Positions 1-64,000 of a stretch of DNA of 64,000 nt are shown here, in pieces. The stretch spans positions 256,001 to 320,000 of the forward strand of contig OZ219788.1 in NCBI GenBank assembly GCA_964291285.2, given 5' to 3'. The translations under genes and the position numbers were made by a program. Source of the stretch: Alphaproteobacteria bacterium. Its GTDB lineage: Bacteria > Pseudomonadota > Alphaproteobacteria > Bin95. Each line of letters starts with the position of its first letter. Position 1 is the stretch's first letter. The notes under the pieces were generated by a model, which worked only from the letters and a program-made list of their open reading frames with translations, searched no databases and had not been told where the DNA came from.

Positions 1-349
1 TCGATCCAGTCGCCTGCGCGACCGCAAGACCCGCCGCATCCAGCGCCAGATACTCGTTTGCCAGCAATCGCAGCCCCGAAAGTTCCTTGCGCCGGATGTT
101 GTCCCGGGCGCTCTTCGCAAACCCGTGCACGAAGAACGCCAGTTCGCCTCGACGGAACAGCACGATCGTGCGGAACCCTCCGGACCGGCCGCCGCCCTTG
201 CGGGCGATGCGCTGCTTGATGACGCCGCCACCGAGGTCGGCGTCGACCAGCCCCTCCCCGGCGCGCCGGACGGCCTCGCACAATGCCGCATCCTCCAGCC
301 CCTCGCGGTCGGCGAAACGAGCGAACGCCCTGGTCTTGAACGTCTGCAA
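1..349 (-). CDS. Type II TA toxin, RelE/ParE-like (DUF1044 type); runs off the window edge
   Basis: Manual translation from TTG at 349: MQTFKTRAFARFADREGLEDAALCEAV...DADLGGGVIKQRIARKGGGRSGGFRTIVLFRRGELAFFVHGFAKS..NI, typical of this family. The antitoxin would lie outside the window. Confidence 0.85.
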   Translation of the reverse strand, partial: MQTFKTRAFARFADREGLEDAALCEAVRRAGEGLVDADLGGGVIKQRIARKGGGRSGGFRTIVLFRRGELAFFVHGFAKSARDNIRRKELSGLRLLANEYLALDAAGLAVAQATGS

Positions 350-580
350 CCCGAGCCTCGCGCACATCCGCCTTCATGCCTCCTTTTATGATGCCGGGTG
401 TGGCTTTTCAACTCGCGCCGCGCTCCTGTCCGCTGCATGGCCGTCCTGCCGGCGTCTCCATCCACGCGTCTTCCACCGGCAGGAGGCGAGGTCTGGCCGT
501 GAGCGGGGCGGCGGTCGGCGGTCCGGAGGGAGAGTAGCGCTGCCGCCGTTCCCATTCACTTGTCGAAGGAGCACGGCACG

Positions 581-907
581 ATGCAGGCGGCAATCGCACC
601 GCGCGGCGACGCGCGCACCTATCTCATCCATTTCGTCGGCGGCGGTCTCGAGGACGACCGTTATGTCGTCGAGCGCTACGTCTCGAAGGCCGACGGCGAG
701 ATCGTTCCCGTCCGGTCCGGCGGCACGGCATGCAAGGGCCGTCGCAAGGCCCGGGGCACGATCGTCACCGCGAAGGCGCTTGAGGAGATGCGTCCGGCCC
801 GGGACGAGATCATCATCGCGACGGGGGTCAGACTGCGGCATTGCGGGGTGCAGCTGTGGGGCTGGCGCAGTCTCGGGATCTTCGCCGACCGCCGCCAGCG
901 CGGCTGA
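581..907 (+). CDS. Hypothetical protein
   Basis: GAAGGAG RBS before ATG 581; GC3-biased codons. Confidence 0.6.
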   Translation: MQAAIAPRGDARTYLIHFVGGGLEDDRYVVERYVSKADGEIVPVRSGGTACKGRRKARGTIVTAKALEEMRPARDEIIIATGVRLRHCGVQLWGWRSLGIFADRRQRG

Positions 908-993
908 CCGCCCGCCTCGCCGGACGTCCGGCCGGCCCGCCGCCGGCCGGGCGTCTCCTGCCCGACCCCGCATCATCCACCGGGAGAATGGCC

Positions 994-2004
994 ATGGCTT
1001 GCCGCAACCCGGAAGTCCGCAAGGCCCGCGACCGCGAGCGTATCGCCCGGCGCACCGCATCGCGTATCGCCCAAGGCCTGTGTCCGCGCTGCGGCAAGGT
1101 CCCGCTCGCGCCGGGGCGCAGCGTCTGCGCCGGGTGCGCCGCGGCCCGCAGCCGCGCCCGCGATGCTCGTCTGCGCGCCGCGGGCACACCGCGAAGAGAC
1201 CCCGAAACCGTCCGGCAGTCCGAGCGCCAGCGCACCCGCAGCAAGAGGGAACAAAGGGCCGCCAAAGGCCTCTGCACCCGCTGCGGCAATGCGCCGGCCG
1301 TGAAGGTCCGCGCGTCGTGCGAGGCATGCCTGGAGAAGCGCCGGGCAGCGGACCGCGCGAAATACGCCGCCGGGAAAGCCGCCGGCCTCAAGTATGGCGG
1401 GGCCGATGCGGAGGCAAAACGCAAGGCCGCCCGCGTCAAGAGCAGGCGCCGCCAGAAGGCAAGGGTCGAGGCCGGCCTCTGCATCCGCTGCGGCAAGCGT
1501 CCCCCCGTCGAGGGCGGAACCACCTGCCAGCCCTGCCGGGACAGGAGGCAGGCGGCGGAACGGCGGCAATATGACGAACGCAGGACCGGAGGCCGCTGCA
1601 CACGCTGCGGGCAGCCGGCCTTCGACGGCCTCTCGCGCTGCGGCCCCTGCGCCGCCATCGAAAAGGCCGGCCGGAAACCGGAGCGCAAGAACGCGCGCTC
1701 CCGGCGGTTGTACGCCCGACGCCGGGCCGCCGGCCTGTGCACGGCCTGCGGGGCGCCGTCACAGGGGGCGGCGCGCTGTGCGCCCTGTGCCGGGAGGTCG
1801 TATCACGGCTCGGCGCATTTCAGGGGCATCCCGGTCCACGAGCCGGTCTGGACCGTGATCGAACTGGAGACCGGCCGCGAGCACGGCCCGTTCGACGATC
1901 CGGCCGATATCGCCCTCTGCCTCGCCTTCGGGAAGCTCGACCGCAACCGTGTCGAGATCGTCGCCGACGCCCCCGTCACCGCCTCCTTCACCGCCTGGAC
2001 CTGA
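994..2004 (+). CDS. Basic protein with five CxxCG-x(8-11)-CxxC zinc-ribbon-like repeats
   Basis: GGAG RBS. Repeats GLCPRCG..CAGC, GLCTRCG..CEAC, GLCIRCG..CQPC, GRCTRCG..CGPC, GLCTACG..CAPC, separated by Arg/Lys-rich helices. Confidence 0.75.
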   Translation: MACRNPEVRKARDRERIARRTASRIAQGLCPRCGKVPLAPGRSVCAGCAAARSRARDARLRAAGTPRRDPETVRQSERQRTRSKREQRAAKGLCTRCGNAPAVKVRASCEACLEKRRAADRAKYAAGKAAGLKYGGADAEAKRKAARVKSRRRQKARVEAGLCIRCGKRPPVEGGTTCQPCRDRRQAAERRQYDERRTGGRCTRCGQPAFDGLSRCGPCAAIEKAGRKPERKNARSRRLYARRRAAGLCTACGAPSQGAARCAPCAGRSYHGSAHFRGIPVHEPVWTVIELETGREHGPFDDPADIALCLAFGKLDRNRVEIVADAPVTASFTAWT

Positions 2005-2197
2005 CATGCTGTCCCGGGCGGCGATGGCGGCGCTCGCCTGGCCGCGATCCGCCGCGCCGTCCCTGTGTCGTGGAGAGGAGTGAAGCGCCTGCCGGGCGAG
2101 TGTCCGGCAGGGCGGAGGAGAGGACTCCCCGCGCCGATGCCGGACCGGTGTCCGGCACAGGTCGCCGGGCAGGGCAACGGCAAAGGAGACCCCGCCC

Positions 2198-2404
2198 ATG
2201 TTTCATCCCGATACATCCCTCGACCTTCCGCTCGGCTGCGACCTGCTCGCCGAACTCGGCGTCGACCGTCGCACCGTCCGCGAGATCGCCGGGGACGAGC
2301 GCGCCATCCGCTGCCCCGACAGGGGCGCGGCCTGTCCGGTGCACGGCTTCGCGAGCCTCTTCCCGGAACCGGCGTCGTCGTTCTCTCCGGGCGGTCAGGG
2401 GTAG
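2198..2404 (+). CDS. Small hypothetical protein
   Basis: AAAGGAG RBS upstream; 68 aa with normal codon usage. Confidence 0.5.
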   Translation: MFHPDTSLDLPLGCDLLAELGVDRRTVREIAGDERAIRCPDRGAACPVHGFASLFPEPASSFSPGGQG

Positions 2405-2508
2405 AGGAGGGCCTGAAGAGATTGAACGGGCGGGGGTTCGGGGGAGTGACCCCGGTCCCGGTCGTTCGCAACCCATCGTCATCAACGCGAACCTGAAGGA
2501 GTATCGCA

Positions 2509-2967
2509 ATGAGCTTCGGACTGAACAAGGCGCAGATCATCGGCCGCCTCGGCGCGGACGTCACCATCAACCACCTGCAGAACGGCGGCCGCGTGGCCAA
2601 TCTGAGCGTTGCCACCGACGAGAGCTACATCGACCGGAACGGCAGCGGCGAGCGGATCGACAGGACCGAGTGGCACCGGGTCGTGACCTTCCAGGACGGG
2701 CTGATCGACATGCTCGCCAGGCACGCCACGAAGGGCCGGCTGGTCTACATCGACGGCAAGCTCCAGACCCGGCGCTGGTCGAAGCCGGGCGAGGACGGCG
2801 ACCGTTTCTCCACCGAAATCCTGCTCGTGCCCGGCGGGCGCGTCCAGTTCCTCGACAAGGCGAACGGCAATGCCGGGCGGATGCAGCCCGGTCCGGACAC
2901 GACGAGCGACGCCGGCCCCGTGCCGGCCGGCGGCGACCCGATGGACGGGGACCAGATCCCGTTCTGA
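2509..2967 (+). CDS. ssb: Single-stranded DNA-binding protein
   Basis: LNKAQIIGRLGAD, VANLSVAT, TEWHRVV, KGRLVYIDGKLQTRRW, acidic C-terminal DQIPF; AAGGAG RBS. Confidence 0.97.
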   Translation: MSFGLNKAQIIGRLGADVTINHLQNGGRVANLSVATDESYIDRNGSGERIDRTEWHRVVTFQDGLIDMLARHATKGRLVYIDGKLQTRRWSKPGEDGDRFSTEILLVPGGRVQFLDKANGNAGRMQPGPDTTSDAGPVPAGGDPMDGDQIPF

Positions 2968-2984
2968 TACCGTATTTCGCTCCC

Positions 2985-3020
2985 AAAGAGGGTCGGCGCC
3001 TCGCGCGCCGGCCCTTTTCT
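2985..3020 (+). terminator. Probable intrinsic terminator after ssb
   Basis: GAGGGTCGGCGC/GCGCCGGCCCTT hairpin followed by TTTTCT. Confidence 0.55.
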
Positions 3021-3146
3021 CATGCGGGCAGGTTCGAGTCTCGCCGCGGCGCATACGGGAGTGGGAGCGAGGCTGGAAAGCGGGTGAACCGTGCGAGGAG
3101 GAGAGGAAGTCCGCTCGCGCACCCGTCACGCTACCCGGAGAACCCG

Positions 3147-3374
3147 ATGAGCACCATCTCCTTCCGCCGCATCGCCCCCGACGAATCCCGCATCTACCGG
3201 GACGGCGACCATGTCGGCGACATCCACGCCTTCGACGACAGCATCCGGCCGGGGCGCAGGGTGTTCGCCATACATCTCGACGAGGACCCGCGCGGGCCGG
3301 TCTATCTCCACGACCGCGCCCGCATCCGCGAGACCGCCCGGCAGCGGGTCGACTCCCATCCCCTGTGGAACTGA
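3147..3374 (+). CDS. Small hypothetical protein (MSTISFRRIAPDESRIY...)
   Basis: GGAG RBS and ATG 3147; protein-like 3' end of the long ORF 1737..3374. Confidence 0.6.
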   Translation: MSTISFRRIAPDESRIYRDGDHVGDIHAFDDSIRPGRRVFAIHLDEDPRGPVYLHDRARIRETARQRVDSHPLWN

Positions 3375-3542
3375 CGCAAAGGCGGCAGGGCCGGAAATCC
3401 TTTCCGGCGCCGTGCCGGCCGAACCGCCGATGGGGTCCGTGCAGGGCCAGAGAAATACGCCACCCCGCTGTGCTGTCCCATTGTGCCACACGTGCTCTCT
3501 CCAGCAACCCCTTCGGGGTCCTCCGGTCGCTGCGCTCCCTGC

Positions 3543-3699
3543 GGCCTGGGCAAGAAGCTCCAGGGGCGGACCGTGAAAGCCGGCGACCGTGAAGATCGCG
3601 TGTCAGAGGCCGAGCACGCCTGGCATCGGCGGTGCGAACGCGATCTTCCGCACCACTCGCCGACTTTCCGCACCACTCCGCCCCAAGAGCTTCCAGGCC
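3543..3699. promoter_or_regulatory. Long imperfect hairpin (candidate ssDNA promoter or structured RNA)
   Basis: Five nested complementary blocks: GGCCTGG/CCAGGCC, GAAGCTC/GAGCTTC, GGGGCGGA/TCCGCCCC, GAAAGCCGGCGA/TCGCCGACTTTC, GAAGATCGCG/CGCGATCTTC. Confidence 0.55.
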
Positions 3700-3783
3700 C
3701 AGGTGCTTCCGTTGCGCGCGCGTGACCCAACAGGACATCACAGCGGGGATCGGCCCCGAACGTGAAACCGAAAGGAAAACGAC

Positions 3784-4710
3784 ATGACCTTCGATACCGA
3801 CACCGTCGAGACCGCCGGACAGTCCGCAACCGCGACCGTCTGCGAACACGCCGCCCTCTACGGCGCCACCCCCGAGCGCGACGAACTCGACCCCCGCGAG
3901 GTCTGGGACGAGGACGATGCGCTGACCGCAATCGGCGAGGCCTTCCGCATCCTCGTCGAAGGCGCCTGCCCCGACGGCACCCAGCTCGCCGACGAACGCG
4001 AGAGCCTGCTGTGGGGCTTCGTCAACATGCTCCACGCCCAGAGCCGCCGCCTCGACCGCAGCGTCGACCGGCTCAGCCCGGACCTGCGCGACCTCCAGCG
4101 CACCCAGGACGGCACCGAGATCAAGTCCCGCGACCTGGAGCTCGTCACCGACCGCGCGCAGAACCTCGGAGACCGGCGCGACGCCTTCGAGAAGATGCGC
4201 AACACCGCCGCGCACGCCTACCGCGAAGAGACCGGCGACATGTGGCGGCCCCGGCACGGCAGCCACGCCAGCCAGACCGGCACGCTCACCAGCGCCGCCA
4301 TCGACGCCCGCGACTTCGTCCGTGCCCGCAAGGACCGCGCGACCATGGCGCACCTGCCGCAGGGCACCCTCGTCGCCATCGCCGGCGGCAAGGACGTCGC
4401 CGACCCGGCCGCGGTGATCGCCAGGCTCGACCAGGCCCGCGCCAGGTATGCCGACCTCGTCCTCGTGCATGGCGGCGGCCCCGGCGTCGAGAAGATCGCG
4501 GCGCGCTGGGCAGAGCGCAACGGCGTCCACCAGGTCGTCTGCAAGCCCGACTGGGACCGCCACGGTCGCGCCGCACCCTTCCGCCGCAACGACGAACTGC
4601 TCAACCTCCTGCCCAAGGGCGTCATCGCCTTCCCCGGCTCCGGCATCACCGACAACCTCGTCGACAAGGCCCGCAGCCTCGGCATCCCGGTCATGCGCTG
4701 CCCCGCCTGA
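3784..4710 (+). CDS. DUF2493 / YspA-like SLOG-domain protein of conjugative elements
   Basis: VAIAGGKD, LVLVHGGGPGVEKIAARWA, PDWDRHGRAAPFRRNDELL, GVIAFPGSGITDNLVDKARSLGIPV. Confidence 0.9.
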   Translation: MTFDTDTVETAGQSATATVCEHAALYGATPERDELDPREVWDEDDALTAIGEAFRILVEGACPDGTQLADERESLLWGFVNMLHAQSRRLDRSVDRLSPDLRDLQRTQDGTEIKSRDLELVTDRAQNLGDRRDAFEKMRNTAAHAYREETGDMWRPRHGSHASQTGTLTSAAIDARDFVRARKDRATMAHLPQGTLVAIAGGKDVADPAAVIARLDQARARYADLVLVHGGGPGVEKIAARWAERNGVHQVVCKPDWDRHGRAAPFRRNDELLNLLPKGVIAFPGSGITDNLVDKARSLGIPVMRCPA

Positions 4711-5930
4711 CACGCAGCACCCACGGGCCGCGTCGTCTCCGCTCCGGCGGCGGCGCGGTCCGTTTCCGTATGCGCACACCCGTCGCGCTGCGCCGCCGAC
4801 ACCTCGCGCGCGCTTCGCGCCGCGTTCGTGCGGAGCCTGCGCCGGACTGCGGTCCGGGGCTGCCGCGTCACGCGCCGCTGCACCATGCTTCGCATGGGTG
4901 CATCGCGGGCTGCGCCGAGCCCGGCTCAGGGCCGCCGGCACTGCTGACCCGCCCACTGCCGGCGCTGCTGCCGGACCGGCACGACACCGTGCTTCGCACC
5001 GCTGCCCGCAGTCCTGCAGGCGCCGCCGTCGGCGCCTCCGATCCCAACGGCTATCGCAACCGTCACCGCACCCGCGCGGCTGACGCCGCGGTAACGGGTG
5101 CGCCATCCCCGGCTGCGTCTGCGGCAATGTGTGAGCAGCACGCGATCACCCTGAACAGCCCCGCTTTCGTCGAGCACGCTTGCATCGCGGTAACATGTGC
5201 GCGGCGTCCTTCGGCTCCGCGGAACATGTGCGGCGGCGCCCGTGTCGCCGAGGTAACGCCGTCGGCTCCGGTGCGCCATGTGTGAAGACTGCCCTCCGCC
5301 GTTTGCACGCCGCGCCGCGTTCTGTTACCTCTGCGACCGGACGACAACGCGGAACGCGCCCGAAGATTGCGGACCGGTCGTCTCGCTCAATCGCCGCGAC
5401 GGCTCCCGTCCCTTGTGACGCCGGCGTTTCAGGCGATGGTGGTGTGCAGGGCAACCTCGCCCGATCTCGACTCCGTTCGGAGTTTTACCGTCACACCCGA
5501 CGCATCCTTGATGCAGGCGTTGCCATGGCTGCCCGTGTCCGCTGCTGGCTGCCCATGCCGCGGGCGGGCGCAGGACTGTCCGCTCCTGTCACGCCGGGAA
5601 AGGTCGCACCGGATTGGTAGCTCCCGTGTTTGCCGCAAACACATGCGCGATATCAGGAGGTTGGGCGCCGCCCCGCCGCACTCCGTCAGACATGGCGGCG
5701 CCTTCCGCCCCCGCTGGATATGGACTTGCTCCTGCGAAACTACCAGTCTGATATCGGCCTCGCATACGCTGCACCATGACAGCTACCGGTCCGGTAGCTG
5801 TCCGGAGGCCGCGTTCGCCCGCGACTTCGCCCCGCCACGCCGAACGACCGGGGGCAGCGCGGACCCGGGGATCTGAAAGAACCGGAACCGGAACTCTCGC
5901 GAATCCACACGCAAGAACGAGTGAAACCGC

Positions 5931-6281
5931 ATGGCATCGTCACTTCAGAAGAACATCCGGGTCACCGCAGACCAGTGGAAGCGTATCGAAACGGCGGCAA
6001 GGGAGCGGCAGGTTTCGCCCAATCGGCTCGTCGTCGACCTCGCCATCGAGGCCCTCGACCGGCGCGAATGGCCCGGTACCGAGACCGAAATCAAGATGGC
6101 CCGGGCCTCGCTGTTCGCCGCCCAGGCCATCGCCCGGAACCTCATCGCCAACGGACTCCAGGCCGAAGTAGAGGAAATCCGGGAGTTCATCTCGACGATC
6201 GTGCCGGACCCCGATGCGGAGCGGCCTGCCGAGGACATTCTCACCGCTCCGTCCACGCTCGCGCACCATGACACCGGGTGA
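5931..6281 (+). CDS. Ribbon-helix-helix-like DNA-binding protein
   Basis: N-terminal KNIRVTADQWKRIETAARERQVSPNRLVVDLAIEAL fits a beta-alpha-alpha pattern. Confidence 0.65.
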   Translation: MASSLQKNIRVTADQWKRIETAARERQVSPNRLVVDLAIEALDRREWPGTETEIKMARASLFAAQAIARNLIANGLQAEVEEIREFISTIVPDPDAERPAEDILTAPSTLAHHDTG

Positions 6282-6482
6282 TGAGACCGCCCCGCCAGGC
6301 CAAGGACGCTGCCCCTAGAAGCGCGAGCCGGAACGCCGGCACGAAGGCACCCACCTCCCGCAAGCCGTCGTGCCGCTCCCGCTGCTCGTCTTCCGTCAGC
6401 GCACTCGAGCTCCATACCGGGCGTCACTTGGCCCGTGCCATAACGGTGCCGCTTGCCCAAGCCTTGAAATCAGCCCAGCTAC

Positions 6483-7621
6483 CAGGGCAATCGCTTTTGG
6501 GCCTGTCATGCTGCGGCCCGGATCAAGTTGAGGAGGAAGTCGTCGTTCCAGGCGGCGCGCTTGAGTTTTCCGCGCATGGCGTCTTTTGTGGGTTCGCGGC
6601 GTGCGATGTTGAGGGCGAGGCGTCGGATCAGGGCGAGGTTTTCGGGTCCGTGGTCCTTGCGGTTTCGCTGTCGGTCCTCGTTCATGGTCACGTCGAGCAC
6701 CCGGTGCAGGCAGTTTTCGATGGTCCAATGGGCGCGCGCGGCGTGCTGGAAGCGCTCGGGCGCGAGCGGCGCGCTCATGATGTAGTAGCGGGTTTCGGTT
6801 TTGGTGCTCCTTGCGGTTTCGCGCCTGGCCTGGATCTTGCCGATGGCGGCCAGCCCCGGCCAGTCATGGCGCTCGCGCAGCCATGCAATCTCGTGGCAGA
6901 CCGAGGCGCGGCGCGTCTCGATGCGCCCGTGATCGCCATCGACATGCTGACATGATTGGAGTTTGTCCGCCTGGGCGGGATCGTCCAGATACAGGCGCAC
7001 ATCCTCATACAGGCTGCCCTGATTGCCCTTGAGCGCCAGCACATGGTCCCCGCCCCTGGCGGTAACGGCCTCGGCCGTCGCCCGCTGGGTGTGCATGGCG
7101 TCCGCCGTCACGATCCGGCCCTTGAGCGCCAGCATCTCCAGCAGCTTCGGCATCGCCGCAATCTCGTTGGACTTGTCATCGACCTTCACCTGGCCGAGCA
7201 TCAGGCGGGTCCCGGCGGCGAAGGCCTGCACCAGATGCACCGGCGAGCGCGCCGCGGCATCGGCGAAGGAACGCCGCAGCGACTTGCCGTCAATCGCGAT
7301 CACATCGCCGTCCAGAACCGCCGCCCAGTCCTCCAGAAGCCGCAGCAGCACTTTCTGCAGGCTGTCGGGATCGAGGGCGTTGAACAGGTCCGAAAACGCA
7401 TCGTGGCTCGGGATGCCGTGCTTCAACTCCATGAAACGGCGCAGAAACCCTTCCTTCGCCCGACCGAAACGCTCCATGTCCGCGCATCCCTCCCCGCCGC
7501 ACAAGGTCGAGAGCAGCGCGATCATAAGCATCTCGTGCAGAGAGTGGCGCGTCGCATTGCTGCGACGCGGATCCGTAACTCCTTCGAATACTGACGAAAA
7601 CTCCTCCATCTCACACCCCAA
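6483..7621 (-). mobile_element. ISAs1-family IS; transposase 6506..7609/7621; the upstream end is not found next to the gene
   Basis: DPRR..ATRHSLHEML, GIPSHD, IAIDGKSLR, KSNEI, VTADAMHTQ, LKGNQ, HGRIETR, HWTIEN. CAGGGCAATCGC end at 6483. Confidence 0.93.
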
Positions 7622-8304
7622 CTCAACAGAAACGGAAACGGGAGTGTAGCAAAAGCAAAAAAGGATTTTGCAGCTGCTACACCTGACATGAAGTTCGATG
7701 GATTCCCGTTTCTATGATGTGGATACAGTGGGTTATGATGCCTGTCAAGCATATGGTCTTGAGATGAAAAGGCATATAACCATACTGGCAGGTGAGGAAA
7801 AATGGTGCATATGGGTGCAGCAGGAGATTGAACCCGGTATGCGGGAATGATCCGGACAGGGTGAGGAACCATGATGATTGCACAGCAAGGCACATGGGAA
7901 GAATTATATGGATAATTGATTGGAACGGGGTTACGGTCCAACGCGATTCTATGGGTATGCGGGTGAAACATGCCTTTCTGGTATTATATAAGAGTAGATT
8001 CTATGGATAGGAGCAGCGCGCGGGACCGTTCCGGAGGCCGGCATATGGCGGCGAGGTTCCGGAGACGGAAAAGGAATGCGTTGCGGCGTGACGCCGGGCG
8101 ATGCAGGCCGGCCGTTCCTGCGGGAGACAACCGGAACCGGACGGCTGCGGGTCGCCGGTCTTTCGGTGCGCCCGGTGCAAGCGATACGCGCCTGGCAGGC
8201 ATGGACGCTTCCGACGGGCGGCGGGTCCGGAGCGGACGGGAGGCGGGCTCTCGGCTGAAGTCGATACCGGCAGCCGCAGCCGCTTTCTGCCGGAAGGAAA
8301 CGGC

Positions 8305-8637
8305 ATGAAGCTGGCGAAACAACGTTGCTTCTACTGTTCCCCGGAAGTGTGGGAACGGATCCGCAGGCGTGCAGGGAAGGCGAAGCTGAAGGTCTCGCGC
8401 TTCATATGGCTCTGCTGCCGGCAGGCTGGCGAGGGAGACGGCGGCGCCCGACCGGACGCCGCCGGGCATCCCGTTGTGCTGACGCAGGAGGAACAGCGCC
8501 GCCTTCACGAGAACGCCCGCAGGCTGTGCGGCGCCGGTCGTCTTTCGGTTCGGGCTCCTGGAGGCGAAGAGGCGAGTGTCACGTTCGGCGAAGCGGTGCG
8601 TTTCCTGCGCCTTGCCGAACGGGAGGACGGGGCATGA
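8305..8637 (+). CDS. RHH/MobC-like protein (cassette 1, gene A)
   Basis: GGAAGGA RBS; FYCSPEVWERIRRRAGKAKLKVSRFI and VVLTQEEQRRL; paralog of 50048..50377. Confidence 0.7.
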   Translation: MKLAKQRCFYCSPEVWERIRRRAGKAKLKVSRFIWLCCRQAGEGDGGARPDAAGHPVVLTQEEQRRLHENARRLCGAGRLSVRAPGGEEASVTFGEAVRFLRLAEREDGA

Positions 8638-9158
8638 GGAAGCCGCGCGCCGCCAGGCCGGATACGAACGCCATGAACCGCACGGTCTCGCTGACCGACG
8701 GGGAGTGGGGTTCGATCGGGCAATGGTCGGCCGCCCGCGGCAAGTCGAGGGCGCAATGGATGCGCGAATGCGCGCTGGCGGTGGACCTGCCGGCGAAGAG
8801 GGCCGTGGCCCGGCCTCTGGTGCTGGACGCCGGGGAACAGCGCTGCATTTCCTGCACGGTCGGGGATTTGGCGGGCCGGCTGTCTTCTTCGGGAAACGAA
8901 GCGGGCGGGCCCCCCGGAGACGACCTGCGGGCATTGCTGGCGGCGCGGCTGCGGACCATGGCCGGGGACGGCCGGCGCGAGGCCGCGGTCGAACTGCTTC
9001 GCCATGTGTTCGGCGAGGAACGGGCAGCCGTGATCGCGGCGGCATTCATCCCGGAGCCGCAGCCGATGGACCGAACGGATGACGGGTCATCGGAAACCCG
9101 CCCGGACGATCATTCCGGGCGGAAACCGGCACCCCAGAAAAACCTGTTCGATGACTGA
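8634..9158 (+). CDS. RHH/MobC-like protein (cassette 1, gene B)
   Basis: ATGA overlap; TVSLTDGEW..., LVLDAGEQR, LLRHVFGEERA; paralog of 50374..50823. Confidence 0.7.
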   Translation: MRKPRAARPDTNAMNRTVSLTDGEWGSIGQWSAARGKSRAQWMRECALAVDLPAKRAVARPLVLDAGEQRCISCTVGDLAGRLSSSGNEAGGPPGDDLRALLAARLRTMAGDGRREAAVELLRHVFGEERAAVIAAAFIPEPQPMDRTDDGSSETRPDDHSGRKPAPQKNLFDD

Positions 9159-9428
9159 ATGCCGGCGCGATTCCGCGCCGAACGGACGGATCGCCGCGAC
9201 GACTTCCGCGCTCTCCCGAGGGATGACCGCCCGACACCCCGGACCCTCGCCGTTGCGCGGACCGCGTTCCACTGCGCGAACAGCTCACGGCAGCGTCGGA
9301 TGACTTTCGGACGGGCGACGGGCGGCGCATGCCCGCCGTCTACCCCCGATCAGCGAGCGACCAATCCGCCGATTGAATGCCAAGCGATGAACCGTCCCGA
9401 AAGCGGGCAAATACCCTTGCCGTCGTCA

Positions 9429-9598
9429 TGACGAGCGGCTATCGTCTCATTGCGAGGCTGGCGGGGGCGGACAGGCTGGTGCTGATCCACCACGACCCGC
9501 GCCGCGACGACGAGGCGATGGACCGGCTTGTTGCGGAAGCGGCCGAATACCGGCCCGGCACGCAGGCCGCGCGGGAAGGCATGGTGCTGAGCTTGTAA
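9429..9598 (+). pseudogene. C-terminal fragment of an MBL-fold (RNase Z-like) hydrolase
   Basis: AGADRLVLIHHDPRRDD...AAREGMVLSL; N-terminal HxHxDH region is absent. Confidence 0.7.
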
Positions 9599-9694
9599 GG
9601 CGATGGTGAGACGAGCCTTCAGCCATGCATTGATGGAGAGCGGTGGCCGGTCTGGACGAAGTAAAGTTGCAGATTACTACAGAGCGTTGTGTAG

Positions 9695-23219: not shown

Positions 23220-23599
23220 GCGGCGGAGCAAGGACGGCCCCGGGCGCCTGCCTCCCCGGCTCGGGGGCCGCCCTCCGATCCGGGGCCTGTGCGGACCGGT
23301 CGGGCGCCATGCTGCGCGGGCTCGCCGTGGTGTCCCTGGCGGCCGCGGCCCTGCTGGCCGGTGCGGACGCGGCGCTGGCAACCTCGGACACGACCTTCGG
23401 CGGGCCGTTGAACACGGTGACGGACATCGTGAGCGGCACCGGCGGCCAGCTCGCTGCCGCGCTCGCCGTGGGCGCCGCCCTGGTCGGCTCGGTGCTGCGT
23501 TTCAACGCCATGCAGCTGATGGGCGCGGTCGGCGTCGGCGTGGCGGCCGGTGCGGGCACCGGCATCGTCACCCGTCTGGTCGGCACGGCGATCGTGTGA
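23216..23599 (+). CDS. traA: F-type conjugative pilin precursor
   Basis: Leader plus two hydrophobic helices; directly upstream of traL. Confidence 0.72.
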   Translation: MSGGARTAPGACLPGSGAALRSGACADRSGAMLRGLAVVSLAAAALLAGADAALATSDTTFGGPLNTVTDIVSGTGGQLAAALAVGAALVGSVLRFNAMQLMGAVGVGVAAGAGTGIVTRLVGTAIV

Positions 23600-23892
23600 T
23601 GAACGACACCGCGCGCCACACCATCCCGCGCCGGCTCGACGATCCGGAGCGCTGGCTGTTCTGGACCGTCGACGAGGCCGCCGCGCTGATGGGCCCGGCC
23701 CTGCTCGGGCTTGCGGCCAATCAGTTCGTGCCGGGGCTGGTCGCGGGCGCCGGCGGCTGGCTGCTGCTGCGCCGGGTCAAGCGCGGCGGCGGGGCGAACA
23801 TCGCGCGCTACGCCCTCTACTGGTTCCTGCCGGACTTCGTGCTGCGCCTCAAGGCGACGCCGCCGAGCCATCTGCGCCGGTATGTCGGCTGA
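23596..23892 (+). CDS. traL: Type IV conjugative transfer protein TraL
   Basis: IPRRLDDPERWLFWTVDE, YWFLP, TPPSHLRRYVG. Confidence 0.92.
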   Translation: MMNDTARHTIPRRLDDPERWLFWTVDEAAALMGPALLGLAANQFVPGLVAGAGGWLLLRRVKRGGGANIARYALYWFLPDFVLRLKATPPSHLRRYVG

Positions 23893-24464
23893 TGCGGCGC
23901 GGCGACATGGACACCGCCCTGCGCCGGGTGCGGGACATCAGGCTCGCGCTCGGGCTGCTGCTGGTGCTGTCGATGGCGGTGAACCTGGCGCTCACCCTGA
24001 GCTTCGCCGGACGCGAGACGGTGACCGTGCTGGTGCCGGCAACGGCCGGGCCATCCTGGGAGGTCGGCGGCGGCGGGGTCGGCATCGACCGGGCCGGAGC
24101 GCGGTATCTGGAGGACATGGCGCGCACCGTGGCGGTAACGCTGCTGACACTGACGCCGGAGAACGCGGCCCATGTCCGCTTCGCGGCGGCGCGGCTGAGC
24201 CACGCCTCGGCGCGGGGCGCGATCGGCGCCTGGGTCGAGGCGGAGGCCGCCCGCATGGCCGGGCGCGACCTGGCAAGCGCCTTCTACCCCGCGGAGATCG
24301 AGGCCGAACCGGCGCGGCTCAGTGTCGAGATCGCGGGCGAGCTCGTGACCTGGATCGGGCGCGAGGAGGCTTCGCGCGAGGACCGGCGCTACCGGCTCGT
24401 CTTCCGCATCGACGCCGGGCGGATCGGGCTCCTGCGATTCGAACAACTGGAGGACGGAAAATGA
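23892..24464 (+). CDS. traE: TraE
   Basis: N-terminal TM, TVLVP, YLEDMA..LLTLTPEN; gene order. Confidence 0.88.
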   Translation: MRRGDMDTALRRVRDIRLALGLLLVLSMAVNLALTLSFAGRETVTVLVPATAGPSWEVGGGGVGIDRAGARYLEDMARTVAVTLLTLTPENAAHVRFAAARLSHASARGAIGAWVEAEAARMAGRDLASAFYPAEIEAEPARLSVEIAGELVTWIGREEASREDRRYRLVFRIDAGRIGLLRFEQLEDGK

Positions 24465-25255
24465 CACGGAAATACCGGCGGCGGTTCGCGCCGCTCCTTG
24501 CCATCGCCCTTGCCTGCATGGGCGCATTCGCGGCGCCGGTCCCGGTGCTGGCGATGCAGATCCTCGACGCCGCGGACCATGCCGAACTCGCGGCGGAGAT
24601 TTCCGCCACGAACGTCAGCCGCATCGCGCTGGCGGGCGACAGGATCGCGAAGGTGGTGCGCTCGCCGGACGGGTTCGCGGTCGAGCACGACGCCGCCTCG
24701 GGCGACCTCTATATCAGGCCGCTCTCGCAGGACGCCGGCGTGGAGGGCGATCCCGTCACGCTGTTCGTCGGCACCGAGCGAGGATTTACCTACCGGCTGA
24801 CCCTGACCCCGGCGTACCGGGACTCGGCGCAGATCCTGATCCGCAACGCGGCCGTTCTTCCGGACGCCGCGGTCTCCGATCCGGTTGCCGGCGGGCCGCA
24901 CGTCGCGGCGCTGGTGCGGCTGGTGCGCGCCGTGGCAAGGCGCGATCTGCTGCCCGGCTATGCCGTCCATGCAGGCGGGGAAGCGCCGCAGCCCGGCCTC
25001 ATGCTCATTGAGACCTGGCGGGGTCCGCGCTTCGCGGCGCTCGTCTTCGAGGCCGCGCGTCCGGCATCCCCCGGATCGTGGTCCGGGGCAGGTGAGGATG
25101 CGGACGGCGCAGCGGGCCTCGCCGGGACTATCGGGAGCCTGCCGGGCATCGGTCCCGTTGCCGCGCTCTGGCTGGCGCCGCCGGCTACCGGCCCCTCGGG
25201 CGGGCGGCTCGGCGTGGCGGTGGTCGAGGCCGCCGGCGCGGGAGGCCCGCAATGA
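24461..25255 (+). CDS. traK: TraK (secretin-like)
   Basis: Signal peptide; ISATNVSRIAL.GDRI, GDLYIRP, TLFVGTERGFTYRL. Confidence 0.88.
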   Translation: MTRKYRRRFAPLLAIALACMGAFAAPVPVLAMQILDAADHAELAAEISATNVSRIALAGDRIAKVVRSPDGFAVEHDAASGDLYIRPLSQDAGVEGDPVTLFVGTERGFTYRLTLTPAYRDSAQILIRNAAVLPDAAVSDPVAGGPHVAALVRLVRAVARRDLLPGYAVHAGGEAPQPGLMLIETWRGPRFAALVFEAARPASPGSWSGAGEDADGAAGLAGTIGSLPGIGPVAALWLAPPATGPSGGRLGVAVVEAAGAGGPQ

Positions 25256-26565
25256 ACGCCCGCCCCGACAGGCGCCCTGCCGGCGACGCGAACGACGCCG
25301 GCTCGTGGGCCGGGGCAGGCGCCGATGCGGTCCGGCGGCGACAGCTGCTGCTGTTCTCGGTCATCGCGGCGGTCGCGCTGGTCGCACTTGCCGCCTGGCT
25401 CGGCATGGGCGGAAGCAGGACCGGTGCGCCCGAGGGCGGCATCAAGGCCGGGATCGTGGAGCCTGACGCCGCCGAGATGGTCTGGACGCGGCGTTCGGAG
25501 GCGCGGCTCAACAAGATGGAGAACGCGCTGCGGCGGATGGAGCAGGAGGCGCGCCGGCTGCATACCGAGAACGAGGGGCTCCGGACCAGGCTGGAGGGGC
25601 AGACGGCGGACGCGCTCCGGACCATCGACGCCCACGAGGCGGCGATCGACGACCTTGAGCAGCGGCTTCAGCCGGCCGGGCCGGACGCCGCGCCGGGCAA
25701 CGTTCCCGCGGGCGATCCCTGGTTTCGGGGCCAGGCGCCGGCGCCGCCGGGCGGCGATCCGCAGCAGCCGGCCGCGCCGGCGCAGTCTCGTATGATCGAG
25801 ACCTTCGAGCTGGAGGGGGAGCCCCGGTCTTCGATAACCGACCCCCGCTCCGGTCCGGAGCTGGTGGCGGACGCCGTGGCGAAGCCGGTGTCCGTGTGGC
25901 TGCCGGCGGGCGCCCATGCGGAAGCGGTGGTGCTGGCCGGCGTCGACGCCTCCGCCGGGGTCTCCTCCCAGGGCGATCCCCGCCCGGTGCTGCTGCGCAT
26001 TGCAGGCCCGGCCTGGACCGCCGCCGAAGACGGAACCGCCCTGCAGGTCGACGTCGACGGCTGCACCGTCACCGGCGCGGCCCACGGCGACCTCTCCTCG
26101 GAGAAGGTCTATGTGCGTTTCCGCACCATGACCTGCGCCGGGCCGGAGTCGGGCACCGTGATCGAGACCGACGTCGCCGGGTTCGTTGCGGGCTCCGGCA
26201 AGACCGGGGTGCGCGGCCCGGTGGTGAGCCGCGAGGGCGCGCTGGTCGAGAAGGCGTTCCTCGCCGGGCTGGTCTCCGGCGTCGGACAGGGCGTCTCCCA
26301 GGCGTTCCAGCCGCAGGCTGTCGCCACGGGCGGCGGCGCGGCCGTCGCCAACACCGCGCTCGGCGACATCGGGCGCGCGGGCCTCGGCGCCGGGGCGTCG
26401 AGCGGGGGGAGCAAGGTCGCCGACTACATGATCCGCCGCGCCGAGCAGTACCAGCCGGTGATCCAGCTCCAGGCCGGGACGAAGGTGACGCTGGTGTTCC
26501 TCGAGGGCGCCCGCATCGACGGCCGCGCGCCGATCCAGACAACCCGGAAAGGACAAGAACAATGA
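25252..26565 (+). CDS. traB: TraB (VirB10-like)
   Basis: TM plus coiled coil; LPAG..A.VL.GVDA, DPRPVLLRI, GDLSSEKVYVR, YMIRRAEQYQPVI. Confidence 0.93.
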   Translation: MNARPDRRPAGDANDAGSWAGAGADAVRRRQLLLFSVIAAVALVALAAWLGMGGSRTGAPEGGIKAGIVEPDAAEMVWTRRSEARLNKMENALRRMEQEARRLHTENEGLRTRLEGQTADALRTIDAHEAAIDDLEQRLQPAGPDAAPGNVPAGDPWFRGQAPAPPGGDPQQPAAPAQSRMIETFELEGEPRSSITDPRSGPELVADAVAKPVSVWLPAGAHAEAVVLAGVDASAGVSSQGDPRPVLLRIAGPAWTAAEDGTALQVDVDGCTVTGAAHGDLSSEKVYVRFRTMTCAGPESGTVIETDVAGFVAGSGKTGVRGPVVSREGALVEKAFLAGLVSGVGQGVSQAFQPQAVATGGGAAVANTALGDIGRAGLGAGASSGGSKVADYMIRRAEQYQPVIQLQAGTKVTLVFLEGARIDGRAPIQTTRKGQEQ

Positions 26566-27218
26566 TGCTTCCCACGAAACACCCGCGCCGCTTGGCGCTT
26601 CCGGCCGCCGTGCTGACCGCGCTCCTGCTCGCCGGCTGCTCGTCGGGCCATGTCGGCGAGAGCTGGCAATGCCCGCTGGCCGACACCGGGAGCTGCAACA
26701 GCGTCGCCGCCGCCGACCCGGCGGTGCCGGATATGGATGCGGCCCGGAACGCCGTGCTCGCGGAGCCGCTCTGGCGGATGCGCGGCGGGGACGCCGGCAC
26801 GGTGTCGCCGGAGAACGACGCGCCCTGCGATGCCGCCTGCGACGGCGGGTTCGATCCCTTCGCCTGGCTGGCGCGGATGTTGGGGGTCGAGGAGGATGAC
26901 TCGCGGAAGGCCGATCGGGAGAAGACCGCCGCGACCGGCCCGGTCCGGCTCCTGCCGACCGAAGCCCCGACCCCCTCCGCGCTCCCGGCCGAACCGGGCT
27001 CCGCCGCCCTTCCAGGCGAACCGGTCCCTCTCCCGGCCGAACCCGGCGCGCGCGAACTGCGCCCAGTCGTCGAAGACCCTCGTGACGCCGATCTCCGCAC
27101 CGACGAGGTGGTGGCGCGCATCTGGATCGCGCCCTTCGTCGACGCCGGAGGCGTCTATCGCGAGGCGTCCTGGGTCCGGGCGGTGCTGGAGCCGGCCGGC
27201 TGGAGGCTCGCGCGGTGA
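26562..27218 (+). CDS. traV: TraV lipoprotein
   Basis: Lipobox LLLAGC; WQCP...CNSV; RTDEVVARIWIAPFVD..G. Confidence 0.88.
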   Translation: MMLPTKHPRRLALPAAVLTALLLAGCSSGHVGESWQCPLADTGSCNSVAAADPAVPDMDAARNAVLAEPLWRMRGGDAGTVSPENDAPCDAACDGGFDPFAWLARMLGVEEDDSRKADREKTAATGPVRLLPTEAPTPSALPAEPGSAALPGEPVPLPAEPGARELRPVVEDPRDADLRTDEVVARIWIAPFVDAGGVYREASWVRAVLEPAGWRLAR

Positions 27219-29791
27219 AGCGGCTGCTGGAACTCTTCGACGGGCCGGAGGCGCCTGGCCCCTGGTCGCCGCCGGAAATGACCGCCGCGCTGCACGCGCT
27301 GCTGCCCTGGCGCGCCTGGGAGGAATCGAGCGAGCTTTACGTCAATGCCGCGAGCGCGGGCTTCGTCATCGAGCTGCCGCCGTTCGCGGGAATCGACGGC
27401 GAGACCCTGGGCGCGCTCTCCGGCACGCTGGCCGACGCGGCGCCCGAACGCTGCACCATCCAGGTCATCCACTGGGCGAGCCCGCGCTTCGGCGCGGCCT
27501 CCCGCGCCTGGGCAGCGCCCCGTTCGGACGCCGGCGGGGCCCTGTCCCGGATGGGAGCGCGCCGCCGCGACCTGCTGGCGCCCGGCGGCTGGCGGCGCCT
27601 TCATGCGGGCGGCCCGCCCTTCACCCTCTCGGACTACCGGGTGTTCGTGACCGCCTGCCTTGCGGCCGGTCCCGGCCCGGCCACGGAGACCGCGCTCGGC
27701 GCGTTCCGCCGGGCGCTGGAGGGCACGCTCGCCTCGGCAGGCGCGCAGACGCGCCGGCTGGAGCCGGATGCGCTGTTGTCGCTCGCGGCCGAGCTGGTCG
27801 CGCCCGATATCGGCGGATACCGTGACGGCGGCGCCGAGCGGCCTGCACGCCGCTGGGCGCCGCGCGATCCGCTGCACGAACAGTGCATCGCGCCGGGCCG
27901 TGCGCTCACGGTCCACCCCACCGGCCTCGCCTTCCACCATCCCGACGGCGGCCGGGACGGCGGCTCCGGGGACATCGCCGTCCGGGTGCTCTCGGCCGTC
28001 GCCTTCCCGGAGGTGTGGCCGGGCTGGCGCGGCAACGCGCTGATCGGCGACTTCCACAGGGATTTCCTCCAGCCCGGCTGCCCGGTGCTGACCTGCCTCA
28101 CCGTGACCACGGGGGACGAGGCGGCGGGCGAGAAGGCGTTCCTCAAATCCGCCCGCGCGACCCAGCAGGCCGGAACCGGCATCGCCAGATACCTGCCAGG
28201 GCTGCCCGAGAAGGCGCGCGACTGGCAGGCGGTCACCGAGCGGATCAAGGACGGCGAGAAGCTGGTCCGCGCCTGCTACATGGCGGCGGTCTACGCCCCC
28301 CTGGACGCCCTCGACGAGGCCGAGCAGGCGGTGCGCGCGATCTATCACGGGCAGGGCTGGCGCGTGAACGCGGAACGCTACGTGCAGCTCCCCTCCTGGC
28401 TCGCCTGTCTGCCGATGGCGTCGGCCGGCGGCCTCGACGCCGACCTCGAACGCATGGGCCGGATGAAGACCCTGCTGACCTCCAGCGCCGTCAACCTCGC
28501 GCCGCTCCACGGCGAATGGCGCGGCCAGGGCAACGTGCCCCCCGGGCCTGGCAACCCCGACAATCCCCCGGCCCTGCTGCTGATCGGGCGCCGGGGCCAG
28601 CCGGCCTGCTGGTCGCCCTTCGCCAACGAGGCCGGCAACTACAACGTCGCCGTCACCGGCAAGTCCGGCTCCGGCAAGTCGGTGCTGATGCAGGAACTCG
28701 TCACCGGTCTGATCGGCGCCGGCGGCGAGGCCGTGGTGATCGACGACGGGCGCTCGTTCCAGCACACGGCCGAGGCCCTGGGCGGGGCGTTCATCGCCTT
28801 CGGCAAGGACCCCGCCTGCCTCAACCCGTTCGCCATGATCGACGCCGGGACCGCCGAGCATGACGGCGATTACCGGGAAGAGTGCTTCGCCATGCTGGCC
28901 GGCGTCATCGGCCGCATGGCGCGGCGCCGGGGCAGTATCGACGACATTGAGGCGGCGCTGATTGCGGAGGCCATCGCGGCGGCCTGGGACGAGGCGGGCA
29001 ACGGTGCCGATCTGGGCACGGTGCGGAAGAATCTGGAGGCCCGCGACGACCGAAGGGCGAAGGACATGGCAACCGCTTTGGGTCCCTGGTGCCCGGGAGG
29101 CGCCATGGGCCGGCTGTTCGCGGGCTCGAACGTACCGGACCTGGAGAACGCCATGACGGTGTTCGAGCTGGCCGAGCTCAAGGGGCGGGGCGACGTCCAG
29201 GCGGTGGTGCTGATGCTCGTCGTGTTCCTCAGCACGCAGCGCATGTATCACGGCCCCCGCACGCGGGCGAAGGCCATCGTCATCGACGAGGCCTGGGACC
29301 TACTCTCGGGCGAGGACTCGAAGGCGTTCCTCGAAGGCGCCGCCCGCCGCGCCCGGAAATATCGCGGCGCGCTCATCACCGGCACGCAGTCGGTCAACGA
29401 CTACTACGCCAATCCCGCCGCGCGCGCCGCCTGGGAGAACTCGGACTGGGTGATCTTCCTCGCCCAGAAGGACGAGTCGGTCGAGCTGCTGAAGTCCGAG
29501 AAGCGCATCCACTGCGATCCCGGCATGGAGCGCGCGCTGAAGAGCCTGACCACCGCCGACGGTCGCTATGCGGAACTCGTCCTCCACGGCCCGGACGGCT
29601 GGCGGGTCGCGCGGCTGGTGCTCGATGCCTGGTCGGTGGCGCTGTTCTCCTCGCGAGGGCCCGCCTTCGCCGCCGTGGAAAACCTCAAGGCGCAGGGCCT
29701 CACCACCGTCGAGGCCATCGACCGGCTGGCGGGCGACCCTGCCGCCGCTGCCGGACATTCAGAAACACCGGAAACGGAGGAAGCCGCATGA
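27215..29791 (+). CDS. traC: TraC (VirB4-like ATPase)
   Basis: GNYNVAVTGKSGSGKS, IDDGRSF, IVIDEAW, RRARKYRG, AAWENSDW. Confidence 0.95.
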   Translation: MKRLLELFDGPEAPGPWSPPEMTAALHALLPWRAWEESSELYVNAASAGFVIELPPFAGIDGETLGALSGTLADAAPERCTIQVIHWASPRFGAASRAWAAPRSDAGGALSRMGARRRDLLAPGGWRRLHAGGPPFTLSDYRVFVTACLAAGPGPATETALGAFRRALEGTLASAGAQTRRLEPDALLSLAAELVAPDIGGYRDGGAERPARRWAPRDPLHEQCIAPGRALTVHPTGLAFHHPDGGRDGGSGDIAVRVLSAVAFPEVWPGWRGNALIGDFHRDFLQPGCPVLTCLTVTTGDEAAGEKAFLKSARATQQAGTGIARYLPGLPEKARDWQAVTERIKDGEKLVRACYMAAVYAPLDALDEAEQAVRAIYHGQGWRVNAERYVQLPSWLACLPMASAGGLDADLERMGRMKTLLTSSAVNLAPLHGEWRGQGNVPPGPGNPDNPPALLLIGRRGQPACWSPFANEAGNYNVAVTGKSGSGKSVLMQELVTGLIGAGGEAVVIDDGRSFQHTAEALGGAFIAFGKDPACLNPFAMIDAGTAEHDGDYREECFAMLAGVIGRMARRRGSIDDIEAALIAEAIAAAWDEAGNGADLGTVRKNLEARDDRRAKDMATALGPWCPGGAMGRLFAGSNVPDLENAMTVFELAELKGRGDVQAVVLMLVVFLSTQRMYHGPRTRAKAIVIDEAWDLLSGEDSKAFLEGAARRARKYRGALITGTQSVNDYYANPAARAAWENSDWVIFLAQKDESVELLKSEKRIHCDPGMERALKSLTTADGRYAELVLHGPDGWRVARLVLDAWSVALFSSRGPAFAAVENLKAQGLTTVEAIDRLAGDPAAAAGHSETPETEEAA

Positions 29792-30212
29792 CGGGAAGGA
29801 CAGGCGCAGTGCGTCGGCGACGCGCGAATACGGGGCGACCGCTCAACTGGCCGGGCGATCCGGAGACTGTGACCGCCGCCGACATCGACTTCACCACACT
29901 GGCACATGTGCTCGCCAACACCTGCCGCCACGAGGGCTGCACCCGGCTCTACCACTCGGTCGCGGCCCATGCAGTGTTCGTCAGCGAGGAGATCGCGGCG
30001 CTCGACGGGCTGGGCGAGGAGGACTGCCGGACGCTCGCGCTGCACGCGCTGGTCGCCGATGCACCGTCCGCCTGGCTCCGGGGGCGCATGGCGGACTCGC
30101 AGCGCGCGGCAGACCGCGCCGGAAAGCTCGCCGCCGGGATCGAGACCGCGGTGCGCGCGGCGGCGGGCCTCGATGCTGTGCTCGACGGGGAACAGGCGGA
30201 ATTGCTCCGGTT
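29788..30212 (+). pseudogene. YfbR-like HD-fold protein, 5' part, interrupted by the group II intron
   Basis: DIDFTTLAHVLANTCR..G....HSVAAH, ALHALVADA (HD motif degenerate); cut at GTGCG 30213. Confidence 0.7.
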
Positions 30213-32432
30213 GTGCGCCGTGAAGACCAAGAAGGAGAGAAAACATGAGTTAACTCAACGGCTTGGTCGTGCCGATGATCGACCGGTGGCTGAAACGCCA
30301 CCCCGTCCGGCGGAGGGTGCCGGACGGAAGGGGGTCGCTAAGTTCCGCCGTTTTCCGGCGGCGGGGCGAAAAAGCTGCGACCTGAACTGGACCGGACGCG
30401 AGCCGTCGCTCGCGGGCCGGGCTACCACAGGACCTATGGCGAGCGACATGCGAAGCATGCGTCGGAAGCCTCTTTACTTACAGCTCGACCCTCAATGGCC
30501 CGACGGGGCGGAGGGAATGCGGACCGAACCGGTTGGCCTAAGCGTTGCCTTCTGGTGGGTGCGCCAATCGCACTCGGATACGGGTCAACCCTTCTATCCC
30601 GTATCCCCGAGCCGCAAGGGGTAGAGCATGCCGCCTAAGGGTCTGAGGTTTGTCATCGGAACACGGGAACCCATGCCGTCCGCCCGGTACGGAGCCGGGC
30701 TAGCCGCGGAGAACGGAGACGGTCTGCATGGGGGCAGAGCCCTCGTAGTAGTCGGAGCGCGGGAAAGCCGCGCACATGGCGAAGGGGGGCAGAAGGTGGA
30801 ACGACTTTCATGACGGAGGGACTGTCGATGGACTTCGATAATCAGGCCGAAAAGGCTTGGCTCCTCAGCGTGCAGCGGAAGTTGTACCAGTGGAGTAAGG
30901 AGACGCCCGAAGGTGCCTACGGCGATGTGTGGAACTGGGTAACCGATCCGCGCAATCTTCGCTGTGCTTGGCAGACGATTGCCCACAATAAGGGCAGACG
31001 GACGCCGGGTGTCGACGGGTTGACGGTGGCGAAAATCGCCGCCGGCGACGGAGGCGTACCGCTCTTTCTGGACGGGTTGCGGGAGGCGCTGCGGAACGGC
31101 AGCTACCGACCGTCGCCCGCGAGGCGAAAGTGGATTCCGAAGCCGGGCAGACCGGGAAAGTTCCGACCCCTCGGTATCCCCACCGTCGCTGATCGCGTGG
31201 TGCAATGCGCGGTCAAGAATATCCTGGAGCCGATCTTCGAGGCGCGTTTCTGGCAAGTCTCCTACGGGTTCCGGCCCGGACGGGGCTGCCATGGCGCACT
31301 CGAACACATCCGGCAGACCATTCGCCCCTCCAAAATCGCGGCGGATGGAGTGCATCGCGACCCTCCCTATCAATGGGTGATTGAAGGCGACATCGAGGGC
31401 TGCTTCGACAATATCGGCCATCACCACCTGATGGACCGCGTGCGGAAATCCTGCGCGGATCGGAAGGTGAACCGGCTGATCGTGCGGTTCCTCAAGGCCG
31501 GAGTGCTGGAGGATTTTGTTTACAATCCGACGGCCACCGGCACGCCTCAAGGGGGCGTTCTGTCACCGTTGCTGGCCAACATCGCGCTAAGCGCGATCGA
31601 GGAACGGTACTGGCGGTGGGTCAGGCTCCCGCATGATCCCAAGCTTCGCACAGACGGGGCGAGAAGGGCTGCGGTCCGGCGCATCAAGGAAAGGAGGGCC
31701 GGGCGACTGGTCCTCTACCCGGTCCGGTATGCCGACGACTTCCTGATCTTCGTGTCCGGCAGCTACGAGGACGCGGTTGCCGAAAGGCAGGCGCTTGCCG
31801 AATGGCTGCGCGAGGAGATGGGGCTGACGCTATCGGAACAGAAGACGCGGGTCACCGCACTGACGGAAGGGTTCCGGTTCCTTGGCTGTCTGGTTCGTCT
31901 CAAATGGGACGACCGGTATGGCTACTGGTGCCGGGTCGAAATCCCGAAGGAGGTGGTCAACGACTTCCGCTGGCGGGTGAAGAAAGTGCTCAGGCGGCAG
32001 ACGCAAGGTCGGTCGCTGGAAAGCATGCTCCAGGAAGTCAATCCGCTCCTCCGGGGATGGGCCAACTACTACCGATACTGCATCGGTGCGAAGCGCATTC
32101 TGTGCGCTCTGGACCGGTATGTGGGCCATCGGCTCTGGCTGTGGCTACGGAGTAAGCACAAGCGCGTTCCCACGAGGAGGCTGTCCAAGATATGGCTCCG
32201 GCGTAGCCGGGTCCATCCGGGCACTCGTGCCTGGGCCGAGGGCGGCGTTGAGCAATACCTCATGGCCTACGTTCGGGTCGCGCGGTTCGAGCTCAAATGG
32301 ATGAGGTCTCCCGACTTCGCGAAAGCCTTTGGAGAGCCGGATGCATAACGAAAGGTGCACGTCCGGTTCGGAGGGCGGGCCGAAGAAACCCGGCGGCCGT
32401 AAGGCCGACAGGGCGCTTCGGTCCGACCCTAT
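30213..32432 (+). mobile_element. Group II intron
   Basis: 5' GTGCG; domain V GAGCCGGATGC..GAAA..GCACGTCCGGTTC at about 32334-32369; domain VI ending ACCCTAT; internal RT ORF. Confidence 0.92.
30810..32348 (+). CDS. ltrA: Group II intron reverse transcriptase/maturase (no HNH endonuclease domain seen)
   Basis: TPGVDG, RPLGIPTVADR, SYGFRPGR, EGDIEGCFD, GTPQGGVLSPLLANI, RYADDF, GWANYY. Confidence 0.95.
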   Translation: MTEGLSMDFDNQAEKAWLLSVQRKLYQWSKETPEGAYGDVWNWVTDPRNLRCAWQTIAHNKGRRTPGVDGLTVAKIAAGDGGVPLFLDGLREALRNGSYRPSPARRKWIPKPGRPGKFRPLGIPTVADRVVQCAVKNILEPIFEARFWQVSYGFRPGRGCHGALEHIRQTIRPSKIAADGVHRDPPYQWVIEGDIEGCFDNIGHHHLMDRVRKSCADRKVNRLIVRFLKAGVLEDFVYNPTATGTPQGGVLSPLLANIALSAIEERYWRWVRLPHDPKLRTDGARRAAVRRIKERRAGRLVLYPVRYADDFLIFVSGSYEDAVAERQALAEWLREEMGLTLSEQKTRVTALTEGFRFLGCLVRLKWDDRYGYWCRVEIPKEVVNDFRWRVKKVLRRQTQGRSLESMLQEVNPLLRGWANYYRYCIGAKRILCALDRYVGHRLWLWLRSKHKRVPTRRLSKIWLRRSRVHPGTRAWAEGGVEQYLMAYVRVARFELKWMRSPDFAKAFGEPDA

Positions 32433-32473
32433 GGCTGTGGCGGAACACGAAGCCGTAGATCGTCTTTTCCATG
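32433..32473 (-). pseudogene. Probable 5' stub of an ABC-transporter gene (MEKTIYGFVFRHS) cut at the intron end
   Basis: GGGAG RBS; N-terminus resembles ABC transporters that I recall neighbouring this glycosyltransferase cluster. Confidence 0.4.
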
Positions 32474-32604
32474 CCGGCTGGCTCCCGCGCCCGGACCGAT
32501 GCCCGCATCATGGGCCTATCCGGGGCAATTGAAAGTGCGGCTCGCGCACACGACATTCACATTCAGTGGAGCGGCGGCGCCGGAGATATGCGATAGTCGG
32601 GGTC

Positions 32605-33810
32605 ATGCGGGGCAAGCGTATCCTCATCTACAGCCATGACAGCTTCGGGCTCGGCCATCTGCGCCGCTGCCGGACGATCGCGCATGCGCTGGTCGGCAGG
32701 CGCCGGGACCTCTCGGTGCTGATCCTCTCCGGCTCGCCGATCATCGGCAGCTTCGACTTCCGCACCCGCGTCGACTTCGTCCGCGTGCCGGGCATGATCA
32801 AGCTGCGCAACGGCGACTACACGCCGCTTAATCTAAACATGGCTCCGGAAGAGACGCTGGCGATGCGCGCCTCGATCATCCGCCACACGGCGGAGATCTT
32901 CGACCCGGACCTGTTCCTGGTGGACAAGGAGCCGCTCGGCCTGCGCGGCGAGGTGGCCGAGACGCTGGGCATCCTGCGCCGGCGGGGTACGCGCCTCGTG
33001 CTCGGCCTGCGCGACGTGATGGACGAGCCGGAAATGCTGGCGCCGGAATGGGAGCGCAAGAACGTCGCCCCGGCGCTCTCGCGGCTCTACGACCAGATCT
33101 GGATATACGGCCTGCCGCAGATCTGCGACCCGCTGGACGGCCTCGGCCTGTCGGAGACGGTGCAGCGCAAGGCGGTCTATACCGGCTACCTGCCGCGCAG
33201 CGTACCGGATGCGCCGCTCTCGCCGGAAGCCGAGCGCGCGGCGGACGAACCGTTCGTGCTGGTGACGGCCGGCGGCGGCGGCGACGGCGACGAGCTGATC
33301 GACTGGGTGCTGCGCGCCTATGAGCAGGCAGGGCCGATGCCATGGCGGGCCGTGCTGGTGTTCGGGCCCTTCATGCCCTCGGAGCGCCAGGCGGAGTTCC
33401 GCCAGCGGGCGGCGGCGCTGCCGCAGGTCTCGACGCTCGTGTTCGACGCGCATCTGGAAGCCCTGATGGAGCGGGCCGCCGGCGTGGTCGCCATGGGCGG
33501 CTACAACACCTTCTGCGAGATCCTCTCGCTCGACAAGCCGGCCGTGATCGTGCCGCGCACTCGGCCCCGGCTGGAGCAGCGCATCCGCGCCGAGCGCGCC
33601 CAGGAACTCGGCCTCGTGCGGATGCTCGATCCCGACTTCCTCGCCGACACCCGCGCCATGGCGGCGGCGATTCGGAACCTCGCCGTGCAGAACCGTCCGT
33701 CCGAAGTGGTCGTGCCGGGCCTGATGGACGGCGTGGAGAGCATCGCGCGGCTCACCGACCTGGCGTTGGAGCGGCCGGCAGCCGAGCCGCTCAGGCTTGT
33801 GCAGCCTTGA
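32605..33810 (+). CDS. Predicted GT-B glycosyltransferase (COG4671-like)
   Basis: YSHDSFGLGHLRR, VTAGGGGDG, MGGYNTFCE, PR..PRLEQ. Confidence 0.9.
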   Translation: MRGKRILIYSHDSFGLGHLRRCRTIAHALVGRRRDLSVLILSGSPIIGSFDFRTRVDFVRVPGMIKLRNGDYTPLNLNMAPEETLAMRASIIRHTAEIFDPDLFLVDKEPLGLRGEVAETLGILRRRGTRLVLGLRDVMDEPEMLAPEWERKNVAPALSRLYDQIWIYGLPQICDPLDGLGLSETVQRKAVYTGYLPRSVPDAPLSPEAERAADEPFVLVTAGGGGDGDELIDWVLRAYEQAGPMPWRAVLVFGPFMPSERQAEFRQRAAALPQVSTLVFDAHLEALMERAAGVVAMGGYNTFCEILSLDKPAVIVPRTRPRLEQRIRAERAQELGLVRMLDPDFLADTRAMAAAIRNLAVQNRPSEVVVPGLMDGVESIARLTDLALERPAAEPLRLVQP

Positions 33811-35039
33811 CCGTCGCGGTCATCGTCAAGGGCTATCCGCGCCTCTCCGAGACCTTTATCGCACAGGAAATCCTGGGGCTGGAGGAACGCGGCGTCGCGC
33901 AGCGCATCGTCTCGCTGCGCCACCCGACCGATCCGGCGCACCACCCGATGCACGAGCGGATCGCGGCGCCCGTCCACTACCTGCCGGAATATGTCCGCGA
34001 GGAGCCGCTCCGCGTCTGGCGGGGCTGGCGGCGGGCGCGCCGGCTGCCGGGCTACCGCGCCGCACGTGCCGCCTGGCTCCGCGACTGGCGGCGCGACCCG
34101 ACGCCGAACCGGGGGCGGCGCTTCGCCCAGGCAGCGGTACTGGCGGCGGAACTGCCGGAGGACGTCGAGCGCTTCCATGTGCATTTCCTGCACACGCCCG
34201 CCTCGGTCGCCCGCTATGCGAGCCTGATGACCGGCCTGCCTTGGTCCTGCTCGGCCCATGCCAAGGACATCTGGACGACGCCCGAATGGGAGAAGCGCGA
34301 GAAGATCGCGGCGTGCGAGTGGCTGGTGACCTGTACCGGGTCCGGTGCGGCGCATCTGGCGTCGCTTGCGCCCGAGCCCGAGCGGGTGATGCTGGTCTAT
34401 CACGGCCTCGACCTCGGGCGCTTTCCTCCGCCGCCGGAGCGCGAGGCGCCCGACGGCAGCGACCCGGCCCGGCCCGTGGTCATCGCGTCGGTCGGCCGCG
34501 CAGTGGAGAAGAAAGGCTACGACGCGCTGCTCGCGGCGTTGCGCCTGCTGCCGCCGGAGCTGCATTGGCGCTTCGTGCATATCGGCGGCGGCAAGCTCGC
34601 CGGGCGGCTGGAGCGGGCGGCGGCGGACCTGCCGGCCCGGTTCCTCGGCGCGCAGCCGCAGGAGAGGGTGGTGGAGGAGCTCCGCAAGGCGGACCTTTTC
34701 GCGCTCGCCTGCCGGATAGCCCCCGACGGCGACCGCGACGGCCTGCCCAATGTGCTGATGGAGGCGGCCTCGCAGGGCCTGCCGGCCGTTTCCACGCGGG
34801 TCTCGGCAGTGCCCGAGTTCGTACGCGCCGGCGAGACCGGGCTGCTGGTCGAGCCGGAGGATCCGCAGGCCTTTGCGGCGGCGCTCGCCGCGCTCATCCG
34901 CAACCCGGCGGAAAGGGCCGCCATGGGCCGGGCGGCCCATGTGCGCGTCCGTACGGCCTTTTCCTTCGAGGCCGGCATCGACCGGCTCGCCGAGCGCTTC
35001 GAGTCGCCGACATGCGCATCGCGTTCTATGCGCCGCTGA
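33807..35039 (+). CDS. Glycosyltransferase family 4
   Basis: TTG start; KGYPRLSETFIAQE, SAHAKDIW, VGRAVEKKG, DGLPNVLMEA. Confidence 0.92.
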   Translation: MTVAVIVKGYPRLSETFIAQEILGLEERGVAQRIVSLRHPTDPAHHPMHERIAAPVHYLPEYVREEPLRVWRGWRRARRLPGYRAARAAWLRDWRRDPTPNRGRRFAQAAVLAAELPEDVERFHVHFLHTPASVARYASLMTGLPWSCSAHAKDIWTTPEWEKREKIAACEWLVTCTGSGAAHLASLAPEPERVMLVYHGLDLGRFPPPPEREAPDGSDPARPVVIASVGRAVEKKGYDALLAALRLLPPELHWRFVHIGGGKLAGRLERAAADLPARFLGAQPQERVVEELRKADLFALACRIAPDGDRDGLPNVLMEAASQGLPAVSTRVSAVPEFVRAGETGLLVEPEDPQAFAAALAALIRNPAERAAMGRAAHVRVRTAFSFEAGIDRLAERFESPTCASRSMRR

Positions 35040-36055
35040 AGCCGCCCGACCATCCCGTGCCTTCGGGCGAAAGGCAGATTGCGCGGCTCTTCCTGCGCGC
35101 GCTGGAGGCGGCCGGCCACAAGCCTTTCCTCGCCTCGCGCTTCCGCCCGCTGGACAAGCGGGGCGACCCCCGTCGCCAGCAACGCCTCGGGGCGCTCGGG
35201 GAGAGGCTCGCCGGGCGCCTGGAGGCGCGCCTGCCCGCCTTCGACGTCTGGTTCACCTATCATCTCTACTACAAGGCGCCGGACTGGCTCGGCCCCCGCC
35301 TCGCGGCGGCGCGCGGGGCGGCCTACTGGGTGGCGGAAGCATCCCACGCACCGAAGCGCGCCGGCGGCCCCTGGGATCTCGGGCACCGCGCCGTCGCGGA
35401 AGCCATAGCTCGCGCGGACCGGCTGTTCTGTCTCAACCCCAATGATCGCGCTTGCCTCGCGCAACTCGTCTCCCCGGAGCGTATGACCGATCTTCCGCCT
35501 TTTCTGGATGCGTCGGCGTGGCGGGCAGCGTCCTGCGTCGGCGACCCGCCCATGCTTGTCACCGTGGCGATGATGCGCGAGGGTGCCAAGCTTGCCTCAT
35601 ACCGCAGGCTGGGCGCGGCGCTGGCGGCGCTGGACGACCTGCCCTGGCGGCTGCTCGTTGTGGGCGACGGGCCGGCGCGCGAGCAGGTCGAGGCGGCATT
35701 GCCGGCCGGGCGCACCTGTTGGCTCGGGAGGCGGAGCGAAGCGGAACTGCCCGCCATTCTGGCGAATGCGGACCTCTTCGTCTGGCCGGCGGAGCGCGAG
35801 GCCATCGGCATGGCCCTGCTGGAGGCAGCGGCCGCCGGCCTGCCGGTCGTTGCGGCGGAAACGGACGGCGTGCCGGCGGTGGTGTCGCATGGCGAAACCG
35901 GCCTGCTGGCGCCGCCGGGCGACGCGGCCGCCTTGGCCGATGGCCTGCGGGCGCTGCTGACGGACCCGGACCGGCGCCGCGAAATGGGCGGGGCGGCCAG
36001 GAAGCGTGTGCTCGCGCGCCACGACATCGCTCAGGCGGCAGCGGCGCTGGCATGA
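35012..36055 (+). CDS. Glycosyltransferase family 4
   Basis: MRIAFYAPLKPPDHPVPSG, YHLYYKAPDW, EAIGMALLEA. Confidence 0.92.
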   Translation: MRIAFYAPLKPPDHPVPSGERQIARLFLRALEAAGHKPFLASRFRPLDKRGDPRRQQRLGALGERLAGRLEARLPAFDVWFTYHLYYKAPDWLGPRLAAARGAAYWVAEASHAPKRAGGPWDLGHRAVAEAIARADRLFCLNPNDRACLAQLVSPERMTDLPPFLDASAWRAASCVGDPPMLVTVAMMREGAKLASYRRLGAALAALDDLPWRLLVVGDGPAREQVEAALPAGRTCWLGRRSEAELPAILANADLFVWPAEREAIGMALLEAAAAGLPVVAAETDGVPAVVSHGETGLLAPPGDAAALADGLRALLTDPDRRREMGGAARKRVLARHDIAQAAAALA

Positions 36056-36639
36056 CGCTCCTCGCCCTCATCCGGCACGGTCCGACCGCCTGGAACCGGG
36101 AAAGGCGGGTTCAGGGGCGCCGCGACATTCCCCTCGATGCCAAGGGCGTGGCGGAGGTTGCGTGCTGGAAACTACCGCCGGCCTTCTCCTCCTTCGACTG
36201 GGCAGCGAGCCCGCTTGCCCGCGCGCGGCGCACGGCGGCCGTGCTGGCCGGCGGCGCGGTTCCATCTGCGCAGGCGCTCATCGAGATGGACTGGGGTGCG
36301 TGGGAGGGGCGGCGGCTGGCGGAGCTCCGCGCCGAACTCGGGCCTGAGATGGCCGAAAACGAGGCGCGCGGCCTCGACTTCCTGCCGCCCGGCGGCGAGA
36401 GCCCGCGCATGGTCCAGCGCCGTCTTGCGCCCTGGCTTGAGAACATCGCCCGCCGCGGCCGGCCGACGGTCGCGGTCGCGCATCGCGGCGTAATTCGCGC
36501 GCTCTACGCCGCAGCCGCCGGATGGGACATGCTGGAGCGGCCGCCCCGCGCACTCTCCTCGCCGGCGGCGCATCTGTTCGAAGTCGCGCCGGGCGGGCGG
36601 CTGCGGCTCCGCTGTCTCGATGTGCAGGCATTCCGATGA
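36052..36639 (+). CDS. Histidine phosphatase (phosphoglycerate mutase family)
   Basis: LIRHGPTAWN, SPLARARRTA, EMDWGAWEG, GGES, VAHRGVIR. Confidence 0.93.
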   Translation: MTLLALIRHGPTAWNRERRVQGRRDIPLDAKGVAEVACWKLPPAFSSFDWAASPLARARRTAAVLAGGAVPSAQALIEMDWGAWEGRRLAELRAELGPEMAENEARGLDFLPPGGESPRMVQRRLAPWLENIARRGRPTVAVAHRGVIRALYAAAAGWDMLERPPRALSSPAAHLFEVAPGGRLRLRCLDVQAFR

Positions 36640-37766
36640 AGGTCTTCTTCTGGGTCCAGCACCTGCTCGGCATCGGCCATCTGCGCCGCACGCTGTCGCT
36701 GGCGAGGGCGGCGGCCGCGGCCGGCATCGAAACCGTCGTCGCCTCGGGCGGCCTGCCGGTGCCCGGGGCCGACCCCGGCGGGGCAAAGCTCGTGCAGCTT
36801 CCACCGGTGCGCGCCGTGGACCGCTATTTCAAGCAATTGGCGGACGAGCGGGGCCGCCCTATCGACGATGCCTGGCGCGGCAGGCGGCGGGCGGCGCTGT
36901 TCGAGGCCTATGACGCGGCGCGGCCGGACGCCCTGGTTACGGAGCTGTTTCCCTTCGGCCGCCGGCAATTGCGCTTCGAGTTGGAGCCGCTGCTGGCGCG
37001 GGCGAAGGCCGACGGCTGCACGACCGTCTCCTCGGTGCGCGACATTCTGGTTGAGCCGGACAAGCCCGAACGCATCGGCGAGATGCTGGAGCGGGTAAAG
37101 CGCTGGTACGATCTGGTGCTGGTCCACGGCGACCCGGCCTTCGTGCCGTTCGATGTGACCTTTCCGGGCCTCGACGAGATCGCGCCGCTCGTGCGCTATA
37201 CCGGCTACACGGTGGACCGGGCGGAGGCCCCGCCCTGCGGTGACGGGGAGGGCGAGGTTCTGGTCTCGGCCGGTGGCGGAGCGGTCGGCGAGCCGCTGCT
37301 GCGCGCCGCGCTTGCCGCCCGCCCGCTCTCGGCCGCCCGCGACCGCCGCTGGCGCTTCCTCGTCGGCGAGGGGCTGCCGGACGCCGTGTTTTCCGACCTC
37401 GCGCACGCCGCGCCCTCCGGCGTCATCGTGGAGCGCGCCCGGCCCGACTTCCAGGGGCTGCTCGCCCGCGCGCATCTCTCGGTCTCCCAGGGCGGCTACA
37501 ACACGGTGATGGAGGTGCTGGCGGCGGGGCTCCGCGCTGTCGTCGCGCCCTATGCGGGCGGGCATGAGAGCGAACAGACCCTGCGCGCCCATGCGCTGGC
37601 GGAGCGCGGGGCCTTGCAGGTCGTGGCCGAGGATGACCTGTCGCCGGAGCGCCTGGCCGCCGCCATAGACAGGGCGCTCGCCGGCCCGCCGCTTTCCACC
37701 GCCGGTATCGACCTCGGCGGCATTGCGGCGACGATCGCCCTGTTGCAGGGCCTCGATGGCCGCTGA
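36636..37766 (+). CDS. Predicted GT-B glycosyltransferase (GT28 C-terminal-like)
   Basis: VQHLLGIGHLRR, ELFPFGRR, VSAGGGAVG, SQGGYNT. Confidence 0.9.
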   Translation: MKVFFWVQHLLGIGHLRRTLSLARAAAAAGIETVVASGGLPVPGADPGGAKLVQLPPVRAVDRYFKQLADERGRPIDDAWRGRRRAALFEAYDAARPDALVTELFPFGRRQLRFELEPLLARAKADGCTTVSSVRDILVEPDKPERIGEMLERVKRWYDLVLVHGDPAFVPFDVTFPGLDEIAPLVRYTGYTVDRAEAPPCGDGEGEVLVSAGGGAVGEPLLRAALAARPLSAARDRRWRFLVGEGLPDAVFSDLAHAAPSGVIVERARPDFQGLLARAHLSVSQGGYNTVMEVLAAGLRAVVAPYAGGHESEQTLRAHALAERGALQVVAEDDLSPERLAAAIDRALAGPPLSTAGIDLGGIAATIALLQGLDGR

Positions 37767-38466
37767 CCCCTGGCAGGCGCTGGCCGGCGAGCTCGACCTG
37801 TGGCCGGAGCCCGCGGACTTCTGGTGGCGCGATGACGACGCCGCGGCCTGGTCGCCCGCGCTGGAACGGCTGGTCGAAGCGCTGGACGGCGTTCCCTTTG
37901 CACTTGCGGCCGTCCCGGCGGAAGCCGCCGCAGACCTGCCGGGCGCGATCCTCCAGCATGGATGGCGGCACGGGAACCATGCCGGCCCGGCGGAGAAGAA
38001 AGCGGAGTTCGGTCCCCACAGGCCGCAGGAAACCATGCTGGTCGAGCTCGAAGCCGGCCGCGAGCGGCTCAAGGCGCTTTACGACCGGCGCTTCCTGCCG
38101 GTTTTGGTTCCGCCCTGGAACCGGATCGACCCGGCGCTGGCGGCGCGGCTGCCGGGGGCGGGCTGGCAGGGCCTCTCCGTTTTCCGCCCGCGCCGAAGCC
38201 CGTTCGAGACCAATGCCCATGTCGATCCGGTCGCCTGGCGCACCCATCGCGGCTTTCGCGGCGAGGCTGAGGTGCTCGACGACATCGCCGCCCATCTCCG
38301 CGCCCGGCGGACGGGAACGGCCGATCGGGGCGAGCCGACGGGTATCCTCTCCCACCACCTCGTCGCCGACGAGGCGGGGTTCGCCTTCTTCCGCGAACTC
38401 GCCCGCTTCGTCGCGGCTCATCCCCGCGCCGGCTGGCGGGACCCGGCAACGCTCTGGCCGGGCTGA
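37756..38466 (+). CDS. Polysaccharide deacetylase-like protein
   Basis: WWRDDDA, QHGWRHGNH, LVPPWNRI, GILSHH. Confidence 0.88.
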   Translation: MAADPWQALAGELDLWPEPADFWWRDDDAAAWSPALERLVEALDGVPFALAAVPAEAAADLPGAILQHGWRHGNHAGPAEKKAEFGPHRPQETMLVELEAGRERLKALYDRRFLPVLVPPWNRIDPALAARLPGAGWQGLSVFRPRRSPFETNAHVDPVAWRTHRGFRGEAEVLDDIAAHLRARRTGTADRGEPTGILSHHLVADEAGFAFFRELARFVAAHPRAGWRDPATLWPG

Positions 38467-38588
38467 AACATCCGGGCCAAGTTGCAGTTTCCTGTCGAAC
38501 CGCTGTATCTCTCACCCCACGCATCGTCCTGCGGATAATCTGCGGCTCGTCGGGCAGACCCGACGCCAAACCCTGCGAGGCCGGTCCT

Positions 38589-39047
38589 ATGCAAATGACG
38601 CGATACAGCGATTACTCCCTGAGGACGCTCATCTATCTCGGCCTCCACCGCGACCGGCGCTGCACGATCCGGGAAATCGCCGACGCCTACGGCATTTCGG
38701 AAAACCACCTGATGAAACTTGTCCACCAGCTCGGCCGGGAGGGATTCGTCAGGACGACCCGGGGGAAGAACGGCGGCCTCGAACTCGCCCGCCCGGCGCG
38801 CGAGATCGGCGTGGGCGCGGTGTTTCGCGCGATGGAGGGGAACTTCCATCTGGTCGAGTGTTTCAAGGAAGACGGGAACACCTGCCCGATCGCGGGGCCC
38901 TGCGTGTTGAGCCGGGTCCTCGACGAGGCCCTGCAAGCCTTCCTGGAGGTCCTCGACCGGCACACGCTCGAGGACCTTCTGGCCCCGTCGCATGCGCTCG
39001 GCCGCATATTCGCGGCCAGGCAGGAAGCCGCAATCCGTCTGCAATAG
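38589..39047 (+). CDS. nsrR: Rrf2-family regulator, NsrR-like
   Basis: TRYSDYSLRTLIYL, ISENHLMKLV, RGKNGGLELA, three Cys (ECF..CPI..CVL). Confidence 0.8.
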   Translation: MQMTRYSDYSLRTLIYLGLHRDRRCTIREIADAYGISENHLMKLVHQLGREGFVRTTRGKNGGLELARPAREIGVGAVFRAMEGNFHLVECFKEDGNTCPIAGPCVLSRVLDEALQAFLEVLDRHTLEDLLAPSHALGRIFAARQEAAIRLQ

Positions 39048-39078
39048 GCACCTCCGTCACCCCACTTCGTCCCGCTAG

Positions 39079-41092
39079 CCCGACTTCCGCAACTCGGGGG
39101 TCATGAGGATGCTAACTCATTGAATAGCCTTGATCGTCTCCCCGAGGGTCGGCACTACAAGGCGGCGAACGGAGAGGCGGCGCCGTGTGCCGTCAGGCGG
39201 AGATCCGGGGTGCGGGTTGCTGCGGCCAGGTCATGCCGAGCTGTTGCAGCAGTAGCTCGTGCTCCTTGTTCGGCCGGGTGTGGCGCGGCAGGACGAGGTG
39301 CCGGCCGTCGGTGGTTGGCAGATGGACGTCCACCATCTGGATGGTGGCGAAGGCCTCAAGGATGGCGCGTGGGGTGAGGCCCGGGGCGCGCGGCCGGGCG
39401 AGGTTCTTCAGGGTCACCAGCAGGCAGTAGGCGATGAACGAGACGAAGATATGCGCCTCGATGCGCTCTTGGCGCTGATGGAAGATGGGGCGGATCGCGA
39501 GGTCGTGCTTGAGTTCCTTGAACGCCTGCTCGATCTCGACGAGCTGCATGTACAGATGCCACAGCGTGGCGGGGTCTTCGGCGACCATGTTGGATCGCAG
39601 CAGGTAACGGCCCTCGCGGCGGCGGACCTGGCGCAGCCGGTCGCGCTGCAGGCGGAATGAGAAGCCGTTGGCGGCGAGTTCGCTGTCGGTCCCGGGCACG
39701 GTGATGTCGACCAGGCTCCAGGCCCGGCCGGCCTCCTTCCTGGCGGCGCCGAGCTTGAGCAACAACTGATCCCGGCTGTTCGACTGCCCTTGCAACTCGG
39801 CCAATCGACGCCACAGCCTCTTCAGCCGGCGCCGGCGCATGCCGCGTTCCTTCACCTGCCGCCCCTCGCTGCGCACCAGGACGTAGAGCTCGCCATCCTC
39901 GACCAGAAGCTTGACAGTCACGGACTGGCGCACCTCCTGCCAGGGCAGGCCCAGGAACACCTTCTCGAGCCGCGTCAGCCGGCCCTTGGGCGTGCCCACC
40001 AGGTAGCGCACCGGCGCCTCGCCCTCGCGCATCGCGGCCAGCGTCTCCTCGGTGGGGATGCCGCGGTCCATGATCCACACCCGCTCGGAGCGGCCATACT
40101 GATCCTCGATCTTCTTGAGGAACGCCGCCAGCGTGGTGTCGTCGGAGGTGTTGCCCGGCATCACCTCATAGGCCAGCGGAAAGCCCTGCGGCGTAACGAT
40201 CAGGGCGATCACCACCTGCACGCAGTCGGGCCGCTTGTCCCGGCTGTAGCCGAAGCGGCGCTTGTCATCGAACGGCGGATCGCTCTCGAAGTAGGTCGAG
40301 GTCAGGTCGTAGAGCAGCACGTCGAAGCGCGCCTCGAACAGCGTCGCCCAGCGGTCGCGCAGAAACGAGAAGAAGCCCTGCTTGTGCGCCAGCAGCTTGT
40401 CGAGACAGCGATAGAGTGTGTCGTCGGCGATCGCCCGCTCGCCACCCAGAAGATCGCGAAGCGCGCTGTGCTCATACCAGTGACGGTGAAGGCGCCACTC
40501 GCTGCCCGGGTCGATCAGCCGGTAGCAGACCTGGATCTTCAGGATGTCCAGCCACCGCGTGCCTTGCCGGCTCGCCGGCAGCCGCTCTTCCCAGAAGCGG
40601 TCCAGGTCCAGGCGGTCCCACAAGGACAGCGCCAGCCAGCACGCCCCCCACTGGCGCGGGTCGTGAAGCGCCACCTGCGAGAGGTCGATCTTCACCACTT
40701 CGCAAGTCAGCGCCGGCGCCTCCCGGTCCTCGGGAAACAGCGCCATCTGCCGTGATCGCGACTTGCCCTTCACCACCTCGATCGAGCGGCACCACGCCGC
40801 TCGCTGGCTGTCGTTGATCTCCCCGAGATAGAGCACCTGACGCTGAACAACCCGACCGCCGTGGACCCGGACGTTCTCCACAACGCTCCAGTAGCGGTGC
40901 TCCTTGCCGTCCTTGAAGCGTCTCTTGCAGCGCACGAACATCAGCGCAGCGTCCGGATCTTCGCCAGCCCGATCAAGGGGGTAGGTCGGCACTACAAGCC
41001 GGTCCCGAGAGGTACTGCACCGAAATCCGACACTTCTCGCGCCGGAAAACCGTCAAATCAGTCGATTCTCAAGCCGAGTTGCGGAAGTCGGG
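39079..41092 (-). mobile_element. IS1634-family element B; transposase 39193..40941
   Basis: Perfect 19-bp IR CCCGACTTCCGCAACTCGG; YDLTSTYFE, GYSRDKRPD, MDRGI, IRPIFHQ; no target duplication. Confidence 0.93.
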
Positions 41093-41123
41093 ATAGCGAC
41101 ACAGTCGCGCCGGCGGGCGGCTG

Positions 41124-41321
41124 TCAGTGCATCAGGCGCGGACGGTCCGCCGTGTCCTGCCCGGAGAAGCGGAGGACCGTCCGGCACGGCCGGTCCGCAT
41201 CCACGGCAGTGCTTTCGCAAGGCGGGTCTTCTTTCGACGAGGACTGCGTCCGGTAGGAGCGCGACGCGGAGACGAGCAGGGCGGCGAGGGTCTTCGAGTC
41301 GATATTTCTCAAGGTGAACAT
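41124..41321 (-). CDS. Small hypothetical protein
   Basis: ORF downstream of the porin gene; no recognisable motif. Confidence 0.3.
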   Translation of the reverse strand: MFTLRNIDSKTLAALLVSASRSYRTQSSSKEDPPCESTAVDADRPCRTVLRFSGQDTADRPRLMH

Positions 41322-41716
41322 GGCGGGGCCTACAGATCGGAGCCGCCGTCCTCCCCGGCGCCCATTGTTTCGTGCCTGTGGAAATCCGTTCCTTCCGGAG
41401 GCGGCGTGCCGCCTCCGGAAGTTATCCGCCGGCCTCCCTAGAACTCGGCGGCGAGCTGCAGGGTGACGGTGCTGCCGCTCTTGCCGGTGCCGCAGGCTGG
41501 AGCATATCCTCCCTCATCGTCCTCCCCGCCTGTGCAGGCGCCCGCACCGTAGTCGTTGTGGCGAGCATATTCGAGCGCGACGCCGACGCCCTCTACAAGT
41601 TCGGTGGAGAAACCGAACAGGACGCGGCTCTCGGGCATTTCCAGACCGACCGCCTCCCGGGTGCGCTGCCAGCCGGCGGCGAATACGACTTCCCGGTCGC
41701 CCATCTCCAAGGCGTA

Positions 41717-44700
41717 ATACCAGCGGGCATAGTTCAGAACCCATTGGCCCATTTTCGGGTTCCGATGGAGGCGATGCGTTCTGGTTGTGAGACGAGATTG
41801 TTCCAGGCCTGGCAGCAGTGATCGAGTATGTCGTCGTAGTTCTGGAAGACGCGGTTCGAGAGCCAATTTTCGCGCATGAACTGCCAGACATTCTCGACGG
41901 GATTGAGCTCGGGGGACCGGGGCGGGAGCGGCATCAGGGTTATGTTGTCGGGGACTTTGAGGGCCGGGGATGTGTGCCATCCGGCCCGGTCGAGCATGAC
42001 GAGGGCATGGGCTCCGGGTTCAACGGTGAGGGCGACCTCGGCGAGGTGGGCGTTGAGTGCCTCCGTGTTGGCGTGGGGCATGACGAGGCCGGCGGCCTTG
42101 CCCTTCTGCGGGCATATGGCGCCGAAGATGTAGGCCGAGATGGTTCTCTGGTCCTTGGGCGCTGACGGTCGGGTGCCGCGTTTAGCCCATCGCCGGGTGA
42201 TCTTGTTCTTCTGCCCGACGCGCGCCTCGTCCTGCCACCAGACTTCGACCTCGACGCCGTCGCCGAGTGCAGCGCGGATCTCCTTCAGGCGGTCGGGGAA
42301 GTTTTTTTGAACCCTGCCAGCGCGGCTTCGTCCTGGGCATAGTGGCGCGGGCGCGCAGAGAGCTTGGCCCAACTTGAACAGTCGGTGTCGATTTTTGCCG
42401 GGCGCGGTTTCGCCAAGTTGTTGAAATGATTGGATAGTGAGGTGATGATTGGCGCGGGTTGAGAAAAATGTAGTGAAACATTTTTGCTGATTTGGCCTTG
42501 TTTTCTTGATTGGTCGATATCGAAGACATACAACGCGGTCATGTTCGTGCGCGAAACGACCGCCCGGGGCCACCGCTATCTCTACCTCGTGGAGAGCGTG
42601 CGCGAGGGCAAGCGGGTGCGCCAGCGCACGATCCGCGCGCTCGGCCGCAAGGACGTGTTGCAGGCGAGCGGGGAGCTGGACCGTCTGATCGCGTCCCTGG
42701 CGCGCCATTCGGAGCGGTCCGTGGTGCTGGAGGACATGGAGGCGGGCGCGCTGGCCTGCGTGCGGGTCGGCGGTCCGCTGCTGTTCGGTCGGCTGTGGGA
42801 TCGGCTGGGCGTGGGCGCTGTCGTGAAGGAGCTTCTGGACGGTCGCGGCTTCGGGTTCGCCGTCGAGCGGGCGGTGTTTGTGAGCGTTCTGCACCGTCTG
42901 TTCGTGTCGGGTTCGGACCGGTCCTGCGAGAAGTGGATGGCCGACTACGCGATCGAGGGGATCGAGGGGTTGCGGCTTCATCAGCTGTATCGGGCGATGG
43001 CCTGGCTCGGGGAGGAGCTGGAGGCGCCGGCGGAAGGCGCGCTTGCGCCGCGCTGCGTGAAGGACGGGATCGAGGAGCGTCTGTTCGAGCACAGGCGGGA
43101 CCTGTTCACCGACCTGTCTGTGGTGTTCATGGACACCACGACGCTGTCGTTCCACGGCGCGGGCGGCGAGACGCTGGGCGCGCACGGCTACTCGAAGGAC
43201 CATCGCCCGGACTTGCGCCAGATGGTTCTGGCGGTGGTGCTGGACGGCGAGGGCCGGCCTGTGTGCACGGAGATGCTGCCGGGCAACACGGCCGACACCA
43301 GGGTGCTGCTGCCGATCGTGGACCGTCTTCGGTCACGCTTCGGGATCGGTCGTGTGTGCGTGGTGGCGGACCGGGGGATGATCTCGGCGGCGACGATAGC
43401 GGCGCTGGAAGAGCGGGGGCTGGACTACATCCTGGGCGCGCGCGAGCGGCGCACGAAGGTGGTCCGCGAGGTGGTGCTGAAGGACACGAAGCCCTTTGTG
43501 CCGCTGCTCCTCAAGCGTCCGCGCGGCGAGACGCAGCTGTTCGTGAAGGAAGTCACGGTGGGCGGCGCGCGCTACATCGTGTGCCGCAACGAGGCGGAAG
43601 CACAGAAGGACCGCGCCGACCGGCAGGCCGTGGTGGACGGCCTCCAGCGCCGCCTTGCGGACGGCGAGAAAGCGCTGATCGGCAACAGCGCCTACCGGCG
43701 TTATCTGCGCCGCACGGGCGCGGGCAAGGCGTTCGAGATCGACGCCGGCAAGCTCGCCGAGGAGGCCCGCTTCGACGGCATCTTCGTGCTGCGCACCAAC
43801 GCCGGCATGACGCCGCTCAATGCCGTGCTCCGCTACCGGGAGCTGCTCACGGTGGAAGACCTGTTCCGCCGGGCGAAGGCCCAGTTGCGCACCCGCCCGA
43901 TCTACCACTCCTGCGACGCCGCGATCCGCGGCCACGTCTTCTGCTCCTTCCTCGCGCTCGTCCTCCAGAAGGAACTGGCCGACCGCTGCGCCGCCGCCAA
44001 CGTCAACGTCGAATGGGACGACCTGATCCGCGATCTCGACCGCCTGCAAGAGGCCACCATCGAGAAGGACGGCAAGCGCATCACCACCCGCACCCATGTC
44101 GAGGGCCAGGTCGGAAAGGTCTTCCAGGCCGTCGGCATCGCGCTGCCGCCGAACTGGCGCGAACACAAAGCCTGACCGTCCCCAAAATCAACGAAATGTA
44201 GTGGGTACACCCGGCGATGCCGGTGTAACTCCCTGTTCTATCGAATACTTTTAATCGTCACTGTTGAAGTTGGGCTTGGCGTAGCCCATCCGGCGCAACT
44301 CCCGCCCGACCGTCGTCTCCGCCAACGAGATGCCGAACTGCTCGCTGAGCCATGCCGCCAGGTCGCAGCGCCGCCACCGCACCACGCCGTGGATCGCCGG
44401 GTCCGGACCGCTCTCCACAACCGCCGCCAGCGCCGCGCGCTGCTCCCCGTTCAACTTGCGCGGCGGACCTGAGGCCTTGCGATCCTTCAATCCCTCCGGG
44501 CCTTCCGCGTTGAAGCGAAGAACCCAGTCCCGGATGATCTGCAAGCCCACCCCCGCAAAACGCGCCGCATCCGAACGACGGTAACCGTCGTAAATCACCG
44601 CAAGCGCAAGAAGGCGACGGTTCTGCGAACCATACCGGCTCCGCTGCGCCAAGCCGCGCAACTGCGCCGCATCAAAATCCTCCCTCAAGGGGATTGCTGC

Positions 44701-44796
44701 CCTCATAACGACCCTCCAATCGCAGAATCGCTATTGAGCCAGAACTCGATAACCTTGGGAATCCCCTCAATGAGTCTCAACCCTCAACCGCTGGTA
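41717..44796 (-). mobile_element. IS630-family copy 2 (both ends present; orfA interrupted by IS1634)
   Basis: TACCAGCGG ends, TA duplication, TTCAAAAAAAC frameshift site, WQDEAR, DRAGWH, SPELNPVE. Confidence 0.93.
42368..44274 (+). mobile_element. IS1634-family element A, copy 2 (1907 bp; transposase 42541..44175 intact)
   Basis: CCCAACTT ends; CTTGG duplication. Confidence 0.95.
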
Positions 44797-45877
44797 TAAG
44801 CCGCTTCTACGCCATAGGCCGAGGGCTGGGCTGCTTCCCCGCTACCCGATTCCATCGCATCAGGCTCGACGTTCCATTCGAGCCCGTCGAGCTCGTCGCG
44901 CACGGTCATGTAGTGGCCGGTGAACGAGACGGGACCGAAGCCCAGGCCGCCGGAAACCGCGAGGCCGGCCACTTTCTTGCCGTCCTCCGTAGTCCCTTCC
45001 AGCGTGTCCGCCTCGGCGACATCGTTGATCCAGCCGATGCCGGCGTTGAAGGCTATGCCGCCGAGCTCGATCCCGTAGTCCAACTGGACGCCGAAATCGC
45101 TGATACGGTCCTTTTCCTTGTAATCGACGTCGCCGTTGAAGACGTAAGCCGAAGCGGCGAGGCCTGCTTCGGACTCGAAGGAGAGCTGCAGCGCGCTCTC
45201 GCCGGCCTCGCCCATTTCGAGCCCCAGCGGGTCGGAGATGAGTTCCGTGCCGAAATCGGCGAAGGGCAGGGTGAACAGGCCGGCGGTGAACGAAACGGGC
45301 ATCTCCTCCACGCCGATCGTGAAGGCCGCGGTATCGACCTCGATCCCGCCTTCGTCGCCCATCGTCAGGACGATTTCGGCGCTGGCGGCATCGCTGATTT
45401 CAGCCTCGAAGGCGACATCCACCGTGGCCGTGTCGGCGTTCGATGCGGACTTGCCCTCATAGGGGTTGTCCTGGACGATCTCGACCTCGATGGCGCCGCC
45501 GATCCCGAGGCCGCCGGCGGCGGCCGCCGCTTCCTCCGCCTGAGCGCGGATGTCGGCTGCGGTCTGCTCCTGCACCGCCACCTTCGCCTTCAGCTTCGCG
45601 AGCGCCTGCTCCTTCTCCATCATGGCCGCGTCGCGTTCGGCGAGGCGTTCCTCAAGCTGCTGGATGCGCTTTTCCAGCGCTTCGAGGCGGGCGTCGGTTC
45701 CGCTCTGGGCCAGGGCGCCGCCGGACAGCAGGCAGGCGCCGAGCGCCGCCGCCGCCAACAGTCTGGGCATTCTCATGCGTCGTATCCCTTTCATCGCGTT
45801 TTTCGTTCGGACACACCGGATAACGGGCAATATCCATGCCGGGGGCCGGATTGCGCCCTCCCCCCGTCCGGCTGCCC

Positions 45878-48367
45878 CAGGGCGAATTAATTGTCTGCCT
45901 TTGGGCCATGTTGAGGTGGGGTCCGGGGTGGCTATTTTTTTCTTGATATGGCAGTGTGCCGGTCATGGCGAGGTTTCTGTTTGCGGGTGTTTGGGTTGAT
46001 CTTCGCGCGGTCACGGTGCGCCCGACCTGGGGGGCACGGGAGCACCGGCGCTGGGACGATTTGGTAGCGGCGCACCACTATCTGCGGTTCCACGGCATCA
46101 TCGGCAAGGGTCTGCGCCATGTCGCGGTTCATGGCGAGGCCTGGCTTGCCCTGGTTGGCTGGCAGCCTGGAGCGTTCAAGGTGGGAGCGCGGGACCGCTG
46201 GATCGGGTGGTCGGCGGAGCAGCAGTTCCGTCGCCTGCATCTGGTTGCCAACAACTCGCGCTTTGTCATCCTGACGCCTGAGCGGGTTCCCAACCTTGCC
46301 TCGCGGGTGCTGGGGCTGAGCGTGCGGCGGCTGTCGCAGGACCTGCGGGCGGCGCATGGCTATCCGGCTGTTGTGGCGGAGACGTTTGTGGACGTCTCGC
46401 GCTTCGCCGGCACCTGCTACCGCGCGGCCAACTGGCGCTCTTTGGGTCTGACGCGCGGCTTTGCCCGCGAGCCCGGAGGGGTGGCGCGCTGGCGTCACCA
46501 CGGCCAGCCCAAGGAGGTCTTCGTGTTCGAACTGACACACGGCGCCCCCGAGGCGCTGAGCCATCCCGAGATACCGGCAGACTGGAACGCTGAGCAGCAC
46601 ACCGAGCCGATGGCGGCGCCCCGGCTGCGCAGCCTGTTCGAGTGTTTGGGCGAGGTGCCCGAATACCGCCATGCCCGGGGCAAGCGCTATGCGCTCACCA
46701 CCATTCTGACGCTGGCCGTTGCCGCCCGGCTTGCCGGATACCGGGGTGTGAACGCCTTCGCCCAGTTCGCCGCCCTGCTCTCCCAGAAGCAACTCAAGGC
46801 GGTGGGCGCCTTCTGGAGCCCATCCAGGCAGTGCTACACGCCGCCGGCGGTCACCACCTTCCACAACATCCTCGCCGCCCTGCCGCCACAGACCCTGGAC
46901 AATGCCATCGGCCAGTGGGCCGGACAGCACAGCAGTGCGCACGCGCCTGTGGCCATGGACGGAAAGGATTTGCGCGGTGCCTCGAAGCAGAGCGAAGACC
47001 GGCGCAGGAGGATGGTCGCTGCGGTGGCGCATGACACCGGCGTGGTCCTCGGGCAGGTCGAAGTCAGCTCCAAAAGCAACGAAATCCCGGCCGTGCGCGA
47101 ACTCTCCAGCGGTCTCGACCTCACAGGCCGGATCGTCACCATCGATGCGATGCACGCCCAGCACGAGACCGCGCGTTGCCTGCTCGAACGCCGTGCCGAC
47201 TACGTGGTCAGCGCGGTGAAGGGCAACCAGCAGACCATCCTCGAAGACCTCAAGGCGATCGACTTCAGCGATGCGCCCTGGCACGAAACCGTCGACAAGG
47301 GCCATGGTCGCATTGAGCGCCGACGCTGCGCCGTCGTCGACCTCTGCGCTGCCGAGTGGGACGGCTACGCCCACCTTCACGGGCGCCGCCAGGCAATGCG
47401 CATGGAACGCGAGCGCAAGATGCTCAAAACCGGCAAGCGCAGCATCGAGGTCACCTGGAGCCTGACGTCGCTTGGCGCAGAGCGAGCCGGCCCCAAGGAG
47501 CTTCTCGATCTGGTGCGCAACCACTGGCACATTGAGAACCGTGTGCACTATGTGCGTGACTTCACCTATGACGAAGACCGTTGCCGGGCATATGTGCGCC
47601 ACCTGCCCGGAAATCTGGCCTGCTTGAGCAACGCGGCCATCGCTATCGTGCGCTGCGACGGACGCTTCCGATATGTACCCGAGGCCAACCGGCACTACGC
47701 CGCCCGCGCCCAAGAGGCCCTCGACGCGATTATGATCGCGCCCAGAGGCTGATACCCCACCCCCCACCGCAATACAGGCTCGGGCCGAAGAACGGCGCAG
47801 CAAAACAACTGCGCCCGTCGAGGACGAAAACACTGGACCGCGGCATCAAGAAACCACCATGACGGCGGCCAGAAACGTCTGGGGTTCCCCAAAACCTTCA
47901 TTGTCGGGCGGGTCGGCCACCCCGTATCATGAAAACAGGTGCCGGCCGCGCGGGCGGGACTTCGGGCTTTTACGGGGTTGCCTACCGGTCAGGGTCCGCA
48001 AGACGGGCGCCGCAGATGGCGAGTATCGGACGCCTCGGGAGCAGTGCTTTGGCGGGGAGGTTTTTTTTGCGCCCGATCCCCAACAATTTTCACGGCAAAA
48101 CCTTCATTGTCGGGCGGGTCGGCCACCCCGTATCATGAAAACAGGTGCCGGCCGCGCGGGCGGGACTTCGGGCTTTTACGGGGTTGCCTACCGGTCAGGG
48201 TCCGCAAGACGGGCGCCGCAGATGGCGAGTATCGGACGCCTCGGGAGCAGTGCTTTGGCGGGGAGGTTTTTTTTGCGCCCGATCCCCAACAATTTTCACG
48301 GCAAACACCGGCAGCCAGACCGACATCACTCAGACAAAGCCCGCGGTTCGACTAAAAATTTTCCCTG
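45878..48367 (+). mobile_element. ISAs1-family element with DUF4338-transposase fusion (CDS 45965..47752)
   Basis: Ends CAGGGCGAATT / AATTTTCCCTG. N-terminal HHYL, RDRWIGW, NNSRFVIL, NLASRVL, ETFVD, GTCYRAANW; C-terminal DGKDLR, KSNEIP, DAMH, KGNQ, HWHIEN. Confidence 0.9.
47890..48305 (+). repeat. Two identical tandem 206-bp units bounded by CAAA; candidate non-autonomous IS110-type element/ncRNA
   Basis: CAAA at 47890, 48096 and 48302 (period 206). Each unit has TTGTCG-18-TATCAT, a T8 run and a terminal TTTCACGGCAAA. Confidence 0.9.
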
Positions 48368-48374
48368 CGGAACC

Positions 48375-49276
48375 CCCTGATCGGCGATCAGGGGATTCCT
48401 CCGGGAGGCGTGTGCGCTGTTTGGAAGTTCTTTCTGAGCAAGGCATTGCGGAGGGTCTGGATTTTTCTTACCCCGTCAGGATGGCTGATTTCGGGGGTTT
48501 TTGCGGTTTGGAGGGAAAGGTTTTGTGGATTTCCACCCCATGGCCGTGCGCGGGCTGGTTTTCGGGCGCGTCGCGTTGAGGCGCGGGACTGAGTAGAAGG
48601 TGTCGCCATCGGGCCTGCGGCCCTTGTTCCATCCACCGGTGCTGGTTGGGAGAACGTGATGGCGACAGCGGAGAAGTTACCGTTTTCGTGGCGGTCTGTC
48701 GAAGGTTTTCCGGATCTTGCGCGGTTGCGTGTGGTGCTGGAGGTGCTTCCGGACGAGGAGGTTGTGGCAGCGCTTGAGGCGGGTCGCGGGCGGAACGACT
48801 ATCCGGTGCGGGCGATGTGGCGTGCGTTGATCGCGGGGATCGTGTTCCGGCACGCCTCGATGCAGTCGCTTCTGCGGGAGCTGGGCCGCAACCCGGCGCT
48901 TCTGGAGATTTGCGGTTTCGAGGCGCTGCCCTTGCAGGGCGCGCCGGTGGTGGCGCTTTGCGCGGGGCGGGTGGTGAGGTATCCGGCGCCGTTGCGCTCG
49001 ACGGTGCCGGGCGCCTGGAACTTCTCGCGGTTCCTGGGGCGCGTGGTGCGCCTTGAGGACGAGCGCGGCCTTGTGTCGGGGATGATCGGGCGTCTGCGCG
49101 CCTCGCTGTTCGAGGAGTTGCCGGACTTCGGTCGCCATCTCGGGTATGACGGCAAGGCGGTGGCGAGCCACTCGACGGGCCGGGTTGCCGGGGCCAGGGG
49201 GCAGACCTCGGACCCCGATGCGGACTGGGGCAGGCACGAGACGGGCGGGGTGAACGCGAAGACCGGCGCGGTGTAA
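48375..49276 (+). mobile_element. 5' half of a DUF772/IS1182-like IS (transposase 48659..49276, truncated)
   Basis: DLARLRVVLEVLPDE, GRNDYPVRAMWRA, LLRELGRNP, YDGK, DPDADWG. Putative end CCCTGATCGGCGA also occurs at 14810. Confidence 0.75.
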
Positions 49277-49656
49277 ATCTCGAATGAGATTTTTCATGTT
49301 AGGGCACTATCTGACAGAAGGTCGCCTTCCTCCCATGAGGGGGTCCTGAATACAGGATATTTTTGGGCATGGCAAGAGGCATTGGCACGAAATCCGACTG
49401 ACCTACAGGAAGGTCCTGAACGCGATAGTGGCACTGGGGGAAGTAAAACAATGACAACGCATTGTTTCCGGGGGGCATTGAGGGTAGCCTTATGCATGAA
49501 TGCATTTCTAGTACGAAGGAAGTCACGACCATCGTGGTGATGCACCTAATCAACCTGTGAGAGGATGAATATGATAACTGATACAGGAGAAAAACAAGAG
49601 CACTTGCCGGTAAAGCACGGAATTCTGATGGCTGCGGCAGGTCCGGGGGCGTCGTC

Positions 49657-50040
49657 ATGAGCCGGGCTCCGGGGGGCCGCCGCACGCAGCATGCGGTGAT
49701 GGCGACGGCGAACGAGTGGGCGCGCATCAGGGAGCTTGCCGACGAGGCGGGCATGGAAATCTCGCGCTACATCGTTCACCGGGCCATCATGGCGGAGGCG
49801 GTGCCGGCCGTCGTCATGCGGCGCGCGGTGCGCGAACTGCTGGTGCTGGCAAAGATCGAGCAGGAGCGCATGGAGGACCTCGACCTGGGGGACCGCTGGA
49901 CCGCTCTCGGCGATGCCGTCGATGCCTGGCTCTCCCGTGAGGACGACCTGGACCGCCTGACCGATCCCGGCGCGGCGGCGCGCTGGCAGGCGGTCTCGGT
50001 CAGCGGCGATCCGGAGGGCGGCCCCGCGCCGCAGCCCTGA
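49657..50040 (+). CDS. RHH/MobC-like protein (cassette 4, gene 1)
   Basis: VMATANEWARIRELADEAGMEISRYI; duplicate at 21932. Confidence 0.72.
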   Translation: MSRAPGGRRTQHAVMATANEWARIRELADEAGMEISRYIVHRAIMAEAVPAVVMRRAVRELLVLAKIEQERMEDLDLGDRWTALGDAVDAWLSREDDLDRLTDPGAAARWQAVSVSGDPEGGPAPQP

Positions 50041-50047
50041 GGCGGTC

Positions 50048-50377
50048 ATGGCAAGAGTGGTTCGCCGCACCCTGCGCTGCACGGCGGTCGAAAAGGCGGC
50101 GATCGGGGAGAGGGCCGAGGCGGTCGGCATGCCGGTCTCGCGCTTCCTGGTAGCCTGCGCGCTGCACGAGGATGCGGGCGGGGCGCCCCGCGAGGAGCCC
50201 CGGCTGGTGCTCTCGGAGGAGGAACAGCGGACATTGCATGAGCGGGTGGCGCGGATGGACGCCGTCCATCGCGCCTTGCACGAGGCGCTTCCCGGCACGG
50301 ACCTGTCGCTGTTCGGCGCGATCGCGTTCATCCAGCGCGCGCTTCGGGAGCGCCCTTCGGGATGGGCCGATCGATGA
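50048..50377 (+). CDS. RHH/MobC-like protein (cassette 4, gene 2)
   Basis: TLRCTAVEKAAIGERAEAVGMPVSRFLVACAL; LVLSEEEQRTL. Confidence 0.75.
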   Translation: MARVVRRTLRCTAVEKAAIGERAEAVGMPVSRFLVACALHEDAGGAPREEPRLVLSEEEQRTLHERVARMDAVHRALHEALPGTDLSLFGAIAFIQRALRERPSGWADR

Positions 50378-50823
50378 CGGCGCGCGGTTCCGGCGGGCGG
50401 GTGCGGCTGACTATCTCATGCTCCGACCTGGACTGGGAGCGAAGCCGGGAGATCGCGGACCGGCGCGGCGTTTCGATCAACGGGCACATGATTTCCGCGG
50501 GGCTGAGCGTCGAGCTCGATCCGGAGGCGTTGTCCGGTCCGTCGCTCGTCCTGTCCGGGGCGGAGCAGCGGCAGCTGTTCGACCGGGTCGCCCGTATGGC
50601 GGACGGCGCCCTGGCGGCGGCGGGTCCGGGCGGGAGTTCCATCGAACGGCTCCGGCAATCGGTGGAGCTGCTGCTCATGACGGTGCTGCGTGACATGGTC
50701 CGGCAGGGCCGGGAGGACGAACTCGGGCCTCTGCTGGCGGAGACGTTCGGCGCCGACCACGCCCCGGAGATCGAACGGCAGTTTCACAGGTGGATGGAGA
50801 ACCAGACGCCGCTGCTCGGCTGA
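50374..50823 (+). CDS. RHH/MobC-like protein (cassette 4, gene 3)
   Basis: ATGA overlap; TISCSDLDWERSREIADRRGVSI; LVLSGAEQRQL. Confidence 0.72.
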   Translation: MTARGSGGRVRLTISCSDLDWERSREIADRRGVSINGHMISAGLSVELDPEALSGPSLVLSGAEQRQLFDRVARMADGALAAAGPGGSSIERLRQSVELLLMTVLRDMVRQGREDELGPLLAETFGADHAPEIERQFHRWMENQTPLLG

Positions 50824-50950
50824 GCTGGCGGTGCTGGCCGATAGTATTCACGGAGTTTCCCCTCGAGTTGCGCAGCAAGATCGCCGACCGGGCGATCGGG
50901 GCTGAGGCGGGACCCTGGCGAAAGCACCGGGACGGAAAGAACGGGAAGCG

Positions 50951-51031
50951 ATGGCGGTCAAGCGACTCTTCGACCGTTTCCCCAACGAGGACGCGGCCCG
51001 CAAATGGTTCGAGGCCGTTATCTGGCCGGAC
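50951..51031 (+). pseudogene. IS1595-family transposase N-terminal remnant
   Basis: LFDRFPNEDAARKWFEAVIWPD. Confidence 0.7.
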
Positions 51032-51224
51032 GAGAACAACCGGCACAAACCGCCAGTTCCCGATCATCCTGACCCGTCGATACAGAAGGCGCCGTGCGGC
51101 CAGTCTGTCCAACGACCGCTCGCAGTTTTGCCGCTCCTGAACGGCTTCGTGCATCGCCTCGCCAGTCCGGCTCGCAAGACCGGTCACGCCGGGGATGCCC
51201 GGCAGGACCCGGCAGCACCGCCGG

Positions 51225-54200
51225 TCATCCCATGCTCAGTCCGCCGCCTTCGGAGCGGTCGACGCGCTGCTCCTGGGTCGTTTCTTGCACCTGCCGGGGC
51301 GTCTGAACCGGCTTCGGCGGGTTCAGGATACGTGCGCGGCGGGCCTCGTCGCTCCATTCGGCGCGGAAGCATCCGCGCGCGGTGACCGCGGCGACCGTCC
51401 TCTCGATATCGCTGCCCGGCTCGGGCGCGTCCGGGCCCGAGGCCTCGACGGTTTCGAGCCGGAGCCCTGGGCTGCCGAAGCGGATATCGTCCATGCGCGC
51501 CGTCACCTTCGCCTCGACCGTGAGGACCCGGCCTTCGCCGGCGTCCTCGGTCCAGGCGATGCGGTCGCCCGGCACCGGTTCGCCGCAGGCCAGCCGGCAG
51601 AGCCATGACGGCACAGACCGGTGCCGGGCCAGTTCCAGTTCCCGGAGCCTCTCGTCGGACCAGGCGGCGCGGGCGCAGCCGATGCTGACGAGGGATTCGG
51701 CCGTTCGGGGGATGACCGCCCCGAGCCCGGGCGGTTCGTCCGGACCCGCGACATCCAGCATCCGCACCTGCAGCAGGTCGTCCTCGTGCATGCCGCCGGC
51801 CGCTCCTGCGGAGACGACGATGATTTCCATCATGTCGTCGCCGACGCGGACCCGGTCGCCGGGGACCAGCGGTTCCTCCCCGGTCCAGCGGAGCCAGTGT
51901 GCGGGTTCCGGCACGCGCGCAAGCCGCTCCCTCTCGCGGCGGATGGCCTCCGCCACGGCGGGCCGGCCGGCAGCCTCACGCTGCGCGGCCGGATCGGCCG
52001 ATTGTCCGAACCCGCCGGCGAGCCCGGCGACCGACGCCAGGTCCTCGTTCCACCGGCGGTCGCGGGCGAGCCACTCCCCGGCCCTCCGGCGGGCCGGCTC
52101 CGGCAGCGCCTCCAGCTCCTTCGCGTACATGGTGACCCGCGCATAACCTTCCGCATGGAGCGCCAGCGTGTCGTCCCGGACGGCGAGCCGCTCGACCCGG
52201 TCCGCGAGCGACATGAAGGCGTCGCCCGCGTCTCGCAGCCGCACGGCCTCGAGCCCGGCCAGCACCTCCCGCACCCGGTCCCGGAGGCGGGGCATGACCT
52301 TCAGGCGGGAGGCGGCCCTGGCCTCGGCCGCGCCGGCCTCCGCCTCGCCCAGCAGCCTCCGGCCGGCGGCTCGGATTTCCCCGGAGCCCTCCCGCCATGC
52401 CGCCATGTCCCCGAGCGCGAAGGGCGCCATCCCGGCCTCGCGGGCCCTCTCCTCCAGACCCTCCCGCCGGCGCTCATGCTCTTCGCCTGCCTTCAGGAAC
52501 GACATGACCGGTTCGGTCTCCGCCTTTGCGCGGGCATCGAGGTCGAACACCCGGTCCACGGCGCGCCGCACCTCGGGCTCAAGAGACGCCTCGCCCCTGA
52601 GTTCCTCCGCCCGGTCGCGGAGCCCGGCCCAGGAAGGCAGGTCGACGGGGTCGGAGCCGGACTCGCGGCGTTGCCGGCCCACCGTCCTGACAAGCGCCGC
52701 GAACCTTGCCGAGCGGCGTCGCAGCGCCGCCTCCGCAAGCCTGTCGACCGCCTCGCGAACCCGCGCGCGCTCGGCCCCGACGCGCGCAAGGCGGATGCGG
52801 AGCGGATCGCCGAGCTTCGCTCCCGGTCCCTCGCCGAGCATTCCGAGGCCCTGTTGGCGAAGCCTCGCCGCCCGCTCGTCCCAGGGGTCCGGTTCCGCAG
52901 CACCTCCGGGGCCGGCATCGAACAGAAGACCGTCGCAGTCCAGCAGGAACGTCTCGATGCCGAGCCCGGCCCTCCTGTCTTCGGGCGTCGGCGGCGTTCC
53001 GGAAGCGGCCCTGCGTTCCGCGTCGGCCGCGCCCCAGGCCTCGACCGCCGGACGCACCGCCTGCGGTACCTCCCGGCCCCGGAGCCGCCCCGCCCATTTC
53101 GCCAGCGCTTCGGCGCCGGCCGTTTCGCGGGGGGCGACGCCCGCTGCCCGCGCGCCGGCCTCGTGCCGCGCCGCAGCCTCGCGGAACCGCTCCGCCTCGT
53201 CGAGCTCCCGGCCCCGCACCAGGCGCCGGAGCGCGGCGCCGATCCTGGCGGCGATGCCCTGGCCGCTGCCCTCCCGGAGTTCCTGTCCCGCATCGGCGAG
53301 CGTCCTGCCCTCCGCCAGCCAGGCCGCGTGCTCGGGAAGGTCGTCCATCGGCCGCCCGCGCTTCGCCGCCGCCCGTTTCAGCAGCGGCCAGTCGCGGCCG
53401 TGCCTCTCCGCCCGGCGCAGGAAAGCGAACCCCTGCCGGCGCTCCGCAATGGCCTGCGCGTCCCTGCTGTGGACCTCCTCCACGAACGCCCGCAGGTCCG
53501 CCGGAAGCGCCATGTCCTCCGCCAGCATCGCCGTGCCGGTCACGATACGGGCATAGCCCTCCGTGCGGACAAGGTCGCTGCCCTGCGTTTCAGCCCGGGC
53601 AACGAGTTCCCGCCAGTCCGCCTCCAGCCCGCGCAACATGGCAAGCGCCGCGGCGGGCGGCGGGTCCCCGTTCTCGCCCACCGCCTCCAGCGCCGTCATG
53701 CGCGAGCCGTCATTCGCCTCCAGCACCTCCTCCAGCCGCTCGCGATCGTTCGTCACCAGCACGAACCGGTCCCGGGCCCGGCTCGCCTCCACATGGAGGC
53801 CCGCCTGGCCGGCGAGCGCCCCGTGCCCCGTGTCGAGCACGCCGATCGCGCCGTCGCTTGTCATGCCCTGCGCCGCATGCAGGGTCGTGCTCCAGGCATG
53901 GTCGATATGGCGGAGTTGCGGGTCGGTGCGCGCCAGCGACAGGGTCCTGCCGTCTCCCAGATCGAACCTCACCCGGCGCGACCCGATCTCCCGCACCACC
54001 GCACCGCCGCCGTTCACAAGCCCGCGCCGCTCGTCGTTCATCGTCCAGCGGATGCGGTCGCCCGCCCGGATGCGGATGCGCGCCGTCTCGTAGAGCCCGA
54101 ACCGGTAGCGCACCCAGCTGTCGCCGGGGCGGATGCGCACCGTCCGCCCCGTCGGGTGCTCCAGGAAGACGAACTCTCCCTCCGCGCGCATCACCCGGCA

Positions 54201-56405
54201 GGCGTCGCCCTTCTCCACCCGCAGCGGCGCCACGCGCGAGTGGAACAGCACGATGTCGCCCGGCTCGTGGTTGCGCAGGTCCGCGCGCTGCGCCGCCGTC
54301 AGGTGGCGGTTCGCATAGCGTTCGAGTTCCAGCTCGCGCCCGTGCAGCACGCCCTCGCGCGCAAGCCCGTCCCGCACGACCCGGTGGATCTCCGCCCGGA
54401 TGAAATGCGTCGGCGCCAGGATCGCCGTCCGCGCCCGGTCCTCCGGGTCGAGCGCCAGCCAGAGCCGGGCCGCCTCCGCGCCCAACTCCTGCTGCGGCGC
54501 CTCGTGGACATGTTCGAGCTCCCGAAGCGCCTCGCGGGGACGGCCCTCCTTCAGATGCTCGACCGCAGCCTTCAAGGCCGGGTCGCGCTGGCGCAGGACC
54601 TCCTCCATCTCCGCCGTCGCCACGCCCGCCTCCTGCAGCGCCCGGAACGGCTCGCCCGCCCGCACGGCCCGCAGCTGCCGCCGGTCGCCCACCAGCACCA
54701 GCCGCGCGACGCGGAACCGCGCCGCGATCCGCATCAGCAACTCCATCTCCGCGGTCGAGACCATCGAGGCCTCGTCCACCACCAGCACCGCGCCCTCGTG
54801 GTCCTGCCGGTCCCGGGCCACGCGCGCGGCATTGCCCAGATCGCCGTGGCGGGTGAGGAACCATTGCAGCGGCCGGGACCGGACGCCGGTCTCCTCCCGC
54901 AGAACCCGCGCGGCGGCTGCCGAGGGCGCCAGCAGGACCGCCCTGCGTCCGCCCAGCAGCCCCAGCGCCTCCTTCAGCATCGTCGTCTTGCCGGTGCCGG
55001 CCGCGCCCTGCACCGCCACGATGCCGTCTTGCGACAGCAGGATGGTGCGCACCGCCTCCTGCTGCCCTTCGGTCAGCGCCGTTTCGGCCAATCGGCACGA
55101 GACGGCCGTCTCCTCCGCCAGCGGTTGCGAGGCGCCCAGCGCCCGGCGCTTCATGGCCATGATCCCGCGCTCCAGGCCGAGCGCCTCCGAGGTCACGAAC
55201 GAGCGCCCGCCCCGGAGCTGCGCTTCCACGAGGTGGCCGTCCCCGATCAGCCCCGCCAACGCCGCGTCGATGTCTCCCAGCCCGTGCCGGCCCGGCGCAT
55301 GGCCGAGCGCGATCGCCCTGATCTCGCGCTCCCGGATCACCGGGGCCCGCTCCGCCAGATGCTCCACCGCGCGCCAGGTCACCTCCCGCGCGCTCAGCCC
55401 CGGCGGCTCGGGCTGCAGCTCCTCCGCTGTCCGCACATAGGGCCGGCCCGCCTTGCGCGCCGTCTTCCGCGACGCGGTCGTCGTCCGCCGGAGCCCGGGC
55501 CTGGCGATGCTGCGGTCGCGGGAGAGCCCGAGCTCCTCGGCGCGCGTCTTCCACTCCGCCCGCAGCTCGTCGACGTCCCTGTCCGCCTTCTTCTTCCGGG
55601 TGATCAGCGCCGCCTGCTGCGTCAGCGCCGCGCTCCAGGGCAGGCCGTGCTTGTCCAGCCACGCCAGAATCTCCCGGCGCCGCGACGAGAACGCGTCCAC
55701 GAACTCCCGCCCGTAGCCCGCGATCTCGAACCCCGGCACGCCGCCGATCATCGTCGCCTCGATCGCGAACCCGAGCGCCAGCAGCCGCCGCGCCAGTTCC
55801 TGGCGGTAGACCGCCCCGATCAGCCGCACGTTGCGCCGGATTTCCGTCGGCTCGACGCTCCGCCACGCGCCCGACCGGTCGCGCGTCATGTTGGCGATGA
55901 TGCAGTGCGTGTGAAGCTGCGGGTCCTGGTCCCGGCTCGTCAGGTGACGGAACCCGGCCGCCACCAGTCCGTTCGCCGCCACGCGCGGACGCTGCCGGGT
56001 CACGGGATCGTACGACCGCGTCTGCAGCAGCTCCCTCTCCAGCCAGTCCAGGGTCGCCTTCACGGCCGCGTCGTGCGCGCCCAGCACCCGCCGGTCCCCA
56101 TGGAGCAGCGCCTCCAGCGAGACCGTCTTCGGCGCCGACAGCGTCAGGTCGAAGCCCGGCCGGTGCTGGTGCTCCCCGTCCCGCACCCGCCCGAGCCGGA
56201 TGTCCGTGCCGGGCACATGGCCCGACAGGATGCGCCCGAACGCCCGCGGCGAGACATGCCTGGCCATGCCGAGCGCCGCCGCTCCGGCCCCGTGCCAGAA
56301 GCTCGCCCGGCGCTGGCGCGGGTCGTTCTTCGCGTAGTAACCCTCCCTGGAGAAATACCCGACCGTCATCGTGGTCGAGGTGAGGTCCGTCAGGCCCGCA
56401 ACCAT
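51225..56405 (-). CDS. MobF (TrwC/TraI-type) relaxase-helicase with long C-terminal extension
   Basis: GYY, HRPGFDLTLSAPKTVSL, H.TSRDQDPQLHTH, FSSRR; GAAGTGKT, VVDEASM, LVGD..QL, AQGMT, SRAR. Confidence 0.95.
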   Translation of the reverse strand: MVAGLTDLTSTTMTVGYFSREGYYAKNDPRQRRASFWHGAGAAALGMARHVSPRAFGRILSGHVPGTDIRLGRVRDGEHQHRPGFDLTLSAPKTVSLEALLHGDRRVLGAHDAAVKATLDWLERELLQTRSYDPVTRQRPRVAANGLVAAGFRHLTSRDQDPQLHTHCIIANMTRDRSGAWRSVEPTEIRRNVRLIGAVYRQELARRLLALGFAIEATMIGGVPGFEIAGYGREFVDAFSSRRREILAWLDKHGLPWSAALTQQAALITRKKKADRDVDELRAEWKTRAEELGLSRDRSIARPGLRRTTTASRKTARKAGRPYVRTAEELQPEPPGLSAREVTWRAVEHLAERAPVIREREIRAIALGHAPGRHGLGDIDAALAGLIGDGHLVEAQLRGGRSFVTSEALGLERGIMAMKRRALGASQPLAEETAVSCRLAETALTEGQQEAVRTILLSQDGIVAVQGAAGTGKTTMLKEALGLLGGRRAVLLAPSAAAARVLREETGVRSRPLQWFLTRHGDLGNAARVARDRQDHEGAVLVVDEASMVSTAEMELLMRIAARFRVARLVLVGDRRQLRAVRAGEPFRALQEAGVATAEMEEVLRQRDPALKAAVEHLKEGRPREALRELEHVHEAPQQELGAEAARLWLALDPEDRARTAILAPTHFIRAEIHRVVRDGLAREGVLHGRELELERYANRHLTAAQRADLRNHEPGDIVLFHSRVAPLRVEKGDACRVMRAEGEFVFLEHPTGRTVRIRPGDSWVRYRFGLYETARIRIRAGDRIRWTMNDERRGLVNGGGAVVREIGSRRVRFDLGDGRTLSLARTDPQLRHIDHAWSTTLHAAQGMTSDGAIGVLDTGHGALAGQAGLHVEASRARDRFVLVTNDRERLEEVLEANDGSRMTALEAVGENGDPPPAAALAMLRGLEADWRELVARAETQGSDLVRTEGYARIVTGTAMLAEDMALPADLRAFVEEVHSRDAQAIAERRQGFAFLRRAERHGRDWPLLKRAAAKRGRPMDDLPEHAAWLAEGRTLADAGQELREGSGQGIAARIGAALRRLVRGRELDEAERFREAAARHEAGARAAGVAPRETAGAEALAKWAGRLRGREVPQAVRPAVEAWGAADAERRAASGTPPTPEDRRAGLGIETFLLDCDGLLFDAGPGGAAEPDPWDERAARLRQQGLGMLGEGPGAKLGDPLRIRLARVGAERARVREAVDRLAEAALRRRSARFAALVRTVGRQRRESGSDPVDLPSWAGLRDRAEELRGEASLEPEVRRAVDRVFDLDARAKAETEPVMSFLKAGEEHERRREGLEERAREAGMAPFALGDMAAWREGSGEIRAAGRRLLGEAEAGAAEARAASRLKVMPRLRDRVREVLAGLEAVRLRDAGDAFMSLADRVERLAVRDDTLALHAEGYARVTMYAKELEALPEPARRRAGEWLARDRRWNEDLASVAGLAGGFGQSADPAAQREAAGRPAVAEAIRRERERLARVPEPAHWLRWTGEEPLVPGDRVRVGDDMMEIIVVSAGAAGGMHEDDLLQVRMLDVAGPDEPPGLGAVIPRTAESLVSIGCARAAWSDERLRELELARHRSVPSWLCRLACGEPVPGDRIAWTEDAGEGRVLTVEAKVTARMDDIRFGSPGLRLETVEASGPDAPEPGSDIERTVAAVTARGCFRAEWSDEARRARILNPPKPVQTPRQVQETTQEQRVDRSEGGGLSMG

Positions 56406-56458
56406 GCGCCTCGATCAGCCTTGCCCGGCCGCAATCGCACCGCTCGCAGCCACGGCAC

Positions 56459-57568
56459 TCATTTCCACTGGACCTCGAGGGTGCATATGACGGGCTCGCC
56501 GGACCTCAGGGATTCCTTCAGGCACTGCTTTACCTGCTCGCCCTGCTGCTCCCAGACGATCCGTTTCCAGTTGCCCGTGTCGTCGTAGGGCGCGAAGACG
56601 CCCACCTTGCTCTGGCCGACCGCTCCCACCACGGTCAGGACCGGCACCATCACGACCAGCACCGCCGCCAGCACCGGCACGGTCCAGCGCCGCGTGTTCC
56701 GCCACTCCTTCCGGAAATCCTCCAGCGCTCCCTGCCAGACCGAGCCGAACCTCTTGAGGAATGCGTCTCCGCTCTCGGTCAGCCCTTGCACATTGCCGGA
56801 GGTCCGCGCCACTGCCAGCTCCTGCGCCGCCGCGTTCTCATCCAGACTCTTCTCGATCCGCGCCGTCCAGGGGCCGATCGCCTGCTCCACCCGCGAAACG
56901 AGGTTCTCGCCCTCGGCGAGGCGGTCGGTCAGCACGGCCATCTCCTGCCGGCAGGCCAGCGCGGCGGTGCTCCACTCATCGTAGTATCCGACGATATCCT
57001 GCTTCACCGCCTGGAGCTCGGCCGAACGCGCGTCCAGCTTCTGCCGCGCCTCGTCCAGCTGCCGCAGGCGCGCGCCGAGCGTCCCGGCATTGCCGGAAAG
57101 GGTCTCGATCTGACGGTCGAACCCCTCCTCCCGGGCCTTCAGCGCCGCCACCTCGCCAGCGAGGCCCCGCTCCGCCTTCCCGAGGTCCCGGATCGACGTG
57201 CCCGCCGTCACCAGAAGGCTGTCCATCGCCGCGCGGATGTCGTTCGCCCACTCCGTCGCCGCCGCGATCGAACGCGCCGCCTCCCCGAGGTCCGCCCCGT
57301 CTTCGCCCGCCGTGGCGCCCGGCTTCGCGGTCAGCTCCTCCAGCAGGGCAAGGATGCGCCGCTGGCCGGCGGCGAGTTCCGCCAGCACCGCGGCAGGAGC
57401 GGGGGCGGTCTCCGCGCCGGGTCCGGCGGCTGGCTCGGCACTCCTGTCCGGCGTCGGCTCGCCCGCCCCATCCGCCCTGCCGGCGCGCCAGCCGATCAGC
57501 AGGTTCATGTCCTCGCCGGCACCGTTCGGCGGCGGTGCGCCGTTGCCTCCCTTCTTCTTCGAGGTCAT
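56459..57568 (-). CDS. Coiled-coil protein with C-terminal membrane anchor, upstream of the relaxase
   Basis: GGGGAG RBS, long heptad region, TM VPVLAAVLVVMVPVLTVVGAV. Confidence 0.65.
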   Translation of the reverse strand: MTSKKKGGNGAPPPNGAGEDMNLLIGWRAGRADGAGEPTPDRSAEPAAGPGAETAPAPAAVLAELAAGQRRILALLEELTAKPGATAGEDGADLGEAARSIAAATEWANDIRAAMDSLLVTAGTSIRDLGKAERGLAGEVAALKAREEGFDRQIETLSGNAGTLGARLRQLDEARQKLDARSAELQAVKQDIVGYYDEWSTAALACRQEMAVLTDRLAEGENLVSRVEQAIGPWTARIEKSLDENAAAQELAVARTSGNVQGLTESGDAFLKRFGSVWQGALEDFRKEWRNTRRWTVPVLAAVLVVMVPVLTVVGAVGQSKVGVFAPYDDTGNWKRIVWEQQGEQVKQCLKESLRSGEPVICTLEVQWK

Positions 57569-57659
57569 CTTCGCCGCTCCCCCTCGCCGATGCGTCCGTA
57601 AACGGACAGCATGGACGAGGATGAAGGGAAATTCACCTCCCGCAACAAGCTGCGGCGGA

Positions 57660-57740
57660 CACAAGAGCCGGGTCGATGCCGACACGCCGCTCCAGCTCCT
57701 GAAATACATGGTCAACACCTGGCGCCGCGAGATCGAGTGC
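57660..57740 (+). pseudogene. Short remnant resembling an Rpn/YhgA-family nuclease
   Basis: HKSRVDADTPLQLLKYMVNTWRRE matches the EHKS..D...LQLL.YM...W pattern. Confidence 0.45.
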
Positions 57741-57784
57741 CATCATCGCCATACGAGATTCACGCCCCGTGGGCGTCTGTTAGA

Positions 57785-59691
57785 CCCAACTTGAACAGTC
57801 GGTGTCGATTTTTGCCGGGCGCGGTTTCGCCAAGTTGTTGAAATGATTGGATAGTGAGGTGATGATTGGCGCGGGTTGAGAAAAATGTAGTGAAACATTT
57901 TTGCTGATTTGGCCTTGTTTTCTTGATTGGTCGATATCGAAGACATACAACGCGGTCATGTTCGTGCGCGAAACGACCGCCCGGGGCCACCGCTATCTCT
58001 ACCTCGTGGAGAGCGTGCGCGAGGGCAAGCGGGTGCGCCAGCGCACGATCCGCGCGCTCGGCCGCAAGGACGTGTTGCAGGCGAGCGGGGAGCTGGACCG
58101 TCTGATCGCGTCCCTGGCGCGCCATTCGGAGCGGTCCGTGGTGCTGGAGGACATGGAGGCGGGCGCGCTGGCCTGCGTGCGGGTCGGCGGTCCGCTGCTG
58201 TTCGGTCGGCTGTGGGATCGGCTGGGCGTGGGCGCTGTCGTGAAGGAGCTTCTGGACGGTCGCGGCTTCGGGTTCGCCGTCGAGCGGGCGGTGTTTGTGA
58301 GCGTTCTGCACCGTCTGTTCGTGTCGGGTTCGGACCGGTCCTGCGAGAAGTGGATGGCCGACTACGCGATCGAGGGGATCGAGGGGTTGCGGCTTCATCA
58401 GCTGTATCGGGCGATGGCCTGGCTCGGGGAGGAGCTGGAGGCGCCGGCGGAAGGCGCGCTTGCGCCGCGCTGCGTGAAGGACGGGATCGAGGAGCGTCTG
58501 TTCGAGCACAGGCGGGACCTGTTCACCGACCTGTCTGTGGTGTTCATGGACACCACGACGCTGTCGTTCCACGGCGCGGGCGGCGAGACGCTGGGCGCGC
58601 ACGGCTACTCGAAGGACCATCGCCCGGACTTGCGCCAGATGGTTCTGGCGGTGGTGCTGGACGGCGAGGGCCGGCCTGTGTGCACGGAGATGCTGCCGGG
58701 CAACACGGCCGACACCAGGGTGCTGCTGCCGATCGTGGACCGTCTTCGGTCACGCTTCGGGATCGGTCGTGTGTGCGTGGTGGCGGACCGGGGGATGATC
58801 TCGGCGGCGACGATAGCGGCGCTGGAAGAGCGGGGGCTGGACTACATCCTGGGCGCGCGCGAGCGGCGCACGAAGGTGGTCCGCGAGGTGGTGCTGAAGG
58901 ACACGAAGCCCTTTGTGCCGCTGCTCCTCAAGCGTCCGCGCGGCGAGACGCAGCTGTTCGTGAAGGAAGTCACGGTGGGCGGCGCGCGCTACATCGTGTG
59001 CCGCAACGAGGCGGAGGCACAGAAGGACCGCGCCGACCGGCAGGCCGTGGTGGACGGCCTCCAGCGCCGCCTTGCGGACGGCGAGAAAGCGCTGATCGGC
59101 AACAGCGCCTACCGGCGTTATCTGCGCCGCACGGGCGCGGGCAAGGCGTTCGAGATCGACGCCGGCAAGCTCGCCGAGGAGGCCCGCTTCGACGGCATCT
59201 TCGTGCTGCGCACCAACGCCGGCATGACGCCGCTCAATGCCGTGCTCCGCTACCGGGAGCTGCTCACGGTGGAAGACCTGTTCCGCCGGGCGAAGGCCCA
59301 GTTGCGCACCCGCCCGATCTACCACTCCTGCGACGCCGCGATCCGCGGCCACGTCTTCTGCTCCTTCCTCGCGCTCGTCCTCCAGAAGGAACTGGCCGAC
59401 CGCTGCGCCGCCGCCAACGTCAACGTCGAATGGGACGACCTGATCCGCGATCTCGACCGCCTGCAAGAGGCCACCATCGAGAAGGACGGCAAGCGCATCA
59501 CCACCCGCACCCATGTCGAGGGCCAGGTCGGAAAGGTCTTCCAGGCCGTCGGCATCGCGCTGCCGCCGAACTGGCGCGAACACAAAGCCTGACCGTCCCC
59601 AAAATCAACGAAATGTAGTGGGTACACCCGGCGATGCCGGTGTAACTCCCTGTTCTATCGAATACTTTTAATCGTCACTGTTGAAGTTGGG
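57785..59691 (+). mobile_element. IS1634-family element A, copy 3 (1907 bp; transposase 57958..59592 intact)
   Basis: CCCAACTT ends; TTAGA duplication. Confidence 0.95.
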
Positions 59692-60172
59692 TTAGACGGA
59701 TATTCCGGGGCTTGACGCGGATGAGTCGGATGTCGTCGCCGACAAGCGCGCCCTGGATCGGCTGTCGAAGTCGGCGCGCGTCTATGGCGTCAACGAAGCG
59801 ATGGGGCCGGACCACGATATTCTGGAAGGCTTTTGAGAAAGGGAGGCACGCTCGTCGCTTCCGGTCAGCAGAGATCCTTTTCTGCGGCACGCCTGAATTG
59901 GACCGGTGGCGAAGTTCACCACGGGGCTGTGCACGCGGGATATCGACATTTCGGACCGGCACCCCTACGCTACCAAAGTGAAGGCGCGGGATTCTCGGGT
60001 GTATTAACCAAGATGCTGACGTCGCACATAGCGCTGTAGGAAGACAATCCTAGCGGATACCGGCTTTATAGATCTCGACATACTGCTCACACGAATTCGG
60101 CATACGCAGTCGAAGGTTTATTTCCTAGACGCTGTCAAAGCCTACAAGGCAGGTGCGCTTCGTGCCTCACTA

Positions 60173-61047
60173 GGCCCTGTGGACGTATTGACTCAGGAGC
60201 GTGTTCAGGGATTCCCGTGCGAGGATTTGTCTGAATCATGAGGCGTCGGCGATTCGGGGGTTTCTTTGATGTCGACGAAGATGACGAATGGAGACTGGGA
60301 GGTTGCGCTGGAGGTTTTCCGGCTTTGCCTTCCGAGGCGGGGTGCGAAGGCGAAGGACGACCGTCTGTTTCTGGAGGCGCTGCACTTCTTTGCGGTTCAC
60401 AACATCACCTGGCGGGCGCTGCCGGAGCGGTTCGGGCACTGGAATACGGTATGGCGGCGTTTTCACCGTCTGAGCCGTTCAGGGGTGTTCGAGGACTTTT
60501 TCGCCACGCTGGCGGATTTGAGCAGCACGGCGCACCTGGTTCAGATGTTCGATTCGACCGTGACCCGCGCGCATGTATCGGCGGCCGGCGCAAAAGGGGG
60601 CAGCAGGGTCAGGCGCTTGGACGCTCGCGGGGCGGTTTCAGCACCAAGATCCACCTGAAGACCGATTTCGACGGCCTGCCGATCGCCTTCGACCTGACCG
60701 GCGGCGAGGCTGCCGACAGTCCGCATTTCGAGACCCTGATGGACATCGGCCCCGATGTCCGGCCCCGCGCCATCGTCGCCGACAAGGGCTATGACAGCGC
60801 CGGAAACCGCCAACTCGCCCGGAAAAGAGGCGCCCTGACCGTCATTCCCTACCGGAAGAACATCAAAAACAGGCCAAAGCGCTTCGCAAGCGCGCTCTAC
60901 AGAGGACGGGCGCGCATCGAACAGGCCGTCGGCAAGCTCAAACGCTTCAAACGCATCGCCCTGCGCTGCGAAAAGACCGCCACAAACTTCAGCTCTTTCG
61001 TCGCACTCGCCGCTGCCTTCATCTTGATCAAATCCGTCCACAGGGCC
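60173..61047 (+). mobile_element. IS5-family (IS427-like) element with frameshifted orfA/orfB
   Basis: IR GGCCCTGTGGACG, TA duplication, AAAAGGGGG slip site; WRALPERFGHW, DST, GRSRGGFSTKIH, ADKGYD, KRFKRIALR. Confidence 0.93.
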
Positions 61048-61101
61048 TAAAAGCTAATCTTCAAAAGCGATTCCCCTGGAGCGCAAGCTTCTCGGACTTG
61101 C

Positions 61102-61126
61102 TTGACGGTGGGGGGGGGGGTAGACT
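61102..61126 (+). promoter_or_regulatory. Sigma70-like promoter with a G11 tract in the spacer
   Basis: TTGACG (61102) - 13 nt - TAGACT (61121), 34 nt upstream of the RTX ATG. Confidence 0.6.
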
Positions 61127-61159
61127 TTGCGTCCGTAACAGGATCGGGAGGATTTTATC

Positions 61160-63595
61160 ATGGTTATCATGGCTATCGAGCGGACCGGCGGCGCTGGCGA
61201 CGACACCCTGACGGGGGGCGTCGGCAATGACATCCTGAAGGGCGGCCTCGGCGACGACATCCTGACGGGCGGCGACGGCGACGACACGCTGACGGGCGGA
61301 ACCGCAAGCCCGGGAGCCGACGCGGACTTTCTCCTCATGAACCCCGGCAGCTCGGACGATGACACGCTGGACGGCGGCGCGGGGAACGACACGCTGGACG
61401 GCGGCGCGGGCAACGACGCGCTGGACGGCGGCACGGGCAACGACACGCTGTATGGCGGCGACGGGGACGACACGGTCGATGGCGGCGCGGGCAACGACCG
61501 TCTGGAAGGCGGCCGGGGCGCCGACAGGCTGACCGGCGGCCGGGGCGCGGACTCGCTCTATGGCGGCAGTGGCCATGGCGTCGACGTCTTTGCGTTCTCG
61601 GTTGGCGACGGGGCCGATTACATCGGCGATTTCGAGGCTGGCGACATCATCGAGATTGCCGGGGTGTCCGGCGGTTTCGGGGGTCTTGTGATCGAGCAGA
61701 AGGGCTTCAATACCGTCATCAGCTACGGCGACGGCGACACGATCAAGCTGGAGGGCGTGACGGCGGCCTCCCTTGGCGCGGACGACTTCCGGTTCCTTCC
61801 CGTCGAGGCAGCCCCGCCGGAGGGCGGCGGCGAGGACGCTCCTGCACAGGGTGCGCCGCCGGACGGCAACGATGACGGCGACGATGATGCCTCGAGCGGC
61901 GGGCCTTCTGGCGGGGAGGTGCTGAAGGGTAGCAAGGACGCGGACACGCTCACCGGCGGGGCCGGCGACGACACCCTGCGTGGCTACGGGGGCGCCGACA
62001 CGCTGACCGGCGGGGCCGGCGACGACCTCCTCTATGGCGGCCTGGGCGCCGACACGCTGACCGGCGGGGCTGGCGACGATACGCTGGGGGGCGGCAAGGG
62101 CAACGACACTCTGGACGGCGGCGCGGGCGACGACACGCTGCGCGGCGCCAGGGGTGCCGACACGCTGCGCGGCGGCGCGGGCGATGACACGCTGGGGGGC
62201 GGCAAGGGCGCCGACACCTTCGTGTTCGAGGCGGGAGACGGCCACGACACGATCACCGACTTCGGAGCCGGCGACCGGATTCGCCTTGACGGCGAGTCCG
62301 GCGGATTCGTGGCGCTGGTCATCGAGCAGGACGGCGCCGATACCGTCATTCGCTACGGCGGCGGCGGCGACACGATCAGGCTGTCGGGCGTGTCGGCGGA
62401 CAGCTTGGATGCGAACGACTTCATCCTGCCTGCTGGCGGTGGCGGCGACGATCACGACGGCGGCAATCCCCTCGATAGCGACAACGACGGTGGCAACCCG
62501 CTTGACGACGACGATGACAACGACCCGAATGCCAACAACGGCGGCGACGAGGACACGATCCCGGGCACCTCGGGCGATGGGACGCTTGATGTCGAGAACA
62601 CCGGGGACGGAGGCGGCGACTCGGACGTCGGGAGAGACGACGACGACAGCTGCAATAAACCGGGCGAGCTTCCTCGCATCGTCGGTCAGGGCCAGACCGG
62701 ATACAGCATAATCCACGGCACCGAGGACTCGGAGTTCATCTACGGCGGTGCCGGATGGGTCTGGAACACGCTCTACGGCCACGGCGGTCATGACACAATG
62801 GCAGGCGGCTACGGCAGCGATGTGCTGGTCGGCGGCAAGGGCAACGACTGGCTTCGCGGCGACTGGGGGGGATGGGTCTACGGTGACACCTACATTTTCA
62901 ATCCGGGCGACGGCTTCGACTACCTGTTCGAGCTGAGAAAGGAGGATACGATCGAGTTTCACTTCGGCGATCAAGACATGGGTCCCTTCCAGTTCGTCGA
63001 TCACCAGGCGCGCTACTCCATGGATGCGGTCATCGTCTACGGCGATGGTGGCACGTCGGACGGCACCATCCTCTCGCACACCGGCTTCGCCTGCGCGCTG
63101 CAGGTAGACGGCGGCGCGGGCGGCGGAACTGTCCGGATCGGCGACATGTCGCTGGCCGAGTTCAAGGCCTCCGGGATCGGCTTCACCGTCCGGGGCGGTA
63201 ACGGCGACAATACGCTCCACGGCGCCTTCGGCCGGGACATCCTCCAGGGCCTCGGGGGCGACGACACGCTCCACGGCTACGATCGGGACGACCGGCTTTC
63301 GGGGGGGACGGGCGATGACACGCTGATTGGAGGCAAGGGCAACGACCTGCTCCACGGCGGCGCCGGTGCCGACCGATTCGTCTTCGACAGCGAGTCCGAT
63401 ACCGACCGCATCCTGGATTTCGAGGACGGCACCGACATCTTGGTCATCCGTGGGAACCTCCAATTCTCCGATCTGGACATCAAGCAGAGTGGACACAACG
63501 CCGTGATCGGCGATCCTGACAACACATTCTCGATCGTGGTCGAGAACATTCAGGCGTCGCAGCTGACCGAAGCCGATTTCGACTTCGTCGGCTGA
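61160..63595 (+). CDS. RTX / hemolysin-type calcium-binding repeat protein (probable type I secretion substrate)
   Basis: Many GGxGxDxLx nonapeptides; GGGAGGA RBS; C-terminal QLTEADFDFVG; no Sec signal. Confidence 0.92.
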   Translation: MVIMAIERTGGAGDDTLTGGVGNDILKGGLGDDILTGGDGDDTLTGGTASPGADADFLLMNPGSSDDDTLDGGAGNDTLDGGAGNDALDGGTGNDTLYGGDGDDTVDGGAGNDRLEGGRGADRLTGGRGADSLYGGSGHGVDVFAFSVGDGADYIGDFEAGDIIEIAGVSGGFGGLVIEQKGFNTVISYGDGDTIKLEGVTAASLGADDFRFLPVEAAPPEGGGEDAPAQGAPPDGNDDGDDDASSGGPSGGEVLKGSKDADTLTGGAGDDTLRGYGGADTLTGGAGDDLLYGGLGADTLTGGAGDDTLGGGKGNDTLDGGAGDDTLRGARGADTLRGGAGDDTLGGGKGADTFVFEAGDGHDTITDFGAGDRIRLDGESGGFVALVIEQDGADTVIRYGGGGDTIRLSGVSADSLDANDFILPAGGGGDDHDGGNPLDSDNDGGNPLDDDDDNDPNANNGGDEDTIPGTSGDGTLDVENTGDGGGDSDVGRDDDDSCNKPGELPRIVGQGQTGYSIIHGTEDSEFIYGGAGWVWNTLYGHGGHDTMAGGYGSDVLVGGKGNDWLRGDWGGWVYGDTYIFNPGDGFDYLFELRKEDTIEFHFGDQDMGPFQFVDHQARYSMDAVIVYGDGGTSDGTILSHTGFACALQVDGGAGGGTVRIGDMSLAEFKASGIGFTVRGGNGDNTLHGAFGRDILQGLGGDDTLHGYDRDDRLSGGTGDDTLIGGKGNDLLHGGAGADRFVFDSESDTDRILDFEDGTDILVIRGNLQFSDLDIKQSGHNAVIGDPDNTFSIVVENIQASQLTEADFDFVG

Positions 63596-64000
63596 CGCAC
63601 CTGACGCGCGCCGCCAGGGCCATGCGAGAAGCGCCGCGCCGAATGCTGGCCAGAGGGGCAGGAGCGTCGCGGCCCCGACGCGCGGGCGCCCGGCGGCAGT
63701 TGACTGTGGCATGGATGCAACAGGTCCGGGCAATCGGCGTTCGGGCGCCCTGTCCGTTCCCTCCCGGCACATGCGGCCCGGGCGCGCCGTCTCGCCTACG
63801 GCCTCATGCGCTTTCCCCGGCCCGTTTTCCGCCGCCGCGCCCGTTCGACAAGGCCTGTCCAACCCCGCCCGGCGGACCGGTTCAACGGGCCCCACAATAT
63901 CCCCGCCGAGGCAAGGGGGACCTGATACCACCGGTCGTTGATTGGAACCGATAGCAGAGCCTCCCTCCGTAGCCTGCCCCCTGAGCCGAGGCCTCGTACT

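Follow-up and report, generated by a model that had tools for sequence, protein, structure and literature searches.

How does a 206-bp sequence with no recombinase gene of its own come to stand twice, head to tail, inside an insertion sequence (IS) of an unrelated family, and does it carry the RNA that would direct its insertion? The question is raised by a tandem doublet in the window, as we call the whole 64,000-nucleotide stretch of alphaproteobacterial DNA analysed here. The initial annotation took the two units for self-expressing bridge-RNA mini-elements of the IS110 type, which would borrow a recombinase, build arrays and hitchhike inside an ISAs1 element. The mini-element, its arrays and the hitchhiking hold, but a bridge RNA of its own does not. 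The unit probably arose from an IS110-family IS by internal deletion, as a non-autonomous element of the MITE kind that its cognate IS would have moved in trans.

The doublet and its ISAs1-like host

The locus is composed of the following parts:

45878..48367, plus strand: host ISAs1-like insertion sequence, with ends CAGGG.../...CCCTG and a transposase ORF at 45956-47752
47890..48095, plus strand: unit 1, a probable non-autonomous IS110-derived element in the phase given by Tandem Repeats Finder, starting with CAAA and finishing ...TTTTCACGG
48096..48301, plus strand: unit 2, 100% identical to unit 1
48302..48305, plus strand: third CAAA, read from the sequence, the core-bearing junction at which the right end of unit 2 meets ISAs1

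Tandem Repeats Finder describes the doublet (47890-48305) as a perfect tandem of 2 x 206 bp (period 206, copies 2.0, matches 100%, indels 0, score 832), and direct reading places CAAA at all three junctions (47890-47893, 48096-48099 and 48302-48305), just as the annotation had it. Its description of the unit as transposase-free and lacking a credible ORF also stands, since no recombinase gene is found in the 206 bp and none of the five ORFs that run across the units has a Pfam match at E<=0.1; because the unit length is not divisible by 3, the reading frame changes from unit 1 to unit 2.

Members of the ISAs1 family encode a DDE_Tnp_1 transposase with a DDE_Tnp_1_assoc domain, have terminal inverted repeats and duplicate about 8-10 bp of target. 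The host element agrees with this family in its domains (PF13808 and PF01609, plus an extra DruA-like N-terminal domain), in its ends and in the 9-10-bp target duplications found at three of its copies. The doublet lies 62 bp from its right end. Twelve copies of the ISAs1-like IS are present in the genome, of which eight carry the doublet, as expected from the proposed hitchhiking, one carries a single unit (C1:343501-343706) and three are empty. These empty sites, whose existence had been predicted, read ...ggggttccc CAAAA caccgg..., with CAAAA where the third CAAA (48302..48305) lies. One integration event put the unit in the 3′ non-coding tail of the ISAs1-like IS, which then passively copied the doublet to 8 loci. 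All 16 units at 100% identity are found within ISAs1 copies, and ISAs1 transposition accounts for 17 of the 35 unit copies, complete or partial. The A-runs at the junctions are not fully consistent, with four A's in the empty site and at the left and middle junctions and three at the right, so that either a 3-A target or slippage is needed.

The unit had also been expected to be dispersed in the genome with the core at its ends, and BLAST returned 39 matches with 13 distinct left junctions, CAA standing on both sides of every full-length copy. These CAA flanks prompted readings of the unit as an IS200/IS605 or IS91 element or as a TIR-type MITE, which were dropped because both ends match an IS110-type IS.

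Anatomy of the unit and its IS110-type parent

The segments of unit 1 and the IS110 fragment in the window are as follows:

14938..15712, minus strand: fragment of the cognate IS110-family IS, with the C-terminal 203 aa of the recombinase (15104-15712) and a right end of ~165 bp
47890..47944, plus strand: segment derived from the left end of the parent IS110-type element, where it matches positions 1-~55 by homology
47901..47930, plus strand: predicted sigma-70-like promoter, TTGTCG-18-TATCAT, from a motif scan, repeated at 48107-48136
47950..47999, plus strand: long imperfect hairpin with the conserved loop UUUUACGGGGUU, from alifold, with the unit 2 copy at 48156-48205
48028..48068, plus strand: terminator-like hairpin (CCUC...GAGG) followed by T8 (48061-48068), from a predicted fold, with the unit 2 copy at +206 bp
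48061..48095, plus strand: terminal segment derived from the right end, which includes the right subterminal repeat TTTTCA (48087-48092) and closes with CACGG

The left-end-derived segment holds the promoter-like site together with the left subterminal inverted repeat TGAAAA (47930-47935). Both promoter-like sites pointed out by the annotation were called, two in the doublet against 0.1 expected from 50 shuffles, and the part best conserved across species is the -10 region, which reads TATAAT in genome G008. The T8 run was likewise recovered in each unit (48267-48274 in unit 2), and ranges from T4 to T8 among other unit copies; the hairpin before it was not called by the consensus scan, owing to the loop-size rule of the scan.

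Homology of the unit to IS110 ends, proposed in the earlier reading, is now documented on both sides. The end that it was said to share with an IS110 remnant, TTTCACGGCAA, is found three times in the window at <=1 mismatch, namely at both unit ends and at 14938-14948 on the minus strand, where the IS110 fragment finishes. With nhmmer, 10 full-length loci are matched by an HMM of the unit where their left end begins (E 1.9e-7 to 1.3e-4), and a right-end HMM matches the last ~35 nt of the unit (E 0.006-0.12). The subterminal repeats covary, being TGAAACAG/CTGTTTCA in the IS, TGAATATGCT/AGCATATTCA in locus L121 and TGAAAA/TTTTCA in the unit. The hairpin at 47950..47999 has a homologue in the 3′ untranslated region at the right end of the parent: in 13 of 22 loci the CM of the R1 hairpin gives a match, individually weak (E 0.025-3.2), and always at one right-end position. 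The unit of locus L049 resembles the right end of its co-resident IS with a score of 26, and it also matches the left end of this IS; in both comparisons 0/200 shuffles reached the score. For this genome's own pair the similarity between unit interior and right end is weak, 91/300 shuffles being as good (Smith-Waterman), and the interior homology therefore rests on the intermediate unit of L049 together with the positionally consistent, individually weak CM matches. The unit thus shows the features of a MITE-like IS110 derivative: a missing recombinase, homologous ends, a shared core, no DDE-type duplication and occurrence at multiple sites with empty counterparts.

The parent is an IS of ~1.77 kb with a 415-428-aa DEDD recombinase, a left end of ~357 bp and a right end of ~160 bp. 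It is intact in other genomes, for example as the type of loci L057 and L061, and present only as fragments in this one, where the search for an intact cognate recombinase returned fragments only; its left end at C2:1199944 begins CAAAACCTTCATGG. In the 79 loci examined, right ends read ...CACGG CAA and elements start after (N)CAA/AA, with few variants (CAT, TAA, CAG). Covariation between guide and flank maps the bridge RNA to left-end positions ~115-330: in 15 elements, on average 3.6 of the 4 variable positions of the left-target guide agree with the left junction of the same element, against 1.21 in cross-pairs (n=206), and the left-donor guide tracks CGGCAA/CAGCAA right ends, so that guide and target clearly covary in the parent. 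Right-side guides were not located. The clade of the parent is now defined by its ends, its subterminal repeats and its bridge RNA, in which the target guide is short.

In these respects the parent fits the system described for the IS110/IS621 bridge RNA (Durrant et al. 2024, PMC11208160) and for seekRNA (PMC11187229). Like the element described there, it has a left-end non-coding RNA whose 5′ guide is identical to the left target plus core and whose second guide is identical to the right end plus core, both covarying (PMC11208160). Compared with the IS621 system as described, the parent has a long right end (~160 bp) and subterminal repeats of 6-10 bp, and only ~4-5 target nt beyond the core are read (PMC11208160). 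The ends of the unit correspond to the donor sequences that such a bridge RNA would read, whereas the unit itself is without a guide-bearing RNA of the kind found in IS621 (PMC11208160).

Conservation of the unit and the RNA it would encode

The unit family is found in 6 of the 37 genomes of the order, this one included, all belonging to one genus. Two of the five other unit-bearing genomes of the genus are without any IS110-family recombinase, and a search with the C-terminal recombinase fragment gave no close relative (E<=1e-30) in the 36 other genomes of the family. This counts against the favoured explanation, and past mobilisation in the five is presumed. The unit had no match in the plasmid collection; among metagenome contigs an exact 26-nt pattern gave 0 matches, and a degenerate hairpin pattern gave one contig with a G010-type unit.

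When unit lineages are compared in pairs, the centre shows an identity of 0.8-0.92 and the ends one of 0.5-0.7. Passive MITE decay does not explain a centre better conserved than the ends. Read from its sequence, the promoter-hairpin-terminator core would yield an RNA of ~130 nt, from about 47936 to the T-run (48068), which would be of right-end origin and no bridge RNA. The proposal that this conserved core (promoter, loop-UACGGGGU hairpin, terminator) encodes a trans-acting RNA of the IS110 system is speculative and rather unlikely. Such an RNA might bind the recombinase; another possibility is pairing with the ACCCCGUA segment in the bridge RNA of the parent. On this proposal the mini-element would compete for or modulate RNA-guided recombination, the doublet could act as a linear donor junction, a source of circles that leaves a copy behind, and the unit would parasitise an RNA-guided transposon while carrying an RNA itself, with ISAs1 giving it a second tier of mobility. 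For whole-length duplexes of the unit RNA with the parent left-end transcript (RNAduplex), mononucleotide shuffles were as good in 34/40 cases in sense and 26/40 in antisense.

A better conserved centre also suits a reversed or independent derivation, where the unit is an old, genus-wide small-RNA gene cassette from which an IS110-type element took its hairpin and ends, or both took them over from an older element, the core being kept through use of the RNA by the host or by the element. The restriction to one genus, the unit-bearing genomes without an IS110-family recombinase and the conserved -10 box, TATAAT in G008, are in line with such a cassette. Against it, no synteny of unit loci between genomes was found, and one locus (G010b) has ~1.1 kb extra compared with the matching G000 locus; the copies lie in IS-rich junk and bear the subterminal repeats and core of the IS, and the same hairpin occurs in the right ends of full-length ISs from several unrelated MAG lineages. 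We consider this derivation improbable.

Lower still is the probability that the unit is a self-expressing bridge-RNA or half-bridge-RNA mini-element, whose ~130-nt RNA guides its own ends and target while the recombinase acts in trans. It is the reading that the initial annotation gave, and it draws on the promoter-like site upstream of a structured region finishing in a T-run, on the conserved centre, and on a marginal similarity of unit positions 121-175 to the 5′ part of the parent bridge-RNA region (18/300 shuffles, Smith-Waterman), which may also reflect a different deletion history. The parent bridge-RNA segment (~115-330) is, however, absent from the unit: an HMM of this guide-bearing segment matched 0/30 units, even at E<=100 with filters off, and its single match in the genome, at C2:1200026-1200208, lies in a broken IS. 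Both recombinase and bridge RNA are therefore needed in trans.

The short internal matches put forward as guides fare no better. Same-sense or antisense 6-7-mers to the ISAs1 flank or the unit's own ends do exist (GGGGTT, AGGTTTT and, in non-ISAs1 copies, TCACGG), but the interior stays 93-100% identical whichever of the 13 left junctions it follows, and nothing therefore covaries with the target. The AGGTTTT-type junction match fails as the T-run complement of CAAAACC is kept in the subfamily with the left end CAAACGTCC; since this subfamily B keeps GGTTTTG, the T-run is out as a right-donor guide. TCACGG falls in a stretch predicted to form a stem, and the ISAs1 copies have it in mutated form. 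When guide-like k-mers of 8 units were compared with flanks and ends, the candidate 6-9-mers did not covary between subfamilies. An Rfam scan of the region and three full-length ISs gave nothing near the gathering score, Rfam 15 possibly holding no bridge-RNA family.

The GC-rich, stem-forming stretch described by the annotation does fold (135 nt, -52 kcal/mol), but no better than shuffled sequences (z +0.78; 152/200 shuffles at least as stable), and the fold energy is therefore not evidence of structure. A consensus fold of 19 units has 34 predicted pairs, of which only 6 show any compensatory change, in a family too uniform (85% column identity) for structure to be provable in this way. For annotation, the units are to be labelled IS110-derived MITEs and not bridge-RNA genes.

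Movement, arrays and known relatives

As an internal-deletion derivative, the unit would have kept the first ~55 nt of the parent left end with the promoter-like site and left subterminal repeat, and, from the other side, the hairpin of the right-end untranslated region and the last ~35 nt with the right subterminal repeat. These segments give it both recombination ends, without the recombinase and the bridge-RNA loops. The cognate IS would supply recombinase and bridge RNA in trans, and the unit would leave as a circle and insert at an AA/CAA core. In G010 all five units follow CATGAC, as does the single unit in G008 and in G012, and these targets fit the ATGAC-AAAAC guide of the L061-type full-length IS. 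Two multicopy IS110 elements, one with 13 copies in this genome and one with 7 copies in G010, were considered as mobilisers and rejected, their ends being unrelated to those of the unit. With the cognate recombinase gene broken in this genome, the units can probably no longer move by themselves.

The nearest published parallel is MITEPpu9/ssr9 of ISPpu9, where the ssr9 small-RNA module accompanies an IS110-family element of Pseudomonas putida KT2440 (PMC12288879). As reported there, MITEPpu9 is transposase-free, bounded by near-copies of the left and right boxes of the IS, has an invariant core dinucleotide at both ends, and occurs immediately downstream of the IS, on its own or duplicated in tandem (PMC12288879). 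It carries a small-RNA gene that is dispensable for transposition (PMC12288879), to which the predicted RNA of our unit would correspond. Behind one copy stand the 3′ part of a transposase gene and a right box (PMC12288879), a layout repeated in the present genome at C3:1834521-1835193. The two differ in IS lineage and host class, in the core (AA/CAA in the unit, AG in MITEPpu9) and in the RNA part, which is a right-end hairpin in the unit and complementary to a left-end antisense RNA in MITEPpu9 (PMC12288879). In further distinction from MITEPpu9, the unit is nested in and amplified by an unrelated ISAs1-like IS, and its cognate IS is broken in this genome. Circles have been experimentally shown for MITEPpu9 (PMC12288879), whereas those of the unit are predicted. 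After MITEPpu9, the unit would be a second, independent transposase-free IS110 offshoot with a small RNA, here predicted, and an alphaproteobacterial one; it also illustrates that an IS110 offshoot can nest in an unrelated IS and be amplified by it.

Classical MITEs, such as MITEPye1 of the IS1182 family, are likewise short, non-coding, multi-copy, derived from IS ends and served by a transposase in trans (PMC11578231). Unlike those described there, the unit has neither terminal inverted repeats nor a target-site duplication in the DDE sense (PMC11578231); its ends are asymmetric, its insertion is by site-specific recombination at a shared core, and its centre is the better conserved part.

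How the doublet itself arose is a separate matter. A second integration exactly at the junction of the resident copy, serving as a half-matched donor-like site, may have produced it, with local duplication as the alternative origin. The array building foreseen by the annotation is supported by head-to-tail unit arrays in this genome and in other genomes. A plain tandem duplication through unequal exchange or slippage, without site-specific recombination, would account for the 100% identical units of 7/8 ISAs1 doublets, and so would an error of assembly, but this is the least probable reading of all, given that at each of the three junctions the repeat boundary falls exactly on a recombination end of the element, that the left unit of one doublet (C1:1142680-1143091) differs at 4 positions, that a second, independent doublet exists at C3:1834781-1835193, that the right end of an IS abuts a unit from another subfamily at locus L044, a heterologous joint that duplication cannot make, and that 8 doublets, one single-unit copy and one divergent doublet in the same genome argue indirectly against a systematic assembly artefact.

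Head-to-tail arrays of non-coding units and of whole ISs at IS110 boundaries have been ascribed to half-matched recognition, in which only the left donor is matched (Hu et al. 2026, 10.64898/2026.08.14.744561). The doublet, the joints between IS and unit, the IS-IS tandems and the 15-bp and 147-bp duplications seen here resemble the arrays of that report; those adjoin a transposase module, whereas the array in the window is solo, lying inside and dispersed by an IS of another family (10.64898/2026.08.14.744561). Head-to-tail joints are common in the parent IS110 clade and bear on models of half-matched bridge recombination: IS-IS tandems, which like the L044 joint are not explained by duplication, occur in L065, L066, L073, L075, L082, L084 and L122, and the right-end duplications of 15 bp and 147 bp are also found among the loci of this clade.

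The tandem unit and its ISAs1-like host

The only array that Tandem Repeats Finder calls in the region is the head-to-tail doublet of the 206-bp transposase-free unit (47890-48305, period 206, 2.0 copies, 100% matches, 0 indels), which lies 62 bp from the right end of an ISAs1-like insertion sequence (IS). The neighborhood is rich in ISs, and its features are as follows.

Features around the doublet (window coordinates)
44251-44706, minus strand: HTH-only transposase N-terminal fragment (HTH_32/HTH_29), upstream of the ISAs1 copy
45878-48367: ISAs1-like IS holding the doublet, ends CAGGG.../...CCCTG
45956-47752, plus strand: ISAs1-like transposase, 598 aa, DruA-like (PF14236, E 2e-19), then DDE_Tnp_1_assoc and DDE_Tnp_1
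47890, 48096 and 48302: CAAA at the three junctions, from sequence reading
47901-47930 and 48107-48136: promoter-like TTGTCG-18-TATCAT, from a consensus scan
48061-48068: T8 run, from the sequence
48656-49276, plus strand: DUF772 transposase fragment, just downstream of the ISAs1 copy

ISAs1-family transposases are typically shorter than the one found here. The doublet described in the initial annotation is real, and so are its promoter-like sites (two against 0.1 expected), its T8 run and its lack of a credible ORF, as none of the five unit-crossing ORFs has a Pfam match. The 11-mer TTTCACGGCAA that ends both units occurs a third time at 14938-14948 on the minus strand, in the IS110 remnant with which the annotation had noted a common end. 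The GC-rich, stem-forming sequence that it cites is no evidence, because 152 of 200 shuffles fold as well as or better than the predicted 135-nt RNA (-52 kcal/mol) and the genome has a G+C content of 68%. The hairpin loop UACGGGGU (47972-47979) is an exact complement of ACCCCGUA (47922-47929), just upstream of the unit's -10 box and also present in the parent bridge-RNA region discussed below (C2:~1200115); this 8-mer complementarity may be chance.

BLAST of one unit against its own 6.1-Mb, five-contig genome gave 39 matches: 16 units with 100% identity, one with 98%, another 17 that span 185 nt or more at 93-97% identity, and five fragments, two of them halves of one split unit. Flank reading distinguished 13 left junctions, and CAA precedes and follows every full-length copy, in agreement with the dispersed family that the initial annotation had predicted. 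Two subfamilies differ at the left end (CAAAACCTTCATTG versus CAAACGTCCATTGCC), and many copies adjoin other mobile-element genes (IS21 IstA/IstB, DDE_Tnp_1_4 transposases, phage-type integrases). The halves of the split unit (C3:1837582-1837727 and C3:1843393-1843460) are separated by 5.7 kb of inserted DNA, with GACGCCTCG as a 9-bp duplication; the ends of the insert resemble those of the IS256-like element that also interrupts the IS left end in the MAG locus L044.

The left-flank sequence of the ISAs1-like element occurs 12 times in the genome, eight times with a doublet, once with a single unit (C1:343501-343706) and three times empty (C2:235262, C2:684942 and C3:1450129; 99.1-99.7% identical). 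The empty sites, also foreseen by the annotation, read ...ggggttccc CAAAA caccggcagcc... with no unit between. All 16 units of 100% identity lie inside ISAs1 copies and the variant is found nowhere else in the genome, so that its number is due to ISAs1 transposition and not to its own movement; hitchhiking, as originally proposed, is thus upheld. In one doublet (C1:1142680-1143091) the left unit differs at four positions, all towards the family consensus. The doublet junctions carry 4, 4 and 3 A's versus 4 in the empty sites. Two simple integrations into an empty site as it now reads would not give this count; it requires an original target with three A's, or slippage of the run. Between loci, ISAs1 copies have exchanged their 10-bp flanks, those at window 45878 and 48367 among them, in a three-way swap (C4:303890, C1:343706 and C1:515238) and a reciprocal one (C3:1399148 versus C2:537008), a pattern suggesting that IS copies recombined and rearranged replicons.

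Homology to an IS110-family element

One IS110-family IS occurs 13 times in this genome, in identical form, and has ends unrelated to those of the unit; all of these copies (e.g., C1:248452-249357) seemingly sit within one repeated sequence of ~70 nt, with a partly conserved upstream flank. The second IS110-family IS is fragmented, and two shorter 3' pieces of it accompany the following two.

Main fragments of the second IS110-family IS
C2:1199944-1201141: N-terminal 290 aa and left end, cut by another IS
Window 14938-15712: C-terminal 203 aa and right end, with a twin copy on C5

The left end of this IS, the probable parent, starts with CAAAACCTTCATGG and its right end closes with TTTCACGGCAA, both as in the unit. 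Scanning one-per-species genomes with the N-terminal fragment gave 110 relatives, and the 79 loci kept (61-97% identity) are mostly intact, with ~1.77 kb, a recombinase of 415-428 aa, a left end of ~357 bp and a right end of ~160 bp. In 10 full-length loci the unit HMM aligns with the opening ~55 nt of the left end (E 1.9e-7 to 1.3e-4), and the right-end HMM matches the last ~35 nt of units (E 0.006-0.12). R1, the covariance model of the units, gives individually weak hits (E 0.025-3.2) that fall on one and the same right-end hairpin position in 13 of 22 loci. In the MAG locus L049, where a unit lies beside full-length copies, it aligns with the left end (1-49) and with the right-end hairpin (29-72) of the co-resident IS, each with a score of 26 that none of 200 shuffles reaches. 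The window genome's own pair shows no significant match between unit interior and right end, since 91 of 300 shuffles score as high. A subterminal inverted repeat common to both ends covaries as well, being TGAAACAG/CTGTTTCA in most ISs, TGAATATGCT/AGCATATTCA in L121 and TGAAAA/TTTTCA in the unit. From these matches and covarying repeats, we read the unit as a left end (~55 nt), a right-end hairpin, a diverged stretch and a right-end terminus; homology between the interior and the right end draws on the L049 intermediate and on the weak matches, which are consistent in position.

The parent bridge RNA and the unit

Fifteen left ends of the IS110 clade were aligned, and the flanks alone sufficed to map the bridge RNA. 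The left ends have an outer stem of 12-13 bp, GGCGGAGGCGGGG/CCCCGCCTCCACC, with compatible changes, and a segment ...CCCGA-NNNN-AAAC-UGCUUCC in which the variable NNNN repeats the four letters preceding the element in its own left junction (mean agreement 3.6 of 4 in 15 elements versus 1.21 in 206 cross-pairs). Another segment, GCGGCAAA/GCAGCAAA, tracks the right end, CACGGCAA or CACAGCAA/CGCAGCAA. Judged by this alignment, the two segments are the left-target and left-donor guides, respectively; together with the outer stem they place the parent bridge RNA at left-end positions ~115-330. Of the two guides, the left-target one covers just ~4 nt plus AA(AC), and the left-donor one reads CGGCAAA. 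Right-side guides were not found in the clade left ends, which repeat their own first 50 nt internally (CAAAAC...CACCCCGT twice).

The initial annotation had taken the unit for a self-expressing bridge-RNA element. Its left-end homology stops at ~55, short of the bridge-RNA span, and an HMM of the bridge-RNA segment has a single genomic hit (C2:1200026-1200208, E 1.8e-50). The 30 unit sequences gave no hit to it, even with the filters disabled and a cut-off of E<=100. Although 6-9-mers matching flanks or ends occur within units, they do not act like guides, as 13 different left junctions share an interior of 93-100% identity. GGTTTTG beside the T-run was likewise discarded, being kept in the subfamily with the left end CAAACGTCC. 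The observation and the IS110 link are both genuine. The unit is, with fairly high confidence, a non-autonomous passenger of ISAs1 and not a bridge-RNA element.

CATGAC precedes the element in three related genomes, G010 (5 of 5 units), G008 and G012, and the guide of L061-type full-length ISs is ATGAC-AAAAC, which is evidence that units may have used a bridge RNA in trans. Within the window's genome, 8 of 13 junctions have a C immediately before CAA, a weak fit to the local IS guide ...GCC-AAAAC. The G010 units (L031, L035, L037, L039 and L040, positions ~1100-1440) adjoin a dispersed 200-350-nt repeat with CATGAC motifs, present in dozens of copies of 70-80% identity at many loci of the window's genome; this repeat is probably a REP-like sequence targeted by the IS.

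Distribution, arrays and known counterparts

Of 37 genomes of the order, six carry the unit family, the present one among them and all of one genus (5 of 41 by BLAST alone); it was not found in the 20 genomes of the other two genera. Outside the order, it appeared at two MAG loci (L044 and L049) and on one metagenome contig, and the plasmid collection held none. No close relative (E<=1e-30) of the C-terminal recombinase fragment (query 15104-15712) was found in the 36 other genomes; IS110-family recombinases are missing altogether from G001 and G008, and the IS110-family IS of G010 has ends unrelated to the unit's. Unit loci show no synteny between genomes. Across lineages the center is better conserved than the ends, with pairwise identities of 0.8-0.92 at positions 31-75 and 91-135 versus 0.5-0.7 at the ends.

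The capacity to build arrays is also supported. A second doublet (C3:1834781-1835193) is independent of ISAs1 copies, and in L044 an IS right end is joined via CAA to a subfamily-B unit, with a subfamily-A unit 28 bp further on. Local duplication is ruled out as the source of such heterologous joints, which need insertion exactly at a resident junction. Whole ISs of the clade lie head to tail in L065, L066, L073, L075, L082, L084 and L122 (two MAGs), and right-end duplications joined at AA measure 147 bp in L052 (2899-3056) and 15 bp in L104 (2898-2923); head-to-tail joints are a habit of this clade. A 2026 preprint counts 468 tandem non-coding units and 437 tandem modules at IS110 loci and ties them to left-donor-only half matches (10.64898/2026.08.14.744561).

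Among the full-text matches listed, none describes a solo bridge-RNA-only mobile element. The closest known counterpart, MITEPpu9/ssr9 of ISPpu9, is a module without a transposase that bears near-copies of the IS boxes together with an sRNA gene dispensable for transposition. It lies downstream of the IS, both as solo copies and as tandems, and experiments detected ssr9-only circles (PMC12288879); the unit is a further example of that type. The order at C3:1834521-1835193 (unit, unit, CAA, ~22 nt, 3' end of the recombinase gene, right end) is the A'-ssr9-B'-'tnp-B layout of P. putida in the same account. Compared with that account, the unit belongs to another lineage, has another core dinucleotide and an RNA part of right-end origin, is nested in and amplified by an ISAs1-like IS, and persists with a conserved core in genomes without the cognate IS. 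Another IS110-family IS of G010 has three copies spaced 1859 and 1836 bp apart (C2:1364305, 1366164 and 1368000; L149 and L152), which looks like a tandem array.
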